A DNA stretch of 64,000 bases, from IMG/VR virus record IMGVR_UViG_2648501258_000001, positions 33,613 to 97,612 of that record; one strand, given 5' to 3'. The position numbers and the translations under genes were made by a program. The notes beneath the pieces were generated by a model. The model did no database searches. It was not told where the DNA came from and saw only the letters and a list, made by a program, of their open reading frames with translations. Positions 1 to 64,000 of the stretch are shown here, piece by piece (position 1 is the stretch's first letter; each line of letters opens with the position of its first letter). The DNA comes from a virus (lineage: Duplodnaviria > Caudoviricetes).

Positions 1-515
1 GCCCACATAGGCTTATGGCCCTTCTCAGCGTGGTTGGTTTCACGGATGTTGTATGGACGACCAACAACCTTAACCTTTTCGCCAGGGAGAGTGAACTCAC
101 CGTTCAACAGCATACGCAGAGGAAGCGGATTCGAGTTACCGAAGAACTGACCCTTGTCCACTTGAACTTGAGGGAAGTCAACCATTACTGCCAGTTGTTG
201 CACAGGCTTCTGAGGGTAGCATTTCAGACGGCAGGCTTTACCCTTATCGTCGAAACCATCCTTGAAGTATGTAGCAGCGCGTGCAGCAGTTTCAGCCAGT
301 TCGTCTTCTGCTGTACCGACGAATACGTGTTCAGCGTCGTCGAGATTCTGTTCACCGAGGTCGATCAGACCTGAGATGATACCGGGCAGAGAACGAGTCT
401 TGCCACCACCAGCAGCTTCAACCACGTGGGCATTCAGCTTATCCCATTCTACCACTGGACGATTGCCGCCTTCGGTAGTAGTGGTAGTAGTTGTTACGAA
501 AGTGAAACCAGTCAT
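1..515 (-). CDS. Hypothetical replication-region protein, possibly ssDNA-binding; runs off window edge
   Basis: Not in ORF track; read by eye: ATG at 515 after AGGAGA RBS, open frame MTGFTFVTTTTTTTEGGNRPVVEWDKLNAHV... to window edge. Confidence 0.7.
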   Translation of the reverse strand, partial: MTGFTFVTTTTTTTEGGNRPVVEWDKLNAHVVEAAGGGKTRSLPGIISGLIDLGEQNLDDAEHVFVGTAEDELAETAARAATYFKDGFDDKGKACRLKCYPQKPVQQLAVMVDFPQVQVDKGQFFGNSNPLPLRMLLNGEFTLPGEKVKVVGRPYNIRETNHAEKGHKPMW

Positions 516-587
516 TGTAAATCTCCTATCTAAAGGCCCTTCTTGGGCTTAAATGCGGGACACGTGCCCCGCGTTGGTTCGGAATCC

Positions 588-959
588 TTAACGGATTTCC
601 TTGAGTGGGGCATACGCCATAATGATGATGCCCTCTTTCTTGCCGCCCATTGCTGCTTTAATTTCACGGGCGTATTCTCGATCCTGTGTGCTGAGCCAAA
701 TATCGCCAGACGCGTCCACAACAGAATACAAATATCGTACACGAGCAGAAGTTGCTTGCTCTGCTGGAGCTACCGATTGCAGCTCTTCGTAGTCATCAGT
801 GGTTAGAAGTTGACTGTAGCCTCGCTCGCACTTGGCGTCAATACCAGCCACGCTGTGACCCTTGGATGGGGCGGTGGCTGTAACGACTTCACCTACACGG
901 AAAGAATGGCCCCAGATGTTTGGGGATTTAATAACTCGTACTTGACGTGGAAACTTCAT
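588..959 (-). CDS. Hypothetical protein
   Basis: MKFPRQ start with AAGGAG RBS. Confidence 0.7.
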   Translation of the reverse strand: MKFPRQVRVIKSPNIWGHSFRVGEVVTATAPSKGHSVAGIDAKCERGYSQLLTTDDYEELQSVAPAEQATSARVRYLYSVVDASGDIWLSTQDREYAREIKAAMGGKKEGIIIMAYAPLKEIR

Positions 960-1014
960 ATTTACTCCTTTGTAGAAATGAGAAGGCAGCATTTCTGCTG
1001 CCTAGATGGGTAGT

Positions 1015-1434
1015 TTAAACGCTAGGCTTCTGGTTGTCAAGCCAGTGACCAAGTTGTTTACGAATCTTTTTGACGTCTTCTGTTCGCAGACGAACGATCT
1101 GACCATCACCAGTACTACCTTCGCTCGTGGTGAAGTAGACGTATTCTTCACTGGACGCAGTATCCACTTCCAGATTGTCACCTTCGGAGTCTTCGTAGTG
1201 CGTCTCTTCGCCAACTTTAGGTGCTTTCACCTTGACCAGTTTCAGATCATCCACAACATAAGCATTGAAGATTTCCTCGCCCGGCCACTGGACTCGGATA
1301 GGAAAAGAAATTGAATCTCTGGTTGCGGTAATAGTACCCTCAACGTCTGCTGGGTTCATTGTTCGATGCTTACCGTAAAACTGGCTCGACTTACGAATTT
1401 TAACCTTGTCGCCTACTTTGAATTGCTTAGCCAT
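1015..1434 (-). CDS. Hypothetical protein with KOW/SH3-like N-terminus
   Basis: GGAGG RBS before MAKQFKVGDKVKI; upstream in-frame extension in the track is the tRNA-like RNA. Confidence 0.75.
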   Translation of the reverse strand: MAKQFKVGDKVKIRKSSQFYGKHRTMNPADVEGTITATRDSISFPIRVQWPGEEIFNAYVVDDLKLVKVKAPKVGEETHYEDSEGDNLEVDTASSEEYVYFTTSEGSTGDGQIVRLRTEDVKKIRKQLGHWLDNQKPSV

Positions 1435-1458
1435 TTTGTATCCTCCGTTATATGTTAA

Positions 1459-1607
1459 TGGGGGCGGGAGCAGGACTCGAACCTGCACGCTTTCGCTGTC
1501 CGTTTGGGGCCACTTGTAACCTGCTAAGCTACTCCACACCTCGATATGGAAAGCCTCATACTCTTGCAGACCCTTAGAACTTTGTCTACCGATTCCATCA
1601 TCCCGTC
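1459..1607 (-). ncRNA. tRNA-Leu-like scaffold RNA with large structured insert replacing the anticodon loop (149 nt)
   Basis: GACGGGA/TCCCGCC-C-CCA acceptor, Leu-type D loop GGAATCGGTAGAC, GC-GAAA-GC variable arm, GCAGG-TTCGAGT-CCTGC T arm; own promoter upstream. Confidence 0.75.
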
Positions 1608-1618
1608 TTGTTGGGGCC

Positions 1619-1646
1619 ATTCTACATGATCCTGACCCCGTGTCAA
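1619..1646 (-). promoter_or_regulatory. sigma70-type promoter
   Basis: TTGACA-N16-TAGAAT. Confidence 0.75.
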
Positions 1647-1658
1647 CAATTTATTTTA

Positions 1659-4271
1659 TTAGTGGCAGCCTGCCCACGATTTTTCAACAATGTACCCTGC
1701 TGTCAGGTCGATTGGCACAATCTCTGTGCTGTAGAACTGACCAGCCAACGATACAGCCTTCACAGCCAGCACGCCAGCTTCGCAGTAGGCCACGTACACG
1801 CCGTCACCCTTAGAAGCCTTGCTAATGTCAGACCACACCTTGCCAGTGGAAGCCTCTTCTGCATCCTTGAATGCCTGAGCCTCTTCCTTGGTTGCGAACC
1901 GCTTGAACTCGAACAGGGAAGCCGAGGCTTCGAGCTGTGCTTCGTCGTGGTACGCGATCATTTGCTGGCAAAACTTCTTGTTCTTCCAGTCGTCAAGGAA
2001 GAAGTCCACCGACAACCCTGCTTCCTTCAACAGAACATCGTGAATCACCATCGCACGCTTGGCACAGATAACCCCACCAGATTGGAACAAGCTGTTCAAG
2101 ATCGCATGTGCAGAACGTGTTGGCACACGACGACCGTCAATCCCGACAATGTACTTCTTACCATTAGCTTCCCACTCCCGTTGCAGTGTCTCTTTCAGCA
2201 TCTTGAGCGGGAAAGCAGCATCCCAGAAAGCCTCAAACACTTGGTTGCCTGTTGTCAAGTCAGAACCAATAGTCTTAGCTACCTTCGCAGCCTGGGCACC
2301 ATAGGTACAGCCATACTTCACGTTCTTAGCCGGACTACGACCAAACTCTCGCCCGATAATAGCACTAATGCTCTTAGCCATCATCGTGTGTACATCGAAC
2401 GGTTTATCCAGCATCAGAGACTTGCAATACGCCCGGTCTACAGCATCGTACTGATCGCAATAAGCGCTTTCAATCCGAGCTTCCAAGCTATCGAAGTCAT
2501 AACCGATCTGGAAGTAGCCATCAGAGACTCCAAACAGCGCTCTCAGCTCTTTGCCGTACAAGCTTGTAACACGAGGCACGTTCGCTACAGATCGGTGCTT
2601 AAATCGGCTTGTAGCGGCTCCACATGTATCTGCTGGGGTTGGGATTCGGCCATCCTCACGGACGTTCGAAATATAACCCTTCTCTGGCTCTTCGTCTGGA
2701 TCATCCCAATCAATACCCCCACCCAGGATCGAGTTACGGCGGTGCTTAAATGTCAGATACTCTACCACGTCCTTCGCAAATGGAAAGCTCTCAGAGATAC
2801 GTTCCAAGTCGGGACACATATCTTTGTCCTGCCCCTTCGTAAAGCTAGGGTTGCTCAGTACCTTTAGGCCACGGCCACCACGTTCCAACATAGCTTCAAC
2901 AAGATTACGATCTGCTGGACGACGGTTAGGCCATAGGTGGGCCAAGCGGTCATCACGGAATGCAGTGGTTAGCGTCTGTTCAACGTAACGTTCAATCGCT
3001 TCCTTGAATTTCTCAGGAGTCAGTTTAACCTTCTTGCTATCAACAGAAAGGTCTTTCTCTTTGTATTCACTTGGGTTCCAACCCAGAGACACAAGCCAGT
3101 TCTTGATATGCGTGGTGTCGTCAATCGTAGCATCCATCTCAGTGACCAGAGGCACACCAGCTTCTAGTGGCAGCGAATACACCTTGCCCAACATCTCAAC
3201 TGTACGAGTTTCAGGGTCATACACACCATCGTGCTTGACAATGAATTTCTCCATGTGAGCGGAGATTTCACCGTTCTTCTTGAACTGCGTCACTGGTGGA
3301 GTGTAGTTCTTCATGAACACTTGAGTTGCTGGTCGCTTAGGTAGAAGTGGTTCCACCTTAACGCGGCGCTCTTCCATCATTTTATCCAGCTCATCCAGGG
3401 CCTTATGTGCAAGCTCTCGATTGAAGTGGAAGCCACGGTGTTCTTGCCGTGTGATGATTTCAGCGATGTTGTGTTCAAGCTTAATTGCACTCACCCACTT
3501 CATCAGCTCAGCCCGATCATTCAGGTTAGGGCCAGCTGTCTTGTGGTCAATCTTGTTCTTGGTGCCGTCCATCAAACCGAAGAATACCTCAGTGTTGGAC
3601 TTAACGTCGAAAATACAGTAATAGAGCATATCCGCAGCAAAGTCACGGAATCGAATACTAACGTGCATGTGTTTACGGAAGGCGATCTTCTCGCTCATCC
3701 CACCAGACGCCAGCTTCTCTAGGGAGTGACCACCATAGCGGTCTGGGTTCAAACACTTACTCAGTGGGAGTGTGTCCCAGATTGCCAGCTTATTCCCACC
3801 CCATGTATCGCTGGTAAACGTTGTTAGACCACGATCCCGTACTTCATGACCAATTGTAAAATTGATGCCATAGGCCAGCTTGATAGCCATCAAGTCATAA
3901 CTGATTTGGTTATGAGCCACAAGACGACGAAACTTAGTCTTGAGGATGAAGTCTTTCAGCTCAGACATTTGACGGTGGGTGTACTCCAGTACCTCATACT
4001 CCCGCAAGAAGTAGGTCTCACCGTTGATTTCCTCGCAGTATTCCCGACCATCGAAAATATACTTCGGGCCATTGTGGAACGCGATGATTTCACCAGTGAA
4101 ATGGTTTTCAAAAACCACACAATGCATTGCGAAGTTGCCTTTCAGGCGATACGGGCTTGCCGTGTAGTCGATGGTGCGTTCGTTCAAGAGGTCGTTAGCC
4201 TCAATGTCCCAGGTCCAGTCGTCTGGATGTGCAAACTTGTTTGGTGCAAATGGTGGTTTAATCAGATTCAT
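1659..4271 (-). CDS. DNA polymerase, family A, with 3'-5' exonuclease
   Basis: Exo motifs WDIE, AHN..YD; motif A YDFDSLEARI; motif B RSPAKNVKYGCTYG; motif C YHDE. Confidence 0.95.
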   Translation of the reverse strand: MNLIKPPFAPNKFAHPDDWTWDIEANDLLNERTIDYTASPYRLKGNFAMHCVVFENHFTGEIIAFHNGPKYIFDGREYCEEINGETYFLREYEVLEYTHRQMSELKDFILKTKFRRLVAHNQISYDLMAIKLAYGINFTIGHEVRDRGLTTFTSDTWGGNKLAIWDTLPLSKCLNPDRYGGHSLEKLASGGMSEKIAFRKHMHVSIRFRDFAADMLYYCIFDVKSNTEVFFGLMDGTKNKIDHKTAGPNLNDRAELMKWVSAIKLEHNIAEIITRQEHRGFHFNRELAHKALDELDKMMEERRVKVEPLLPKRPATQVFMKNYTPPVTQFKKNGEISAHMEKFIVKHDGVYDPETRTVEMLGKVYSLPLEAGVPLVTEMDATIDDTTHIKNWLVSLGWNPSEYKEKDLSVDSKKVKLTPEKFKEAIERYVEQTLTTAFRDDRLAHLWPNRRPADRNLVEAMLERGGRGLKVLSNPSFTKGQDKDMCPDLERISESFPFAKDVVEYLTFKHRRNSILGGGIDWDDPDEEPEKGYISNVREDGRIPTPADTCGAATSRFKHRSVANVPRVTSLYGKELRALFGVSDGYFQIGYDFDSLEARIESAYCDQYDAVDRAYCKSLMLDKPFDVHTMMAKSISAIIGREFGRSPAKNVKYGCTYGAQAAKVAKTIGSDLTTGNQVFEAFWDAAFPLKMLKETLQREWEANGKKYIVGIDGRRVPTRSAHAILNSLFQSGGVICAKRAMVIHDVLLKEAGLSVDFFLDDWKNKKFCQQMIAYHDEAQLEASASLFEFKRFATKEEAQAFKDAEEASTGKVWSDISKASKGDGVYVAYCEAGVLAVKAVSLAGQFYSTEIVPIDLTAGYIVEKSWAGCH

Positions 4272-4343
4272 TTCTCTCTCCTTTAATTTCGGTTGTCTCT
4301 AAACGACGAAAAGGAGCTTACTCGCGTAAGCCCCCGTTGTCAA

Positions 4344-6290
4344 TCAGTATTGTGATTCACCGCCGTAGTCTACCCAGCCACGCTCAGATAGTCCACGACG
4401 CGTACCACGGTCGTCATCACTTTTAGCAGCTTGGCTGGCAGCATACTCAGCTGCTGCCGCTGGGTTTCTGTTGAGGTAGTCTTCCAAATCATACAAGGTG
4501 TGCTCCTTGTTGTTGTAGAAGTATTCCCCAGCTTTAGGCCCTGTGTTTCCTGTCCAACGACACTTGGTCATCTTCATGAACGTGATGTTACGTTCAATCT
4601 CGCACTCAGCTTCCTTGTTACGGGTGAACAGAAGGTTGCACGCACCAGATTTGAAGATCGAAGAACTACCTTGGAAGTCTTCTTCAAACAGATCAGCACC
4701 AGCAGAGTTCTGCTTTCCGCCCTGCCCACTCTTACGGACGTGGTTGATGTTGATGAATGTGACCTTGTGGCTCTTCACAAGCCCTTTCTGCCAACGCATG
4801 AAGACAGCCTGCTCTTCGTTGCTCATACCGTCCAGAATGTCCTGTAGAGGGTCGAGGATGATAACTTTACAATCACACGAGATGATCAGTTCCATCACCT
4901 TCTCTTTCAAGTCGTCCAGACCACCATCACGCTCATCCAGCAAGTGCCAACGGTGACTGCCATCAGGATTGTAGGTCAGCTCGTGAACAGCCGCTTCAAA
5001 CTCCGGCGTATTCATCAGGTCGATCTTGTATTGCATATCCTCGATAAGCTCAAGCTTCTGACCAATGTGACGTGAAGCCATCTTAATGCCGTACTCTGCA
5101 CAATCAGATTCTAGCGATACAACCCCAACCTTATGTGGCGAATGGAAAATCCAGAAATACACCATCTCATCCACAATGGTTGACTTACCTGTACCAGACG
5201 CAGAGCCAAGGTTGACAATTCTGCCGAGTGGAATACCACCCGCCATCATCTTCTGTACCTTGTGCATGAACGCAGGAAGAGGAATCTTTGGAACTACAGC
5301 AGCAGCTTTCATCAATCCCAACAGAGAGCCAGAACCGACGATGCCATTTGGGGTGTAAGGTTGTGATGCATAGAACTCGGTAATGAACTGACCCTGCTTG
5401 TTTACAGCTGTGTCCTTATCCTTGTCCCAGATGTAGCTGTTGGGGTCTTTGAGGCTCATCTGCATGATGTATGCCTTACCCTTCGGAAGTGCCTTGGCGA
5501 TCTTCTCAGCAGCCTCACGGCCAGCTTTGTCGTTATCCATACAGATGATAACTTTATCGAATCGGTTGAAGAACTCATACTGGCCTACAATTTGCTTGTG
5601 GGCTCCACTCTCCCCGATGGTTGGTGACACTACGAATGTAGAATCGAAATCTTGACCTTTCTTGGCGTTCTCCCTTGCTCGAAAGTCTGACAACATTTGA
5701 TAGGCTGATAGCTGGTCAACTTCCCCACCTACGATCAGAATATCTCGACTACGCTTTTTAAGGAATCGCCACTGTCCGAACAAATGACAATCTTTACCAG
5801 TCTCTCCAATCCCTGCAAAATCTTTAGGGATCATACGCTTCTTGTAGCCCGTCAGCTCAAACCCCATATCGTTCTCAGCTTCTTGCGTTGCTGGATAGAG
5901 TTGTGCAGAGACCTTACCTGTGGCACCGTCAATCTCGTGACGTACTCCAAAGAAGGTTGTAGTCTCTTTACGGATACCTCGGAAGCCGAAACTATCATTT
6001 GTCGTTTGCTCCTTCAAGCGCTCATGAATCTCTGCGTTAAACAAGCTACCCACTAGTTCATACTCCTTTTCTACTACAACACCATTGTCTTCGAGCCATT
6101 CTTCTGATGGAATGGTAAAACCACCACAACCACCGAAACAGTGGGCTCCCTTGTGGCGTCCCTCGCGGTCTACACCATAGACCATTAAGTTATCGCCACT
6201 GTTATCCATGCCCTGTGAAACACACTTGGGACATGCGACCTTACCTTCGGTATACAAGTCAATACCGTACTTCTCAGCTACATCTGACAC
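4344..6290 (-). CDS. DNA primase-helicase (T7 gp4-like)
   Basis: N-terminal Zn ribbon CPKC...HCFGGC, TOPRIM MDND, Walker A SASGTGKS, IILDPL, INHVRK SF4 motifs. Confidence 0.93.
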   Translation of the reverse strand: MSDVAEKYGIDLYTEGKVACPKCVSQGMDNSGDNLMVYGVDREGRHKGAHCFGGCGGFTIPSEEWLEDNGVVVEKEYELVGSLFNAEIHERLKEQTTNDSFGFRGIRKETTTFFGVRHEIDGATGKVSAQLYPATQEAENDMGFELTGYKKRMIPKDFAGIGETGKDCHLFGQWRFLKKRSRDILIVGGEVDQLSAYQMLSDFRARENAKKGQDFDSTFVVSPTIGESGAHKQIVGQYEFFNRFDKVIICMDNDKAGREAAEKIAKALPKGKAYIMQMSLKDPNSYIWDKDKDTAVNKQGQFITEFYASQPYTPNGIVGSGSLLGLMKAAAVVPKIPLPAFMHKVQKMMAGGIPLGRIVNLGSASGTGKSTIVDEMVYFWIFHSPHKVGVVSLESDCAEYGIKMASRHIGQKLELIEDMQYKIDLMNTPEFEAAVHELTYNPDGSHRWHLLDERDGGLDDLKEKVMELIISCDCKVIILDPLQDILDGMSNEEQAVFMRWQKGLVKSHKVTFININHVRKSGQGGKQNSAGADLFEEDFQGSSSIFKSGACNLLFTRNKEAECEIERNITFMKMTKCRWTGNTGPKAGEYFYNNKEHTLYDLEDYLNRNPAAAAEYAASQAAKSDDDRGTRRGLSERGWVDYGGESQY

Positions 6291-6299
6291 GAGGTCTCC

Positions 6300-6557
6300 T
6301 TATGCTACCATTGGACCCGGACCATCACCTTCTGGTTCCGGCTCTTGTGTTTTCAGCTTATTCTCTGCCGCTTTCCGTGCGTACAGCCATTTATATTCCA
6401 ATCGCTCTTCTGGAGAAAGTGGATGGGAGAGTTGATAGTGATCGCCCTCATCGGACACACTGAAAGGGATGAGATGCTCACCCATAGCCGCCGTGACCAG
6501 ACTAGAGAGATTCGGGTGCTTGAGAATGAGGATATGACCTCGCAAATCTTTAATCAT
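6300..6557 (-). CDS. Hypothetical protein
   Basis: GGAGG RBS, coupled to neighbours. Confidence 0.6.
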   Translation of the reverse strand: MIKDLRGHILILKHPNLSSLVTAAMGEHLIPFSVSDEGDHYQLSHPLSPEERLEYKWLYARKAAENKLKTQEPEPEGDGPGPMVA

Positions 6558-6733
6558 GCAACACCTCCCAGAATCTTAGTTGTTACGGAAAATCCAGCAG
6601 CACAGTAGTGTTGTCGGATACTCTCTCCTGCTACACGAGCAGCGTCCGTATCAACGAACTTAATCACGTCACTTGTCATGACGTATTCTCCACGACTCAG
6701 GTAGCGAAGTACAACCAACAATGCAACTTCCAT
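6554..6733 (-). CDS. Small hypothetical protein (59 aa)
   Basis: MEVALLVVLRY... after AAGGAGA RBS; ATGA overlap with next gene. Confidence 0.6.
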   Translation of the reverse strand: MEVALLVVLRYLSRGEYVMTSDVIKFVDTDAARVAGESIRQHYCAAGFSVTTKILGGVA

Positions 6734-6744
6734 TATTCTTCTCC

Positions 6745-6843
6745 TTATCCAAGTATTAGTTTAAAGAAGCACGCACAACATACGGCAATGACGATACCTT
6801 TAAATATGAAGTTGAGCATGATTTGCATCTCATTCGAGTCCAT
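6745..6843 (-). CDS. Small membrane peptide (32 aa)
   Basis: MDSNEMQIMLNFIFKGIVIAVCCACFFKLILG; TGATG coupling. Confidence 0.5.
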   Translation of the reverse strand: MDSNEMQIMLNFIFKGIVIAVCCACFFKLILG

Positions 6844-6956
6844 CAATCATCCCTCTTGTGTTTGTGCTTTTTCTTGCGACGGTACTTTGTACGATCCGGT
6901 TCAATCTTCGGAACGTTCACGCGTCGATTAGGTGCAGCCAGGGGATTACGAGCCAA
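6843..6956 (-). CDS. Small basic protein, ArfA-like motif (37 aa)
   Basis: TTG start, MARNPLAAPNRRVNVPKIEPDRTKYRRKKKHKHKRDD; coupled on both sides. Confidence 0.55.
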   Translation of the reverse strand: MARNPLAAPNRRVNVPKIEPDRTKYRRKKKHKHKRDD

Positions 6957-7155
6957 GGACACGAATCCACTGCCAACCTTCGTTAAATTCAACATCATAC
7001 ACATCCTTTTCGTGAAGATTTTCGATTGTCACACGCCACATCACTGGCCCAGTCGGGACAGCAGACACATCGTAGCCCAGGGGATCAGTCTTGTCAAACA
7101 ATTTCTGGACGAACTCTTGCATCATGTTGTTTGCTACGCTTTGGGATGTACGCAT
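6946..7155 (-). CDS. Hypothetical protein
   Basis: ORF in co-directional array. Confidence 0.55.
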   Translation of the reverse strand: MRTSQSVANNMMQEFVQKLFDKTDPLGYDVSAVPTGPVMWRVTIENLHEKDVYDVEFNEGWQWIRVLGS

Positions 7156-7325
7156 CTCATCTCTCCAATAGATTCTGTGAGGTAGGATTGTAGCTGTATG
7201 GCTTGCTCCATGTCAAGCATTATCGTTTCTTGACTGCCATGCACACCATCCACAGCAATGAATATACGATTGTCCAGTGTGTGGACGACTTCAATGCGTC
7301 GGTCATCTTGAGTGTCGATAATCAT
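7134..7325 (-). CDS. Hypothetical protein
   Basis: AAGGAGA RBS. Confidence 0.6.
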   Translation of the reverse strand: MIIDTQDDRRIEVVHTLDNRIFIAVDGVHGSQETIMLDMEQAIQLQSYLTESIGEMRCVHPKA

Positions 7326-7351
7326 TAACGTCTCCTTTTCTTTTGGGTGTT

Positions 7352-7379
7352 AAAAAGCCCCGCTGCATAAGCACGGGGC
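7352..7379 (-). terminator. Intrinsic terminator
   Basis: GCCCCG...CGGGGC hairpin followed by TTTTT on minus strand. Confidence 0.8.
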
Positions 7380-7388
7380 AATTCAATT

Positions 7389-7581
7389 CAGAGCAACATC
7401 GTAGACTGGCTCACTATGAGCGACTCCACTCTCCACGAGTGGCAAGCTAAGCCTCATTTGAATTTACTAGTCAGGAAGTTCGCGACCCTCCATTCGTTCA
7501 ACTCAAACTACGCAATCCTTCACACCATCTAGATTGGTCGTTTACGGATTTCACTGCTCTACAGTCTACGATGTTGCTCTG
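7389..7581 (-). ncRNA. Stand-alone structured RNA closed by perfect 20-bp helix
   Basis: IR 7389-7408/7562-7581, three internal arms, between promoter and terminator, no credible ORF. Confidence 0.75.
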
Positions 7582-7592
7582 TTTATCGGGCC

Positions 7593-7620
7593 ATTCTACA
7601 CTAGAACAGCCCCTTGTCAA
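7593..7620 (-). promoter_or_regulatory. sigma70-type promoter
   Basis: TTGACA-N16-TAGAAT. Confidence 0.8.
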
Positions 7621-7623
7621 GTA

Positions 7624-7854
7624 TTAAATCAAGACAAGTTTCATTGGTTGAGTGTGTACCATCAGATCACCATCGTAAATCTCAACACGAGAGTCCGCAT
7701 AGTTCAGGTGCAGTACATACCCATCGAATCGACTAAGGCCAGAGAAGACCTTGAAATCACAATTACAAAATTGCACGCCAACGTCGGTCTCATCCCAGCC
7801 CTCATAGCTATTCAAAACGAAACTTTCAATGCCCAGGACACGTACACGACTCAT
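7624..7854 (-). CDS. Hypothetical protein
   Basis: RBS, coupled start. Confidence 0.6.
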   Translation of the reverse strand: MSRVRVLGIESFVLNSYEGWDETDVGVQFCNCDFKVFSGLSRFDGYVLHLNYADSRVEIYDGDLMVHTQPMKLVLI

Positions 7855-8153
7855 TATTTCTCTCCCTTGGTAATTAAACGGTAAATTGTGTTGCGTGTCT
7901 CAATGAAGTGTTCGCCATCCACAGAGAACATCTGCTTGACTGCCGATGTACGGACCGGCTCACCATCAGCGAAGATACCACGGCTGTCGTTGTAAATGTA
8001 ACCATGAGCTACAGTGTGTCCTGGAAACATCTCACTGTCAAGCGAGCGGAACACCATCTGAGCAACAAACTTGTCTGCTGGCAGTGCGTCCAGTGGCAGA
8101 ATACGCCATTGGCTACCCTCCAACATCTCCTTCACATGGTTCTGTGGGTTCAC
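7854..8153 (-). CDS. Conserved phage hypothetical protein
   Basis: G.IYND.RG.F.DG..VRTS...IETRNTIY motif common in phages. Confidence 0.7.
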   Translation of the reverse strand: MNPQNHVKEMLEGSQWRILPLDALPADKFVAQMVFRSLDSEMFPGHTVAHGYIYNDSRGIFADGEPVRTSAVKQMFSVDGEHFIETRNTIYRLITKGEK

Positions 8154-8506
8154 TGTGCAGTCTCCAGGCCATCCAGACGGGCATTCAGCTCATCGGTGAA
8201 GTAGGTCTTACCGAACAGAAGAGTCTTTGGACGCTCTGGTACAGGACGCAGAGTTGCTACCAGCAATTGCTCAAAGTCAATGAAGACTTCCTTGCAATAT
8301 TTATTCTCGGTACGGTATGGAGTCATATCGGCGCTGGGAGTCATCAGACCTGTGCTGTCTACGAAAGTGCAGAGGCCATAGGTCGGTTCAACCCGAGTAC
8401 TACCGGCAAACCAAGTACAGCCATTCGAGAACAGCAGCTTTTGTACTGCAACGAGTTCTTCTTTGTTGGTCGCACGAATCTTAATGTTACGGAATTGTTG
8501 AGTCAT
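8150..8506 (-). CDS. Hypothetical protein
   Basis: AAGGAGAG RBS. Confidence 0.65.
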   Translation of the reverse strand: MTQQFRNIKIRATNKEELVAVQKLLFSNGCTWFAGSTRVEPTYGLCTFVDSTGLMTPSADMTPYRTENKYCKEVFIDFEQLLVATLRPVPERPKTLLFGKTYFTDELNARLDGLETAQ

Positions 8507-8518
8507 TTTTGCTCTCCT

Positions 8519-8929
8519 TTATTGAATTGATCGTGGCCCGGTTTGAAACACTGGACCCTTATCTTTGTTCGGTGCATCGTTCAAGATTGCAAATGGGTTG
8601 TCGTCAATCCAGATGGAGACGTTGATCCCTTGTGCAGCCATGAACTCTTTCTTGGCTTGGAGGCTAGTGTAGAAGATTCTATAGCCCTTGTCAACAAGAA
8701 ATTGCAAATCTTCTGGGTACGTTTCTGGTGTTCTCCATGTACAGATCACAACATGATACCCGATCTTCTCCAGAAGATCAAGCACTTTAACCCAGCCAGT
8801 TTCATTGTCGCTGATTGTCTCATCGAAATCAACAGCAACAACCTTCGGTTCCTGCATCAGAAACTCCGTTCTAGCCCATGGGTCACATGAACGTACAGCG
8901 GGAGATACAATTTCCAGCTTATGTTCCAT
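8519..8929 (-). CDS. HAD-superfamily hydrolase-like protein
   Basis: VDFDETI motif I, ICTWR, WIDDNP motif IV. Confidence 0.75.
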   Translation of the reverse strand: MEHKLEIVSPAVRSCDPWARTEFLMQEPKVVAVDFDETISDNETGWVKVLDLLEKIGYHVVICTWRTPETYPEDLQFLVDKGYRIFYTSLQAKKEFMAAQGINVSIWIDDNPFAILNDAPNKDKGPVFQTGPRSIQ

Positions 8930-8940
8930 ACATCCTCCTG

Positions 8941-9138
8941 TTATTTAAATTGAAGCAGCTCTTGCTCCAGTTCTCGAATCTTACCATCACCCTCCACTTT
9001 ACGCAAGAAGCGAATAGCATATTGTGAATTGGTCTCTTGAATGCCTTGACCTCCAAGGAGAATTCCAAGCTCGACACGTAGACGCTCAATATCAGAAGGC
9101 CGTAGAGTCTTCAAGGCTGTACGCAGAGAGGCATTCAT
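8941..9138 (-). CDS. Hypothetical protein
   Basis: Coupled ORF. Confidence 0.55.
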   Translation of the reverse strand: MNASLRTALKTLRPSDIERLRVELGILLGGQGIQETNSQYAIRFLRKVEGDGKIRELEQELLQFK

Positions 9139-9365
9139 TTCACCACCACAGCGTTAAAAAATGCATTAGTTGTCCTGTCGTAGTTGTATCGAATACCTGA
9201 CACGGTGCAATAGCTGGTAAGAATAACGCCATCTCGGTCGGTTCCAGTTGTAAACTCACCTCCAACTTTATAGCAAGCCGCCTTGGAAGCTTCAACTTCT
9301 TCCATACTGTAAGAGCAACCTACCAGAGCCAGGGATAAAACTGCGAGTGCAATCATCTTTTTCAT
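9135..9365 (-). CDS. Putative lipoprotein
   Basis: Signal peptide with LVGC lipobox. Confidence 0.7.
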   Translation of the reverse strand: MKKMIALAVLSLALVGCSYSMEEVEASKAACYKVGGEFTTGTDRDGVILTSYCTVSGIRYNYDRTTNAFFNAVVVK

Positions 9366-9583
9366 TGGAATCTCCCATTCTTATACTTCAAGATTTTGTG
9401 CATTCGCATACACTTGTATGTTTCGGTGTTAAGACTAGCATACCCTCCAGCCTTGTTGCAAGCTATTCTTACATCTTCTTGTTTATCCGTTGTACTTATC
9501 AGGATAAAATTGAACAGGATAAACCCTGTAAGCAGTTTGCACCATCCTGCGAGGCTTGTGGGAATGATCATATATGACTCCAT
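9362..9583 (-). CDS. Putative small membrane protein
   Basis: Hydrophobic segment then C.KAGG...C as in neighbour; 5' part overlaps upstream ORF. Confidence 0.4.
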   Translation of the reverse strand: MESYMIIPTSLAGWCKLLTGFILFNFILISTTDKQEDVRIACNKAGGYASLNTETYKCMRMHKILKYKNGRFQ

Positions 9584-9920
9584 CTATTACGGCAAGAGCA
9601 TGTCCACGAACAAACACCCAATATCTTCCGACAGGGTGAGCGGTGCAGAACTTCTCAAGTGAGATGCGCTTCTCTTTCGTGTAAGGACCAGCTCGCATTA
9701 TTGTCTTAGGGCATAGCCGCATTGCCATATCCCTTCCAGTTTTCGTAGGAACGCCCTTCCTGGGCTTACGCTTGAACTGTGTACGCATATGGTTATGAGC
9801 AGACTCATAGGAAGCAGCCCACACTGTAGCGAAGCTCACAACCATGCAGTCATTAGTCTCACGGTACTTCGCACGTATCTCCTTGTGTTGTTCCCAATTG
9901 TCTATCCAATCAGTGACCAT
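9483..9920 (-). CDS. Papain-like (Cys-His-Asp) peptidase-type phage protein
   Basis: NDCMVVSFA ... GHALAVIDGVIYD. Confidence 0.55.
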   Translation of the reverse strand: MVTDWIDNWEQHKEIRAKYRETNDCMVVSFATVWAASYESAHNHMRTQFKRKPRKGVPTKTGRDMAMRLCPKTIMRAGPYTKEKRISLEKFCTAHPVGRYWVFVRGHALAVIDGVIYDHSHKPRRMVQTAYRVYPVQFYPDKYNG

Positions 9921-10479
9921 AGTTGCACCCAATGTCAAACTGCATCTCATCAATGGTGACACGCTCAGCGTATCTTTCTGCGATGTGTTGGCAGATTGTA
10001 TCGGAGTATCCGGCAGAACGCAACTCTTCTGCGATAATTTGTGAACGATTGAACTTGAATGTTCTCCAAGCTGCGTGTGCAACCCCTACATTGTCGAATG
10101 TCCCGAGGTAGGTCGAGTCTGCATACGCCTTGTATCTTGTTCCGCTCCTGTTCATGGAAACACCGAGAGGTAGCTCAGACTTGTCCTTCTTTCTATTATC
10201 CTGCATCCAACCGTTTACACAGCGTGGCAGGAAGCAGCAATTCTCGGGAGAGTAAACAGAACCTCCGAAAAGGTCTTTATCTAGCTCGTTTCCTTCCCAC
10301 GCTTGACTCTCCATCCATGCCTTGAATGTACTGAATGTCAACCATTCTCTTGCAATTGGAGTACCAAGTCTCCTGTTTCTGTCCAGCATTCCTTTCCACG
10401 TACTGTAGAAGGGACAGATGATCCGCTTACCATCGTGTGTCTTGTATGTTGCATCATTTATTCCAATTCCGTATAACAA
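9910..10479 (-). CDS. HNH homing endonuclease with AP2-like C-terminus
   Basis: YGIGIND, W.GML.R, ELDKD..YSPENCCF....N, YLGTF...AH.AW. Confidence 0.85.
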   Translation of the reverse strand: MLYGIGINDATYKTHDGKRIICPFYSTWKGMLDRNRRLGTPIAREWLTFSTFKAWMESQAWEGNELDKDLFGGSVYSPENCCFLPRCVNGWMQDNRKKDKSELPLGVSMNRSGTRYKAYADSTYLGTFDNVGVAHAAWRTFKFNRSQIIAEELRSAGYSDTICQHIAERYAERVTIDEMQFDIGCNYGH

Positions 10480-10495
10480 GGGCTTCTCCTATGCT

Positions 10496-10774
10496 GATAG
10501 ATTCGTAGTGGAGGCAAACCTCTCCCAAGGCTCGCCATACAGACTATTGCCTGCCTTCGACGTGCCGTTGGGTTCACCTCCGTGCGTACTCATGCTGATG
10601 AGTTCGTGAGCGGGCAGCATGTGCTGCAAGCGGCTGAGAGCCTTCCTACATATAGTAGTCGTCGCCAGACTGTTCTCTCATTCAACCTCAGTTGCCCCTC
10701 TGGCAATCCTCTTCATGGGGCGTGTATCATCGAGCCGGTGAGGGAGGGCGTTGCCCCGACATGTCTCTCTCAAT
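10496..10774 (-). ncRNA. Multi-domain structured RNA, copy A
   Basis: Shares motifs and covarying helices with 47004-47294; starts just after promoter. Confidence 0.75.
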
Positions 10775-10782
10775 GCATGCGT

Positions 10783-10843
10783 ATTGTTGCACAGAAAATT
10801 AATTTGTCAATGGGGTTGACATGGTTCATAGAATCAGTAGAAT
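10783..10843. promoter_or_regulatory. Back-to-back divergent promoters
   Basis: Minus TTGACA-N16-AACAAT (10810-10783); plus TTGACA-N16-TAGAAT (10816-10843). Confidence 0.7.
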
Positions 10844-10879
10844 GGGCCACAACGGCTCAACTAGAAAAGGAGAAATACA

Positions 10880-11209
10880 ATGGCTTCTACTCACGTCACA
10901 TCTGGTCACAACACCTTGGAAATTACCGACTCGTTTGGTGACTCTGCCCAGTTTCAAATCGGTGCCACAGGCATCTATCTTGTGATTGGACACAAGCACG
11001 CCAACCCTGATCGTACCATTTCCATTGCTATCACCGAGGAATCTTCCATAGCGCTGCGAGATGCCCTTATTCGCTCCTTTCCATTGACAGCCTCCAAGCC
11101 GTCTGTCAAGGTCGATACTGTGGGCGAGCTGTCCAGCTTCGAAGTGGTTGGCGGGAGCGTCGTAATCAACGCTAGTGCTAATTCCACTGTAATCATTAAC
11201 AACAAATAA
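10880..11209 (+). CDS. Hypothetical protein
   Basis: AAGGAGA RBS, first gene after promoter. Confidence 0.7.
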   Translation: MASTHVTSGHNTLEITDSFGDSAQFQIGATGIYLVIGHKHANPDRTISIAITEESSIALRDALIRSFPLTASKPSVKVDTVGELSSFEVVGGSVVINASANSTVIINNK

Positions 11210-11220
11210 GGAGATTCAAA

Positions 11221-11619
11221 ATGACACATCAATACAAAGTAGGTGATCGCGTTAAACTGGTTACGAATGGTAGCTATCCCCACTACAAGCCAGGGATGGA
11301 AGGTACTGTAGTCGGCAAGTCCCGGCACGTAGGTGACGTAGTTGAGGTTGCTGTGGACGGGGATGCTAGATACCCAGAAGGCTTGAACTTCTATCTCCGT
11401 GAAATCACTCCACTCGTAACGGACGAACTCTCAGACGTTGGAATTTTCTTCCTTATCCGTCAAAAGAAAGACGATCCTTCAAAAGTGAAGGTTTGCTGGG
11501 CAGAGTCAACCGTGTCCCGGATGTTCACTAGTCGGGAACGTGCAGAGATTGTTGCTAATCGTCAAAATTTAAACTACCCGGAGTGGAACTACTTCGTTGT
11601 TGCAAAGGAGAGTGTATAA
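11221..11619 (+). CDS. Hypothetical protein, KOW/SH3-like N-terminus
   Basis: YKVGDRVKL; AAGGAG RBS. Confidence 0.7.
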   Translation: MTHQYKVGDRVKLVTNGSYPHYKPGMEGTVVGKSRHVGDVVEVAVDGDARYPEGLNFYLREITPLVTDELSDVGIFFLIRQKKDDPSKVKVCWAESTVSRMFTSRERAEIVANRQNLNYPEWNYFVVAKESV

Positions 11620-12752
11620 TGGTTGAACATACTGAACGTAAACTGGCACGTATCGTCCTGATCGACTCCCTGCACCCAATCGAAGGTGCTGACCGTATCG
11701 AACTAGCAATGGTTGGTGGCTGGCAGGTTGTTGTGCAGAAAGGCTTGTATGTTCCCGGCAGTAAGGCTGTCTACTTCGAAGTAGATTCGTTGCTTCCATT
11801 GGATCGCCCATGCTTTGCGTCTCTGTCGGGTATCAGCTCGAAGCTGCAATTCGTCATCGACGGCCACCAGTATGCTCGCATAAAGACCATGAAACTGCGT
11901 AAGCAGCTCTCTCAGGGCTTCTGTGTGCCTGCAAGCGAAGTGGTAGCCAGCCATTTGGATGTTGATACCGACATGACCAAAGCTCTCGGTGTGATCAAGT
12001 ATGAGAGTGCTGGCGAGAAAGGTATGAATGGTACTCCTGGCATGAAGACTGGTTCTTCTGTGCTTGGCTTCCCGAAATTTATCCCGAAGACTGATCAAAC
12101 TCGTTTGCAAAATATCCCTGTCCAGTTTGCACAGGCTCGGGACTCTGGTGAGCTGTTCGAGAAGACCTTCAAGCTTGATGGCTCTAGCCTCACTGCGTTC
12201 ATTAAGGACGGCACCCTGGGAGTTGCATCTCGTAACGTTGGATTCCGGGTCAAGGATGAAATAATCCCACTGGTCACTGCCGTTAAGAGATTCTTGCAGG
12301 GTAAAGGCTGGAAGCGTGTAATCAAGGCAGATGATAATGCTTTCATTCAAATGGCAGAGAAGGCTGGCCTGCTGTCTGTACTGTCTCGGAAAGAAGTGGG
12401 GCTAGGTAATATTGCAATTCAAGGTGAAATGGTCGGCCCTTCCATTCAGAAAAACTTTGAAGGTGTTGCAGAGAACGAGTTCTACTGCTACGATATTTAC
12501 TTGATTGATGAGCAGCGCTACATGCTCCCTAAAGAGCGTCAGGAATTCTGTAATAAGTATTACATCAGTCACGTTCCTCTGGCTTCTAACCACGCTGTGA
12601 CTCTGCCTGTGGATGTTGCATCTGCTATTGCTGACGCGGACGGTCCTAGCGGCCTGAAAGGTAAATACCGTGAAGGTTTTGTCTACAAGTCGATGACTCG
12701 TGACTTCTCGTTCAAGGTGATCAGTAACGCCTACTTGCTCAAGGAGGAATAA
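11619..12752 (+). CDS. RNA ligase, DRB0094/Rnl5 family
   Basis: RKLARIV..I..I.GADRIE N-domain, PKTDQTR, KLDGSS, QGEMVG, REGFVYK, SFKVISN.YLL. Confidence 0.9.
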   Translation: MVEHTERKLARIVLIDSLHPIEGADRIELAMVGGWQVVVQKGLYVPGSKAVYFEVDSLLPLDRPCFASLSGISSKLQFVIDGHQYARIKTMKLRKQLSQGFCVPASEVVASHLDVDTDMTKALGVIKYESAGEKGMNGTPGMKTGSSVLGFPKFIPKTDQTRLQNIPVQFAQARDSGELFEKTFKLDGSSLTAFIKDGTLGVASRNVGFRVKDEIIPLVTAVKRFLQGKGWKRVIKADDNAFIQMAEKAGLLSVLSRKEVGLGNIAIQGEMVGPSIQKNFEGVAENEFYCYDIYLIDEQRYMLPKERQEFCNKYYISHVPLASNHAVTLPVDVASAIADADGPSGLKGKYREGFVYKSMTRDFSFKVISNAYLLKEE

Positions 12753-12851
12753 ATGAGTAGTTTCTGTATGTTCAAGACATGCATACACTGCGGGACAGTG
12801 CAATACTACCAAGGCATCTGCACTCGTTGCGGTAAACATTGTTTGCGATGA
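12753..12851 (+). CDS. Tiny Zn-ribbon peptide (32 aa)
   Basis: AAGGAGG RBS; MSSFCMFKTCIHCG...CTRCGKHCLR. Confidence 0.55.
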   Translation: MSSFCMFKTCIHCGTVQYYQGICTRCGKHCLR

Positions 12852-12878
12852 ACTGATAGGCACAAAGAAGCCCAGCCG

Positions 12879-13202
12879 TCACCGACGCTGGGCTCTTAGT
12901 CTTTCTCGAAGATCATCCTGTTCTCTCTTAATCCTTTTCATATCATCATCCAACAAATCATATCGCTTATTCGCAACGAATTGGAGGGTGTTGATTTGCT
13001 CCTGCAAGTTGTTGACCTTCTGCTCATATTTCCTTTCAACAGATTCAATACGTCTATTGAAATCTTGCTTGGCTACTTCAAGTTCTACTTGGCTTGTTTT
13101 ATTATTGTAGGCGGGGAAAGCCAAGAGGCTAATGCAGACAAGGAGAGCAATAAGAAGAGCCCCGATAGCCGAAACCATCGACCAATCTTGTGTCCTTGTC
13201 AT
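12879..13202 (-). CDS. Membrane-anchored coiled-coil protein (lysis region)
   Basis: N-terminal TM, heptad C-terminus. Confidence 0.7.
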   Translation of the reverse strand: MTRTQDWSMVSAIGALLIALLVCISLLAFPAYNNKTSQVELEVAKQDFNRRIESVERKYEQKVNNLQEQINTLQFVANKRYDLLDDDMKRIKREQDDLRERLRAQRR

Positions 13203-13214
13203 AGTATGTTCCCC

Positions 13215-13511
13215 TTATTTCTTACTTGAAGTGGACTCCAACCTATCCATTAGACGCTCAAGCCACTTGTTAGTAACTTGTTGTTCGTTCTTGAGAGATG
13301 TGATCTTAGAATCCATTGAAGATTCTAGTCTATTGATTGCGGAGTTTAGTTTATCTTCTGTTACTGTAGTAGCTTGTAGTGTATAGATTCTATCGTCTAG
13401 TTTGCCAATCTGCGTCTGCTGGTATCCAACGACACCCACACAGATCATCAGTAGTGCTCCGGCAACATATCCTAGAACCGACTTGACCATACTGGTTGTT
13501 TCGTCGCTCAT
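13215..13511 (-). CDS. Membrane-anchored coiled-coil protein (lysis region)
   Basis: N-terminal TM, heptad C-terminus. Confidence 0.7.
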   Translation of the reverse strand: MSDETTSMVKSVLGYVAGALLMICVGVVGYQQTQIGKLDDRIYTLQATTVTEDKLNSAINRLESSMDSKITSLKNEQQVTNKWLERLMDRLESTSSKK

Positions 13512-14014
13512 TTAAGAAGTTCCTGTTTTAGTACGTTAAGGAATTCACTAAAGTCTTCTACGGTCGTATTTGATCGTCCAAGATTAGCGAAAGTTGAAGT
13601 AATCACTACATTCTCCCTAACGTAGCCTCTACTGTTGTCGAGTCTGTCCAATGAGGGTTTGAGCGGGTGCCTGTCAGGGAGCCCATTACTTTCATCCAGA
13701 GCAATACCTAGCCAATAACACTTCCCATTTTGAGATTCCCATATAGATTGTATATCTTCGACTGATATGGAGTGCTCTAGTTTTCGAGTATTTGCACTCG
13801 ATTTAGAACCTCTTTGCAGTCGAACAGTCCAGTGGAGCCTGTTTCTAGAAGCTATTGCAGATTGGTTTGCTTTTGCTCGTCGTGTAGCTCTGTACTCACG
13901 CGCATAGATTTTATTGCAATCCTTGCATCGGTAGTCCAGACCATCTTCATTGGAAGCTCTTTTACCAAAATCCTCTTTGGGTTTAGTCAGTTTGCATTTT
14001 GAACAAGCTTTCAT
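13508..14014 (-). CDS. HNH-type homing endonuclease
   Basis: CSKC..CKDC Zn finger, GKCYWLG, PSLDRLD..RGYVRENV....AN. Confidence 0.8.
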   Translation of the reverse strand: MKACSKCKLTKPKEDFGKRASNEDGLDYRCKDCNKIYAREYRATRRAKANQSAIASRNRLHWTVRLQRGSKSSANTRKLEHSISVEDIQSIWESQNGKCYWLGIALDESNGLPDRHPLKPSLDRLDNSRGYVRENVVITSTFANLGRSNTTVEDFSEFLNVLKQELLK

Positions 14015-14301
14015 TTGTATAACTTCTTCTGCTCTTCAATCCAAGTCTTTATTGACTCGATTCGAGTGTTACAGCGGTATACTTCATATGTGTTGACCAC
14101 GTAACCGTGAGCCAATGCACGAACAGTGTCTTCCTTAACACGCTCTGGTATGCACACTTGCAGAAGATTATCTGGAGGTGCAATAAGGATCGTCTTTGTT
14201 TCCACTACAGTATGCGTTGTCGAGCAAGCGCATAGTGTCAGGAGAAATACGGACGTCATCAGGGTATCTCTTAGGAGCCTCTGTAGGCTTCGTAGTGCCA
14301 T
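14011..14301 (-). CDS. o-spanin (Rz1-like lipoprotein)
   Basis: LTLCAC lipobox, Pro-rich APPDNLL..C, overlaps i-spanin. Confidence 0.75.
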   Translation of the reverse strand: MALRSLQRLLRDTLMTSVFLLTLCACSTTHTVVETKTILIAPPDNLLQVCIPERVKEDTVRALAHGYVVNTYEVYRCNTRIESIKTWIEEQKKLYK

Positions 14302-14611
14302 TTACTTCAATCTCCGGTAGGGTGATGTGGGGGATGGAGTTTAAAGCGTCCAGATCGCCTGTACGGGACTCGTTGAGGCTGTCTATAGCCTTCTGCGTGC
14401 CCTGTATCAAGGAAAGAGACGCTGCACAGCTTTCGCCTGCAACTCTCACAGCCTCTGCGTTGGCATTAGCCACACCTTGCAGCTGTGTAATACTACCTTC
14501 CGCTACAGCAACCTTCCCGATTAGATGGTATGTTGACCAACTCAGGGAGAGGGTTGCAATAAGAAGGACTGCAATAAGGTAATTCTTTATTGAATCAAAT
14601 ATGTTAAGCAC
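14168..14611 (-). CDS. i-spanin (Rz-like)
   Basis: N-terminal TM plus helical region, after holin. Confidence 0.75.
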   Translation of the reverse strand: MLNIFDSIKNYLIAVLLIATLSLSWSTYHLIGKVAVAEGSITQLQGVANANAEAVRVAGESCAASLSLIQGTQKAIDSLNESRTGDLDALNSIPHITLPEIEVNGTTKPTEAPKRYPDDVRISPDTMRLLDNAYCSGNKDDPYCTSR

Positions 14612-14822
14612 TCTCTTCTACCTTCTCGGGTTCGTCATCCACAACATCCGCTGTCATGTAGTACGCTAGTCCAGCTCGAATACACGCACATACTGTTGCG
14701 ATAGCTGCATAGGAACCGGGTGGAAGAAGAGGTTGCCATAACATCATCAAAGGCTCTGCTGCAAGGAATATCGCAGCTAGTGTCCCTAGAGCGAATCTAG
14801 TTCTACTCATCTTCTTTGACAT
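14604..14822 (-). CDS. Holin (class II, 2 TM)
   Basis: 72 aa, two TM segments, charged C-tail, MSKKM dual-start-like N-terminus. Confidence 0.7.
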   Translation of the reverse strand: MSKKMSRTRFALGTLAAIFLAAEPLMMLWQPLLPPGSYAAIATVCACIRAGLAYYMTADVVDDEPEKVEESA

Positions 14823-14838
14823 GTCAACCTCCGTCGTT

Positions 14839-15360
14839 TTATTTAAAGCTTGCGTAAGCCGCAGCTAGTTTAGTATCGTGTAGGAACTCTCTGAATTCCG
14901 ATTCAGTGCATTCTGATCTGCCCATGTTTGCAAAGGAAGATGAAAGCACAACGTTACCCTTGACATAACCTTTCGACGGGTCAATTCGATCAAGGGATGG
15001 TTTACTTGGATGCCTGTTCGACAGTGTAGAACTATCGCCAAGCTTGATCCCAAGCCAGTAACACCTACCTTCTTGTATGTGCCACAAGTATTTAAGGTGT
15101 TCCGCTGTGATTGCGTGTTCAAGGTTGCGAGCCTTGGCACTGCTCTTAGAGCCATAGATCAAATTATCAGCCCAATGACGAGCTTTATATCTACCTCGAC
15201 CACTGGCTCTCCGTGTATCAGCGTTCTTACCATAAGACTCTGCGTGCTTGACTTTGAAACAAGGCTTACAGTAATTTGCAAGCCCGTCCTTGGTTCTGGC
15301 ATTCTTCCCAAAGTTTTCATGAGCCAAAGATTCGCAACACTTTGGGCATCGCTTATACAA
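14839..15360 (-). CDS. HNH-type homing endonuclease, paralog of 13508-14014
   Basis: CPKC..CKPC, GRCYWLG, RHPSKPSLDRID..KGYVKGNV; start uncertain. Confidence 0.8.
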   Translation of the reverse strand: MYKRCPKCCESLAHENFGKNARTKDGLANYCKPCFKVKHAESYGKNADTRRASGRGRYKARHWADNLIYGSKSSAKARNLEHAITAEHLKYLWHIQEGRCYWLGIKLGDSSTLSNRHPSKPSLDRIDPSKGYVKGNVVLSSSFANMGRSECTESEFREFLHDTKLAAAYASFK

Positions 15361-15910
15361 AACTTGCATATGCTTCAGCCAAACGGGAATCGTAGTTGTT
15401 CTTAGCGTAGTCAGGCCCATTATACAGCCTAGCAAACTTAGCCCAGTCTTTTTGTTTGAGTGCTTGGTGCATTCCCGGATTGATCTTGATAAACTTCACA
15501 AATGTGTCAAGTTGTCCAGCTTCACTTTTGTATTGAACATTAATGAAGTCTTGGACGCTTGTATATCCAAGAGCCTTCCAGTGAAATCCCATGATCTGGA
15601 ACAATCCCCAAGAGGCGCTTTGAAGCGCACATTCTCTGTCTATTGCGACAGCAGTAGCTAGTCTCGCATGTTCTGCAACTCCACCCTTGTACCCCCCAGC
15701 CTTTGGATTACAAACTTCGTTAACTACAGGCTCCTTGCCTGTCTTAGCCTTCAACAGTTTATACATCCAATGACGTTCGAATAGGATTACAGGCTCACCA
15801 GAAGCAAGAAAGCCGCTCCCGCGACTCTCCACTTTGGTAACTGCTTGAACACATGCAACTTCAACTCCCAGCTCGATGGCCGCAGCTTTGTAGTCCTCTA
15901 GTGTCAGCAT
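15353..15910 (-). CDS. Endolysin, N-acetylmuramidase (DUF3380-type)
   Basis: AV.KVES.GSGF, ILFERH, SASWGLFQIMGFH, FARLYNGP.Y..N.YD. Confidence 0.92.
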   Translation of the reverse strand: MLTLEDYKAAAIELGVEVACVQAVTKVESRGSGFLASGEPVILFERHWMYKLLKAKTGKEPVVNEVCNPKAGGYKGGVAEHARLATAVAIDRECALQSASWGLFQIMGFHWKALGYTSVQDFINVQYKSEAGQLDTFVKFIKINPGMHQALKQKDWAKFARLYNGPDYAKNNYDSRLAEAYASFV

Positions 15911-15911
15911 G

Positions 15912-17384
15912 TTAAACTCCAATTGCCCACCAGCGGATAATCCCACCGATGTTAGTTGTATTACTTTCCCAGATTCTAGCTGTAAACCCACTGTTAGTCA
16001 GGTTAATGGCGTTGATTGAGCAAGCTTGCAGTCCGCCCTCTGTAGCTGTAACTGTGAACACCTGAGCAAAAGGAACCGCAAATGTGACAGGGTAGTCAGT
16101 AACTACAGCAATATCGTTGTGACCTGTGTTGCCCCACTGGAGCAAGAGTCCATTTGGAAGTCTAGAGCTTCCGTTTGCTGAAAGTACCGCAGTGAAGTCT
16201 AAAGATGTTGCCCCATAGACGTTCATTGTCGCAGCTGACCCTAGTCCGAGGTTGTTACGAGCTGCTTGGCTGTTGGTTAGATCAGACAAGTTGCTAGTAC
16301 GAGCTAGCCAAGTTGTACTCGGGTAGACTGCTGCATCTCCTAGCCCTAGGTTTGCTCTAGCGACTGCAATGTTTGCAATGCCTGCAAGGTTTGCAGATTT
16401 GAATAGAACATCCGCAGAAGGCGTAACAGCCATATCCGCAAGGCCAAGATTGGTTCTTGCAGCAGAAGGACTGGTCAGCTCTGAGAGATTATTACCTGTT
16501 TGCAAGAATGACCCAACAGATTGTGTAGCAATCGAACCAAGTCCGAGGTTGTTGCGTGCGACAGCCGCGTTTGTAATCTCGGCAAGGTTGTTGGTAGCCC
16601 GCAGGAACGACGTTGATGCCTGGGTTGCAATATCCCCTAGGCCAAGGTTAGAACGTGCCGTAGCGACGTTACCAAGCCCTGCAAGGTTCCCAGACTTCTT
16701 CAAGTACACTGTGCTGGCTTTCAACGGGGTGATAGCCTTAGTGTCATTTGTTCCGGTTTCAGTCTCTCCTACTGTAGCCAGAGAGATTTGACCAACAGTA
16801 GATTCTGTGGCAGACAACAGTAGGCTGCTCAATTGCCCCAACGGCACAGCATGGTTTGCACCAACAGCAGTTCCAACGTTAAACTGTTGGCTAGCATTTC
16901 CGTTCAATGCGGCAAAACGAAGGTCACTCTCTGACTTACTGTACACTGACAAGTTTGTACGAGCAGCTACTGGGTTTGTGATTCCAGATAGAGTTGCATA
17001 GTTATTCAAGTGAACTGTCAACTGGTTTTGAACAACAGCTACAGAGCCATAGACTTCGAATGCTCTAGCCCAGTAAGGAGAGTTAAGCGGGTTCACAGGG
17101 TTGAAGTTTGTGTTTGTTGCAACGCACTTATAGATTAAACCGTCAGACCCTTGAGTATAACTCAAGTTACCCTGGTACTCTGTCTCATTGTCCCACTCTG
17201 GAATACCATGTTGGTTAATGTGTGCAATAAATGTATCTTGTCTGTTATCGAGCCAGTTCTGGTATTGGTAAGGTGGAAGTTCAACCACCCAACCAATATT
17301 CAGCTTCTGTAGGCCCGGATCGACTTTAGTACCACCAGCAGCCCATAGTTGGTTAATGCCGGATGGTTTGACGATGTTAGCCAT
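15912..17384 (-). CDS. Tail fiber protein
   Basis: NNLSDL...ARNNLGLG repeats; C-terminal LPNGLLLQWG. Confidence 0.88.
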   Translation of the reverse strand: MANIVKPSGINQLWAAGGTKVDPGLQKLNIGWVVELPPYQYQNWLDNRQDTFIAHINQHGIPEWDNETEYQGNLSYTQGSDGLIYKCVATNTNFNPVNPLNSPYWARAFEVYGSVAVVQNQLTVHLNNYATLSGITNPVAARTNLSVYSKSESDLRFAALNGNASQQFNVGTAVGANHAVPLGQLSSLLLSATESTVGQISLATVGETETGTNDTKAITPLKASTVYLKKSGNLAGLGNVATARSNLGLGDIATQASTSFLRATNNLAEITNAAVARNNLGLGSIATQSVGSFLQTGNNLSELTSPSAARTNLGLADMAVTPSADVLFKSANLAGIANIAVARANLGLGDAAVYPSTTWLARTSNLSDLTNSQAARNNLGLGSAATMNVYGATSLDFTAVLSANGSSRLPNGLLLQWGNTGHNDIAVVTDYPVTFAVPFAQVFTVTATEGGLQACSINAINLTNSGFTARIWESNTTNIGGIIRWWAIGV

Positions 17385-17395
17385 GTTATGTCCTC

Positions 17396-17776
17396 TTAGA
17401 TTGTATCAGGAGCGATAGGACGGTGTTTATTGTCTGGGAACTTGGCATGGTCAGGCCATGCTCTCAGCGCCACACGATACTTACGCCAGTCACTTGGGAG
17501 TCCAACACCATCCCCATCCTCAGATTTCAATAGGGAGATATCAGCACGAGCGAGTTCAGTATTACGCCATTGTCTTTCTAGGTCTGGCAAGTCCGAGGCA
17601 GGAATAACAAAGTCTTTTAGGACAATCTTATTCCGCAGAACTGATAGCACTTTACCGTTATTTCTTGCTTCCAAAAGCTCTGCGTGATATTCATCAGACA
17701 GAGCAATCAGGTTCTTATCTTTAGGGTCTTCATCATACCAATCGAATCCCAGTGTTGTTTTGTTTAGAAAATTCAT
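17396..17776 (-). CDS. Tail fiber assembly chaperone
   Basis: ERQWRN.EL...D, WRKYRVALRAWP...FP....RP.AP. Confidence 0.85.
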   Translation of the reverse strand: MNFLNKTTLGFDWYDEDPKDKNLIALSDEYHAELLEARNNGKVLSVLRNKIVLKDFVIPASDLPDLERQWRNTELARADISLLKSEDGDGVGLPSDWRKYRVALRAWPDHAKFPDNKHRPIAPDTI

Positions 17777-17785
17777 GATTTCTCC

Positions 17786-20194
17786 TTAGTAGCCAGTAGC
17801 AATAACGTAAGCCACACCATTACCAACGTAGTTACCACCGTGGACAGTGATGAACTTGGTGTTATCTACGATTCTCATGTTCAGACCATAACTTGCAGCA
17901 TCTCCCATTGCAGCCGCATCAATACAGCAAGATACACTTGTGCAAGCTGTTGGGAATGAGCGTGGGAAGAATTTGAAGTCTGACCCAGACGCACTTGAAG
18001 TCACTTTCATCCATTGAATGATTGCCCCGCCAGGAAGCATGGCCCAACCATTAGCTGCTTGCGATTGTGGAACAGCTGCAATGTTAGCATGTTGGATGTT
18101 TGTGATACTCGAACCGCTACCAATGAATCCACCTTGAGCTTGAATAGCAGAGTCGCAAAGGAATCCCTTGTTACCGTATACTCTAACCCATGTTGAGTCT
18201 GTCTGGTAAATACCACCACCGTAGGTGTTGTTAACCCACCCGCTCTGTCCAGTAGAACCGAACCAATTTCCAGTTACAAAACTACCTGTAGAGAGTACTG
18301 TTCTTGCAATCAAGTTAATAACGCCAGTACCGTCACCAGCGTTGGCGTAGTTCTCAACTTGGATACGAGTATCGTAATTGACTCCAGTGCTACCAGCACC
18401 TCGCATAGACCACATCCCCGGCCCTGAAATATTCTCTCCTGTAGAGAAGATAGACGGGATGGTTACGTTCGCTGTTCCATCAAAAGAAACTCCATTGATT
18501 GTTCTAGCTGTTGCAAGTCTTGTAGCTGTCGGAGCCACAGCATTACCATCTGTTCTTACCCACGCAGTCCAGACGTTAGAAATGCAACTACGCATGTAGC
18601 TACGCGCTGGGCCAGAGGGGTTATATTCGATAGCTGTTTGAGCTTTCCCGCCTGTAGATTTGTTCAAGTAGAACATCGTATTGATGAACCAGTATCTTGA
18701 AGCGTCAGGGGTATTTGCATGGGTAAGCAGCGCCCAAGGAATTGTCAATCCATCAGGATCAGTCCCTTCTGTTGGACCACTAGTTACATTAACTGTGGCA
18801 ACATCTTGCTTCAAAGCAAGTTGAGCGTTGACCTGTGCAATAACTCCAGCAGTTACAATGTCTGTCAATTGTTGAACGTTACCAGTATGGTACAGCTCTA
18901 CCCATGGGGTTCCAGTAGCGTTACTCTTCAAGATCGAGCGGAAGAAGGCCCTGTTGTTACCAATTTCTTGTGCAAACTGTGCCATCCATCCTGTGTTGTC
19001 TCCACCCCAATCTTGAGATGACATTTGCAGAGCAGCAGCAGGGGTGTTAGAACCTCCATTGAACGCATAAGCACCAGAAGCTCGTGCAGTGTTAGCATTA
19101 GTATCTAAGATTGACGGACCACCATATCCCAGGTCTCCAATCTTAGATACTCGACCGATAGTTGAATCTGTATTACCCGATGTCAGAGTGAAGCTTCTGC
19201 TGGTGTAGTTTTCAGCCCAGCCGCTCCAAACTCCAGCTACGATTGTACGAACATAGTATCGCTCAATTCCTGGACTCCCTGCAAAGTTACCAACTGCGTA
19301 TTGTGTTGCGTATCCTACTGCGTTTCCATGACTGATATGGTGAATTCTTGTCCAGCCCGGAGTAGGTCTTGCAGTCCAAGTTACAGACGGCTCTACATCG
19401 TAGTATCCAGTTGGACGGAATGCAACGTCAGGGTCCGTGATAGAGATAGCGTTTCCGCCTAGCCCAAAGGCCCCCACCAAGAGAACACGGTTTGCAGTAG
19501 CGTCTACCGCAGACCCTTGCACTGTGTAGTCTGCTGCGTTACCAAGTCCTAGCAGTGTTTTAACAGCCGCAGCGTTGCTTGTGGCGATCAGGCTCCGACC
19601 GAATGCTGTAAGTGATGTTGTGCCTGCTGTGGTCGTACCAGTGAAGTATGGTAGAGCGTTTGTTGCAGCGACGATGCCAGATAGCGCCGTGAGGTTAACG
19701 TTAGCCTGCTGAGCATCTAGGAATCCACGTGCCTGCGATGCAGTGGTAGAGGCCAAGACTTGTTGTCCAAGCCCACCATAAGGCAAATAGGCTGCAACAC
19801 TGCTACCATTGAAGGCAGGAATGCTCATAGCCTGAACACCCAATCCTTTCACAGCTTCCAAGAATGGAGTAGAATCACTGAATGCTTTAATCCAGTTGGC
19901 TGGAGTTGTAGCTGGGTCTTTATTGACTCCAGTTAGAATGCACTTATAGACAATGTTGTTGCGTTGTACATAAGATTTGTTTGTCAGGTATTCAGTGAAT
20001 TGATCCCACTCTGGAATACCCTTTTGTAGCATGTATGCAATGTTTGTATCTTGGCGGTTTTCAAACCAGTTCCACCATTGGCGAGGTACAGCTTCGATAG
20101 CCCACCCTGCACGAACCTTAGCACTATCAGGAGCAACTACGTCACCCGCGACAGCCCAAATGTCCGTCATATCCTGCTTAATAATGTCAACCAT
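17786..20194 (-). CDS. Tail fiber protein
   Basis: N-terminus paralogous to 15912-17384; ATRLATARTINGVSFDGTANV; C-terminal LPGGAIIQW. Confidence 0.9.
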   Translation of the reverse strand: MVDIIKQDMTDIWAVAGDVVAPDSAKVRAGWAIEAVPRQWWNWFENRQDTNIAYMLQKGIPEWDQFTEYLTNKSYVQRNNIVYKCILTGVNKDPATTPANWIKAFSDSTPFLEAVKGLGVQAMSIPAFNGSSVAAYLPYGGLGQQVLASTTASQARGFLDAQQANVNLTALSGIVAATNALPYFTGTTTAGTTSLTAFGRSLIATSNAAAVKTLLGLGNAADYTVQGSAVDATANRVLLVGAFGLGGNAISITDPDVAFRPTGYYDVEPSVTWTARPTPGWTRIHHISHGNAVGYATQYAVGNFAGSPGIERYYVRTIVAGVWSGWAENYTSRSFTLTSGNTDSTIGRVSKIGDLGYGGPSILDTNANTARASGAYAFNGGSNTPAAALQMSSQDWGGDNTGWMAQFAQEIGNNRAFFRSILKSNATGTPWVELYHTGNVQQLTDIVTAGVIAQVNAQLALKQDVATVNVTSGPTEGTDPDGLTIPWALLTHANTPDASRYWFINTMFYLNKSTGGKAQTAIEYNPSGPARSYMRSCISNVWTAWVRTDGNAVAPTATRLATARTINGVSFDGTANVTIPSIFSTGENISGPGMWSMRGAGSTGVNYDTRIQVENYANAGDGTGVINLIARTVLSTGSFVTGNWFGSTGQSGWVNNTYGGGIYQTDSTWVRVYGNKGFLCDSAIQAQGGFIGSGSSITNIQHANIAAVPQSQAANGWAMLPGGAIIQWMKVTSSASGSDFKFFPRSFPTACTSVSCCIDAAAMGDAASYGLNMRIVDNTKFITVHGGNYVGNGVAYVIATGY

Positions 20195-20210
20195 TTGTAG
20201 TTCCTCTTGA

Positions 20211-20942
20211 TTATGTGATTAGGTTGGAAAGGATGCCGCCTGATGATGGATCATTCAGATCGCCAGTACCAACTCCACCGGGGAATCCCTCTGTCGCGAA
20301 TACGCGGTTAGATTGGAATTCACTATATGTATATTCAACACCAACTGTCTTTGGAAGTAGTGTTCCTGCACCAGCAAGATCAAAGAGAAGACCACGTTCA
20401 ACTGATGACAGGATTTTACCGATGCCGATACGCACAGAGGCGTGTCCAAGCTCGGTGATTGTTACTTGAGAGGCACCAAACAAGAATTTGTATGCTTCGA
20501 TAATATCTTCTGGACGGGATAGTGTCCTGTTCTTAATGATCTTCGCTTTGAGAATCAGTCGGTATTCTTCGTCACTCGGTGGACGGGCTCTCTGTGTTGG
20601 AGCCCCAATAGAGTACCAGGGGGCTCCCACGGATGGGTCCGTTAACGATCCAAAGCTGCCTGCGTTGGATGCACCGTCAAACCCGAAGTATGTGAAAATC
20701 TCCGCAGATACTAGCCCACGAGGACGTCCAACAATAATACCGATAACGTCCAACTGTGCCCCAACTGCTGTATCAATTGAGCGTAGAGTCATTACATCTT
20801 CCATCACAACTTGTAAATCCAACTTGCCCTGGAGCATAAGTTGGAGGTACTTGTCCATGATAGGCTTACCTTTAAACTGGTCTGTAATACGCGCTCTAGC
20901 TACATCTAAGAACGGCTCAACTACGAACTCGTTGACGGCCAT
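20211..20942 (-). CDS. Baseplate wedge protein (DUF2612-like)
   Basis: TAVGAQLDVIG.IVG, YFGF, SDEEYR..LKAKI. Confidence 0.8.
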   Translation of the reverse strand: MAVNEFVVEPFLDVARARITDQFKGKPIMDKYLQLMLQGKLDLQVVMEDVMTLRSIDTAVGAQLDVIGIIVGRPRGLVSAEIFTYFGFDGASNAGSFGSLTDPSVGAPWYSIGAPTQRARPPSDEEYRLILKAKIIKNRTLSRPEDIIEAYKFLFGASQVTITELGHASVRIGIGKILSSVERGLLFDLAGAGTLLPKTVGVEYTYSEFQSNRVFATEGFPGGVGTGDLNDPSSGGILSNLIT

Positions 20943-20957
20943 GTGGTGTCTCCTATA

Positions 20958-22412
20958 TTATGATTGTGTCACAATAACATTTGCTGGGAGGAAGGTAGCA
21001 ACTTGATCAAACCCAATGGTGATGTTTGTCATGCCAGTTGGAGATGGCGATGTGCCAATTGTCAAACTATTTACCATGTGCCCCGGTACTGCGTTAATTG
21101 GAGTGTAGAAACGAGAGTAGATAACATCGTCTCCAATGAAGCATGTGCTGTCTCCGTAATCCACGACATTCTGTCTGATAGTTGCAGGAGCATCACCAGC
21201 TAGCTCGCCAGTACTTGAAATGTCAATTGTGATGTAGATTGGAACCTCTGTTGGCCGCTTGTACGAGATAGGGTGGACGAACCCTAGGCTGTCCACAATT
21301 TGCACAGTTGTGTCTCCAGTAGAGGAAATTCCTGTAGGCTTGTTTGTCCAGATAGCGTTTCCAATATCTGTAGGCAGCCCGCCCAATACGATAGGCATGA
21401 AACTCTTCGGAGGCACACCTTGTAGGTTAACTACGTCCGTGTCGTTCTCATATACCTTAACGTCTGTAACGCCTGCAACGTTCGTTAGGGCATCAATTAG
21501 GGATTCGAGGATGTTGGCAGACTGTACAAACTTGCTGTTACGGAATCGTTCTCGAAGCTCAGTATCTGTCTCTTGCAATCTACCAGTCGTGGCAGCTACT
21601 GGGTTGATAATGCTATCCCAGCCTGCGATAGGAACAGAGATTGTGTCAATAGACATAACAGGCTGTTCGAATGGGCCTACGATATCATCTTGGGCGATGC
21701 CCAGCTTGATGACCTTCTGGATAGCAAGATTCACAGATACTTCGAAAGTAACAATCTGGAAAGGATCAGTACGTGATACGAATAGTCTACCATCTTGATA
21801 GTAAGTTGTAAAGGCCCCAGCGAATAAAGAATCAATTTCAGCCTTCAATTGTGCTAGGATACTTTGTCCTGTAGCTCCGGCGCCAGAAGTGACCTGTGCT
21901 TCTACGAAGTTAACACCATCTGATGAGTATTTAAACACGTACACTGTGCTAGGTTGGACGTTAACAACATCAATGCCAACGCCCGATGCGTTCTGTGGAC
22001 TTAGGACTACAGGATTGAGGATAGAGAACACACGCTGTGTAGTCGAGCTGTAGGCTTTTCCAAGTGGAGAGCTGATGACTGTATTGATAGTGCCTTCCAG
22101 TAGTACCTGCGCTCTTGTAGGCATCGCCACAAGACGATTAATGCCCGACAGGGCGATGATATTATCCAGAGCCACACCAACTGCTGTGTTAGGGTTGAAG
22201 CTGTTGTAGATTTGTTGCAGTGCTTCCCACAGAGATGCCTCTGATGGAGCCATGACCCCGATCATACGACCAAGGGCAGAGTTGTCACTGACGTCTACAA
22301 TGTCGCCAGCAGGTACAAGGTCAGCAAAGATATCTGCTGCACGAGTACGGCTGTCATTGAGAACGTCGTCAATTGTTTTGATTTCCAGTCCTGTGTATGA
22401 AAGGCCCGCCAT
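20958..22412 (-). CDS. Baseplate J-like protein
   Basis: A.GVALD, G..ETD.ELRERF, VYENDT. Confidence 0.85.
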   Translation of the reverse strand: MAGLSYTGLEIKTIDDVLNDSRTRAADIFADLVPAGDIVDVSDNSALGRMIGVMAPSEASLWEALQQIYNSFNPNTAVGVALDNIIALSGINRLVAMPTRAQVLLEGTINTVISSPLGKAYSSTTQRVFSILNPVVLSPQNASGVGIDVVNVQPSTVYVFKYSSDGVNFVEAQVTSGAGATGQSILAQLKAEIDSLFAGAFTTYYQDGRLFVSRTDPFQIVTFEVSVNLAIQKVIKLGIAQDDIVGPFEQPVMSIDTISVPIAGWDSIINPVAATTGRLQETDTELRERFRNSKFVQSANILESLIDALTNVAGVTDVKVYENDTDVVNLQGVPPKSFMPIVLGGLPTDIGNAIWTNKPTGISSTGDTTVQIVDSLGFVHPISYKRPTEVPIYITIDISSTGELAGDAPATIRQNVVDYGDSTCFIGDDVIYSRFYTPINAVPGHMVNSLTIGTSPSPTGMTNITIGFDQVATFLPANVIVTQS

Positions 22413-22413
22413 G

Positions 22414-22782
22414 TTAAACTCCTACTTCGATTGTAATTGGAAGCGATGCTGTGTTATCTGCAACTCTCACTTGGAAAGTCATACTGTACCCACGACCGCT
22501 AGATGAAATGGTAGATTCGAATGTTAAGATTTCGATAACATCCGGGTCAGCAGAAATAATCCGTTGGAAGATCAGATCGACTGTTGCTTTACTTCGAATC
22601 TTACCGAAGATTTGTTGGAAGTATGGAACTCCGATTGTAGTATCAAGGAACCATTCCCCCAGGAATGTATAGAGTGTGACCTTTAAACGTTGAACAACAA
22701 TATCCGTCAGTAATTGAGTTACTGGGCATTTACCGTTGACGAACACAAGATCATTTGTGTCTGTATTTAGTAGCAAATCCAT
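22414..22782 (-). CDS. Baseplate wedge subunit (gp25-like)
   Basis: FLGEWFLDTTIGVPY. Confidence 0.8.
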   Translation of the reverse strand: MDLLLNTDTNDLVFVNGKCPVTQLLTDIVVQRLKVTLYTFLGEWFLDTTIGVPYFQQIFGKIRSKATVDLIFQRIISADPDVIEILTFESTISSSGRGYSMTFQVRVADNTASLPITIEVGV

Positions 22783-22791
22783 CTTGTATCC

Positions 22792-23553
22792 TTACCCAGC
22801 AACTGGGCCAGAAGTACCACTGCCCGGAGTAACTCCAGAGTGGACGTGAGTATCAAACAAGACGCCATTGAATCTAGCTTGTCCTGTGCCTGTATAGTTC
22901 CCAGTGTGGATCACATTGCCTGTCCAGTTGGTAGTAGATGCGTTCACATTTAGAACTGGAGTGTTGATTGTGTAGGACTCAGTGGCGTTCATCTCACCAG
23001 TCTTACAGTTCACAATCGTCTTACCTTCTGTGTTGATAATCAGATCGCCATTCTGCTTCAACTGGATCATAACTTCTGTCCCAGAAGCGATATTATGTGC
23101 GATAACCAGATCAGTCTTAGGGTTGTGGGGATATTTACGGATGCCTGGACGATTCACACTCTTCGAGAATGGAACCAACCCAGGAATGGCCACAGCATCT
23201 TGATCAGAGAACTTACGATAGTCGTTAGGGACTGTAGGTTGCCCGTTACCAATCTTGAAATTATCCATAGAGCGCTGGGAGAAGATACACATTACCGTGT
23301 CTCCTACGCTCACTGGGAAGCTCACAAGGCTATTGGCTGATCCAGGCAGAAGCACAGGAACCCCTAGAATCTGAGTATGCTCATCGCTGCTGCCATCTTT
23401 ATATAAGGTGTTGATGCTCGGTTGCACATCAACTCGTTGTGAATCAAAGGAGCCAACTACGTTAGTCACAATGCATGGGAGGGCTGTGTAAACCTCTGCC
23501 ATGTTGATTTGGAATTGTGTCTGAATGTAGTCGCTCAAGAGAGCTTCCATCAT
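22792..23553 (-). CDS. Baseplate central spike
   Basis: Gp138-like N-domain, C-terminal HVHSGV..G...SGP. Confidence 0.85.
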   Translation of the reverse strand: MMEALLSDYIQTQFQINMAEVYTALPCIVTNVVGSFDSQRVDVQPSINTLYKDGSSDEHTQILGVPVLLPGSANSLVSFPVSVGDTVMCIFSQRSMDNFKIGNGQPTVPNDYRKFSDQDAVAIPGLVPFSKSVNRPGIRKYPHNPKTDLVIAHNIASGTEVMIQLKQNGDLIINTEGKTIVNCKTGEMNATESYTINTPVLNVNASTTNWTGNVIHTGNYTGTGQARFNGVLFDTHVHSGVTPGSGTSGPVAG

Positions 23554-24470
23554 AGTAAATCTTGTGCCTCCACTTCGGATGTGAAACATTCTACATACCA
23601 ATCATTACCACGGAAATCTCCAGAGAATCTTGTGGAATTGATACGGTAGTACCCGGTGATAAAGTCTGACTCTAGTCTGACAATACGCCCTGGAACACAC
23701 TCTGTGTTCAACAGTGCCTTGAACTGGACACCTCGACGGCGCTTCTTGTCTCCCTTCATCTTGCGTCCCTGTTCAGTTGTATGGAAGGGACTATCAATCA
23801 TCCCCGTTTGTTCGCTGATTACAGGAGCCAGTACTGTGTCTTTTGTGTACAGTCCGTTTTCGTCTGATACGTTAAGAACACCACCTGATACTGAATACTC
23901 CATGTTATGAGCTTCGCAGAGCTTGCGTAGCATCTGTGCAGGAGAGCCATTAAGAGTCCATCCGAACACAATGGGGTTGTTCAGGTTAGTACCAACGTAT
24001 GCACCACGAGCTACACTTGGCATCTGTTTACGAATTTCTTCAATAACAGATTCAACTGTGGAGCCAGGGGATACCAGACTCTTCAATTTCTCGTGATTAA
24101 GATCAGAGTAGCCTTCACCCATTCTCACCTGTGTGATGAACTCGGTTCCACGCTTAACTGTTTTAACTTCAACAACATTCCCCTCAGCAACTACTCTAGC
24201 ACCATCATCCTCGTATCCGACAGAGAATGTGCATTGTAAGTATTCACCTTGAAGAAGCTCGATACTGGAACGAGACAGGTTGTAGATTTCGATTGTGGCT
24301 GAATTGCCGTTGGTACGTTTAGCGTCTGCTGTCTTTGAAATATCGAAAGTGATTTGAAGTCCTGTGTTTACGGCTCCATTAGCATCTGGAATACCGCCAG
24401 TAATTCGAATTCCGTTACCAGTCTTGTAGTCTCCAACAATCAAGTCGTACACTCTGTTTCGCTGTGTCAT
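23550..24470 (-). CDS. Baseplate hub protein
   Basis: ITFDI.K, IYNLS, TGMI.SP; synteny. Confidence 0.75.
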   Translation of the reverse strand: MTQRNRVYDLIVGDYKTGNGIRITGGIPDANGAVNTGLQITFDISKTADAKRTNGNSATIEIYNLSRSSIELLQGEYLQCTFSVGYEDDGARVVAEGNVVEVKTVKRGTEFITQVRMGEGYSDLNHEKLKSLVSPGSTVESVIEEIRKQMPSVARGAYVGTNLNNPIVFGWTLNGSPAQMLRKLCEAHNMEYSVSGGVLNVSDENGLYTKDTVLAPVISEQTGMIDSPFHTTEQGRKMKGDKKRRRGVQFKALLNTECVPGRIVRLESDFITGYYRINSTRFSGDFRGNDWYVECFTSEVEAQDLL

Positions 24471-24815
24471 TTAAACCTCCGAGATATAGACGTAAAAGAG
24501 TTTAAAAAACTCCGGCACGACACTGGAGTTCTCTGTGATTTGTGAATCAATGGCAGAGTTAACTGGCATCAATAGGAAGTAGCCAGAGAGTCCCTGCTCT
24601 TCGATGTTATAGTCAACCAGCATGGGATACTGGGCTACCATTGCGACACCAAGGACAAGCGGAGTCTGATCTTCGCGTCTAATGTCCATGTGCCACTGAG
24701 CAGCTCTGCCATTCCAGTAGAATGTAAATTGCCACGACACACCTTCCAGGGAAATACCGTAGCGATACTTCTCATCAGTGTACAGTGGCATTTCAACGTA
24801 TACAGTATTGGTCAT
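24471..24815 (-). CDS. Virion structural (baseplate) protein
   Basis: F..YWN.R...W..DI; synteny. Confidence 0.7.
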   Translation of the reverse strand: MTNTVYVEMPLYTDEKYRYGISLEGVSWQFTFYWNGRAAQWHMDIRREDQTPLVLGVAMVAQYPMLVDYNIEEQGLSGYFLLMPVNSAIDSQITENSSVVPEFFKLFYVYISEV

Positions 24816-25606
24816 TGTGAAGCTCCTGCATCATCTGCAATTTTCGCAGCGCTGGACTTCTTAGCATTAGCCGTTGGTTGACTAGCTGCATCATCTCCAG
24901 GCTTAGTTTCTGTCTTTGTCGTAGTCCCAGTCTTACGTCCCTTGTTAGGAGTCGTTCTAATCTTAATCGCAACATTCTCTACGTCTGTGTAAGTTGCTTG
25001 CTCCATTTGAATACTAGGGAACAATCCTAGCCCGCTATCTGCATCTTCTGCGAAAGACAGAGAAGTCATGGAGATGTTGGACCAAGAGCGGGCAATTAGA
25101 TTACCGTTATACTCTACGAGAGTGAAAGACTCTTTCTTCTCGTACATGTCGATTAGATCGAATCGTACAGCTTGAGCTGTCTTGACCTTAGTCTGTGCTG
25201 TTACAATTACAGTAGGGATAGTGCTGGCTGTAAACTGAGCTACAACCTCTGGTAAGAAGCTACGCCACTTAGCGCCTTCACTTACAATCTTCACTGGCAC
25301 CGTAGTCTCTGTGTCGTTTGTAAACTGCTTCCGCGACCCAGTTGGAAATGTCACTGTCTCTTGTTTCAGGCCAATCGTATCAAGAGTTGTACTGTAACTT
25401 CTATCTGGTCTACTATAATTGAAGTCTGCGTCTGACAAGATCGCCTTTAAACTAAACTTCTTGTTATCTGTTGTAGTGTGATCCGAGATGTATGATCCAC
25501 TAGACAACGGGTGCTTTGTGATTTGGGCGGTGTACGTTTCCTCGATATTCGTAATAGCATCGAAGTAAAGCACATCGCCGTTTGCACGGCGAATAGCGTA
25601 AGTCAT
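24812..25606 (-). CDS. Baseplate/tail-tube initiator protein
   Basis: FDA......ITKHP..SG..ISDH; follows tape measure. Confidence 0.7.
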   Translation of the reverse strand: MTYAIRRANGDVLYFDAITNIEETYTAQITKHPLSSGSYISDHTTTDNKKFSLKAILSDADFNYSRPDRSYSTTLDTIGLKQETVTFPTGSRKQFTNDTETTVPVKIVSEGAKWRSFLPEVVAQFTASTIPTVIVTAQTKVKTAQAVRFDLIDMYEKKESFTLVEYNGNLIARSWSNISMTSLSFAEDADSGLGLFPSIQMEQATYTDVENVAIKIRTTPNKGRKTGTTTKTETKPGDDAASQPTANAKKSSAAKIADDAGASQ

Positions 25607-27951
25607 TACTTAGACTCCTTGGTGTTAATCATTGCGTCTCGTAGAACATCTTTGAAAGCGTCCTTAACCATCCCAGGCATAAGAGCAATATTGTCTGCTG
25701 TGATACTTCCACCGCCTCCACCGCCAATTGTAACTGGCATGTTGACTTCGATTGGTGGCAGCTTCATACCATCTGCTGTCATGAATGTCTGTTTAAGTTC
25801 TTCTAGTTTTTCAAGAAGCCCTGCACTATCGAAAGATTGTCTTTGAACGTCTGCTTGATTTGGAATAGATGCCATAGACTCTGCTGTATACTTCTGAGTC
25901 AGTTGAGCATTAACCCAATCTGGTCCCATCACAGTAGCCAACATGTTACGTGCGTTAGCTTCGACAGTAGTACCAGAGTTGTTTGTCTGCTTAGCATACT
26001 GTCCAGCAGCAACGAAACGATCCACAGATGAGTTGAATAGCGCCATGAGAGCTGTCAGCTCTTTCATCGTTGCTACCAGCATTTCAGGGAAGCTAAGCCC
26101 ATCAAGTCCACCTGCCAACTCTAGAGTCTGGTCAAGTGCAAACTTCATGTTATCCCCGAACGTCTTGGCCTGTGCTGCTAGCTCTGTTAGAGCTTGTGTT
26201 GCAGCGGGAGAAGAAGCCAACCAACGTCCAAACAGGCTGTCTCCACCTTCGGCGTATGTGATCAGATCATCTAGAGCTAGGACGATTAAACCAATAGCGG
26301 ATGCAACACCTCCGAATGGAAGCATTACCAATCCAGCTGTTACACCAAGAGCGGCAAGCTGTCCACCAGTGAGCCCAAACAAAGCAGCAATCTGTGGTAG
26401 CATCCCGAGGACAGTACCACCAACATTAATGAAAGCATTAACTGGTTCAATCAGCAAGTTGAACGCTTCACCTAGAGCTTTAACTCCCGGCTCGGCATCC
26501 TTCATACCGTCAGCCATTGCCTTGAAGAACTTACCCATACCCTTGTCAAACCCAGCAGCAGAGAACACTCCAACTGCATCAGAGAATGCGTTATTCATAC
26601 GAGCTTGTTGTGCAGCTGTAGACTCCATAGACTTCTCAAGCGCTCCACCTGATCTTGCACGTTCTGCAAGAATCTTAGCGAACTTCTCAAGTACGGCTGT
26701 AGATTTGACTGTGCCATTTTTCATGGCGTCCATCAACTTAGCTACACCTTTCTCATCTGTACCGAACCCAGCAGCTTCTGCCATTGCTGACATTGCTCCA
26801 GGCATACGTTCCGCCAACTGCCCTTTCAGTTCTTCGGACATTACTTGGCCCTTGTTCATCATCTGTTCGATAGCTCGCATAGAGCCCTTCATAGATTCAG
26901 AATCAAGTCCCATTGTACGTCCATACTCTGAAACACCTTGGAAGATGTTTTGAACAGACTCAGTGGACATTCCAGAAGTTTGTCCAGAAGCTAGCATCTT
27001 GTTGTAAGATGGCGCTACTTGGCGATAGTCCATACCAATTGTATTGGAAAGATTCTTAACCCAAGCACTCTGTTCTTGCCCTGCTGACTCGCTTCCCATC
27101 ACAGCTGTCATCGCAAGCTGTTGTGCCTGCATTTGCTGGTTGATCTTGTTGAGTTGGCTAAATGCAAAAGCTGCTCCTAGTCCCGGAATAGCTCCACGCA
27201 TGAAGCCCATACCAGCACCAGCGATACCGCCGCCTAGGGCACCCTCTCTGGTCGTTCTAGTACGTGACCCGCCACTACCCCCTGTGCTGCTCACTCGCGT
27301 GCGTACAGTGAACTCGTGCTGGCTAATAGCTGCTCTGATCTGGGCTCTGAGGGCGGCTTGGTCTACATGAAGTTTCAGCTTAGGGTCTTTTAGGTCGATG
27401 GTCATTGCACCGATCTTACCCTTAGCTGCCATCAAGCTCTTACGGACATTTGAAATGAACTTGGCTTGACTGATATCAGCATCAATCTTTAATTTGTATT
27501 TAGACTCAGTACCTGTTTTCCAAGTGCGGAGCTGTTTCTCTGCTTCTTTCAAACTGATAGTGACAGGAAGTTTTACTTGCATCTGTCCAAGCAGTGTGCG
27601 AATGAATCTCTTCTGAGCTACAAGATCAGCAACATCCACTTTGATATTATTCAAACGGATGGGAGTCTTATCTAGTCTATCGCAGATTTTCTTCGACACG
27701 ACCATCAGAGCTTCTTCGCTAACGTTGAAGTTTCTGAAAGTGATCTTAGCGTTAGTAGCCTTTTCTAGTTGGGCACGGAGCGTTCTTGAGTCGAGGCTTA
27801 CCTTGATGTTGAATTTCTTATTGGCTGCTGTTCCAAACTGTTGCAGCATTCCAGTGACTTTTTCTAGCCTTTTCTCAAAGGCTGCAAGAGGTCGAGCGTC
27901 TACGTTAAACTTCAACGTGCCCGTTAGTCTTGCAATTTCTTCTTGGATCAT
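25606..27951 (-). CDS. Tape measure protein
   Basis: AIEQMMNKGQVMSEELKGQLAERMPGA; TM segments. Confidence 0.92.
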   Translation of the reverse strand: MIQEEIARLTGTLKFNVDARPLAAFEKRLEKVTGMLQQFGTAANKKFNIKVSLDSRTLRAQLEKATNAKITFRNFNVSEEALMVVSKKICDRLDKTPIRLNNIKVDVADLVAQKRFIRTLLGQMQVKLPVTISLKEAEKQLRTWKTGTESKYKLKIDADISQAKFISNVRKSLMAAKGKIGAMTIDLKDPKLKLHVDQAALRAQIRAAISQHEFTVRTRVSSTGGSGGSRTRTTREGALGGGIAGAGMGFMRGAIPGLGAAFAFSQLNKINQQMQAQQLAMTAVMGSESAGQEQSAWVKNLSNTIGMDYRQVAPSYNKMLASGQTSGMSTESVQNIFQGVSEYGRTMGLDSESMKGSMRAIEQMMNKGQVMSEELKGQLAERMPGAMSAMAEAAGFGTDEKGVAKLMDAMKNGTVKSTAVLEKFAKILAERARSGGALEKSMESTAAQQARMNNAFSDAVGVFSAAGFDKGMGKFFKAMADGMKDAEPGVKALGEAFNLLIEPVNAFINVGGTVLGMLPQIAALFGLTGGQLAALGVTAGLVMLPFGGVASAIGLIVLALDDLITYAEGGDSLFGRWLASSPAATQALTELAAQAKTFGDNMKFALDQTLELAGGLDGLSFPEMLVATMKELTALMALFNSSVDRFVAAGQYAKQTNNSGTTVEANARNMLATVMGPDWVNAQLTQKYTAESMASIPNQADVQRQSFDSAGLLEKLEELKQTFMTADGMKLPPIEVNMPVTIGGGGGGSITADNIALMPGMVKDAFKDVLRDAMINTKESK

Positions 27952-27969
27952 CTGATGAGCCTCGCTTGA

Positions 27970-28233
27970 TTATTTCTGTGCCGCTCTATCCTGTTCTGCT
28001 TTGATGCGAGCTAGTTCATCAAACTCCATCTTAACTTCAAGGATTTCAAGCATGTTGTGTAGGTCTTCTACGTTGCAAACTGTATCAAGCTCTACATATG
28101 TAGCCATAGGATTATCCGCAGTTAGGACAAGGTAGATTTCCCAGTCTTGCCCGAACCGCTCCTGTAGCTTCTGTACGCGAGGGTGAACAGCTTGGGGTTC
28201 CCCGCTACTTACACGGCGGAACCGAGTAGAGTA
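27970..28233 (-). CDS. Tail assembly chaperone frameshift extension (T part)
   Basis: -1 frame open from slippery G GTT TTT (28239-28233) to TAA at 27970. Confidence 0.65.
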   Translation of the reverse strand, partial: YSTRFRRVSSGEPQAVHPRVQKLQERFGQDWEIYLVLTADNPMATYVELDTVCNVEDLHNMLEILEVKMEFDELARIKAEQDRAAQK

Positions 28234-28571
28234 AAAACCGAACCGAAGTTGAATTCGATTACCTCCCGAACCAACAGGAACAATTTGTCGTACTCACCAG
28301 CAAACTCCATGTCGAAGTTAATGCCAACAGAACCCTTAGAGCATGTAGATACTAGTTCAACAATCAACTGCTCAACGCCTTGGTCTAGGTTCTCGAACAG
28401 AGCATTCATTGCATTGCCGATCTTGTCTTGACCATCACCTTGCATTTGAACAAGGGCTGGACCAAGAATCTTCGTCAGTTGTTTTAGGACACGTGTGCCA
28501 CGCATGGCAGGGAAGTGTGTGATCAGGTATTCAGTACCCAAGATAGTAACTTGCTTTTGGCCGATTGCCAT
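28209..28571 (-). CDS. Tail assembly chaperone
   Basis: Position between tube genes and tape measure; F..EFAG.Y..LF. Confidence 0.75.
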   Translation of the reverse strand: MAIGQKQVTILGTEYLITHFPAMRGTRVLKQLTKILGPALVQMQGDGQDKIGNAMNALFENLDQGVEQLIVELVSTCSKGSVGINFDMEFAGEYDKLFLLVREVIEFNFGSVFTLLGSAV

Positions 28572-28586
28572 AATTTGTTTCTCCTA

Positions 28587-29099
28587 TTAGAACGAGTTGA
28601 TGAACTCCGACCCTTTCCCAGAGATGTAGTCAATAGCGCCATTAGCAGAATCGAACAGGTCAAATCCTTGTCTAGCGTTACCACCAACACCACCGTCAAT
28701 AAAGTCGAGGCATTCGATTTCCCACTTATATGTTCCCAGTTCCCCGGACAATCCAATATCAGGATATGCACCAAGGAAGCACTCTGTAGATTGATAGAAG
28801 GTTGTACCACTCTTATCGTTCACAGAGAATTCAAGTCGTGCAGATTGATTACGTCTATCTTGCACTAGCGTTGAGGTAAAGATATCGTTTGTGATTGAAG
28901 TTTGTAGAACTTCTACAGTCACAGTTGCATAGAGGTCGGGGTTGAATACACGAGTGTGTTTCCCACGGATGCCACGGCGGACTGTGAAAGGGCGAGCGCC
29001 CTTCCATTGAAGAGTAACGGATACGATACCCGTAAGAATATAACCGCAAAGGATGAGTTTAACATCCGAAGGGCTGTACGTCAAGACGTCAGAAGCCAT
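28587..29099 (-). CDS. Tail tube-like protein
   Basis: TYSPSDV, LQTS..N. Confidence 0.7.
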   Translation of the reverse strand: MASDVLTYSPSDVKLILCGYILTGIVSVTLQWKGARPFTVRRGIRGKHTRVFNPDLYATVTVEVLQTSITNDIFTSTLVQDRRNQSARLEFSVNDKSGTTFYQSTECFLGAYPDIGLSGELGTYKWEIECLDFIDGGVGGNARQGFDLFDSANGAIDYISGKGSEFINSF

Positions 29100-29109
29100 T
29101 TATTTCTCC

Positions 29110-29613
29110 TTAGAAAACGCCGAACTGTTTGAGAATCGGCAGGGTTGCACTACTGATCAACAGTGCGTCTTCGATCAGGCTTGTATCTTCGTTGCCACCG
29201 ATTGCCAAGATCACGTCAGAGCATCCAAACACCCATGTACGTTCTCCCATATCAGTGCCAAATGTAATCTCTGGAATCTGCTCAATCCAAGCTGTTCCAG
29301 CGAGGAATGTAGTCTGTCCACGTCCATCTTTAATGAACAGAGGGAATTTACCCATCTTTGTAACTGTATCCACATTGTGGATCATGTGTAGGACGTTGTT
29401 GCTCGAAGATGATTGCATCAACGTCAGTTCAACTTTGTATCCTGCATCGTCAAAGTACATACGGGCTTGCTCACCATCCATAGCTCTTACTTTGCTGAAC
29501 GGTTTCAAGTCTTTTGTGATTCGAACGAAAGTTCCATCAATGTACCCAGATACAGAATGCATTCCTGCAATTGTTACTGTTACATCAGATGGAGAGTATG
29601 TCGAGAGTCCCAT
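29110..29613 (-). CDS. Tail tube-like protein (DUF3277-like)
   Basis: TYSPSDV, LMQSSSSN, IKD..G. Confidence 0.75.
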   Translation of the reverse strand: MGLSTYSPSDVTVTIAGMHSVSGYIDGTFVRITKDLKPFSKVRAMDGEQARMYFDDAGYKVELTLMQSSSSNNVLHMIHNVDTVTKMGKFPLFIKDGRGQTTFLAGTAWIEQIPEITFGTDMGERTWVFGCSDVILAIGGNEDTSLIEDALLISSATLPILKQFGVF

Positions 29614-29677
29614 GTGATTTCTCCTACAGTAGAAATGAAAAAGGGGCCGCCATCGTTAGATGGAAGCCCCAGCGATG

Positions 29678-30205
29678 TTATCCAACCCACTTAGCGTCGA
29701 TTGATCTACCCAGTACCGTAATAACGTCTTGGTCTTCTGGTGAGAGAACCGCGTTACCACCGATGTAGGTGTCAAGGTTGTGAGCGTGCAATACCCAGTC
29801 ACGTGTCTGCATCGAGTTAGCGAATGCAGAGTTTGGAACTACTCCAACATAAGCATCATCACTAAAGAATCGGCTACGTCCAGAGGCGTCAGAGATTTGC
29901 AGAGCAAACAAACCAGAGCTGTTACGGCTAGCCGCGTCGTTTGCATACAGCAAAGACAGGATATCGTTAGAGGCAGAAGTTTGTTGCAAGCTCAGAGTGA
30001 TTGTTGCACTCTTATTTGCGTTGTAAATTCGAGTAGATGTATTGTCTGCACCAGTGTACATGGTGAATGTTTCAGCAACACGTTCAATGTTGACAATACT
30101 ATCTTCGCTATATCCACTCACAATGTGAGCAATACCCGAAGAGCGTTGAGTGATAACGACGTTCACGTCATTTGGAGCGAACGTTGCTAGACGTTGAGTA
30201 GCCAT
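29678..30205 (-). CDS. Tail tube protein (DUF3277-like)
   Basis: GAD, LQQTSASN; follows sheath; terminator downstream at ~29638-29670. Confidence 0.82.
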   Translation of the reverse strand: MATQRLATFAPNDVNVVITQRSSGIAHIVSGYSEDSIVNIERVAETFTMYTGADNTSTRIYNANKSATITLSLQQTSASNDILSLLYANDAASRNSSGLFALQISDASGRSRFFSDDAYVGVVPNSAFANSMQTRDWVLHAHNLDTYIGGNAVLSPEDQDVITVLGRSIDAKWVG

Positions 30206-30237
30206 TGATTATCTCCTAGTTGGGGATGTAACCGTAA

Positions 30238-31524
30238 TTAAACGGTTACAGTTCCACGAATTTTGACGAAGTGGATAGCGCCAGCCAGACGAGCTTCGAA
30301 TGTGATGCCTTCAAAGATACGTTGGGCACGCAGGTTAGCTGCTACAGACAATACATCTGGGACAGTAACAATTGGAGCTGGGCTCTCTGCTAGACCACCG
30401 GCACGGATACCATCATTCAATTGGGCACGAATTTCAGCCTCAATGATTGCAGCACCAGCAGATGTGTAAGGGATTTTCTTACTGTTCGCCATACGGAACC
30501 AGAGACGTTCTTTCATACGCTGCTCTAGCCAGTCTACAAACACCATAACGTCGATCCATTCACCACCGAACATCTTACCGCCGATAGTTGTGTTAAGCCC
30601 ACCAACAGTCTCGTAGGTGTTCCCACTCTTAGCTTGGATGTTCTTCGACTCTGTGTCAGACAGTCTGCTCACTGCAAACCCTTGTAGAGTCTTGTAAGCC
30701 CAGGTGTTGGAGCCCGGTTGTTCTTGCAGCTGGTATCCTACCCACGCACACTCTGGGTAATTTGTATCAGCATCCGCAGACCACAACCCGAAAGTACGCT
30801 GGTAGCTAAGAGCTTTCAACTGGCTGAACAGGTCAGTAGTTCCAGTAGACTTGATATCCAGGGCAGACGATGAAGTTGCGAATACTTTCTTCTTGGCTTC
30901 GATGTTAGCAGCAACCGCCAATACATCCGCAGTTGTGTGAGATTCGATAGTCAATGCATACCAAGTGTCATCAGCGGCTTGAACTGCATCAACAGTGTTT
31001 GCCCACGATTCAGTAGCTGGTTGTGCAGCCACGGACATGTTGGTAGATACTTTCAGGGACCAATCAACAGTGGATGTGATAGTAGCAGTCCCGTCTGTGT
31101 TGTCCACAAATGTTACGCCAGCTACTGGAGCAACCTCGTAAGCTGTTTTAAGACCTTCGATAATGTCGATAGCAGTGTCAGCTGTTACAGTGGTGTAACT
31201 GATTGGAAGACCATTGATTGTCAGCACGTAGCTTGTTGCAATAACTACAGAAGCAACGTTAAGTGTTACTCCGGGAATCTGACGACGACCGATAACAATA
31301 TTAGCTGGTTTCAGTGTCTGTCCGAACAGCTTAGAAGCTGCGACATACGCTGAATCGGTAGCAGAAAAGTCCTCAGCTACAGCAAGCAGTGAGCTATATG
31401 TGCGGGCACGTTCAACAAAGTTAAGGTGCGAGGAAATGAATAGAGGGACGTTGAAATTAGTCTGAGCAACCGCAGCAGTTTCTCGGCTGATCTGAATATC
31501 AATAATGTCCGTAAGTTGAGTCAT
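30238..31524 (-). CDS. Tail sheath protein (DUF3383-like)
   Basis: PGS.TWAYK.L.G, WIDV....DWL, KIPYT..G, LAGAIH.V.I.GTV. Confidence 0.9.
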   Translation of the reverse strand: MTQLTDIIDIQISRETAAVAQTNFNVPLFISSHLNFVERARTYSSLLAVAEDFSATDSAYVAASKLFGQTLKPANIVIGRRQIPGVTLNVASVVIATSYVLTINGLPISYTTVTADTAIDIIEGLKTAYEVAPVAGVTFVDNTDGTATITSTVDWSLKVSTNMSVAAQPATESWANTVDAVQAADDTWYALTIESHTTADVLAVAANIEAKKKVFATSSSALDIKSTGTTDLFSQLKALSYQRTFGLWSADADTNYPECAWVGYQLQEQPGSNTWAYKTLQGFAVSRLSDTESKNIQAKSGNTYETVGGLNTTIGGKMFGGEWIDVMVFVDWLEQRMKERLWFRMANSKKIPYTSAGAAIIEAEIRAQLNDGIRAGGLAESPAPIVTVPDVLSVAANLRAQRIFEGITFEARLAGAIHFVKIRGTVTV

Positions 31525-31538
31525 GTTGGTACTCCTGA

Positions 31539-32114
31539 TTATGGATTGGGTGTTGTAATGTCGAAGTGAGTATTGATGATGTGGTCAGGTTCTCTTCCGG
31601 CGTCGTGGTAAATACCATTCACACCAGTAACAGCAATCCAATCAATATCATCTACAGTCATCGAGCAATATGCGAATGTCACGTCTAATTGGTAGACCAT
31701 GTACATATCAGTGTCGCGTTTTACTGGCAAACGTCTTGCAGACATTTTCTTATGAAGAGCCAGCCGGTTCAACTTCATCAGCTCAAACCCTTTAGGAGTT
31801 CTCATAGCTAGTTCAAGTTGGTGAGCCATTTCCGCAGTTGTTGTATTGTCGTCATACTTCCCGACGAATTCGAATCTGACCTGAGTCAAACTATCTTGAA
31901 TTGTTGTTGTAACAGATTCTCCAGTTAGGAGATTGACTTCTCCGAGGTGGGAAGTGTATTGCTGTCCAATCGTTTCAAGCTTTCTGACGTCAATCACCAT
32001 ATAAGGTGATACAGGGTCTTCATTGTTTGCATAAGCGAAGATGATAGTCCAGGCAGGGAACAACCCAATCACTAGATCATACAAACTGTCTTCAAGGTCT
32101 TTATAGATGTTCAT
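31539..32114 (-). CDS. Tail completion/neck protein
   Basis: Synteny upstream of sheath. Confidence 0.65.
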   Translation of the reverse strand: MNIYKDLEDSLYDLVIGLFPAWTIIFAYANNEDPVSPYMVIDVRKLETIGQQYTSHLGEVNLLTGESVTTTIQDSLTQVRFEFVGKYDDNTTTAEMAHQLELAMRTPKGFELMKLNRLALHKKMSARRLPVKRDTDMYMVYQLDVTFAYCSMTVDDIDWIAVTGVNGIYHDAGREPDHIINTHFDITTPNP

Positions 32115-32479
32115 GTCAGTTCCACTCGCATGCAGATTGCTTTGTAGTGGTTTAGCACTCCCATCTCGTAGTTGATGACCTTCATCACTTCATACAAGTC
32201 TCCTTGCCAAGTGAAGCGGTCAGCAGAGTGCCCAGAAGGGCCTTCCTTCAACGAACGCAGTGCAGCTCCATTCGTGTACACCTTGAGGCATGCTTTCGAT
32301 CTGTCAGCCTCTGGGAGCATAATGGTGTCGGATGATTTCAACACCGGCTGTACGTTGCATACAACCACAAGTGTAGACGTTGCACCAGGGACAGGACGTC
32401 CTCGATCCAGGGTTTGCTTCTCTCTGCGAGTTACAGTGAGGCTCACACGCCCAGTGGATAGTAATGGTGGATATAGCAT
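32111..32479 (-). CDS. Head-tail adaptor/closure protein
   Basis: NVQP, LPE..R, ADRF.WQG..YEV. Confidence 0.7.
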   Translation of the reverse strand: MLYPPLLSTGRVSLTVTRREKQTLDRGRPVPGATSTLVVVCNVQPVLKSSDTIMLPEADRSKACLKVYTNGAALRSLKEGPSGHSADRFTWQGDLYEVMKVINYEMGVLNHYKAICMRVELT

Positions 32480-32488
32480 ATTACCTCC

Positions 32489-32956
32489 TTATCGGCGGGT
32501 GATTTGAAACTTGACTGAATTCATCATGAACTCTGTGTCACGTAGGGGAGTATTCCTTCCTTCCTTCCTAGCAATAGTCTCTGGAGAGTTACTACCGGGA
32601 TAGTTCAGAATCATTACTTTCATTGACTCAGCAATATCATCGCCAAGCTCTTGCAGTAATCTGTCCACTGCTCTGCCGTTGGTCAATGCACTAAGAAAGA
32701 TAGCCTTAACCATCTTGCCCATGTGTGTTTGTGTCATGCCATCAGCGAATGTCTCTTCCATGAATGGTCGAGTTGGATTGTGTACAGTACCGAATTCGTT
32801 GTAATAGGCGACTTGAGCTACAGGGAGATTATCGTTCTCTGGTCCATACCTGTCTTCTTCAAAGAAGCCAACGTCGATATCAGTATTATTTAATTTGGCC
32901 AGCCGTTTTTGAAGGGCTGGGAGTTTTCGTGTTTCTACTTTAAAAGTAAAGCCCAT
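32489..32956 (-). CDS. Neck protein
   Basis: VA.YNEFGT...P.RPF, NSPETI.RK...PL.DT. Confidence 0.78.
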   Translation of the reverse strand: MGFTFKVETRKLPALQKRLAKLNNTDIDVGFFEEDRYGPENDNLPVAQVAYYNEFGTVHNPTRPFMEETFADGMTQTHMGKMVKAIFLSALTNGRAVDRLLQELGDDIAESMKVMILNYPGSNSPETIARKEGRNTPLRDTEFMMNSVKFQITRR

Positions 32957-33392
32957 AAGAGTCTCCACAATTACCTTCAAGAACACTATTACGTCTTTCG
33001 ATCTTATATAGACCAATCCCAATACGGAAGTTGTCTGGATCGCATCTGTTGGCTTGCATGTCTGACCTAGAAATACCACCAGCATAAGGAACAGCGAGGC
33101 TGATTGAAATGTTAGGGTCTTTCAGGATTAGTTGCAGAGCTTTCATGTAGTTGTTGAACCAATCACCACCGTAGACTTCAATGTCTCCAGTACGTTCTCG
33201 GGTCATACGTGTAAGTTTGAACAGGATGGCTCTTACAGCATCCATTGTCGCTCTTCTTTCATTCCCGTTGGCAGCGTCCAGGAAATACTGGTAATCTGCG
33301 TCAGCGAGCATTTCCATATCGTCCCAGATATCACCAACGTTTAGTCGGATACGGTCGATAGGATTGTTTGCGGGATCATTTTGATAGGGCAT
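32940..33392 (-). CDS. Head-tail connector protein
   Basis: DRIRL.VGD, PYAGGIS..D. Confidence 0.75.
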   Translation of the reverse strand: MPYQNDPANNPIDRIRLNVGDIWDDMEMLADADYQYFLDAANGNERRATMDAVRAILFKLTRMTRERTGDIEVYGGDWFNNYMKALQLILKDPNISISLAVPYAGGISRSDMQANRCDPDNFRIGIGLYKIERRNSVLEGNCGDSYGLYF

Positions 33393-33897
33393 TGTATCCT
33401 CTCTTGGTCGGAATACCTATTGTATCTCCTGCACGTGTTTCTTTCTGTGCCCAAGTCCTCAATGTCTTCTCAGAGAGTTGACTGAAAGGTTCAAGGGTTC
33501 TGATTTGATCACAAGAGCAGCCCATTATGTAAAGCACCACGGCTTGCCTAACTTCTTCGGCAGAGAACTTTGATTTGTGATTGTGTTGACCTTGTTTGGG
33601 TCTTCCGCCACCACCGCCGAGTTGGTGATTGGTCAGTCTTCCAGATTTATTATGTTGTTCGATCCAGTAGCGTTCCTTCTCTTCCCACTCTGACTCAGAG
33701 ACTTCCTCCAAGAGAATAATCTCTGGAAGTTTGCCATCCGCAATCAATGCTCGTATCCACTTGGCCTTGTGTCCAGCCTCCCCATGTTTGGAAGAGTATA
33801 CGTGTTGAGCTTTTCTTTTCGCGATGGACTTTCCAGTCTTTCCGACATATCGAATCTCTTGGGCATCTGGCGAAACAAGTGCATAAATGTACGGCAT
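33376..33897 (-). CDS. GIY-YIG homing endonuclease
   Basis: YIYAL..P...IRYVGKT....R, E..WI, LTN...GG. Confidence 0.85.
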   Translation of the reverse strand: MPYIYALVSPDAQEIRYVGKTGKSIAKRKAQHVYSSKHGEAGHKAKWIRALIADGKLPEIILLEEVSESEWEEKERYWIEQHNKSGRLTNHQLGGGGGRPKQGQHNHKSKFSAEEVRQAVVLYIMGCSCDQIRTLEPFSQLSEKTLRTWAQKETRAGDTIGIPTKRGYNALSK

Positions 33898-33941
33898 TGA
33901 AATCCCCTTCTGGAAAGCAAAGAAAGGGAGCATGAAGCTCC

Positions 33942-34229
33942 CTAGTTAAGATGGTCTTTATTCAAGTGTGTTTTCAACCGATGACAATTGGCACACAATG
34001 TTTGGAGATTGTCCGGTTCATTGTTTTGACGATTACCGTCGATATGATCAACATCTAACTGGCAAGGATGGACAGCCACGAATCCGCAGAACTCGCATCT
34101 GTCCATCTTGTATCTACGATACGAAAACCCTTGCCTGTTTTTGACCTTGCACGCTCGATTGCAGAACACCTTATCCTTTCTTTTCGCAATGAAATGGGAG
34201 CCACATGTACGACATTCTCTATTGTACAT
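33942..34229 (-). CDS. HNH endonuclease
   Basis: CEFCG, LDVDHIDGN..NN...NL..LCANCH. Confidence 0.88.
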   Translation of the reverse strand: MYNRECRTCGSHFIAKRKDKVFCNRACKVKNRQGFSYRRYKMDRCEFCGFVAVHPCQLDVDHIDGNRQNNEPDNLQTLCANCHRLKTHLNKDHLN

Positions 34230-34246
34230 TATAAGCTCCCCGTCAA

Positions 34247-35305
34247 TTAGGCACCAACGATACCTTTAACGATCAACTGTGGGCGACGTAGGACGCTCAA
34301 GAAGTTAGATTCGGTTTGGATTTCGATCAGTTGACCACGGTTATCACCGTATTCAAAGGCGTACATCTCTTGCCCTTGAGTGTTGATGAAGTCGAAGTGG
34401 TCTGCTGGAGCGTGGTAGGTAACGAAGTTATCGCTCGACCCTTGGTTGCTTGGCAAGAAGTAAACTTCGCCAGCAGGGATGTAACGAACACCATCTGGAC
34501 CCACACCACGGTATTCCACGTAAGTGATGCTACCGATTGTGAATTCACGGTAACGGTCATCGTAGCCAGAAGCTGTCAGACGATCACGTAGGATTTGTGG
34601 AGATTGCTGGTACGCAAGGTACAAAGCTTTCATTGTTGGGTGGCCGATCAACTTCGAGAAGAATTCTGGCGAAGCGATAGCGTAGATATCACCACGAACA
34701 GTTCCGTCCATTGCGTTGTCCTGAATAGCAGCGAAAACTTGTTCAGTCTTAGCGATGATATCAGTAGTAGCAGTGTTCAGTTCGAAGTCAACAGTTGTAC
34801 GTGTTGCACCAAACTGTGTGTACCAGTCATAAGTAACTGTACCGTTTGGAGCGTAGGCAGTACCAGTTGTAATGGTGTGCCAGATAGCTTTTTCTTTTGT
34901 AGCCGACCAGCTTTGACGGATGGTTTCCAGTTTACGGGCACGAACAGCGGCCAGAGTTTCCAGAACGTCAACACCGAAAGCACGCTTACCTTGGATATCA
35001 CGTGGAGTGATTGCATCGTCGAGTGTGAAGTGTGGAACAGCAAAGCTCATCATACGACGAGTGTGATCCATGCTTACTTGGTGACGCTGACCACGGTGTA
35101 CGTCAGTTACCAGACCGAAACCTTTAGTGATTTCTTCAAGAGTAATAGACTCTTGGTTGGTAGTGTCCATGTTGAAGATGCCGAGTTGTTGGCCCAGGCC
35201 CCAAATGTTGGGAACGATCATCAGTGGAGCTGTCAGGTCGGTGTATTCGTAGTTGTTGTTGGCAAAGCTACGAACAGCGGCCTTAGCGATTTGAACTTGA
35301 GACAT
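34247..35305 (-). CDS. Major capsid protein (phage major capsid E-like)
   Basis: VPHF..DD.I...DIQG.R.FG, EIQTESN.L....RP. Confidence 0.9.
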   Translation of the reverse strand: MSQVQIAKAAVRSFANNNYEYTDLTAPLMIVPNIWGLGQQLGIFNMDTTNQESITLEEITKGFGLVTDVHRGQRHQVSMDHTRRMMSFAVPHFTLDDAITPRDIQGKRAFGVDVLETLAAVRARKLETIRQSWSATKEKAIWHTITTGTAYAPNGTVTYDWYTQFGATRTTVDFELNTATTDIIAKTEQVFAAIQDNAMDGTVRGDIYAIASPEFFSKLIGHPTMKALYLAYQQSPQILRDRLTASGYDDRYREFTIGSITYVEYRGVGPDGVRYIPAGEVYFLPSNQGSSDNFVTYHAPADHFDFINTQGQEMYAFEYGDNRGQLIEIQTESNFLSVLRRPQLIVKGIVGA

Positions 35306-35321
35306 TTATATGCTCCTTGAA

Positions 35322-35708
35322 TTAGTTAACAGACACGTCGATTTGATCGACCGCGAAGATTTGCAGGGTAGCCAACTTAGTGAAGGCAGTTTGTTTCTGC
35401 ACGTCAGTTGTTACGTCAGCTCCGAAGATCAGAGCGCGTTTACCAACTTTAGCTTTACCACGAGCAAGAACCAATACCTTGGTAAACTCAGCAGCAGATG
35501 GACGGGTCAGGTCATCAATCAAAATGTAAGTAGCGTCAGCCAGAGTAGCTGCAACTACAAGTTGCCCAGTGCTGTCTAGGACAGAACCAGTCAATGTTGC
35601 GTTTGTTGCTGATTTGTTCAACACTTCACGAGTTGTTCCGCTGTCTGGGAATTCTTCCCATTTCAGCCAGTTGCTCAGACGTTGCACATCAGATGCGTAA
35701 ATAGCCAT
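35322..35708 (-). CDS. Head decoration protein
   Basis: Position before MCP, VLARG...V motif. Confidence 0.7.
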   Translation of the reverse strand: MAIYASDVQRLSNWLKWEEFPDSGTTREVLNKSATNATLTGSVLDSTGQLVVAATLADATYILIDDLTRPSAAEFTKVLVLARGKAKVGKRALIFGADVTTDVQKQTAFTKLATLQIFAVDQIDVSVN

Positions 35709-35727
35709 TGTTTATTTCTCCGTAGAA

Positions 35728-36612
35728 TTATTTGCCGTATTTGGCTTTAAGGATTGCAGTTGTAGCGTCAACTTCGTCAGCGGTTTTAACGCCATCGCCA
35801 GCTACACCAGTTTCTTTGAACATATCTGATTGATCAGCTACAGCTTTTTGTACAGCCAGAGTTTCAACAACAGCGGTAAAGGCTTCTGCGTCCAATGGAG
35901 CAAGAGACTTCATCAGAGCTTCAACTTTGTCAGCAGGGACGCCAGCAGTTGCTAGGGACTCTTGACGGGCTTTTGTAACAGCAGCAACAGCAGCAGTTTC
36001 GAACTCAGCAAGTTTTTCTTCGGCAGCTTTCAGCACTACTGCTTGAGCATCTAGAGACTTCTGTACTTCTGCAACAGCCTCAGTTACGGCTTTGGTCACG
36101 AACTCTTCGTGAGCCGATTTCAGGATGGTTTCCAATTGAGTTTCCTCTTGTTTGATAGGTTGTTCTGGAAGAGCGGCAAAAGCTTTCTCCAGCATTTCTT
36201 GATCGGCCATGAGGGCCAGATGTTGTTCTGGAGTCAGAGCTGCAAGAGCCTTCTCCACGTCTTGGGCTTTGTACACCGATTTCATAATACCAATGGATTC
36301 TACGCGAGAGTCGATGTAATCTTTCTCGGTAGAGTCTGGATATTCAGTACGGCCATAACCCATAACAGCAGAAAGAACTTCTGCATCATCCCAGTAAAGT
36401 CCGAAGAACTTACGAAGGAATTCAGGGAACTGCATTGTCACAGTAACAGTCGAGGCTTTCTCGATTTGTTCTTGTGTAATTGTGTTTGTTGCTTTAGTGA
36501 TAAGAGTGGTGATCCCATTAGCTGGGCCACCTTGGTGCTTACCAACTAGAGCTACGTGAGCGCCTTCGTGTTCGAACTTAATGTCCGTAAGGCGACGTGT
36601 GGCTTTTGTCAT
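35728..36612 (-). CDS. Scaffold protein
   Basis: HVALV...QGGPANG N-terminus, Ala/Glu/Lys-rich coiled coil. Confidence 0.75.
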   Translation of the reverse strand: MTKATRRLTDIKFEHEGAHVALVGKHQGGPANGITTLITKATNTITQEQIEKASTVTVTMQFPEFLRKFFGLYWDDAEVLSAVMGYGRTEYPDSTEKDYIDSRVESIGIMKSVYKAQDVEKALAALTPEQHLALMADQEMLEKAFAALPEQPIKQEETQLETILKSAHEEFVTKAVTEAVAEVQKSLDAQAVVLKAAEEKLAEFETAAVAAVTKARQESLATAGVPADKVEALMKSLAPLDAEAFTAVVETLAVQKAVADQSDMFKETGVAGDGVKTADEVDATTAILKAKYGK

Positions 36613-37076
36613 TATGTAAGTTCCTCAACGGTTGCCAGAGCGTTAATAGAAACGCCATTAATATCACCACTCTTAACGCCGTCCCACAATGCATCACCAG
36701 TGTCAGTTTCAGGGAAGTAGTACCACTGGAGCCATGCTCCTTTCTTGATCACACGTCCATCATCTAGCTCGAATGAGGCAGGGGTAATGAATGATTGAAC
36801 AATCTGTGCTTCTTCTGTTTCAACTTGGTGGAAGATATTTGCAGTATTGCAGTGAGTGTTGAAGTTGTTGCAAGCTTTCTCGATTTCTTCGGCAGTGTAT
36901 GTATCACCGTGAAGATCGTCTGTTGTTGCACCATCTTGCGGTTCAAGGACAACAAACAACGCCATGCGCTTTTCTGTATCGAGAGCTTTAGTGATTTCTA
37001 CTTGAGGCTCATCTTTAGCTGATCCGCCAAAGTGCTTCTCAATGAGGGCTGCAAGGCCCTCAATAAGTGTGGTCAT
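36612..37076 (-). CDS. Prohead protease (XkdF-like serine protease)
   Basis: VLEP...D.HGD, KKGAW, W..VKSG.INGVSI. Confidence 0.8.
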   Translation of the reverse strand: MTTLIEGLAALIEKHFGGSAKDEPQVEITKALDTEKRMALFVVLEPQDGATTDDLHGDTYTAEEIEKACNNFNTHCNTANIFHQVETEEAQIVQSFITPASFELDDGRVIKKGAWLQWYYFPETDTGDALWDGVKSGDINGVSINALATVEELT

Positions 37077-37084
37077 GTTAACTC

Positions 37085-38527
37085 CTATGCGTTATTCGCG
37101 GCAGAGTTATCTCGGCCACTAGCTGTTTTGGATGCTCCGTTCCCAACGCCCGCTTGTCCAGCTTGGCTTTGGCCTCCCATGATTTCATCCTCTTTTACAG
37201 GGGCGTCATCTGGGCGACGAACAATCTTGAGTGCGTCACGAATCTTGTTCATAACAGGACGGTCACGTTCAAGACCACCAACACTACCAATACGTTGAAT
37301 GGCTTTGGAGAACTCATCAAGGTCAACTTCATCAAGATCACCATAGATTAGCTTAGGAAGCTTAACATCTGGTGCTACACCGTTCATTGCAAACAGTTGC
37401 TTAACTAGGTCGTTGTTGAGTACATCTTGGATTTCTTGGAGACGGGCTTCGATAGCCATCGCCATAATGTTTGTTTTTGCACCAGCTAGAGAGTAGCTAC
37501 CAACTTGGTCTTGGCCCATCTTCAACATATCAGCAAACAATACCATCAGGATTTTATTGTCCCAACGCTTAATGATTGCGTCTGTGTCGTACATCTTTCC
37601 ACCTTGTGTGGAAGTCAGTTCAAACTTGAAGAGAGGTTGACGACTGTCAGGGTCAAATGCTTGAGGAAGAATCAAACCACTTTGTTCGTTCATCTGGATA
37701 TTCCGAATGACGTTCTTGTAGTATTCGTAGATGGCTTTCTCAGCGTCTGAGGCATCAGCACTCATATAACGTGGAGGAAGATACAATGTAGGCATACCGT
37801 TCATGTCACGTGTGACACCAACTGCCTCTTGTTCTTCGATCAGTGTGCGATACTTCCAAGCGTGGTATGCAGCTCGAAGAGGACTATTGCCTTCCGGGTT
37901 GTCACGCTTTGCATCGACTCTGAATAGTAGGAATTTCTTACGTGGGATATCAACAGTTCCAGTCGCATTCAATAGCTTGGCATAACGATCTGTACCGTCT
38001 GTGATCGTCGCTAGGCTCTGCTGGACACCGATTAGGTCACGCCCGTCATCCGAGTATAGCCATTTGTTGATCGTGTCCTGGGAGCGAACTGGGAGCTTCT
38101 TGAAGCCCACCTTGTTGTCATTGTACGCAGAACCATTGTCCCATGTACGACGACGATATACTTTCTCGTTAATGCAATACCCATAAGTAAATGCACTGGT
38201 AACTTCTTGAATGAAGCTACGCCAACTTTGATCCATGTCGTTCATTACTTCTTCAAGGAACTTGGCGTTAGCTTTCATTTCAGGGGTTGGGTCAATACCC
38301 ATATCAACAATCCAATCTACACGACTCACCATCATTTCAAATAGTGAGAGGGCGCTAGCCACTGTAGCATCTTGTGCCATCGTGCGGAATGTTCTATTGG
38401 CTTCTGGGAAGCGAAGCTCTCTACGAGCTTCTTCTTGGATGCGACCACCGTGTTGTTTGAGTCCTACGACACCCATCTCACCAAGTCTAAGACGTGGGAT
38501 AGATGCCTTTTCAATTTCTTCGGTCAT
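37085..38527 (-). CDS. Portal protein
   Basis: Follows TerL; NPEG.SPLR, G..RD..G.P, GSYSLA. Confidence 0.88.
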   Translation of the reverse strand: MTEEIEKASIPRLRLGEMGVVGLKQHGGRIQEEARRELRFPEANRTFRTMAQDATVASALSLFEMMVSRVDWIVDMGIDPTPEMKANAKFLEEVMNDMDQSWRSFIQEVTSAFTYGYCINEKVYRRRTWDNGSAYNDNKVGFKKLPVRSQDTINKWLYSDDGRDLIGVQQSLATITDGTDRYAKLLNATGTVDIPRKKFLLFRVDAKRDNPEGNSPLRAAYHAWKYRTLIEEQEAVGVTRDMNGMPTLYLPPRYMSADASDAEKAIYEYYKNVIRNIQMNEQSGLILPQAFDPDSRQPLFKFELTSTQGGKMYDTDAIIKRWDNKILMVLFADMLKMGQDQVGSYSLAGAKTNIMAMAIEARLQEIQDVLNNDLVKQLFAMNGVAPDVKLPKLIYGDLDEVDLDEFSKAIQRIGSVGGLERDRPVMNKIRDALKIVRRPDDAPVKEDEIMGGQSQAGQAGVGNGASKTASGRDNSAANNA

Positions 38528-38536
38528 GGCCTCGCC

Positions 38537-40009
38537 TTAGTATAGTCTGAATGGATTAGCCTGCGTCATAGTTGGAACAGTGAAGTCAGGCAAGTGAATG
38601 TCAGTAGATAGATTGTTGAAAGCATCTGATGTGGCGTCAACCATGTCGTCTTTGATGTTACGTGAACCATCGAAACGAACTAGCTCTGCCAAGTAATCGC
38701 TGTTCCACTCTCCAACTACCATCTGCACACCACCAGCTTCTGCTACAGCAGCGAACGGGGCAAATCTAGTGACTTTGGATTTGTTAGTGGCTTTCATTCG
38801 AGCATAGAAACCGTAGTCTGCTAAGTCTCGAATTAGCTGAGCGGCATAAGCCTTACCAGCAGCACCAGGGTCTTGTGGGATAATGATTGTTACATCATCT
38901 CCATCTTGTTTGGCTGTTTCAAGGATGAGGTCGAATACTCCACCATGCCTACGTCTATCGCGGACACAGTGTTCAATGGTATACATTCCTGTACGGTCTT
39001 TCGACATTAGAACGCCTGCTGTCCAGTCTGGCTCAGGGTTTGTATCGGAAGGAACAGTACCACTGATATCCCAAGCCCTTACACGCTTACCAGCGCTAAG
39101 TGGTGGCATTGGAACTGTAGGAACCCACTCTTCTTTGAAGTAACCTGCACCCTCTTCACGAGCAAGCCAACTTCCGTGTAGGAGTCGAGCTTTCTCAACA
39201 CGTCCTAGACCTTCCAACCAGCCGACATAATCGGGGTCTGCTTCGCAGAGGATTGGGTTATCATAGACGTTTGCTGAGATGAATGTGAAGCTGATGGGTT
39301 TGATTTGATTCTTGTCGGTATCTGCTAGACCTTTCTTACCATAGAGTGCAATACACTCTGCTTTAGAGTCTGCCCAACGCATTTTGTCATCTTGTCTAAC
39401 GAACCAGCGAGTTCTACCGTCACGCTCTGGAATAGGAATTCCAGTATCAGGATCAAGCCACCATTCCAACCAATGACGCAAGAAGCTGTCATAGTCAGGG
39501 TTGCATGTGATCTTCATGTGCGGTGCAACTTTACACTTGGGGTTACGCATACGAGACATTAGGTATACAACCATCGCCTCTTCAAACTGCTGCCCTTCGT
39601 CAACAAGAAACTTCGTTACTTCCCAACCTTGGAAGTTATCCTTGGCTTTTAAATCTTGGAAGTGACGTAGGAAAACTTTAGCCCCACTGCTGAAAGCAAA
39701 GTGATCTTGCTTGTCACGCCAGCGGACTTTTGGATCAATCAATTGGAATAGTGCCAGGGCCTTCTCAAGAAGTCCTCCGGGTCCAGTCAATTGCGGAGTT
39801 GTACGGCGAACCATACATCCTCTAAAATCTGGGTCAAGCACATGTTTCAGGAAGTCCATCACGCCGAGGTGACTCTTACCTGCTCCAGCCGCTCCACCAA
39901 AGACAGTGATCTTTGCGTCAGCGTGCATGAAGTCATATTGCTTTGGTGACTTCGGGCCGATGATGTTCGGGTTCAAGTCGAATATCGGATAATTCTTTTG
40001 ATTACTCAT
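38537..40009 (-). CDS. terL: Terminase large subunit
   Basis: GGAAGAGKS Walker A, VDE Walker B, TCNPD, RAWD, DDMVDATS. Confidence 0.93.
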   Translation of the reverse strand: MSNQKNYPIFDLNPNIIGPKSPKQYDFMHADAKITVFGGAAGAGKSHLGVMDFLKHVLDPDFRGCMVRRTTPQLTGPGGLLEKALALFQLIDPKVRWRDKQDHFAFSSGAKVFLRHFQDLKAKDNFQGWEVTKFLVDEGQQFEEAMVVYLMSRMRNPKCKVAPHMKITCNPDYDSFLRHWLEWWLDPDTGIPIPERDGRTRWFVRQDDKMRWADSKAECIALYGKKGLADTDKNQIKPISFTFISANVYDNPILCEADPDYVGWLEGLGRVEKARLLHGSWLAREEGAGYFKEEWVPTVPMPPLSAGKRVRAWDISGTVPSDTNPEPDWTAGVLMSKDRTGMYTIEHCVRDRRRHGGVFDLILETAKQDGDDVTIIIPQDPGAAGKAYAAQLIRDLADYGFYARMKATNKSKVTRFAPFAAVAEAGGVQMVVGEWNSDYLAELVRFDGSRNIKDDMVDATSDAFNNLSTDIHLPDFTVPTMTQANPFRLY

Positions 40010-40058
40010 CGTGCCTCCAGTAGTAAAAGTTAATAGGAATGTGTCTCTATATGTGAGT

Positions 40059-40086
40059 AGTATAACCCGGAAGTTGAGATTGTCAA
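40059..40086 (-). promoter_or_regulatory. sigma70-type promoter for packaging/head genes
   Basis: TTGACA-N16-TATACT. Confidence 0.65.
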
Positions 40087-40118
40087 CCCCCGAGTGTAAC
40101 ATTTATCAAATCAGACTG

Positions 40119-40337
40119 TCAAGCCTTCAATGCTGCGATAATTGCATTAACTTTTACCTTCAAGGCGTTAGCCAGGGTAATCGCTGTTGCTTCGTCTGTA
40201 GCATCTGGAGTTGTCACAGCAGTCAGAGATGAGATAGCAGCAGAACTGTCTGGAGATGGTTGTAGCAATCCAGCCTTGATTCCTTCCAATAACCCAAGTT
40301 GTGCGACTAGTTTGTACTGTTCAGATGTTGTAGCCAT
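40119..40337 (-). CDS. Small head-fiber-like protein
   Basis: C-terminal L..KVNAIIAALKA coiled-coil motif. Confidence 0.6.
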   Translation of the reverse strand: MATTSEQYKLVAQLGLLEGIKAGLLQPSPDSSAAISSLTAVTTPDATDEATAITLANALKVKVNAIIAALKA

Positions 40338-40354
40338 TTCTGTATTTCCTTGTG

Positions 40355-41173
40355 TTATGGGCGCTCTTCCCAGATGAGAGAATAAACGCCAGTTGCGGCA
40401 CCATTGCCAATATTTTCAAGTCTTAGAAAGTATGTCCCAGCGGGAAGTCCACGCTCTGTCGATGCTGCACCGAGAACTGTCTGTTGTTGTGCTGTTGCAT
40501 TTGCAGCCACAACACGGAACAATTCAACAATACTACCGCCAGACGCAGTGCCACCAGATGCGACTGTACTTTGAGGGGAATAGAACGGGGCCTTACGAGA
40601 AGCCATTCTATTTTTACCGACCACAGGAAGTGTATTGGAGTATGTACCTCCCGCTGTTGCACCAGAGAGTGCAGTAAATCGGATACTTCCAGAGTCAAGT
40701 GTCAAACTCTGTTCGAAGATTATAAAATCTATGGGCGATGTGAATCGGATATATACGGATGTTGCTGTTGGGATATTCAATTCATAGAAAGTTCGAAACT
40801 CTCTGCCTTCGAAGAACCCTGTCTGTCCTACATCAACCCGTAGACGGCGAAACCCTTCCGTCCCTGATGTGTACAGGTCTGGTGAAAGATCGACACGGTC
40901 GAAGGTGCTTGAGCGGCTATCTACCAAAGTCTCACAGTGAATAGGGCCAGTAGAGCCCCTGACCCACAGCTTAGACGTTTTAGCAGAGAAGACATACTCA
41001 GCCCCTACAACAACATCAACGGAGCCTGTATCGCTTGTAGGGAGGGTAGGAGAGATTATCACATGCAACGTGGATGATGTTTCATTGCGAATGATGATTG
41101 ACTGTCCGGTAACAAATCCAGTAACTGCATGGACGTCATAGTATACCGTGGACGTGGGGAGGGTGATCTGCAT
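40355..41173 (-). CDS. Hypothetical beta-rich (possibly virion) protein
   Basis: 272 aa ORF with AAGGA RBS. Confidence 0.7.
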   Translation of the reverse strand: MQITLPTSTVYYDVHAVTGFVTGQSIIIRNETSSTLHVIISPTLPTSDTGSVDVVVGAEYVFSAKTSKLWVRGSTGPIHCETLVDSRSSTFDRVDLSPDLYTSGTEGFRRLRVDVGQTGFFEGREFRTFYELNIPTATSVYIRFTSPIDFIIFEQSLTLDSGSIRFTALSGATAGGTYSNTLPVVGKNRMASRKAPFYSPQSTVASGGTASGGSIVELFRVVAANATAQQQTVLGAASTERGLPAGTYFLRLENIGNGAATGVYSLIWEERP

Positions 41174-41204
41174 AATCCAATTCCTTGCTGGATTTTAGAA
41201 ACGA

Positions 41205-41226
41205 GAAAACCCACACAAGGTGGGTT
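41205..41226 (-). terminator. Terminator ending the tRNA cluster
   Basis: ACCCAC-CTTGT-GTGGGT-TTTC. Confidence 0.7.
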
Positions 41227-41293
41227 ATTCTGCACAAGACGTATCGGCTAAGGCAAGCTCTAGGCTGCAATGGTTGTCCCGATTGTCTATGTT

Positions 41294-41368
41294 TGGTGTC
41301 TTGTAAAGCTGTGCTTTCATCGTCTCAAAGGATCGTTATATGACACAGCCATCTACCAGATGCAAGAC
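41294..41368 (-). ncRNA. CCA-ended tRNA-like RNA lacking T arm
   Basis: GTCTTG/CAAGAC-A-CCA, CATC-TGGTA-GATG, GCTGTG/CACAGC. Confidence 0.6.
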
Positions 41369-41374
41369 ATTATT

Positions 41375-41448
41375 TGGTCGCCTCTGTGGAATCGAACCAC
41401 ATCCTCCGCAGCTAATCCACGGTACTCTCCCTGTTGAGCTATCGGGCG
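41375..41448 (-). pseudogene. Degenerate tRNA with TTA at the anticodon position
   Basis: D and T arms plus CCA; loop GATTAGC lacks U33; 3 acceptor mismatches. Confidence 0.6.
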
Positions 41449-41452
41449 TAAC

Positions 41453-41528
41453 TGGTGCATTCTCGTGGTTTCGATCCACGTCATCTGGGTTTTCAAGCCA
41501 GTGCTTCTACCAAGTTAGCTTAGAATGC
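41453..41528 (-). tRNA. tRNA-Phe(GAA)
   Basis: Loop TTGAAAA; cloverleaf; CCA. Confidence 0.85.
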
Positions 41529-41532
41529 AATT

Positions 41533-41606
41533 TGGTGCTTCATGATAGAATCGAACTACCGTAGCTGGCATGTAAGACCAGCGTTCTGCCATTGAACTAA
41601 TGAAGC
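41533..41606 (-). tRNA. tRNA-Val(TAC)
   Basis: Loop CTTACAT; cloverleaf; CCA. Confidence 0.9.
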
Positions 41607-41610
41607 AAAT

Positions 41611-41686
41611 TGGTGCGGGATTAGGGAGTCGAACCCTAGTTACTCGGGTGGAAGCCGAGAGTATTAGACCTCTATACGAATCACGC
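41611..41686 (-). tRNA. tRNA-Gly(TCC)
   Basis: Loop CTTCCAC; CCA; A73. Confidence 0.88.
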
Positions 41687-41691
41687 ATGTT

Positions 41692-41766
41692 TGGAGTATC
41701 TTACTGGAGTTGAACCAGTCTAAGTGGGTTTGCAATCCACTACCTCAGCCGCTCGGACAAAGACAC
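41692..41766 (-). tRNA. tRNA-Cys(GCA)
   Basis: Loop TTGCAAA; U73. Confidence 0.88.
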
Positions 41767-41773
41767 TTTAAAT

Positions 41774-41853
41774 TGGTGGAAGCTCCGAGGATTCGAACCC
41801 GGCTGCTGTTCTCAGTGCAAGTGAGATGACCACTCCTAGCAGTCCCAGCCCCC
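41774..41853 (-). tRNA. tRNA-Ala(TGC)
   Basis: Loop CTTGCAC; G3-U70. Confidence 0.85.
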
Positions 41854-41873
41854 ATAAATCGTTGTAACTAAAT

Positions 41874-41948
41874 TGGTGTGAGGTGGAGATTCGAACTCCA
41901 ACAATCGTTTCACAGACGAAAGTGTCAGCCAGTGACAACGGCCTCACC
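41874..41948 (-). tRNA. tRNA-His(GTG), atypical
   Basis: Loop CTGTGAA; A73 rather than C73. Confidence 0.75.
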
Positions 41949-41955
41949 ATTAAAT

Positions 41956-42030
41956 TGGTCACTCGGGGGTGGAGTCGAACCACCGCCACTTCGTTCCAAA
42001 CAAAGTACGCTACCGTAACGCTTCCGAGAG
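41956..42030 (-). tRNA. tRNA-Pro(TGG)
   Basis: Loop TTTGGAA; C1-G72, A73. Confidence 0.85.
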
Positions 42031-42053
42031 ATTGTCCTTACGGACTATAAAAC

Positions 42054-42127
42054 TGGTGGACCGCTGACTTCGCTCTTTACCAGAAGACTGTCGTCATTAA
42101 CCGCTAGCATCACGTGCAGAGCAGCCC
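42054..42127 (-). ncRNA. CCA-ended non-cloverleaf RNA (74 nt)
   Basis: GGGCTGCT/AGCGGTCC-A-CCA with G3-U; no T loop. Confidence 0.6.
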
Positions 42128-42133
42128 ATAAAT

Positions 42134-42218
42134 TGGTGGTTCATCTAGGACTCGAACCTAGGATGTATCGTTGTGCCGGGTTACAGCCGGTCGTCTTCGC
42201 CGCTCGACGCAATGAACC
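42134..42218 (-). tRNA. tRNA-Tyr(GTA)
   Basis: Loop CTGTAAC; long variable region. Confidence 0.88.
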
Positions 42219-42225
42219 ATGAATC

Positions 42226-42308
42226 ATCGAAGTAGCTCTACCGTCTGAGCTTACATTGAGGGGCGACCCCTAAAAGGTGGGACTCGAACCCACGCACACT
42301 TCTTCAAT
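42226..42308 (-). ncRNA. Circularly permuted tRNA mimic (YrlA-like architecture)
   Basis: Order T arm, capped acceptor-like hairpin, D arm; ends pair ATTGAAG/CTTCGAT. Confidence 0.7.
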
Positions 42309-42479
42309 TGGCGGCAAAGGAAGGGAATTGAACCCACCGCTACTAAGTCTCTTCACTTATCCTACTCTTCCGTGTATAGAGCGGTGTAAGCTATCATACG
42401 TTTCACTAGCCCCAGATACACATGAACTTTATGCCTACACGGGGGGCGTACTCATTCATGATCCACTTGGCTCAGAGCC
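42309..42479 (-). ncRNA. 171-nt CCA-ended tRNA-like RNA with kissing loop
   Basis: T loop TTCAATT, GCCA end, CCGTGTA/TACACGG loop complementarity. Confidence 0.7.
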
Positions 42480-42486
42480 TTTAAAT

Positions 42487-42572
42487 TGGCTGGCGCGGTA
42501 GGGCTCGAACCTACAAGACCTTTCGGAAGCTCCGTTAACAGCGGAGTGCAGTACCATTATGCTTACACGCCA
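42487..42572 (-). tRNA. tRNA-Asn(GTT) with long variable arm
   Basis: Loop CTGTTAA; G73; extra CC-GAAA-GG arm. Confidence 0.85.
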
Positions 42573-42573
42573 A

Positions 42574-42939
42574 TTATTCTTCTATCTTCAACCTGACATG
42601 TTCTTCGCGGTGGCAGTTAGCACACAGCATAACACATTTATCAAGTTCGATTTTAATCTTCTCAAAAGACTTCGTATGCCCATTCGCGGAGATACCAAAG
42701 TCCTTCTGTGTTGGATCAGTGTGATGGAACTCAAGAGCAGCAGAACATTTGTCATACCCGCAGCTTTCACACTTACCGCCTTTATATTCAATCGACAAAG
42801 CTTTCAGTTTCAATCGCCTACGCTGCACTGCTTCTGACAAGCACTTACAGCAACGATACTTCATGATCTTTGGATTGTCAAGTCGGAAGTTTGTCTCTCC
42901 GTGTTTCTGACAGGTTCGAACTACTTGTTCCCTTACCAC
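42574..42939 (-). CDS. HNH endonuclease in tRNA cluster
   Basis: KGGKC..CGY....ALEFHH.DP, KC..LCANCH...H; GTG start after GGAGG. Confidence 0.88.
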   Translation of the reverse strand: MVREQVVRTCQKHGETNFRLDNPKIMKYRCCKCLSEAVQRRRLKLKALSIEYKGGKCESCGYDKCSAALEFHHTDPTQKDFGISANGHTKSFEKIKIELDKCVMLCANCHREEHVRLKIEE

Positions 42940-43049
42940 ATTACCTCCATTAAGACCCACGCCCGGTGAGAACATTACCTATAAATCTGATAGAGACTAT
43001 ATTTAGACAGCACACTCTATCTGGCTGTATACGTGGGGAGCCACATATA

Positions 43050-43129
43050 TGGTTGCGAAAGGAGGAATCGAACCTCAAGCATCTGGTTATGAGCCAGTTA
43101 ACAGCACCAGCCGTCTTAGCGCTCTCGCA
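43050..43129 (-). tRNA. tRNA-Met(CAT)
   Basis: Loop CTCATAA; CCA; initiator/elongator/Ile2 status unresolved. Confidence 0.8.
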
Positions 43130-43243
43130 TTAAATTGGTTTGTTGTAAGCGCTTTCAAGCCTTCCCAGTATCCCAGACCAACTCAGTCGTCTCGGTGGGG
43201 CATTCATCGGGTCGCATATTTCAGCTTCTTTAAACCCTGAATC

Positions 43244-43317
43244 TGGTTGCTCGTGAGTGAATTGAACACCCCTAAGACGCTTATCAGGCGACTGCATTAC
43301 CACTATGCTAACGAGCA
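43244..43317 (-). tRNA. tRNA-Ile(GAT)
   Basis: Loop CTGATAA. Confidence 0.88.
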
Positions 43318-43323
43318 ATAATT

Positions 43324-43397
43324 TGGTGCCCCAGTAGAGAATCAAACTCCAATCCCCGGATTACAAAACCGGTGCATCATCATAATGCTTCAAGGGC
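43324..43397 (-). tRNA. tRNA-Thr(TGT)
   Basis: Loop TTTGTAA. Confidence 0.85.
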
Positions 43398-43570
43398 AAT
43401 GTGAGCAGTTCTACGACATGCTCAGGCCGGGCGTATTTGCATCATGCTTGAGCCTTACCACAGGCCCACTTTACCGCGTTGATGTTTGCGGGATAAGCCT
43501 ACCGAGATGGCTTTCTCATTGCGACAGACTACAGGATTTCAAACTGCATGTCTACCCTCGGGCAACAAAT

Positions 43571-43650
43571 TGGCGACCTATATGGGTAACGATCCCATCT
43601 GAACATCTCCCGTGACAGGGGAGCAACCACACCGTGCAGTACCATAAGTC
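43571..43650 (-). tRNA. tRNA-Asp(GTC)
   Basis: Loop CTGTCAC; G73; atypical T loop ATCGTTA. Confidence 0.82.
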
Positions 43651-43656
43651 ATTGTT

Positions 43657-43734
43657 TGGTTTGTCGAAGTAGGAACCGATTACCTACGCCATATCATTGC
43701 TTTCGCTCGGACAGCCAGTAAAGGCTTCAACAAA
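43657..43734 (-). ncRNA. CCA-ended RNA with 10-bp terminal helix
   Basis: TTTGTTGAAG/CTTCGACAAA-CCA. Confidence 0.6.
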
Positions 43735-43735
43735 T

Positions 43736-43812
43736 TGGTACACCATCGGGGACTCGAACCCCGTTCATGAGGGTGAAAACCTCATATCCTAAACCTCGTA
43801 GACGAATGGTGC
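43736..43812 (-). tRNA. tRNA-Glu(TTC)
   Basis: Loop TTTTCAC. Confidence 0.88.
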
Positions 43813-43821
43813 ATTAAATCT

Positions 43822-43953
43822 TTAGGCTGTTTCACCAGACACTGGGTGTTTGGTTTTCAGACCTTTGTTCGGGTGACGACCTTTCGACTCTTTCAAGCGA
43901 GTGGTCTTATCAACCGGAGCATGTTCTTTTGTAGCATCATATGGCTTTGCCAT
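43822..43953 (-). CDS. Small basic peptide (43 aa) in tRNA cluster
   Basis: AAAGGAGA RBS; MAKPYDATKEHAPVDK...VSGETA. Confidence 0.6.
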   Translation of the reverse strand: MAKPYDATKEHAPVDKTTRLKESKGRHPNKGLKTKHPVSGETA

Positions 43954-43980
43954 TTTCTTTCTCCTTTGTCGTTTCTAATT

Positions 43981-44058
43981 TGGTACACGGGACAGGGGTC
44001 GAACCTGCCTAAAACGCCTTCGTAGGGCGGTGCCTCAGTCCAATCGAGCCACCCGTGT
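43981..44058 (-). tRNA. tRNA-Arg(ACG)
   Basis: Loop CTACGAA. Confidence 0.88.
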
Positions 44059-44078
44059 ATGTCGTTGCTATATGGAGA

Positions 44079-44106
44079 AGTTTACACGACATTTACACAA
44101 TGTCAA
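44079..44106 (-). promoter_or_regulatory. Internal tRNA-cluster promoter
   Basis: TTGACA-N16-TAAACT. Confidence 0.65.
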
Positions 44107-44131
44107 GCGTTTATTTCAACATATTTTAAAT

Positions 44132-44206
44132 TGGTACTGGATGTTGGATTCGAACCAACCTAAAGAGGCTTAGAAGGCCCCTGCACATCCACTGTACCAA
44201 TCCAGT
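44132..44206 (-). tRNA. tRNA-Arg(TCT)
   Basis: Loop CTTCTAA. Confidence 0.9.
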
Positions 44207-44211
44207 ATGTT

Positions 44212-44379
44212 TGGTCGGTGCCCTCGGGGGATGATCCCGTAAGATGATGCTTTCCTCTTGCTTGGGTGGGCTACGCACGCCACTTGCACAAGTCTACTGA
44301 CACTTCTCCATGACCCACTTCCAGAATCCTTCCAGCCTGCGTAGTGGGCCTTTCAGATTCATCCAGTTGTCTTACACCG
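44212..44379 (-). ncRNA. 168-nt CCA-ended tRNA-like RNA with kissing loop
   Basis: CGGTGT/GCACCG-A-CCA, CTACGCA/TGCGTAG complementarity. Confidence 0.7.
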
Positions 44380-44389
44380 TTTATTAAAT

Positions 44390-44465
44390 TGGCGGGCTAC
44401 CGAGGATTCGAACCCCATCCGCATGGCTTTGGAGGCCAGCATGCATGCCATCACAATCGTAACCC
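44390..44465 (-). tRNA. tRNA-Trp(CCA)
   Basis: Loop CTCCAAA; G73. Confidence 0.85.
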
Positions 44466-44569
44466 TTAATTCGTAGGAGACATTTATAACACGCTGTCTC
44501 CTGAGCGTCAACACATAAGAGTTGGTTTCTTATGCTCCATCCCAAGGCGCTTGAACTCCCAGGTATGTC

Positions 44570-44645
44570 TGGAAGAGGATGCTGGAATCGAACCAGCTTA
44601 AACGGAGTCAAAGTCCGGTGCCTAATGCCAATCGGCCAATCCTCA
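44570..44645 (-). tRNA. tRNA-Gln(TTG)
   Basis: Loop CTTTGAC. Confidence 0.88.
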
Positions 44646-44770
44646 ATTGTTAGTACCGAGAGTCTTCTCCGGTTTCGAACCCTTTGTCAACTCTCTAGCT
44701 GCCTTCCCTATACGTCACCGCGAGCCGGTCAGGCTGGGAATCGAACCCGGCGTATAGGTATTTCAGTGTT

Positions 44771-44848
44771 TGGTAGGGCACCTCGGACTCGAACCGAGAA
44801 GCTCCTGATTCTAAATCAGGAAGGTAGACCAATTCCCTTCAATGCCCC
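44771..44848 (-). tRNA. tRNA-Leu(TAG), short variable arm
   Basis: Loop TTTAGAA; A73. Confidence 0.88.
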
Positions 44849-45291
44849 AATAGTCTTCTGCTGAATTGACTGTGACAATTGGGACACAAGAATCGTAGAT
44901 TCTCTGCTCTATCGTCTAGCCAGTTTTCATTTATATGATCAACATCTAAAGTCAATGGACTACCCATCCACTCTGGCTCTTGACCACATTTACTGCATTC
45001 GTGTTTAGTTCCCGACTCAATCAACGCCCTGACAAGGTGATGGGACTTTGCTCGTCTACCTTCTGTGCGGAGAATCAGAATATCACCTGATGTTTTTCGC
45101 TGCCTACTTATCGAACCCTTTGCATGAGCTTGACCTGTAAAGTGCGCTGTACAAATACCAATGCGACGTATCCTATTCGTGTAGTGCGAGTGACTGCCTC
45201 CCGCTTGCTTCAATCCAAGCTCTCGTAGGACTTCGTAAATACTGTAGCATCTACTGACAATGATTGCAAGCTGTTCATCTGTTACTTTCAT
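44839..45291 (-). CDS. HNH endonuclease in tRNA cluster
   Basis: CSKCG..W...L.LDVDHIN..W.D....NLRFLCPNCH. Confidence 0.88.
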   Translation of the reverse strand: MKVTDEQLAIIVSRCYSIYEVLRELGLKQAGGSHSHYTNRIRRIGICTAHFTGQAHAKGSISRQRKTSGDILILRTEGRRAKSHHLVRALIESGTKHECSKCGQEPEWMGSPLTLDVDHINENWLDDRAENLRFLCPNCHSQFSRRLLGH

Positions 45292-45307
45292 CGTCTCTCC
45301 TTTTGTT

Positions 45308-45384
45308 TGGTGGGCCTTCCCAGACTCGAACTGGGATCATCTTCATTTTGAGTGAAGCACGTCTGCCAATTGCATCAAAGGCCC
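45308..45384 (-). tRNA. tRNA-Leu(CAA), short variable arm
   Basis: Loop CTCAAAA; A73. Confidence 0.88.
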
Positions 45385-45461
45385 AAATTCGTACTGACGA
45401 CCAGAATCTCACTGGAGTAGGTCTCGGGACTTTATGTCAGTCATACCCAAAACACTTTATT

Positions 45462-45550
45462 TGGAGGCGGGTAAAGGAATCGAACCCTCACCGGCTACTA
45501 ACCAGTGGCGCAGTTTTCAAGACTGTGTACCGCCATCGGTGCTACCCGCC
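45462..45550 (-). tRNA. tRNA-Ser(TGA)
   Basis: Loop CTTGAAA; long variable arm. Confidence 0.88.
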
Positions 45551-45655
45551 GAAATTTAGACCAGCGTAATTGGGACTCTTACCCCATTTGTTTGAGAAAC
45601 CGCTCGCTGGCTCGACGGCTCAATGTTTGTCATATCAGGAGCGACCTGATCATTC

Positions 45656-45743
45656 TGGCAGAGCATGTAGGATTCGAACCTACGGAGCGTTTCCACTCTA
45701 TGGGTTAGCAACCCACTACCATCGGCCTCTCGGTCAATGCTCT
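45656..45743 (-). tRNA. tRNA-Ser(GCT)
   Basis: Loop TTGCTAA; long variable arm; G73. Confidence 0.9.
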
Positions 45744-45747
45744 ATAT

Positions 45748-45824
45748 TGGTTGGACGCCCCAGACTCGAACTGGGAACCTACCGGGTAAAAGCCGGTTAT
45801 TCTAAACCATTGAATTAGCGTCCA
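45748..45824 (-). tRNA. tRNA-Lys(TTT)
   Basis: Loop CTTTTAC. Confidence 0.9.
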
Positions 45825-46201
45825 ATAAATTCTACTGTCTGCCCTCTCGCGAGCTTCCAGTGTGTTTCTCTGTGGCAATTAGAGCATAGCAGAACACACT
45901 TGTCAATCTCTTCTAGAAGATTTTCTTTAGACATACTCCATCTCTTATTGATTTGGAAGTCCTTGTGTTCAGGATCTACGTGGTGAAACTCTAGGGCAGC
46001 TGTACAGGCGCTGTATCCACAAAGAATACACCCACCACCTTTCTGCGCTACAAGCCATCTTGACTTCTCTTCGTATCTTGCCATGTTTCTAGCATTAAAA
46101 CAAGCTTTACATTCACTCATTAGATTACCAGAAGTTTTCCTTCCCTTGGCGTAATACTCACTTTCTTGCTTTTCTAAGTTGCATTGTGAACAGATTTTCA
46201 T
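45815..46201 (-). CDS. HNH endonuclease in tRNA cluster
   Basis: KGGGC..CGY....ALEFHH.DP, KCVLLCSNCH...H. Confidence 0.88.
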   Translation of the reverse strand: MKICSQCNLEKQESEYYAKGRKTSGNLMSECKACFNARNMARYEEKSRWLVAQKGGGCILCGYSACTAALEFHHVDPEHKDFQINKRWSMSKENLLEEIDKCVLLCSNCHRETHWKLARGQTVEFIGR

Positions 46202-46207
46202 CCCCTG

Positions 46208-46531
46208 TCAAGCACTTGTTGCATGAAGTTGAAAAATTGTTGCTGGTGGCTTATCTGTTTCATCAGGTTCTTCTGTCTCACCACGAGCTAGAGCCTTCAA
46301 AGCCTTATCTGCCCGTAGCATCGCCATGTACATATTAGCGATATCCTGGGCCATCTTGAATTGTTTCTCTGGTGTCAGCTTGGAATCTGTAGCTGCCTCG
46401 ACCATTCTATTCAGTGCGGGACCAAAGGCTCTCTTGAGAATCCTCAGACCACCTTCCAGTTCGGACTTATCAGCAGACTTCGCTAGAGCTTCCTCTCGCG
46501 TCGGTCTACCACCCTTATTTGGCGTTGTCAT
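46208..46531 (-). CDS. Hypothetical helical protein, possible terminase small subunit
   Basis: N-terminal KGGRP, helical core; function inferred only. Confidence 0.55.
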   Translation of the reverse strand: MTTPNKGGRPTREEALAKSADKSELEGGLRILKRAFGPALNRMVEAATDSKLTPEKQFKMAQDIANMYMAMLRADKALKALARGETEEPDETDKPPATIFQLHATSA

Positions 46532-46651
46532 AATCTTTCCTTGTAGGATGTATCGTATTAGGTGTGATCCGTGGATTTACAGGACGAAAGGAGGAGAACA
46601 TCCAAACCCGGATCACATAAACTGTTAAGACATTTCAGTCTGTGTATGATG

Positions 46652-46680
46652 ATTATACCATCAGGTCTTGCACATGTCAA
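46652..46680 (-). promoter_or_regulatory. Consensus sigma70 promoter driving tRNA cluster
   Basis: TTGACA-N17-TATAAT. Confidence 0.85.
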
Positions 46681-46702
46681 TAACACAGAGTAAATATAAT
46701 TG

Positions 46703-46903
46703 TCAATAATCAGATGAAGAAGATTTCATTGCTGTCACACCGTCTGTGGGGTATCGTCCTCCAATGTACTCTCGCTCTGGCGAGGAATGTTTAGACATAT
46801 ACTGACAAGCAAAGCAGAAGTCTTCTTCTTGTTTTGTGTCTGGATTATATCGGGGGATTTCATGTTTAGTTAATGCGTTATTGCAGCACCTGCACCGGCT
46901 CAT
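46703..46903 (-). CDS. Small Zn-binding protein
   Basis: CRCC...CFAC; AAGGA RBS. Confidence 0.6.
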   Translation of the reverse strand: MSRCRCCNNALTKHEIPRYNPDTKQEEDFCFACQYMSKHSSPEREYIGGRYPTDGVTAMKSSSSDY

Positions 46904-47003
46904 TGATTGATTCCTTATATGGATTTCGTATGGTTGATAGTTATTTCATATAATCTCCTAAGTGATTGATTCATAGATTATATGTATTTGATAACGCCTT
47001 TAA

Positions 47004-47294
47004 AGATGAGTTTCGTATTGGAAGGTAGACCAACCCTAGGGAAAGCCATACGAATTTAATCGCCTAAGACTTACCTACGGTCTCCCTTCCACACAGTCCC
47101 TTAAAGATTGAGATCGTGATTGGCTCACATGGGTGAGAGAGATGCTTACACATCTCAGGTTCTGTTCATTCCACCCGAAGGCGTCAACGCTACGCTATAA
47201 ACAGATTAGACTCAGCTTGGGCAGTAGCAACCTCTTCATACCCATACACTCGTTGGCCGGTGAGCGTGCTTTCGCAGACATATCTCTCCAACGA
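47004..47294 (-). ncRNA. Multi-domain structured RNA, copy B
   Basis: Homologous to 10496-10774 with compensatory changes. Confidence 0.75.
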
Positions 47295-47302
47295 CAATCA
47301 CG

Positions 47303-47383
47303 ACTATAACGTGACATATTTAAAATGTCAAGCAATAAAATCTCCAAGCGGGGATTGACTTCTCCGATATGCAATGTTACTAT
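47303..47383. promoter_or_regulatory. Back-to-back divergent promoters
   Basis: Minus TTGACA-N17-TATAGT (47331-47303); plus TTGACT-N17-TACTAT (47355-47383). Confidence 0.72.
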
Positions 47384-47412
47384 CGGGATTCAATTCGCAG
47401 AAGGAGATTCAC

Positions 47413-47826
47413 ATGACTAATTACGTTGATGTAGTAGAAGTCAATCCACTGGTGTTTGTCAACAAAATTGTTGAGCAGATTCGGAATGGATTCTACGTGC
47501 AGAACTCGATCCCAGGTTATCCCCTAGTTGGCCTACCGTATCAAATCAGACTGTTTGAGACTGACGCCCCAGCTATTCGCAATGAGCTACACAGTGATAT
47601 CCACACCGTAGTTGTTGAGGGCTACGATATCATGCAGTGGCTGCTAGATGTGCAAGACGTGGCCCTACAGGGCTTTACAATGAACATGACAGGGGCCTCG
47701 GTAGATAACTACAAGAGTGTCACGATGTTCAAGCCAGAACCTGTTAAGTTCGACCTCGCACCAGAGCCAGCTAAGCCTAAACGTGCTACAAAAGCAAAAC
47801 CAACCACAACCCAAGAAGGAGAGTAA
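47413..47826 (+). CDS. Hypothetical protein
   Basis: AAGGAG RBS. Confidence 0.7.
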   Translation: MTNYVDVVEVNPLVFVNKIVEQIRNGFYVQNSIPGYPLVGLPYQIRLFETDAPAIRNELHSDIHTVVVEGYDIMQWLLDVQDVALQGFTMNMTGASVDNYKSVTMFKPEPVKFDLAPEPAKPKRATKAKPTTTQEGE

Positions 47827-47828
47827 TA

Positions 47829-48236
47829 ATGACTGAACAAACTGCCCCAGTAAAACTGAACAAGGCTCAACGCGAGTTCTTCGGTACATTCGCAACGAAC
47901 GCTGTTGAGAATATCCTCGGCCCTGTGCTGGAGTTCAAAGGTGTTGAAATCACCGCCGCACAAGTTGCCGAAGTTGTTAAAACTTTGGACCTGACAGAGC
48001 TTACCAACGCCATTGGCCGTGCCTTCATCGAACGTGTAGACTTCAAGACCATCGTCAAAGTTGACAAGTTCATGAAGGGCGAAGAGTTCACCAGCGTTGT
48101 TCTAGCATCGAGCGAAGTTAATGCCTTGGTGCAGAGTGAGCTGGTGCAGATCGTTGCCCCTCTGATCCCGCAGGACGCTCCTGAACAACTTGAGCTTGAG
48201 CTGCAACCTGATGAACTGGCTGATCTGGCCTCGTAA
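47829..48236 (+). CDS. Hypothetical protein
   Basis: AAGGAG RBS; hairpin terminator 48244-48263. Confidence 0.72.
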   Translation: MTEQTAPVKLNKAQREFFGTFATNAVENILGPVLEFKGVEITAAQVAEVVKTLDLTELTNAIGRAFIERVDFKTIVKVDKFMKGEEFTSVVLASSEVNALVQSELVQIVAPLIPQDAPEQLELELQPDELADLAS

Positions 48237-48277
48237 TTCCACTGGGGAGCTTTTGCTCCCCTTCGCATGGAGGTGTC

Positions 48278-49036
48278 ATGAAACGTAATCAACAACAAGT
48301 AAAAACTAAACGTGCATCCGTGAAAGAAGCAACTGGCCGGACGGTTAAGCCTAAGTTTGTAGAAGCCCGAGAGGAAGGCAGAACAAGTGCCAACACAAAG
48401 CCTCTAGTGCCCCGAAACGAAAAGCAAGCCCGCTACATCCAGTCCATCAACGAGAACCCTCTCACAATCGCCACAGGCTACGCTGGCACATCTAAGACCT
48501 ACATCCCCACAGTAATGGCTTGCGATGCTTACCTCAAAGGTGAGATTGATAAGATTGTGTTTGTTCGTCCTAACGTTTCCAACTCAAAAAGCCTTGGCAT
48601 GTTTAAAGGGTCTGCTGTTGAGAAGATGGAAATGTGGTTGATGCCTGTAATCAACATTCTCCGTGACCGCCTAACTACTGGTGGACTTGAAACAGCAATT
48701 GAGAATGGCAACATTCAGTATGTTCCTCTGGAAGTCATCAAGGGTTTCAGTGCTGAGAACTGTTTCTTCATTGTAGACGAAGGCGAAGACATTACCATCG
48801 AAGAGGCTATCAAGATCGTTACTCGCCAGGGCAAGGGTTGCAAGATGGTAATCTCTGGCGACGTTGGACAATCAGAGTTGAAAGAACGTAGTGGTCTAAA
48901 ATTCATCACGCACATGGTGCAAAAGCACAGCAACTTGAAGGCTGGCTTTATTGACTTCAACCACGTAAATGACATTGAACGTGATGATTCCTGCAAACAA
49001 TGGATCATCGCACTAGCTAAGGAGGGAGTACAATGA
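48278..49036 (+). CDS. phoH: PhoH-like ATPase
   Basis: PRNEKQ, G.AGTSKT, VRP, IVDE.E, TRQG, SGD..QS. Confidence 0.9.
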   Translation: MKRNQQQVKTKRASVKEATGRTVKPKFVEAREEGRTSANTKPLVPRNEKQARYIQSINENPLTIATGYAGTSKTYIPTVMACDAYLKGEIDKIVFVRPNVSNSKSLGMFKGSAVEKMEMWLMPVINILRDRLTTGGLETAIENGNIQYVPLEVIKGFSAENCFFIVDEGEDITIEEAIKIVTRQGKGCKMVISGDVGQSELKERSGLKFITHMVQKHSNLKAGFIDFNHVNDIERDDSCKQWIIALAKEGVQ

Positions 49037-49611
49037 GTGCTGAGTCACCTAATAGAATCTTGGTCAAAGAAGATGTAGCACGGACTTACATCATCCGTAT
49101 GTCCCGTGATGTTTCACTGGCAGATGATTTTGAAGATGAATTCCAAGTTCTGGCTGCTGCTGGTCCTAATGATCTGGTTAAGATTCTGATCAATTCTGAC
49201 GGCGGTAATCTGGCATCAGCCCAACTGATTTGCAAGGCTATCCGAGAATGCGAAGCTCACACTGTGGCATTCATCGGTATGTTTTGTGCCTCGGCGGCTA
49301 CAGCTATTGCACTGGCCTGCGATGAGTGGGAGATTGATGACAACAGTAGCTTCATGATCCACACAGCCACATACGGCTTGTACGGTAAAGCTCCAGAGGT
49401 TGCTGCACAGCACCGTCACATGGAACGAGCAGTGAGCCGATTCTGTGTAAATACTTACACCGGATTCTTGACACCAGAGGAAATTCAAGCTGTAATCGAC
49501 GGCAAGGATTACTGGTTTGACGGTGAAGAGCTTGCAGCACGTCTGACTTCCTATGCTGAATTCCGTGAAGCAGTCTACGCAGCGGTTGACAGTCCAGAAG
49601 AACCTGAGTAA
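49033..49611 (+). CDS. ClpP-like protease
   Basis: INS.GG, CASAAT.I.LA, FMIH. Confidence 0.85.
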   Translation: MSAESPNRILVKEDVARTYIIRMSRDVSLADDFEDEFQVLAAAGPNDLVKILINSDGGNLASAQLICKAIRECEAHTVAFIGMFCASAATAIALACDEWEIDDNSSFMIHTATYGLYGKAPEVAAQHRHMERAVSRFCVNTYTGFLTPEEIQAVIDGKDYWFDGEELAARLTSYAEFREAVYAAVDSPEEPE

Positions 49612-49678
49612 GATGTGTCCCATAGGCAGTTACCTTGCGTAGCTGCCTACTTTTTCATCTGTAGTAAAGGAGAATAGA

Positions 49679-50005
49679 ATGACAGAGCGACAAGTGTTGT
49701 GTACAATCATCGACCCGGAGCCAAAAGAAAAGACCAAGGGTAAGCAGAAGATCACCACGGTCTCGTTCGATGAGTTCGCCAATTATGAGTTCATCCCTCC
49801 AGCGACATTCTTCATTCAGAACGCGATGGGAGAGTACATTTTCATCCACACTGCCAACCGTGCAACAGCCCAATTCTGGGTAGATGAGAACTACGGTAAA
49901 GGTCGATACACTGTGAAGGCTTCAAAGCTCCAGAAAGGGAAAGAACTTGGTGAGGGCAGCAAGCCTGCTTTCGGAACAGCAACTCGAAAAGGTCAACGAA
50001 AATGA
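49679..50005 (+). CDS. Hypothetical protein
   Basis: AAGGAGA RBS. Confidence 0.7.
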   Translation: MTERQVLCTIIDPEPKEKTKGKQKITTVSFDEFANYEFIPPATFFIQNAMGEYIFIHTANRATAQFWVDENYGKGRYTVKASKLQKGKELGEGSKPAFGTATRKGQRK

Positions 50006-50469
50006 CGCATGGGATGTATAGAACTCCCACGCACAATACGTGGAGAAGTATGCGTGACCGCCTACGTCCGTGGCATAAGAGTTATGGGTATTACAAGGAC
50101 GTGGACATTGATCCAAGATGGGAGGTTTGTTTTCAGGCATTTCTCTCCGACATGGGAGAGCGGCCAGAAGGTATGACACTGGACAGGAAGGACGTTACAA
50201 AGGGATACTGGAAATCTAACTGCCGTTGGGCAACAGACTCTCAGCAACAGCAAAACAAACCTCCATCGAAACGGAATGTAACTGGGTACGCTGGAGTCAC
50301 CTTCGGGAATAACAGGTACACGGCGAGAATCCGCTATGAAGGTAGGAAGGTTTACGTGGGCTGCTACAAAACAGCACTCGAAGCTGCTCTCGCATACGAA
50401 GCCAAAGGTCTTGAATTATTCGGTGAAGAGTGGGTATCTCAATTTAACAAAAGAGGGCAGAAGAAATGA
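50002..50469 (+). CDS. HNH homing endonuclease with AP2 domain
   Basis: FL.DMGERPEG.TLDR.D..KGY..SNCRWAT..QQ..N, TGY.GV, AA.AY. Confidence 0.88.
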   Translation: MTHGMYRTPTHNTWRSMRDRLRPWHKSYGYYKDVDIDPRWEVCFQAFLSDMGERPEGMTLDRKDVTKGYWKSNCRWATDSQQQQNKPPSKRNVTGYAGVTFGNNRYTARIRYEGRKVYVGCYKTALEAALAYEAKGLELFGEEWVSQFNKRGQKK

Positions 50470-50627
50470 GTGAATCATGCAAATATGGGTTCCACCAGTA
50501 CAACGAAGCTGGTAAATGTAATCAGTGCTTAGCGGTGATCCTGCTGGCAAGCTCTGAGCAATACAAAGCGGGGCAGCACTGCTCTACTACAGAATTGAAG
50601 GAACGCCTTGCGGAGAAATTCAAATGA
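50466..50627 (+). CDS. Small hypothetical protein
   Basis: MSESCKYGFH...C..C; ATGA coupling both ends. Confidence 0.55.
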   Translation: MSESCKYGFHQYNEAGKCNQCLAVILLASSEQYKAGQHCSTTELKERLAEKFK

Positions 50628-50962
50628 AGATCAAGACTGAAATTCAAGAGACTTTCACGGTTGTAGATGGCGTCCCAAAGGCTACATACCGGGCAGTCGT
50701 ATCCTACATTGGATTTGATTTGCCGATGTGGTGTTATCGCTCTAGTGCATTGCGTATGCTAGAAGAATTAGACCCTCGCGTATATCATATGAGCATTCAT
50801 TCCTGGGATAAATACCTAGGTTATCCTCCAGTAGGCTCTATCCAGCGGGCACAGAAGATCATCGACCTGCTGCTGGAACAAGTGGCTGCTCGTAACGAGG
50901 CGAAGCGTATTGCGAAGCAAAAGAAGAAATCCAAGCAAATCGCATATATCAAATACCCATAA
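50624..50962 (+). CDS. Hypothetical protein
   Basis: Coupled ORF. Confidence 0.65.
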   Translation: MKIKTEIQETFTVVDGVPKATYRAVVSYIGFDLPMWCYRSSALRMLEELDPRVYHMSIHSWDKYLGYPPVGSIQRAQKIIDLLLEQVAARNEAKRIAKQKKKSKQIAYIKYP

Positions 50963-50974
50963 GGAGGTTATAAA

Positions 50975-51181
50975 ATGCTGGCTAGTAAATTCTTAGAACA
51001 AATTCAAGCCCTGATTGATGAGCATGGTGATAAACATATCATCCTGCAAGGCGATCAAGAGGGCAACTATTACTCCGAGTTGGCAGGCATTGAGCGTACC
51101 TTCTACGAGGATGATTGTACTGCTGATTGCAGGGAAGAGGCTGGGGAAGATGCCCAGGAAGTATTTGTGGTCTACCCATAA
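50975..51181 (+). CDS. Hypothetical protein
   Basis: AAGGAGG RBS; D.EGN.Y motif. Confidence 0.7.
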   Translation: MLASKFLEQIQALIDEHGDKHIILQGDQEGNYYSELAGIERTFYEDDCTADCREEAGEDAQEVFVVYP

Positions 51182-51378
51182 TGTGGATCGCCCAACATCC
51201 GTGTGGCACTTGGTGTGCATACAAAGAGAAGCCACGCGAGAAGATGGGTGGCTGGGACGGTGAGGTGTACTCTGAGCTGATAATTCAGAGTCACATCATG
51301 AGCTGGAGACAAACACTCTGTGAATTAACATTCAAGGAGTACCAAGATAAGTATCGGCACAAGGAGATACGGAGGTGA
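51181..51378 (+). CDS. Hypothetical protein
   Basis: MWIAQ start coupled to upstream stop. Confidence 0.55.
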   Translation: MWIAQHPCGTWCAYKEKPREKMGGWDGEVYSELIIQSHIMSWRQTLCELTFKEYQDKYRHKEIRR

Positions 51379-51776
51379 AGTATGATAGAATGTACATGGG
51401 CATTGCAGAGAAAGCTGCCGAAGAGTCTCACTGCCCTCGCACGCAGGTTGGGTGTGCTGTGGTACTGGAGAGCGGAGTCATTGCACCGGGCCTCAACGGG
51501 CACGCTTCCGGTGGGCCTAACGATTGGGTATACTCGCCGGACGGAAACCCCGAAGTCGTGCATGCGGAGCTTAATGCTCTGGGGAAGTGCCTTGAAGAAG
51601 GACTTTCAGCCAAGGGCAGTACAGTGTACGTTACTCTCAGCCCCTGTCTTGAATGTGCAAAGCTGCTGGTCAGGTCGCGGGTAAGGCGAGTCGTTTATCG
51701 AGATGAGTATCGCTTGACAACTGGCCTGGATTATCTTAGAAAATATAACGTGGAGGTAGAAAAGTATGAGCAGTGA
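51375..51776 (+). CDS. dCMP deaminase
   Basis: VG.V, HAELNA, TLSPC.EC. Confidence 0.9.
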   Translation: MKYDRMYMGIAEKAAEESHCPRTQVGCAVVLESGVIAPGLNGHASGGPNDWVYSPDGNPEVVHAELNALGKCLEEGLSAKGSTVYVTLSPCLECAKLLVRSRVRRVVYRDEYRLTTGLDYLRKYNVEVEKYEQ

Positions 51777-52302
51777 ATTGAGTCTAGCTGAACGCTGGGA
51801 GGCAATGTCTGGTGCAGAGCAAGATGCTGTCAGGGCGCTACATCAAGTTTTGCTGGGCGCTAAGGCGTTTCCTCAGCAGTACTCTGATCCCGTACAAGTC
51901 ATTGAAGATATTGAATTCACACTTCAAGGTCTTTGGAAGTTTGATCGAAGCAGGGACCACCACACCCACTGGATTGACATTAAAGGCTGCACTTGCCCTA
52001 AAATTGACAACGAAGGAAGCTGGGGTATGGCTGGGCGGATCGTCGCAATCGGTTGCAAGTGGCATTGGAAAGAACCGGAGCCAAAAACTTATGCTGTCGC
52101 ACTGGTCTCGGAGTCCTGCGACCACTACCTCGACGCTTTCAAGGCTCACTCGGTAGAAGACCTTGTGCAGCAAATGAAGGATGCCTATGGTGATGAGTTC
52201 TATTACATGGACCGGGTTGACATTACCTCACCAGATGGCGGACAAGGTGAGCTTGCAGAACGTGCTGTTAGACAAGCAATTGAAGAAGGAGAAGACGAAT
52301 GA
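51766..52302 (+). CDS. Hypothetical protein
   Basis: E..LQ.LW.F......H.HW....C.CPK.DN....C..H conserved phage motif. Confidence 0.7.
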   Translation: MSSELSLAERWEAMSGAEQDAVRALHQVLLGAKAFPQQYSDPVQVIEDIEFTLQGLWKFDRSRDHHTHWIDIKGCTCPKIDNEGSWGMAGRIVAIGCKWHWKEPEPKTYAVALVSESCDHYLDAFKAHSVEDLVQQMKDAYGDEFYYMDRVDITSPDGGQGELAERAVRQAIEEGEDE

Positions 52303-53507
52303 TGCTCGTAGAACTATTCGGTAAAGACAAAGGCGGCAAGTACAAGGTGTGGGCTATCGGGACAACCGAGAGCGGCGACCTGACCATTGCCCACGGGCAA
52401 GAGGGCGGTAAGATGACCGTCAAGATGGAAAAGGTCTCCCCAAAGAACGTTGGTCGTGCAAACGAGACAACACCTGAACAACAGGCAGATATCGAAGCTC
52501 ATGGCCGCATCAAGAAGCAACTTGACAAGGGCTATCGTCAGACCAAAGAAGAGCTGGACAGTCTCCCAGTGCTTCCAATGCTCGCTGGCGATTACAACAA
52601 GATCGGGCATCGCATCAACTACAAGAAAGGCGTGTATCTGTCGGACAAGCTCGACGGTGTTCGGATGATGGCGAAGTGCCTGAAAGATGGTACGATCACT
52701 CTGGAGAGCCGTACAGGTCAACCGTATAGCTTACCCCATATTGCGGAAGAGCTTAAATGGATCATGCAACCGGGGGATATCCTTGACGGTGAAGCTTATC
52801 TGCATGGGCACGCTCTACAAGATATCACGTCTGCTGTGAAGCGAACTGATCCTGAAAAGAAGGTAGCGGCTGCTCGCAAGAAGGTGGAAAAGGCTTGCGG
52901 TGGGGATCAGGTCAAGTTTGTAGAAGCTCAGGCAGAATACGCCGAAGCAATCATGATCGAAGAGCTTCGTCCTAAGCTTCAATTCGTAATCTTCGCCGTA
53001 ATTGAGAGTGAGACTGTTTCTCAAGACATGCCGTTTAGTGAAGTGGTTATTAAAACCTACGGGTATCGCAACTACCGTGCGATGGGTAACGAGTTCATCA
53101 AGTTCATCCACTATGAGCTGGCACATAGCGAAGAAGAGATGAAGGTGGCTCACAAGAACTCTGTTCGTCGTGGCTTCGAGGGCATCATGATCCGCAACGC
53201 AGACGGCGTTAACGAAAGTGGCAAGCGTTCGGCTGACTTGCAGAAGTATAAAGAGTTTGTTGACTCTGAGTTCTTGATTCTGGATGTTCTGCCAGCTAAA
53301 GACGATGGCTCGACATTCCTTGTGCAAAACGACTTGAACGGTGAGACGTTCTCGGTTACACTGGGTTCAATGGCTCAACGAGCTGAGTTCCTGGCGAACA
53401 AAGAGCTTTACATTGGCAAGCTGATCACTGTACAATATCAGTCTCGCTACAAAGATACGCTTCTGCCTCAGTTCCCGACAGGCAAAGCAATCCGTGATTA
53501 CGAATAA
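52299..53507 (+). CDS. ATP-dependent DNA ligase
   Basis: PMLA, KLDGVR, LDGE.Y, FEGIMIR, KYK.F, PQFP. Confidence 0.92.
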   Translation: MMLVELFGKDKGGKYKVWAIGTTESGDLTIAHGQEGGKMTVKMEKVSPKNVGRANETTPEQQADIEAHGRIKKQLDKGYRQTKEELDSLPVLPMLAGDYNKIGHRINYKKGVYLSDKLDGVRMMAKCLKDGTITLESRTGQPYSLPHIAEELKWIMQPGDILDGEAYLHGHALQDITSAVKRTDPEKKVAAARKKVEKACGGDQVKFVEAQAEYAEAIMIEELRPKLQFVIFAVIESETVSQDMPFSEVVIKTYGYRNYRAMGNEFIKFIHYELAHSEEEMKVAHKNSVRRGFEGIMIRNADGVNESGKRSADLQKYKEFVDSEFLILDVLPAKDDGSTFLVQNDLNGETFSVTLGSMAQRAEFLANKELYIGKLITVQYQSRYKDTLLPQFPTGKAIRDYE

Positions 53508-53517
53508 GGAGATAGAG

Positions 53518-53946
53518 ATGACTAAAGAATTTACTAAGCTGGATACCACGATTGTACAAGCACGTTCCCTGCTTAACTTCATGTACGCCCTTGGCTACAC
53601 TCTTGATGAAGACTGCAAGACTGGTCGATTTGTCACAAAGTCCAAGGTCCATCAAGGTAACAAGTACTTGAGTGCTGCAACTGCAATCAAGATGCACAAC
53701 CTGAAAGATAGCCAGTGGGAAGTCCACACCACATTCCCGAACGGGAGTGAAGTCGTATTCCCATCTGGTGCAGTTAAACTCAGCAACGGTTTTACCGGCC
53801 TGGGTGTTCGTCTTGCTATGGCAAGTAAGTTGGTCGCTGAGGTCAAACTCAGTGTAACTCGCACTGGACAGCTTGTCACTCAGGATGTTATGATCAAGCC
53901 ACTGAACGAAGATGTACGCCAAATGGTGGAACCTTCTGAGGACTGA
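53518..53946 (+). CDS. Hypothetical protein
   Basis: AAGGAG RBS; hairpin TGCCCGCC/GGCGGGCA downstream. Confidence 0.7.
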   Translation: MTKEFTKLDTTIVQARSLLNFMYALGYTLDEDCKTGRFVTKSKVHQGNKYLSAATAIKMHNLKDSQWEVHTTFPNGSEVVFPSGAVKLSNGFTGLGVRLAMASKLVAEVKLSVTRTGQLVTQDVMIKPLNEDVRQMVEPSED

Positions 53947-54003
53947 CATGTCTGCCCGCCCACAAGGCGGGCATTCTATTGCCTGTAGAAAAGGAGCTAT
54001 GAT

Positions 54004-54459
54004 ATGATCGAACTAACCCCAGAAGTGGTCCTCGAAGCCAAAGCAAAACGCTTTGCGGCTGAGAAGCACATCAAGCAACGCTACGGTGACAAGCCATACG
54101 TGTACCACCTACGACAAGTTGTAGACAATGTGAAGCTTCGCATGGAGGGCAACCCACTTCTCTCTACATACGTCGCTGTGGCTTGGTTACATGATGTAAT
54201 GGAAGATTGTGGTGTAACTTACGAAGAACTCGAAAAAGAGTTCGGGGTTGCAATTGCATATGCTGTATTGCAGTTGACCAAGTATTCCACTCAGAGCTAC
54301 GAGTCGTACATCCAAGGTTGCATCAACTGCGCCATTGCACGAGAAGTGAAAATCTGCGACACTATGGCGAATCTGATGGAAAGCTTTAAGACTGGCAATG
54401 CCAAAGGGCTTGCGAAGTATCCAAAACAACTACACATGCTAATTGAAGGAGTAGTATGA
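54004..54459 (+). CDS. HD-domain hydrolase (Mesh1/SAH-like)
   Basis: H..Q....PY..HL..V, AWLHDV.ED, LT, VK..D...NL. Confidence 0.85.
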   Translation: MIELTPEVVLEAKAKRFAAEKHIKQRYGDKPYVYHLRQVVDNVKLRMEGNPLLSTYVAVAWLHDVMEDCGVTYEELEKEFGVAIAYAVLQLTKYSTQSYESYIQGCINCAIAREVKICDTMANLMESFKTGNAKGLAKYPKQLHMLIEGVV

Positions 54460-54644
54460 TGCCGAGTCCGAGGATTGAGATTCTGGAAGATACGATTCAC
54501 AAATTACAATGCGTCAAGCAAGCCCTTGAAAAAGAGTTGCACTACGACTACTCTGTGACGGATGAAGTCGAAGGGATCATTGAAGCCCTGATGTTTGACC
54601 TTGGTGAAACTGAACAACGAGATAAGGAGAGAGGCTGTGAGTGA
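54456..54644 (+). CDS. Hypothetical protein
   Basis: Coupled ORF. Confidence 0.55.
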   Translation: MMPSPRIEILEDTIHKLQCVKQALEKELHYDYSVTDEVEGIIEALMFDLGETEQRDKERGCE

Positions 54645-55153
54645 GTAAAGTAGAATACAAGTGCGACATCTGCCCGGCCAGCTATTTCAAGTGGCCGAGT
54701 CAAGTACGTGGAGAGAGAAAGTATTGTTCTCTCGATTGTAAGAGAGTCGGACAGTCTATACACTCTACTGGAGCTGCAAATTCAAATTACAAGTCCGGGG
54801 CACATTGCGAGGATTCTATTTGTGAGTGTGGCGGAGTAAAAGACTACAGAGCTAGACAATGTAGTGGCTGCAAATCAAATCTCGAAGCAAAGATTCCAGA
54901 CTTCTTCAAAATCGGAACTCCGCGAAGAAACGCAACACTGTGGAGATACATAAAGAGTCTAGATTTGATTCCTTGGGAGGCTTGTGTTGACTGCGGACAA
55001 GGATGGGAGCACAATGGAAAATATCTTTCGCTCCATTTGGACCATATAAATGGCGAAAGCAGTGATAATAGACTTGAAAATCTGAGAGTTCTATGTCCTA
55101 ATTGCCACACTCAGACGCCGACGTATGCGGCAAAGAACAGGAGAAAGAAATGA
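54641..55153 (+). CDS. HNH endonuclease
   Basis: LHLDHING...DNRLENLRVLCPNCHTQT. Confidence 0.88.
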   Translation: MSKVEYKCDICPASYFKWPSQVRGERKYCSLDCKRVGQSIHSTGAANSNYKSGAHCEDSICECGGVKDYRARQCSGCKSNLEAKIPDFFKIGTPRRNATLWRYIKSLDLIPWEACVDCGQGWEHNGKYLSLHLDHINGESSDNRLENLRVLCPNCHTQTPTYAAKNRRKK

Positions 55154-55719
55154 CACAGGTATTTTTTACATCGGATTTGCACGTCGATCATCGCAACATC
55201 GTCGAATACTCGAATCGTCCGTGGACCTTCGAAGAACAACGTGAAGAAATCATCACCCGCTGGAATAGCCGTGTCGGCCTGATGGACGATGTGTACCACT
55301 TGGGCGATTTCGTATTCACTGGTTCCAAGGGCTTCCAGAAAACCATCGACTTGATTAAAGAGTTGAATGGTAATATCACGTTCATCAAGGGGAATCACTG
55401 TCAAGATAATCTCTGGCAGATGATCGAGGATGCAAACCTGCCGCATATTCAGGAGATTTGCCACTACAAGGAAATCACTGTTGAACGTACAAAGATCGTG
55501 ATGTGCCATTATCCTTTCGAGACGTGGAACAAGGCACACCACGGTGCATGGCACTTGCACGGGCACTGCCACGGTAGTCTGCCACCAAGAGGAAAAAGAT
55601 TGGATGTTGGTATTGACAACCACCCTGATCACCAAGTATTCTCCTTGGCAGAAGTTAAGATTCACATGGCGAAACAAGAGTTCGTCGTAAATGACCACCA
55701 CACGGGAGAAAGAGAATGA
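55150..55719 (+). CDS. Calcineurin-like metallophosphoesterase
   Basis: SDLH, LGD, GNH, CHYP, HGHCH. Confidence 0.9.
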   Translation: MTQVFFTSDLHVDHRNIVEYSNRPWTFEEQREEIITRWNSRVGLMDDVYHLGDFVFTGSKGFQKTIDLIKELNGNITFIKGNHCQDNLWQMIEDANLPHIQEICHYKEITVERTKIVMCHYPFETWNKAHHGAWHLHGHCHGSLPPRGKRLDVGIDNHPDHQVFSLAEVKIHMAKQEFVVNDHHTGERE

Positions 55720-55910
55720 CTGAGTACGTCTACGTTGTAACTAGTCTTGAAATGGGCTGGGATTGTGTTTGCGGGGTTTACAAGACTTCCGAATCCGCGT
55801 ATCGTAGCTGCTTCGAACATGACAGCGGTCTTACCCTAGAAGAGATGACTGCTCAGGTCGAAGACGGCGACACTTCCTATGTTATCTCCACTAAACTACT
55901 GAGGGCTTAA
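55716..55910 (+). CDS. Hypothetical protein
   Basis: Coupled ORF; GWDCV.GVY. Confidence 0.65.
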   Translation: MTEYVYVVTSLEMGWDCVCGVYKTSESAYRSCFEHDSGLTLEEMTAQVEDGDTSYVISTKLLRA

Positions 55911-55912
55911 AA

Positions 55913-56326
55913 ATGAAAGTTTCGAAATCATCTTGGCATTACCGCTTCAATGACTACTTCCAGAACAACTTTTCCTATCGTGCTTCCCGGTCCACTTTCA
56001 CAACCTGCACCTACATTCGTACAACCATTCGCACATTCTTGCAGGCGTCGGTGACTATCTTGTTCTTGGGGGGCATCCTGGGTGTGGTCTTAGGTAGTGC
56101 AATCTACTGGCCTGTTGCTGTGATCTTCGGTCTGACACTTGCGAAGTTTACGATCCCATTCGCAATTATTACTTACGCAGCGGTGATTGCGGTTGCCGCT
56201 GGTATCCTGTACGATAAGAAGCTGAAACCTAAGCTGGAAGCTCGACGCGAGAGGAAGCTGAGCCTCTTACGGCAAGCTGTAATTGACCGTAAAGAAGGCA
56301 TCTGCACTATTGTGCGATTCGATTAA
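55913..56326 (+). CDS. Membrane protein
   Basis: SWHY N-motif, TM segments. Confidence 0.7.
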   Translation: MKVSKSSWHYRFNDYFQNNFSYRASRSTFTTCTYIRTTIRTFLQASVTILFLGGILGVVLGSAIYWPVAVIFGLTLAKFTIPFAIITYAAVIAVAAGILYDKKLKPKLEARRERKLSLLRQAVIDRKEGICTIVRFD

Positions 56327-56337
56327 AGGAGAACGAC

Positions 56338-57177
56338 ATGACTGATTTCAACGAAGACCTGTACCACACTACCGACAAGGCTCCACGTGGCCGAATCTCC
56401 ACCCGTCAGTTTCTGTTCCCTGGCGGTGAGGTGGGCATCAATGTTAACGTGTTGGAACCAGACTATGGTGTCAGTCATGTCAAGCTCTTTGCACGTGCAA
56501 AGAATTCAGATAATCTGATGGCTGTTTTCATGGCGACTGATGCCCTGGAGCGTGTGTATCCAAACGCACGGATTAGTCTGAGCCTTCCCTATATTCCGTA
56601 TGCCCGCCAGGACCGCGTATGCAACCCTGGAGAGGCTCTGAGCATCAAGGCTGTAGCTCGGCTCATCAACGCACAGAACTACGCCACAGTGCGTGTTGTA
56701 GACCCTCACAGCCCCGTCAGCGTGGCACTGATCGACCGTGTTATGGTGACTGATCAATACGAAGTGTTTGGACGTATCAAACAAAACTGGTCGGATTGGA
56801 CTATTGTTGCTCCAGATATGGGAGCTTCCAAGAAGGTAGAAGACTTCGCTAAGCGAGTAGGCGCTAAGGGTGTTATCACGTTCAACAAGACTCGTGAGCT
56901 GTCTACTGGGAAGATCACAGGCATGCATTGCCTCGATCCTATCGACCCCAATGGGAAGTTCTTGGTTTTGGATGATATCTGCGATGGTGGTCGCACATTC
57001 ATCGAGCTGGCACAGCACTTCATGCGAGGGGTACACACCCTGGAGTTGGCAGTGACTCACGGCATCTTCTCGAAGGGCGTGGAATGCGTCACTCAGCAGT
57101 TTGATATGGTCCACACAACCGATTCGTTCCACAGTGGCTTGCTTGAGAAAGCTGGCCTAAACATCATTAAAGTATAA
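56338..57177 (+). CDS. PRPP-synthetase-like protein (NARP1 Adps-type)
   Basis: FPGGE, PY.PYARQDR, DPHS, PD.GA, DDICDGG.TF, THGIFS. Confidence 0.9.
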   Translation: MTDFNEDLYHTTDKAPRGRISTRQFLFPGGEVGINVNVLEPDYGVSHVKLFARAKNSDNLMAVFMATDALERVYPNARISLSLPYIPYARQDRVCNPGEALSIKAVARLINAQNYATVRVVDPHSPVSVALIDRVMVTDQYEVFGRIKQNWSDWTIVAPDMGASKKVEDFAKRVGAKGVITFNKTRELSTGKITGMHCLDPIDPNGKFLVLDDICDGGRTFIELAQHFMRGVHTLELAVTHGIFSKGVECVTQQFDMVHTTDSFHSGLLEKAGLNIIKV

Positions 57178-57187
57178 GGAGAGTAAA

Positions 57188-57679
57188 ATGTTGATCGAAG
57201 GTATTATCGTATCAGGGATTCTAGTATTTGCACTGCTTGTGTTGTATGTCATGAAAAGGGTAATGACTCCTGAGGATGTGCAGGAAGCGCCAGTCCAGCT
57301 ACCAGAAGCTATGGCAGCTGTAGCACCAGAGCGTGGCCCAATGGAGCCTGTTGTCCGTCGTCCCTCCACGGATGTGAAATTTAAAGAGGCTCGGAAGGCT
57401 GGCAGTTCTCGTGCTTACGAGGCTCCCTATGGACAAGAACATGTGAGCGTCCAGCACGTGGACCCCTACGTCAGCCCGTTGGGTGGCATTGTTACTGCCG
57501 CAGCCGCTATCATCGTAGCTGATACTATTTACGATTCTGTTGTTGACACGAGTTACACATCTGAGTATAGTTCTCCCACACCGAGCTACAGCGAAAGTAG
57601 TGGTAGCAGTTGGGGCGGTGATAGCTCAAGTTCTTCAAGCTCAAGCGACAGCAGCTCTTCGAGCAGCTGGTCTGACTAA
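57188..57679 (+). CDS. Membrane-anchored protein with Ser-rich tail
   Basis: N-terminal TM; C-terminal poly-Ser ending WSD. Confidence 0.75.
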   Translation: MLIEGIIVSGILVFALLVLYVMKRVMTPEDVQEAPVQLPEAMAAVAPERGPMEPVVRRPSTDVKFKEARKAGSSRAYEAPYGQEHVSVQHVDPYVSPLGGIVTAAAAIIVADTIYDSVVDTSYTSEYSSPTPSYSESSGSSWGGDSSSSSSSSDSSSSSSWSD

Positions 57680-57698
57680 TTAATACAGGAGAAACAAA

Positions 57699-58439
57699 AT
57701 GTTCAAACGTACCGCACTGATTGCCCTGATTGCTGCTTTTGCGGGCTATACGGCACTACCACAGAATGCAGAGGCAGCAGGGTATAAGAGCGGGCGTTCG
57801 AGCAGCTATAGCAGCTCCCGCAGTTATAGCCGCCCAAGTCCTGCGTACAGCCGCCCGAAGGCAACCGCCCCACGTAGTGCAACACCGTATACCCGACCTA
57901 ATGTACAGCGATCTGCGAATGGTTCACCTTCCCGTCCACAGTCGTCTATCCGTCCGTCTGCCCAGCGAGGTTCGACCCCATACAGCAACCGCAGTACAAA
58001 CAGTTATCGTCCACCAGCTCGACAGGTGAGCAGCCCAATCTCTAGCCGGAGTTCTGCATCACGTAGTTCTTACGGTAACAACCGAGGCTACGGCAGCAAC
58101 AATTACGGTGGCGGTTATAATCGTGGTCACTACGGCGGCATGGGCAACGGTGGTGGTATGAGCATGGGCAGTGCAATCCTGGCGGGTGCAGGTGGTGCTA
58201 TCCTGGGCAACATGCTCTACAATAACTTCTCCCACACTCCAAGCGGTGCAGCTACAACTCGTACCACGGACACTGTGCAAGAGATTCAACAAGAGCAACG
58301 TATCGAGGATAAGCTGGACCAAGTGAATGACAAGTTGGATGCACAGGCAGCGCCTGCTGGCCCACAAGGTTACTCTCTGCCAGCTGACGCTCCACTGATG
58401 ATGGCGCCCTCGTTCTACCAACTCGGAAGTGGACAATGA
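57699..58439 (+). CDS. Exported S/R/G-rich low-complexity protein
   Basis: Signal peptide (AEA), S/R/Y-rich region, glycine-zipper GSAILAGAGGAILG. Confidence 0.75.
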   Translation: MFKRTALIALIAAFAGYTALPQNAEAAGYKSGRSSSYSSSRSYSRPSPAYSRPKATAPRSATPYTRPNVQRSANGSPSRPQSSIRPSAQRGSTPYSNRSTNSYRPPARQVSSPISSRSSASRSSYGNNRGYGSNNYGGGYNRGHYGGMGNGGGMSMGSAILAGAGGAILGNMLYNNFSHTPSGAATTRTTDTVQEIQQEQRIEDKLDQVNDKLDAQAAPAGPQGYSLPADAPLMMAPSFYQLGSGQ

Positions 58440-58612
58440 TTATTCCCACAGGGTTGCGTGGTTTGACTGAGAGCGCAGAGATTGAAGTGAAAAACTATAG
58501 CGGCGACCCAAAGTACATTTCACTTTGGCAAGACTCTGATCTAATTATCGTCTATCGTGATCAAGTGGATGCCCTAATCGCTGAGCTGCAAAAGCTCAAA
58601 GAAAACGATTGA
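58436..58612 (+). CDS. Small hypothetical protein (58 aa)
   Basis: ATGA coupling; MIIPTGLRGL... Confidence 0.55.
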   Translation: MIIPTGLRGLTESAEIEVKNYSGDPKYISLWQDSDLIIVYRDQVDALIAELQKLKEND

Positions 58613-58636
58613 CTCAACGGGCCACTCTGATAAGAT
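58609..58636 (+). promoter_or_regulatory. sigma70-type promoter
   Basis: TTGACT-N16-TAAGAT. Confidence 0.6.
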
Positions 58637-58666
58637 GCCCCCCACACAAACACAAAGGAGAACACA

Positions 58667-60457
58667 ATGAAGCCATTTGCACCCCACATGGTTGACGTTT
58701 ACAAGATTGGTCACGCTGACATGTACACCGAAGGCACTGACTTCCTGTACAGCAACCTGACTCCACGTTCGGATAAATACTTCCGTAATTCTGGCGTATC
58801 GAAGATGTATGACGGCAAGATGGTCGTATTCGGCACCCAAGGTTCGATCATGGAAATCGTCGAAGATTGGAACGACTCGTTCTTCTCTAAGCCGAAAGAA
58901 GATGTGATCCGTCGCTATCGCCGTCGCGTTAATGGCGTAATCGGTAAGGGCAAGGTGTCTACCTCTCGTATGGAAGCTCTGCACGACCTCGGCTATCTGC
59001 CGCTGGAAATCAAGACCATCGACGAAGGCGCTCGCATTGGCATGAAAGTCCCAATGCTGACCATCAAGAACACCGTACCTGAATTCTTCTGGCTGGTGAA
59101 CTACCTGGAAACTGCACTGTCTGACCAAATCTGGCAGTTGGCAACCAACGCGACTATCGCCTACGAGTACAAGCGTATTCTGACGGCAGCAGCTCTGCGT
59201 ACTGGTGCTGCTGTAGAAGCTGTAGCTTTCCAAGGTCACGATTTCTCCATGCGTGGCATGCCGGGTTACATCGCAGCCTCTCGCTCTGGTTCGGGCCACT
59301 TGGCATCGTTCTCAGGCACTGACACTGTTGGTGCAATCGACTACATTGAGGACTACTACGGCCAGGGTCTGGACTTGGACGCATACTTCATTGCTGGCTC
59401 CATTCCTGCGACTGAACACGCTGTTAGTTCGAGCAACATCCTGACTCGTGCTGCTGAATTTCAAAAGCGCTACCCTGAGATGACAGAAGAAGACGCTCGG
59501 CTTCGTGGTGAAGTGGCGTTTTTAATGCACTACATCACACGATTGAACCCCAACGGATTTTGCTCGTATGTTGCAGATACTTACGACTACTGGGCTGTAT
59601 TGACTCAAATTCTAACTTTGGAATCTGTTAGAGCTGAAATCCTGGCACGTGATGGCCGTCTGGTGATCCGCCCCGATTCTGGTGATCCACTGACCGTTAT
59701 CTGTGGTAGCATTGACAAGGTGTATAAGACTCTGGAAGAAGCTCTCGACGCAGAGCGTGACGCTCACTACGAAGAAGCTGCGGAAGACTGCGAAGGCTCG
59801 CACAACATTGGGGCTGATTACTACGATACTCTGGTGTATATCACAGAAGAGTCGAAGTATTACATTATCAAGACCAAGTTCGAGTACAACCGCCACGACA
59901 AGCAATACTACTACATCGACAACTATAGTTCCGATTGTGGTGAGCCTGTTGCGACAGAAGTACAACCTTCGGCTGAGATGAAAGGCTCGATCCAGCTGCT
60001 GTGGGAGACCTTTGGCGGTACTGTAAACGCTGCTGGCTTCAAAGAGCTTGACTCGCACATTGGTCTGATCTATGGTGACTCGATCACCCTGGGCCGTGCC
60101 CAAGCGATCACGGATCGTCTGGAAAAGCTAGGCTTCGCATCGACCAACGTAGTGTTCGGGATCGGTAGCTACACCTACCAGTGCAACACCCGTGACACCT
60201 TCGGCACTGCGATGAAGGCAACTGGTACTGGCGTAGACGGAGAGTTCTTTGAAATCTACAAAGACCCTGCCACTGGTGACAAGCTGAAACAGTCTGCACG
60301 TGGTCTGCTGCGTGTTGATCTGGTGGATGGCGAGTACGTTCTGACTGATAAAGTCACTACGGAGCAAGAGGCTGGTGGTGAGTTGAAGGTCCGTTTCCGT
60401 AACGGGGAATTCTTCAATGTAGTAAACATTGACACCATCCGCCAACGTTTGGCATAA
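58667..60457 (+). CDS. Nicotinamide phosphoribosyltransferase-like protein (NARP1 Namat-type)
   Basis: D.YK..H, HDFSMRG, GTDT, SIPATEH, DTYD, IRPDSGDP, GLIYGDSIT, TRDT. Confidence 0.92.
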   Translation: MKPFAPHMVDVYKIGHADMYTEGTDFLYSNLTPRSDKYFRNSGVSKMYDGKMVVFGTQGSIMEIVEDWNDSFFSKPKEDVIRRYRRRVNGVIGKGKVSTSRMEALHDLGYLPLEIKTIDEGARIGMKVPMLTIKNTVPEFFWLVNYLETALSDQIWQLATNATIAYEYKRILTAAALRTGAAVEAVAFQGHDFSMRGMPGYIAASRSGSGHLASFSGTDTVGAIDYIEDYYGQGLDLDAYFIAGSIPATEHAVSSSNILTRAAEFQKRYPEMTEEDARLRGEVAFLMHYITRLNPNGFCSYVADTYDYWAVLTQILTLESVRAEILARDGRLVIRPDSGDPLTVICGSIDKVYKTLEEALDAERDAHYEEAAEDCEGSHNIGADYYDTLVYITEESKYYIIKTKFEYNRHDKQYYYIDNYSSDCGEPVATEVQPSAEMKGSIQLLWETFGGTVNAAGFKELDSHIGLIYGDSITLGRAQAITDRLEKLGFASTNVVFGIGSYTYQCNTRDTFGTAMKATGTGVDGEFFEIYKDPATGDKLKQSARGLLRVDLVDGEYVLTDKVTTEQEAGGELKVRFRNGEFFNVVNIDTIRQRLA

Positions 60458-60463
60458 TAGAAC

Positions 60464-60489
60464 TGCCCGCCCACGAGGCGGGCTTTCTT
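60464..60489 (+). terminator. Intrinsic terminator
   Basis: GCCCGCC-CACGA-GGCGGGC-TTTCTT. Confidence 0.75.
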
Positions 60490-60513
60490 ACCCCCTAAAT
60501 AAAGGAGAGCATC

Positions 60514-60741
60514 ATGTCTGAATTGAAATCCCGTGTAAAAGTTAAGGTAACTGGTTTTGGCCTTTCCCACTCTTGTGTGATCCTCGGTCAAGTGAAGATT
60601 AGATTCTTCTACGAGACTGTGTACCAGCGAGAAGTTATCCGTGGCGGCACAGAGCTTGAAACCATCATCGAAAGGGCAAAAGAAGCCATTGCTGCCTTCA
60701 AGGCCGCAGGGTTCAACGAGCAAGGGGAAATCGCCCTGTGA
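60514..60741 (+). CDS. Hypothetical protein
   Basis: AAGGAGAG RBS. Confidence 0.65.
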   Translation: MSELKSRVKVKVTGFGLSHSCVILGQVKIRFFYETVYQREVIRGGTELETIIERAKEAIAAFKAAGFNEQGEIAL

Positions 60742-61211
60742 CAATCACTTATAAGGCAGGCTGCCTGATTGCAGCATTGGACGCTGGCGAAGTGGGAGCT
60801 ATTGCACACCAAGCCAACTGCCAAAATACCATGAAGAGTGGTGTGGCTAAGGCGCTCGTGGAGCGTTGGCCTGCGGTTGCCGAGGCGGATCAGGCAACTA
60901 CGAAGGGAGACCCCGATAAGCTCGGCTCTCTGAGCTTCACGCCAGTGTACTGCAATGACAGCGAAGTTCGACTAGTGTTCAACCTCTATGGTCAGTACAC
61001 CTACGGACGTGAGAAAGGCGTTGTGTACACAGAAGTGAAAGCCTTGGGAAATGCAATGGCCCAGATGAAACTTTTCCTTGACAGCCTAGGCATTAAGAGC
61101 GTAGGATTACCGAAGTTGGGAGCAGGGCTGGGTGGTGCGAAGTGGGAGGATATTGAATCCGTCATCATCACCGAACTTGCTGGTCTCGATGTAACCATCT
61201 ATTCTAAATAA
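60738..61211 (+). CDS. Macrodomain protein
   Basis: IAHQANC...M.SGVA, NLYGQ, PKLGAGLGG..W. Confidence 0.9.
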   Translation: MTITYKAGCLIAALDAGEVGAIAHQANCQNTMKSGVAKALVERWPAVAEADQATTKGDPDKLGSLSFTPVYCNDSEVRLVFNLYGQYTYGREKGVVYTEVKALGNAMAQMKLFLDSLGIKSVGLPKLGAGLGGAKWEDIESVIITELAGLDVTIYSK

Positions 61212-61222
61212 AGGAGAACACC

Positions 61223-61588
61223 ATGAATCTGCAAGCCATTCAAAAACGTCTGCAAGAGCTGTCTGCCGAGGCGCTGACACTGAGCAATGCTCTGGAATTC
61301 CTGATCAAAGGTGATGTAACTGAAAGCCCTCTGGATAAACTCCACCTCCAAGTATCTCACTTCACATGTGTGAGCGAGGGAGATGTTCTACAATTCACAG
61401 AACCATTCAATCACATTGATGATGGTGCCGCTCTGCCAGCAGGTAACTATAAGGTTATCCAAATCGAAGAAGAAGACTACGAAGGCATTTGGTCAGTAAT
61501 GATCGTGTTGGAGGGTGGCGGTAACACTTGGATCAACTTCAACAGGATCGCCCAAGACTCTATCGTGTACAAGGTGCAGGCAATCTGA
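61223..61588 (+). CDS. Hypothetical protein
   Basis: AAGGAGA RBS. Confidence 0.7.
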   Translation: MNLQAIQKRLQELSAEALTLSNALEFLIKGDVTESPLDKLHLQVSHFTCVSEGDVLQFTEPFNHIDDGAALPAGNYKVIQIEEEDYEGIWSVMIVLEGGGNTWINFNRIAQDSIVYKVQAI

Positions 61589-61590
61589 GA

Positions 61591-62166
61591 ATGAAACTGA
61601 AAAACACTCTTGGCTTGGCGATGGCCGCAATCATCGCAATGGGTTTGATGGGCTGTGACTCTGAGAACCCAGAAGAGACTGCAAAGGACGAAGCGGACAT
61701 TGATGCCAATACTCGTGCAGCCATGAACAAAGATGATGCGGAGCTGAAAGAAGAGCTTGCGAAAGCTCAGGCCAAAGACCCATCCATCAAGGACATGTAC
61801 TACGGCGTAGACGATGATGGCAATAAAGTTTTGCATGTTATCCGAGAAGTCAAAGACCCCGCTACTGGTCAGATGCAAGCACAGCAAACAAGCTCCATGA
61901 TGAATGGGATGGTGCTGGGCATGCTGATGGGGCACATGATGTCAAATAACTTCAACGGTGGTGGCATGTCAAACCGTAGCTATCCTTCCAGTGAGAGTCG
62001 TAACTACCGTAACCAAGCTACAAGCCGTTACAGTAGCGCTACACGCTCAACAATGGCACGCTCGTATGTCTCTGCACGGCCTAGCTCAGCCTACAGCACT
62101 CGTTCTGCTGGTGCGTTGTCTAGCGGCAGTTCTGCCCGTGCTGGCGGCTACTCGGCAGGAGGTTAA
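61591..62166 (+). CDS. DUF1190/YgiB-like lipoprotein
   Basis: LMGC lipobox, GM.LG..MG segment, S/R-rich tail ending RAGGYSAGG. Confidence 0.7.
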   Translation: MKLKNTLGLAMAAIIAMGLMGCDSENPEETAKDEADIDANTRAAMNKDDAELKEELAKAQAKDPSIKDMYYGVDDDGNKVLHVIREVKDPATGQMQAQQTSSMMNGMVLGMLMGHMMSNNFNGGGMSNRSYPSSESRNYRNQATSRYSSATRSTMARSYVSARPSSAYSTRSAGALSSGSSARAGGYSAGG

Positions 62167-62168
62167 TA

Positions 62169-62261
62169 ATGTCTTGGTTGTTCTTGAGTTACCTTGCAAT
62201 CATCGGAGTACCTATACTGGTAGCCACAGTAGATTGGAAGAAAATTTTAACTTCCAATTGA
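62169..62261 (+). CDS. Small membrane peptide (30 aa)
   Basis: AGGAGG RBS; MSWLFLSYLAIIGVPILVATVDWKK. Confidence 0.55.
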   Translation: MSWLFLSYLAIIGVPILVATVDWKKILTSN

Positions 62262-62286
62262 CATTAATCCAGGGATTCAGTAGAAT
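62258..62286 (+). promoter_or_regulatory. sigma70-type promoter
   Basis: TTGACA-N17-TAGAAT. Confidence 0.75.
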
Positions 62287-62310
62287 CCCTCACACACAAG
62301 GAGACAAGAT

Positions 62311-62364
62311 ATGACTTTTGGTACTTTTCTGATCATTCTTCTCATCATCGTCCTTCTCTCGTAA
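62311..62364 (+). CDS. 17-aa hydrophobic micropeptide
   Basis: AAGGAG RBS; MTFGTFLIILLIIVLLS. Confidence 0.5.
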   Translation: MTFGTFLIILLIIVLLS

Positions 62365-62377
62365 TAGGAGTCAGTAA

Positions 62378-63661
62378 ATGCAAGTAGTGAATAAGCCAAT
62401 CGAATTTGATCTGGAAACTGTGGTAGCGGAGGAAGTTCCATTCCTGTCCACGTTCTATCGCTATAAGGGCGAACTGAACCAAGACGTTTGCGATCTACTT
62501 GCATTTCCTGTGGCGAATAAGTCAGCGATGCCGTTCTACACCATCAAGGAATCGACGACATACAAACTGAACACTCAGTTTGAAGACTATTACAAGATGA
62601 TGGTAGCTGCCCTCAAGATTGCTTTCGATGACCGAGAACTGATGGATCGGTTCTTTGACTGCCACTTCTGGCGTGAGCATGGTGATCGTTTCCTGCCATA
62701 TGCCAAGGCTACCTTCGAACGTAAACATCCAGCCCTGTATGGCCGATATGATGCTTGCTTTGACCCTGAGACTGAACAGCTGAAAGGGATTTACGAGTTC
62801 AACGGCGATACTCCGGTAATGCTGTTCGAATCCGTCAACCTTCAAGCTCGCCTCTCCAAGCAACTTGGAACGGACCAGTATAATAACTGGTGGGAAGTCT
62901 TCGAGCATAAGTTTGCACATGGCTATAAGAATGTAGCTGTTGCTTGTGGAACAGACTATGTAGAAGACATGGCAACCTGTGAAACCGTGGCACAAGCTTT
63001 TGGCTCTGCAAGGAGTGACCGAAACGTCAGCTTCCTGGATTTGAAAGAACTAGACTATGACCACATGAACCTGTCAAAGCCTTGGATTGCACGTGATAGC
63101 TTTAAGCCGCTGGACGCGATTTACATCTTGAGTCCGTGGGAAGAGATGATTGAAACATTCCCAACTATGCTTGATCACTGGGAACGTTGGATCGACAATG
63201 TGCATTTGTTCGAGCCTGCGTGGCGTTGGTTCTTGGCTCACAAGGGTATGACTGCTCTGTGTACTTACCTGTGTGATAGCGAAGAGGACTTCTGGCTAGA
63301 ACACTACAGTGCCACTCGGATTCTACTTCCCACTTATCTGGAAAGCGAAGTTAAGGCTGGCCCTGACGTCCGTTTCACTGGCAAGTGGGTTGAGAAACCT
63401 GTTGTAGGTCGCCTGTCGAACAATATTAAAATCTGGAATGAAGGTAAGCTGGAAAGTGATACTGGTGGTTTCTACAGCGACGAGAACACTGTATTCCAGT
63501 TGTACACTCCACCTAAGAAGGTGGAAGGTCGTAATAACTTCATTCTTGGGATGTGGATGTGTGGCGAGTACTCTGGTAGTCTATGTGCCCGTGAGTTTGA
63601 CAGTGAAGTGCTGTCTATCTCGAATGAGCGGTGGATTCCGCATATCGTAGTGGAGGGCTAA
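62378..63661 (+). CDS. Glutathionylspermidine synthetase-like ATP-grasp ligase (YgiC/YjfC-like)
   Basis: LYGRYD, YEFNGDTP..L.ES, PWE.M, EPAW....HKG, KP..GR...NI. Confidence 0.88.
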   Translation: MQVVNKPIEFDLETVVAEEVPFLSTFYRYKGELNQDVCDLLAFPVANKSAMPFYTIKESTTYKLNTQFEDYYKMMVAALKIAFDDRELMDRFFDCHFWREHGDRFLPYAKATFERKHPALYGRYDACFDPETEQLKGIYEFNGDTPVMLFESVNLQARLSKQLGTDQYNNWWEVFEHKFAHGYKNVAVACGTDYVEDMATCETVAQAFGSARSDRNVSFLDLKELDYDHMNLSKPWIARDSFKPLDAIYILSPWEEMIETFPTMLDHWERWIDNVHLFEPAWRWFLAHKGMTALCTYLCDSEEDFWLEHYSATRILLPTYLESEVKAGPDVRFTGKWVEKPVVGRLSNNIKIWNEGKLESDTGGFYSDENTVFQLYTPPKKVEGRNNFILGMWMCGEYSGSLCAREFDSEVLSISNERWIPHIVVEG

Positions 63662-63662
63662 C

Positions 63663-63815
63663 ATGTACCATAACGCTGTGAAATACAAGGACGGTTGGTT
63701 GGCTCCAGGCTCCCATGCAATGGAACTATACCAAGCAAAGAAATTTAAAGAGCTAGATGAGCATTGAAAGATGCTGCATGAGAAGTGGCTAAAACTGGAG
63801 GGGAGGAAGGGATGA
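63663..63815 (+). pseudogene. Small ORF interrupted by in-frame TGA
   Basis: TGA at 63765, frame continues to TGA overlapping next ATG. Confidence 0.5.
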
Positions 63816-64000
63816 AATTCTACACTGGCGTTGGGAGTCGTGAGACTCCCGCTGATATCGTCCTCGTGATGAATGCCTTGGGCAAGAAGCTTGCGGATCA
63901 GCACTGGATTCTTCGAACAGGTGCTGCTGTTGGCGCTGACCAAGCATTCGAGCTTGGCTGGGTGCAACACGTTGCTGTAACTCAGGACCGAGACTTCACT
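63812..64000 (+). CDS. SLOG/DprA-like nucleotide-binding protein (runs off window edge)
   Basis: YTGVGSRETP...LRTGAA.GAD.AFE. Confidence 0.8.
   Translation, partial: MKFYTGVGSRETPADIVLVMNALGKKLADQHWILRTGAAVGADQAFELGWVQHVAVTQDRDFT

What the first reader, a model, noticed from the sequence alone, without database searches (positions are those of the whole stretch)
42309..42479. Kissing-loop tRNA-like RNA, member 1 of a pair
Seen: 171 nt; 5' GGC and D-loop-like AAGTGGAT; CATGAA/TTCATG arm whose loop CCGTGTA is exactly complementary to TACACGG in a later CTCT/AGAG hairpin; then T loop TTCAATT and GCCA. The 168-nt RNA at 44212 has the same plan with a different 7-bp pair, which is covariation within one genome. 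Inference: a class of large CCA-ended RNAs with a tertiary kissing contact.
Basis: partly seen in the sequence, partly recalled or inferred. Interest (0 to 1): 0.82.

Follow-up and report, generated by a model that had tools for sequence, protein, structure and literature searches.

The report
tRNA-shaped phage RNA with kissing arms
A 171-base gene in a Pseudomonas phage's tRNA cluster encodes a folded RNA that keeps the top of a tRNA but carries two extra arms whose tips pair; it belongs to a tiny uncatalogued family and its job is unknown.

Summary
On the minus strand, 42479->42309 reads as described, and the 7-nt loop-loop match is rarer than chance (16 of 1000 shuffles; 11 of 1000 for the 44212 copy).

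A covariance model built only from the second copy and a homologue in the unrelated N4-like Pseudomonas phage phCDa picks 42309-42479 as the best other hit in the 64-kb window. It is full length at 14.7 bits against 10.2 for the next hit.

On that alignment, which is blind to the kissing helix, the kissing columns pair 7/7, 7/7 and 6/7. Four of 7 pairs differ by double changes. An 8-helix model is 90.6% paired against 37-47% when slid.

The fold is an expanded cloverleaf: acceptor stem, D-stem-like helix with UGGAU, a hairpin inserted in the "D loop", a tethered second arm, T arm and CCA.

It matches no Rfam family, tRNA or tmRNA. It is an accessory cassette, absent from 6 of 6 related arrays.

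Function is unknown. Most likely it is a stable tRNA mimic processed like a tRNA. It is built like T4 RNA C. Scan notes report similar RNAs in other phages' tRNA arrays (unchecked).

The parts
42309..42479 (-). Member 1: whole 171-nt RNA unit (RNA position p = 42480 - coordinate)
   Evidence: Sequence. Full-length hit of model R1, which was built without it: 14.7 bits, best non-self hit in the window.
42473..42479 (-). P1 5' strand (GGCUCUG), acceptor-like
   Evidence: Pairs with 42313-42319 at only 4 of 7 positions (G-C, G-C, C-G, then three Y.Y mismatches, then G-C).
42466..42471 (-). Pd 5' strand (RNA 9-14), D-stem-like helix
   Evidence: Predicted by RNAalifold. 5 of 5 pairs form in all three sequences and 3 of 5 have double changes.
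42461..42465 (-). UGGAU (RNA 15-19), invariant in all three sequences; the GG lies where tRNA has G18 G19
   Evidence: Invariant columns. Any contact with the T loop is inferred, not shown.
42421..42460 (-). Arm A distal part: P2 (CAUGAA/UUCAUG), internal loop, P3 (GCC/GGC) and the 9-nt loop CCCCGUGUA
   Evidence: P2 has 6 of 6 pairs changed on both sides and is 100% paired. P3 is 91.7% paired.
42436..42442 (-). Kissing segment A, CCGUGUA (RNA 38-44)
   Evidence: 7 of 7 Watson-Crick pairs with 42370-42376. Duplex energy -8.9 kcal/mol. In run X1 a variant C37U adds an eighth possible pair with A111.
42409..42415 (-). Pd 3' strand (RNA 65-71)
42356..42390 (-). Arm B: P4 (CUUA/UAAG), internal loop, P5 (CUCU/AGAG) and the loop AUACACGGA
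   Evidence: P5 has 3 of 4 pairs changed on both sides and is 100% paired. P4 is 93.3% paired with 1 double change.
42370..42376 (-). Kissing segment B, UACACGG (RNA 104-110)
42320..42338 (-). T arm: GGUGGG-UUCAAUU-CCCUUC
   Evidence: Aligned to the T arms of the other two copies. The only Rfam signal is a 13-nt T-loop match to tmRNA (6.9 bits).
42309..42319 (-). P1 3' strand (CUUUGCC), G at the discriminator position, encoded CCA
44212..44379 (-). Member 2: 168-nt paralogue, 47% identical to member 1, same plan with kissing pair CUACGCA/UGCGUAG
42219..42308 (-). Neighbour that shares member 1's 261-nt presence/absence tract: a circularly permuted tRNA mimic (T arm, capped acceptor, D arm). 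Not part of the RNA itself.
   Evidence: Rfam YrlA, 18 bits against a cut-off of 69, full model length. The joint 42220->42482 in relatives removes both units.

Best explanation
42309-42479 (minus strand) is a real gene for a structured non-coding RNA. It is one of a small family that also holds 44212-44379 and a copy in the N4-like Pseudomonas phage phCDa.

The fold is a tRNA-derived 'expanded cloverleaf':
- an acceptor-like stem with an encoded CCA;
- a 5-bp D-stem-like helix followed by an invariant UGGAU;
- a ~40-nt hairpin (P2-P3) inserted where the D loop would be;
- a second hairpin (P4-P5) on long single-stranded tethers, where the anticodon arm would be;
- a T arm;
- a 7-bp kissing helix between the two hairpin loops.

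SHOWN: the helices and the loop-loop pairing are kept by compensatory changes across sequences that are only 47-50% identical. The unit sits in a tRNA 'slot' of the array. It is an accessory cassette.

INFERRED:
- It is co-transcribed with the tRNAs.
- It is cut out by the tRNA-maturation enzymes, because it keeps the tRNA top half.
- This makes it stable.
- The locked two-arm body then acts as a non-decoding tRNA mimic. It would be a decoy or ligand for a host (Pseudomonas) factor that binds tRNA-shaped RNA, for example a processing enzyme or a tRNA-targeting defence enzyme.

Which partner it binds is not known.
For: 1. Model R1 was built from member 2 and phCDa only, with helices P2, P3, P5 and T. 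It finds 42309-42479 at full length with 14.7 bits. That is the best non-self hit in the whole window, both strands, filters off. The next hit scores 10.2 bits, and the tRNAs of the array score at most 8.5.

2. The kissing helix, Pd and P4 were not in that model. On its alignment the kissing columns pair in 20 of 21 cells, with 4 of 7 pairs changed on both sides. P2 is 6/6 changed and 100% paired. P5 is 3/4 changed.

3. RNAalifold independently returns P2, P3, P5 and T, and adds Pd and P4. For the 8-helix model:
- 90.6% of 128 cells pair, against 36.6-47.2% when the partners are slid;
- 21 pairs carry double changes;
- 0 of 500 shuffles reach any of the five measures.

4. Loop-loop matches this long are rare in shuffles: 16/1000 and 11/1000. 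Five other spacers of the array show none.

5. A homologue sits in a different phage family with no tRNA gene within 5 kb. It has a canonical T arm (GGGGG-UUCGAUU-CCCUC) and a 7-bp acceptor stem.

6. In public runs:
- A 401-nt contig in X1 holds member 1 with 2 changes, neither in a helix. One of them, C37U, adds a possible eighth kissing pair. Its flanks differ on both sides.
- A contig in X2 holds a phCDa-like copy in which C45U and G53A would keep their pairs, if the unseen partner bases are unchanged.

7. There is no terminator inside the unit, and the array ends in one at 41226-41208. Each unit is followed by the same CCAAUU-type junction.

8. For member 2 and phCDa, the model fold plus the kissing energy equals or beats the MFE.
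Against: - MFE z-scores are about 0.
- For member 1 the model fold is -22.4 kcal/mol, or -34.1 with other pairs allowed. Adding -8.9 for the kiss still falls short of the MFE of -45.3.
- Member 1's acceptor stem has only 4 of 7 pairs.
- Member 2's T loop (AUCAUCC) is not canonical, and its acceptor 3' strand is one nucleotide out of register.
- phCDa has lost one kissing pair without compensation (A.A).
- Only three full sequences exist, in effect two lineages, so the statistics rest on few independent events. The alignment was fitted to four of the eight helices.
- E-values of these models are unreliable. R2 gave 23 bits to a stretch inside a PhoH-like ORF and up to 24.7 bits to hits at or over ordinary tRNAs.
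- The unit is dispensable: 6 of 6 related arrays lack it, and so do contigs in three runs.
- No expression data. The one RNA run laid (X4) holds a relative without the unit.
- No evidence bears on the proposed partner or on decoy action.
Confidence: 0.6

Rival explanations
1. Same RNA and same helices, but the two complementary loops pair between molecules.
For: Covariation cannot separate pairing within a molecule from pairing between molecules. In ROOL, a kissing loop first read as tertiary proved to be quaternary. ROOL and GOLLD are phage RNAs 'often near tRNA islands' (PMC12286853, passages read). The two paralogues in one genome use different, non-cross-pairing loop sequences. That would keep two assemblies apart.
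Against: Arm B hangs on tethers of 19 and 17 nt. That fits docking onto arm A of the same molecule. There are no data on oligomeric state, and a 170-nt RNA is far smaller than the known cage formers.
Confidence: 0.17
2. A decaying relic: a former tRNA gene or genes, or spacer left by recombination in the array, with complementarity and 'arms' that arose by chance and have no function.
For: MFE z-scores are about 0. Member 1 has a weak acceptor stem and its model fold is below the MFE. It is absent from all close relatives examined. There are no blastn relatives in phages or plasmids.
Against: Six of the eight helices stay 91.7-100% paired at 47% sequence identity; the acceptor stem, at 61.9%, is the exception. 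21 pairs carry double changes. A model blind to member 1 finds it. A copy survives in an unrelated phage family away from any tRNA. A near-identical copy sits in another context in run X1.
Confidence: 0.1
3. A cis-acting element of the polycistronic tRNA transcript, such as an entry or pause site for RNase E or RNase P, or a spacer that tunes processing of tRNA-Asn and tRNA-Tyr. On this view it is not a free RNA with its own target.
For: It lies between two tRNAs on the same strand, with the same junction motif as the other units. Relatives manage with spacers of 5-13 nt.
Against: The phCDa copy has no tRNA within 5 kb. In X1 member 1 has different neighbours. An 8-helix fold with its own CCA end is far more than a processing site needs.
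Confidence: 0.06
4. A miniature tmRNA-like or otherwise chargeable RNA that is aminoacylated and enters the ribosome.
For: - The phCDa copy has G3:U70 in a 7-bp acceptor stem. That this pair is the alanine identity element shared by tRNA-Ala and tmRNA is recalled knowledge.
- All three copies have a frame that opens right after P2 and ends in a stop inside the linker.
- Small RNAs of ~170 nt with tmRNA-like ends exist in viral contigs.
Against: - Member 1 has C3-G70 and member 2 has G3-C70, so no identity element is shared.
- There is no tmRNA match beyond a 13-nt T loop at 6.9 bits.
- ARAGORN calls nothing.
- The putative tags are not conserved in sequence, are 4 or 9 codons long, and lack a canonical tag end.
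Confidence: 0.04
5. A short protein-coding gene: 17 codons starting at AUGAAU in member 1, 22 in member 2.
For: Both paralogues have AUG AAU right after UGGAU and an open frame to a stop.
Against: phCDa has AUU instead of AUG. The peptides share only 6 of 22 residues, all encoded by nucleotides conserved for the RNA. No Shine-Dalgarno sequence precedes the AUG. All 6 P2 pairs change on both sides, which fits RNA selection rather than protein selection.
Confidence: 0.03

Closest known systems
Bacteriophage T4 species 1 RNA (rnaC / RNA C, 139 nt) and its Tevenvirinae homologues
   Same: - A stable-RNA gene inside a phage tRNA cluster, on the tRNA strand.
- Keeps a T arm (CCGGG-UUCGAAU-CCCGG) and an acceptor-like stem whose centre holds U.U mismatches. 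Member 1 likewise has central Y.Y mismatches.
- The interior is replaced by arms.
- Two complementary hexamers, UUGACG and CGUCAA (one in a hairpin loop), are invariant in 5 of 5 homologues, even where the surrounding sequence differs.
- Function 'yet unknown' (PMC9697503, passages read).
   Different: - No sequence or model similarity. R2's only hit in the T4 locus is tRNA-Leu.
- 139 nt against 166-171 nt.
- No encoded CCA in the annotated T4 RNA.
- The T4 loop match is 6 nt and not significant on its own (58 of 500 shuffles). It is conserved rather than covarying.
- The arms are laid out differently.
tRNA (Rfam RF00005), especially class II tRNAs with long extra arms
   Same: Acceptor stem, helix starting at nt 9-10, GG after it, T arm with a UUCRAUU loop (member 1 and phCDa), discriminator base and CCA. 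Placed as a unit of a tRNA array.
   Different: - 166-171 nt.
- No 7-nt anticodon loop.
- The D loop carries a 40-nt hairpin.
- Linkers are 17-19 nt long.
- Not found by ARAGORN or by RF00005 at E <= 10.
YrlA-type bacterial Y RNAs (Rfam RF02553), tRNA mimics
   Same: A non-decoding RNA that copies tRNA parts. One with that permuted topology lies directly downstream (42219-42308), inside the same 261-nt presence/absence tract.
   Different: Member 1 is not permuted, ends in CCA and has no Ro-binding stem. The phage has no TROVE/Ro gene. The YrlA model does not match member 1.
tmRNA tRNA-like domain
   Same: Acceptor and T arm with a reduced D region containing GG, pseudoknotted interior. phCDa has G3:U70.
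   Different: About half the size. No tag frame that is conserved. Identity pair not shared by members 1 and 2. No Rfam or ARAGORN match.
ROOL / GOLLD RNAs and phi29 pRNA (phage RNAs that use kissing loops)
   Same: Phage-encoded. ROOL and GOLLD often lie near tRNA islands, and kissing loops are central to their architecture (PMC12286853). That pRNA uses covarying complementary loops is recalled, not checked here.
   Different: ROOL and GOLLD are much larger (GOLLD often over 800 nt; ROOL's size is recalled) and are not tRNA-shaped. No Rfam hit here. pRNA belongs to Bacillus podoviruses and works in DNA packaging.

Membership tests
tRNA (RF00005 / ARAGORN) | Cloverleaf of 70-95 nt with a 7-nt anticodon loop, detectable by the covariance model or by ARAGORN | tested here: not met
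   ARAGORN lists 19 tRNAs in the window, none at 42309-42479 or 44212-44379, and none in the phCDa locus. RF00005 at E <= 10 gives no hit over member 1, member 2 or the phCDa copy.
tRNA (RF00005 / ARAGORN) | Acceptor stem of 7 bp plus discriminator plus CCA, and a T arm of 5 bp with a 7-nt loop | tested here: inconclusive
   Fully met in phCDa (7 bp including G:U; GGGGG-UUCGAUU-CCCUC). Member 2 has 6 bp, one nucleotide out of register, and the loop AUCAUCC. Member 1 has 4 of 7 pairs and the loop UUCAAUU.
tmRNA (RF00023) | tRNA-like domain with G3:U70, plus pseudoknots, plus a tag reading frame | tested here: not met
   Only a 13-nt T-loop match at 6.9 bits (cut-off 47). ARAGORN finds no tmRNA. 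G3:U70 occurs in phCDa only. No conserved tag.
YrlA / Y RNA-like (RF02553) | Permuted tRNA-like module on a Ro-binding stem, usually next to rsr | tested here: not met
   The weak YrlA hit (18 bits, cut-off 69) covers 42211-42314, the neighbouring unit, not member 1. No TROVE domain in the 97.6-kb genome.
T4 RNA C (species 1 RNA) family | Sequence or model homology to rnaC of Tevenvirinae | tested here: not met
   blastn of member 1 finds nothing in phages, and member 2 finds only phCDa. R2 does not hit rnaC in the T4 locus. The resemblance is in architecture only.
New family proposed here (member 1, member 2, phCDa copy) | Shared helices P2, P3, P5 and T, detectable by a model built without the candidate | tested here: met
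   R1 hit at 42309-42479, full length, 14.7 bits, rank 1 among non-self hits in the window.
New family proposed here (member 1, member 2, phCDa copy) | Loop of P3 complementary to loop of P5 in the same alignment columns | tested here: met
   7/7, 7/7 and 6/7 pairs. 4 of 7 pairs changed on both sides. These columns were not in the model's structure.
Any other Rfam 15 family | Match at the gathering score | tested here: not met
   17 matches at gathering score in the window, all tRNA. Nothing over member 1 or member 2 except chance-level hits at E <= 10.

The most novel reading that the evidence does not exclude
Member 1, member 2 and the phCDa copy may be the Pseudomonas-phage branch of a widespread, unrecognised class of tRNA-derived 'kissing-arm' RNAs, with T4 RNA C as the long-known but unexplained first example.

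On this reading the class has three properties:
- Members move as single cassettes between the tRNA arrays and early regions of unrelated phages, perhaps riding on homing-endonuclease-driven recombination.
- Each copy carries its own private loop-loop code.
- They act as decoys against tRNA-targeting bacterial immunity, or assemble with themselves through the loops.
Probability: 0.25. Interest if true: 0.85.

Novelty: new variant of a known kind. Interest (0 to 1): 0.64.

Why it matters
Phage tRNA clusters have been known since the 1970s to yield stable RNAs that are not tRNAs. T4 RNA C and RNA D are still listed as 'of yet unknown functions' (PMC9697503).

This finding gives a second, independent example with a testable architecture:
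- a tRNA top half that should route the RNA through tRNA maturation;
- two arms locked by a 7-bp loop-loop helix whose sequence differs between paralogues.

The element is a clean presence/absence cassette among near-identical phages, and a copy occurs in a cultured phage (phCDa). Gain and loss experiments, and loop-swap mutants, are therefore straightforward.

If such RNAs prove to be tRNA-shaped decoys or self-assembling units, that would add a new layer to the current picture of phage tRNA arrays as counter-defence tools. It would also give a handle on the old T4 RNA C question.

Tried and rejected
**Searches for more members. None found.**
- blastn 'distant' of member 1 against phages and plasmids: no match.
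- blastn 'distant' of member 2: phCDa only in phages, nothing in plasmids.
- nhmmer, and blastn with word size 7, of member 1, member 2, the YrlA-like unit and the phCDa copy against 31 related loci. nhmmer found nothing. blastn found only short chance or T-arm-sized matches.
- Eight viral-contig scans:
  - 0 loci;
  - 3 loci, all inside a conserved ORF (I took it for a portal gene, untested);
  - phCDa plus one coding chance hit;
  - phCDa only;
  - protein-anchored fetch of 28 related loci;
  - 47 loci;
  - 0 loci;
  - 3 loci including phCDa.
- One metagenome-contig scan: 17 loci, all unrelated. By eye four looked like RNase P RNA and several like a hairpin element. I did not test those labels.
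- Two genome-contig scans: 0 and 0.
- R2 searches:
  - 34 sources, 46 of the 47 pattern loci (the 47th is phCDa's own record), L108/L109 and L110/L111. The only hits were at ordinary tRNAs or spanned tRNA genes, checked with ARAGORN for 5 loci.
  - Whole records of 18 relatives. The best extra hit, L105 at 23 bits, lies inside a 265-codon ORF with a Walker-A motif and is a false positive.

**Readings considered and dropped.**
- tmRNA, hammerhead-like ribozyme, RNase P RNA fragment, and a CsrA/Rsm sponge (GGA motifs by eye: 7, 5 and 3 in member 2, phCDa and member 1). None has support from a tool.
- An intron in a tRNA. There is no anticodon stem on either side of the insert, and 120 nt is too short for a group I intron. 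That size limit is recalled.
- A helix GGAU/AUCU before the T arm. It fits member 2 and phCDa but not member 1.
- A hairpin ACUU-GUGC-AAGU. It is present in member 2 and phCDa, not conserved in member 1, and competes with P4.

**Expression.** The single RNA run laid (X4) holds a relative that lacks the unit, so nothing can be said about transcription. Parts without cover in that call are not used as evidence.

**Papers.** Supplements were not opened. The structured-RNA catalogue of PMC10690425 (passages read) may list related motifs in supplementary tables that I could not see.

**'Not in print'.** This rests on four full-text searches only.
Full report
**What the window is.** The window is part of a 97.6-kb IMG/VR virus record. 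Its nearest named relatives are Otagovirus-type Pseudomonas phages such as PPSC2, PE09 and Pyxpy01. On the minus strand, 41200-45824 carries a tRNA array. ARAGORN tRNAs. Rfam adds 41456-41528 at the gathering score, plus weak tRNA-type hits at 43057-43126 and 44394-44465. The finding is the 171-nt unit between tRNA-Asn (42487-42572) and a second odd unit (42219-42308) that precedes tRNA-Tyr.

**The observation.**
- GGC at the 5' end, then AAGUGGAU;
- a CAUGAA/UUCAUG stem enclosing GCC-CCCCGUGUA-GGC;
- a CUCU-AUACACGGA-AGAG hairpin whose loop is exactly complementary (7 nt) to the first loop;
- GGG-UUCAAUU-CCC, then GCCA.

The 168-nt unit at 44212-44379 has the same parts at nearly the same positions, with CUACGCA/UGCGUAG. 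Plain folding shows no excess stability, with z = +0.44 and +0.12.

A loop-loop Watson-Crick match of at least 7 nt between two hairpins arises in only 16 of 1000 dinucleotide shuffles of member 1 and 11 of 1000 of member 2. Five other spacers of the same array show nothing of the kind, with 128-488 of 500 shuffles doing as well.

**Are the two units one kind of RNA?** blastn finds no relative of member 1. Member 2 matches 113 nt at 78% identity in phCDa, a Schitoviridae (N4-like) phage of Pseudomonas fluorescens. The match lies in a ~1-kb stretch without annotated genes and with no tRNA within 5 kb. That copy has a canonical T arm and a 7-bp acceptor stem with G3:U70, G73 and CCA.

I built covariance model R1 from member 2 and phCDa only, with four helices (P2, P3, P5, T). 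I searched the whole window on both strands with filters off. After member 2 itself, the best hit is 42309-42479, full length, at 14.7 bits. The next hit scores 10.2 bits and the array's tRNAs at most 8.5. The quoted E-value (0.005) is rough, so I rely on the rank and on the exact coincidence of the ends.

On the alignment made by that model, the kissing helix was not part of the model. Its columns still pair 7/7, 7/7 and 6/7, and 4 of the 7 pairs differ between member 1 and member 2 on both sides. P2 is changed on both sides at 6 of 6 pairs and is 100% paired. P5 is changed at 3 of 4. Member 1 is 47% identical to member 2 and 50% to phCDa.

**The fold.** RNAalifold, run without constraints on the same alignment, returns P2, P3, P5 and T. 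It adds two helices:
- Pd (columns 9-14 with 65-71), with three covarying pairs;
- P4 (91-95 with 122-126), with one covarying pair.

With the acceptor stem and the kissing helix, the 8-helix model has 43 pairs. Of its 128 cells, 90.6% pair, against 36.6-47.2% when the partners are slid by 1-3 columns. 21 pairs carry double changes, and 0 of 500 column shuffles reach the observed values.

Two caveats apply. There are only three sequences, in effect two lineages. And the alignment was fitted to four of the eight helices.

The resulting picture is an expanded cloverleaf:
- acceptor stem;
- one nucleotide, then a D-stem-like helix starting at nt 9;
- the invariant UGGAU, whose GG lies where tRNA has G18 G19;
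- a P2-P3 hairpin of about 40 nt inserted at that point;
- a 19-nt linker;
- a P4-P5 hairpin;
- a 17-nt purine-rich linker;
- T arm, acceptor 3' strand, one base, CCA.

The loops of P3 and P5 form the 7-bp helix.

Energies: the model fold plus the kiss equals or beats the MFE for member 2 (-46.8 - 8.9 against -50.1) and phCDa (-46.6 - 7.3 against -48.0). It does not for member 1 (-34.1 - 8.9 against -45.3), whose acceptor stem has only 4 of 7 pairs.

**It is a cassette.** tRNA-Asn and tRNA-Tyr are 5-9 nt apart in 6 of 6 related arrays examined: PPSC2, Bitten, PE09, L027, L029 and Pyxpy01.

In public runs, contigs of close relatives show the following:
- X1, X2 and X4 join 42220 to 42482, skipping 261 nt with 13 other letters between. 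That removes member 1 and the permuted unit together.
- X2 and X3 join 44210 to 44389, skipping 178 nt and removing member 2 exactly.
- X1, X2 and X4 also lack the ORF 42574-42975, skipping 408 nt.

That ORF is a paralogue of 45815-46201 (54% identity over 68 residues). The latter has a sub-threshold HNH match of 20.0 bits against a cut-off of 21.4.

A separate 401-nt contig in X1 holds member 1 with two changes and different flanks on both sides. So member 1 is a module of its own. The two changes are RNA C37U, which would add an eighth kissing pair with A111, and C32A, at the junction.

A small X2 contig holds the core of a phCDa-like copy. Its visible changes (C45U, G53A) would keep their pairs if the unseen partner bases are unchanged.

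**What it is not.**
- No Rfam family matches at the gathering score.
- At E <= 10, only a 13-nt T-loop match to tmRNA at 6.9 bits touches member 1.
- ARAGORN calls neither a tRNA nor a tmRNA.
- The short frames opening at AUGAAU are not conserved as protein, and phCDa has AUU.
- There is no terminator inside the unit.
- The YrlA hit (18 bits, cut-off 69) belongs to the neighbour at 42219-42308. The genome has no TROVE/Ro gene.

**How it most likely works.** Shown: a conserved fold with a tRNA top half, two arms with complementary loops, placement as a unit of a tRNA operon, and accessory status.

Inferred: the RNA is transcribed with the tRNAs and released by the tRNA-maturation enzymes. The tRNA top half makes it stable, as in engineered 'tRNA scaffold' RNAs (recalled, not checked here). 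The locked body then serves as a non-decoding tRNA mimic that engages a host factor.

The acceptor identities differ among the three copies (G3:U70 with G73; G3-C70 with A73 and C1-G72; C3-G70 with G73). A shared aminoacylation role is therefore unlikely.

The main structural rival is that the loops pair between molecules. Covariation cannot tell the two apart. The cryo-EM study of ROOL and GOLLD, which are phage RNAs often near tRNA islands, found that a kissing loop predicted as tertiary is in fact quaternary (PMC12286853, passages read).

**Comparison with what is known.** The closest named thing is T4 RNA C (rnaC, species 1 RNA). It lies in the T4 tRNA cluster and has a T arm and an acceptor-like stem with central U.U mismatches. 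In an alignment of 5 Tevenvirinae homologues, two complementary hexamers (UUGACG and the hairpin loop CGUCAA) stay invariant even where the surrounding arm has diverged. On its own the T4 match is not significant (58 of 500 shuffles).

The function of RNA C and RNA D is still described as unknown (PMC9697503, passages read). There is no sequence or model homology between that family and this one. The relation is 'built like', not 'member of'.

Notes of this scan list several other CCA-ended or kissing-arm RNAs in tRNA arrays of unrelated phages. I could not see their sequences and did not test them. They suggest the kind is recurrent, and they are not independent support.

**Search for more members.** Every attempt failed; details are in Tried and rejected. 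Model R2, built from all three sequences, is not selective. Its best hits elsewhere, up to 24.7 bits, lie at or over ordinary tRNAs, and it gave 23 bits to a stretch inside a PhoH-like ORF. The family as held here is three full sequences plus two partial or variant copies seen in run contigs.

**Verdict.** The element is a real, structured, tRNA-derived RNA of a small uncatalogued family with a covarying loop-loop contact. Its function and the cis or trans nature of the contact are open. It is a new variant of the old and unexplained kind represented by T4 RNA C.

Noticed in passing
window 42219-42308 (-): Circularly permuted tRNA mimic with the order T arm GUGGG-UUCGAGU-CCCAC, capped acceptor-like hairpin, D arm AGCUC-AGACGGUA-GAGCU. 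It gives a weak full-length YrlA hit (18 bits, cut-off 69). The genome has no TROVE/Ro gene. It shares a 261-nt presence/absence tract with member 1 relative to close relatives.
   Followed up: partly
window 42574-42975 (-), 44839-45291 (-), 45815-46201 (-): Three small Cys-rich ORFs sit inside the tRNA array. One passes Pfam HNH (26.5 bits). One is just under the cut-off (20.0 against 21.4). The third is its paralogue (54% identity over 68 residues). Relatives in runs X1, X2 and X4 lack 42574-42975 (skip of 408 nt), next to the junction where member 1 is also missing. This may reflect homing-driven turnover of array units.
   Followed up: partly
window 1459-1540 (-): A tRNA-like stretch ending in GCAGG-UUCGAGU-CCUGC ... 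CCA turned up as a weak hit of models R1 and R2 (about 10 bits). Neither ARAGORN nor Rfam at gathering score calls it.
   Followed up: no
window 44394-44465 (-), 43057-43126 (-), 41873-41950 (-): tRNA-like units that ARAGORN missed. By eye 44394-44465 has a CCA anticodon (Trp) and 43057-43126 a CAU anticodon. Rfam gives these two only weak tRNA-Sec-type hits (23.1 and 28.7 bits). The third was seen by eye only. A fourth, 41456-41528, is a clear Rfam tRNA (46.8 bits, cut-off 29) that ARAGORN also missed.
   Followed up: no
L077 2-170 (-), L096 11534-11701 (+), L086 1366-1524 (-) / L087 7060-7218 (+) and about 17 nt upstream: Viral contigs carry RNAs of about 170 nt with tmRNA-like ends: GGGGC..., a possible G3:U70, GGGGG-UUCAAAU/UUCAAUU-CCCCC, ...GCUCCACCA. 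In L077/L096 a short frame GCA AAA GCG ... UAA is present. Neither ARAGORN nor Rfam at gathering score calls them. They may be miniature phage tmRNA-like genes.
   Followed up: partly
L002 (phage Bitten) 3743-3822 (-) and the ~180 nt upstream of it: Between tRNA-Trp and tRNA-Arg(tct), Bitten carries an 80-nt CCA-ended unit. It has an Arg-type UCU anticodon loop, no evident D stem and a long extra segment (R2 20.3 bits). A further unrelated spacer closed by GUGAAUG/CAUUCAC lies beside it. Array slots in this phage group hold varied odd units.
   Followed up: no
L055 (T4) 1909-2047 (-) with L112-L115: In 5 of 5 rnaC homologues, UUGACG and the hairpin loop CGUCAA are invariant and complementary. 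The acceptor-like stem keeps two central U.U mismatches while pair 3-70 switches from A-U to G-C. The T stem covaries (CCGGG/CCCGG, CCUGG/CCAGG, CCAGG/CCUGG).
   Followed up: partly
L007 (phCDa) about 2180-3190 (+): About 1 kb without annotated genes in the early left end of an N4-like phage. The family member lies at 2477-2642. The rest has no blastn relative in the phage collection and no Rfam match.
   Followed up: no
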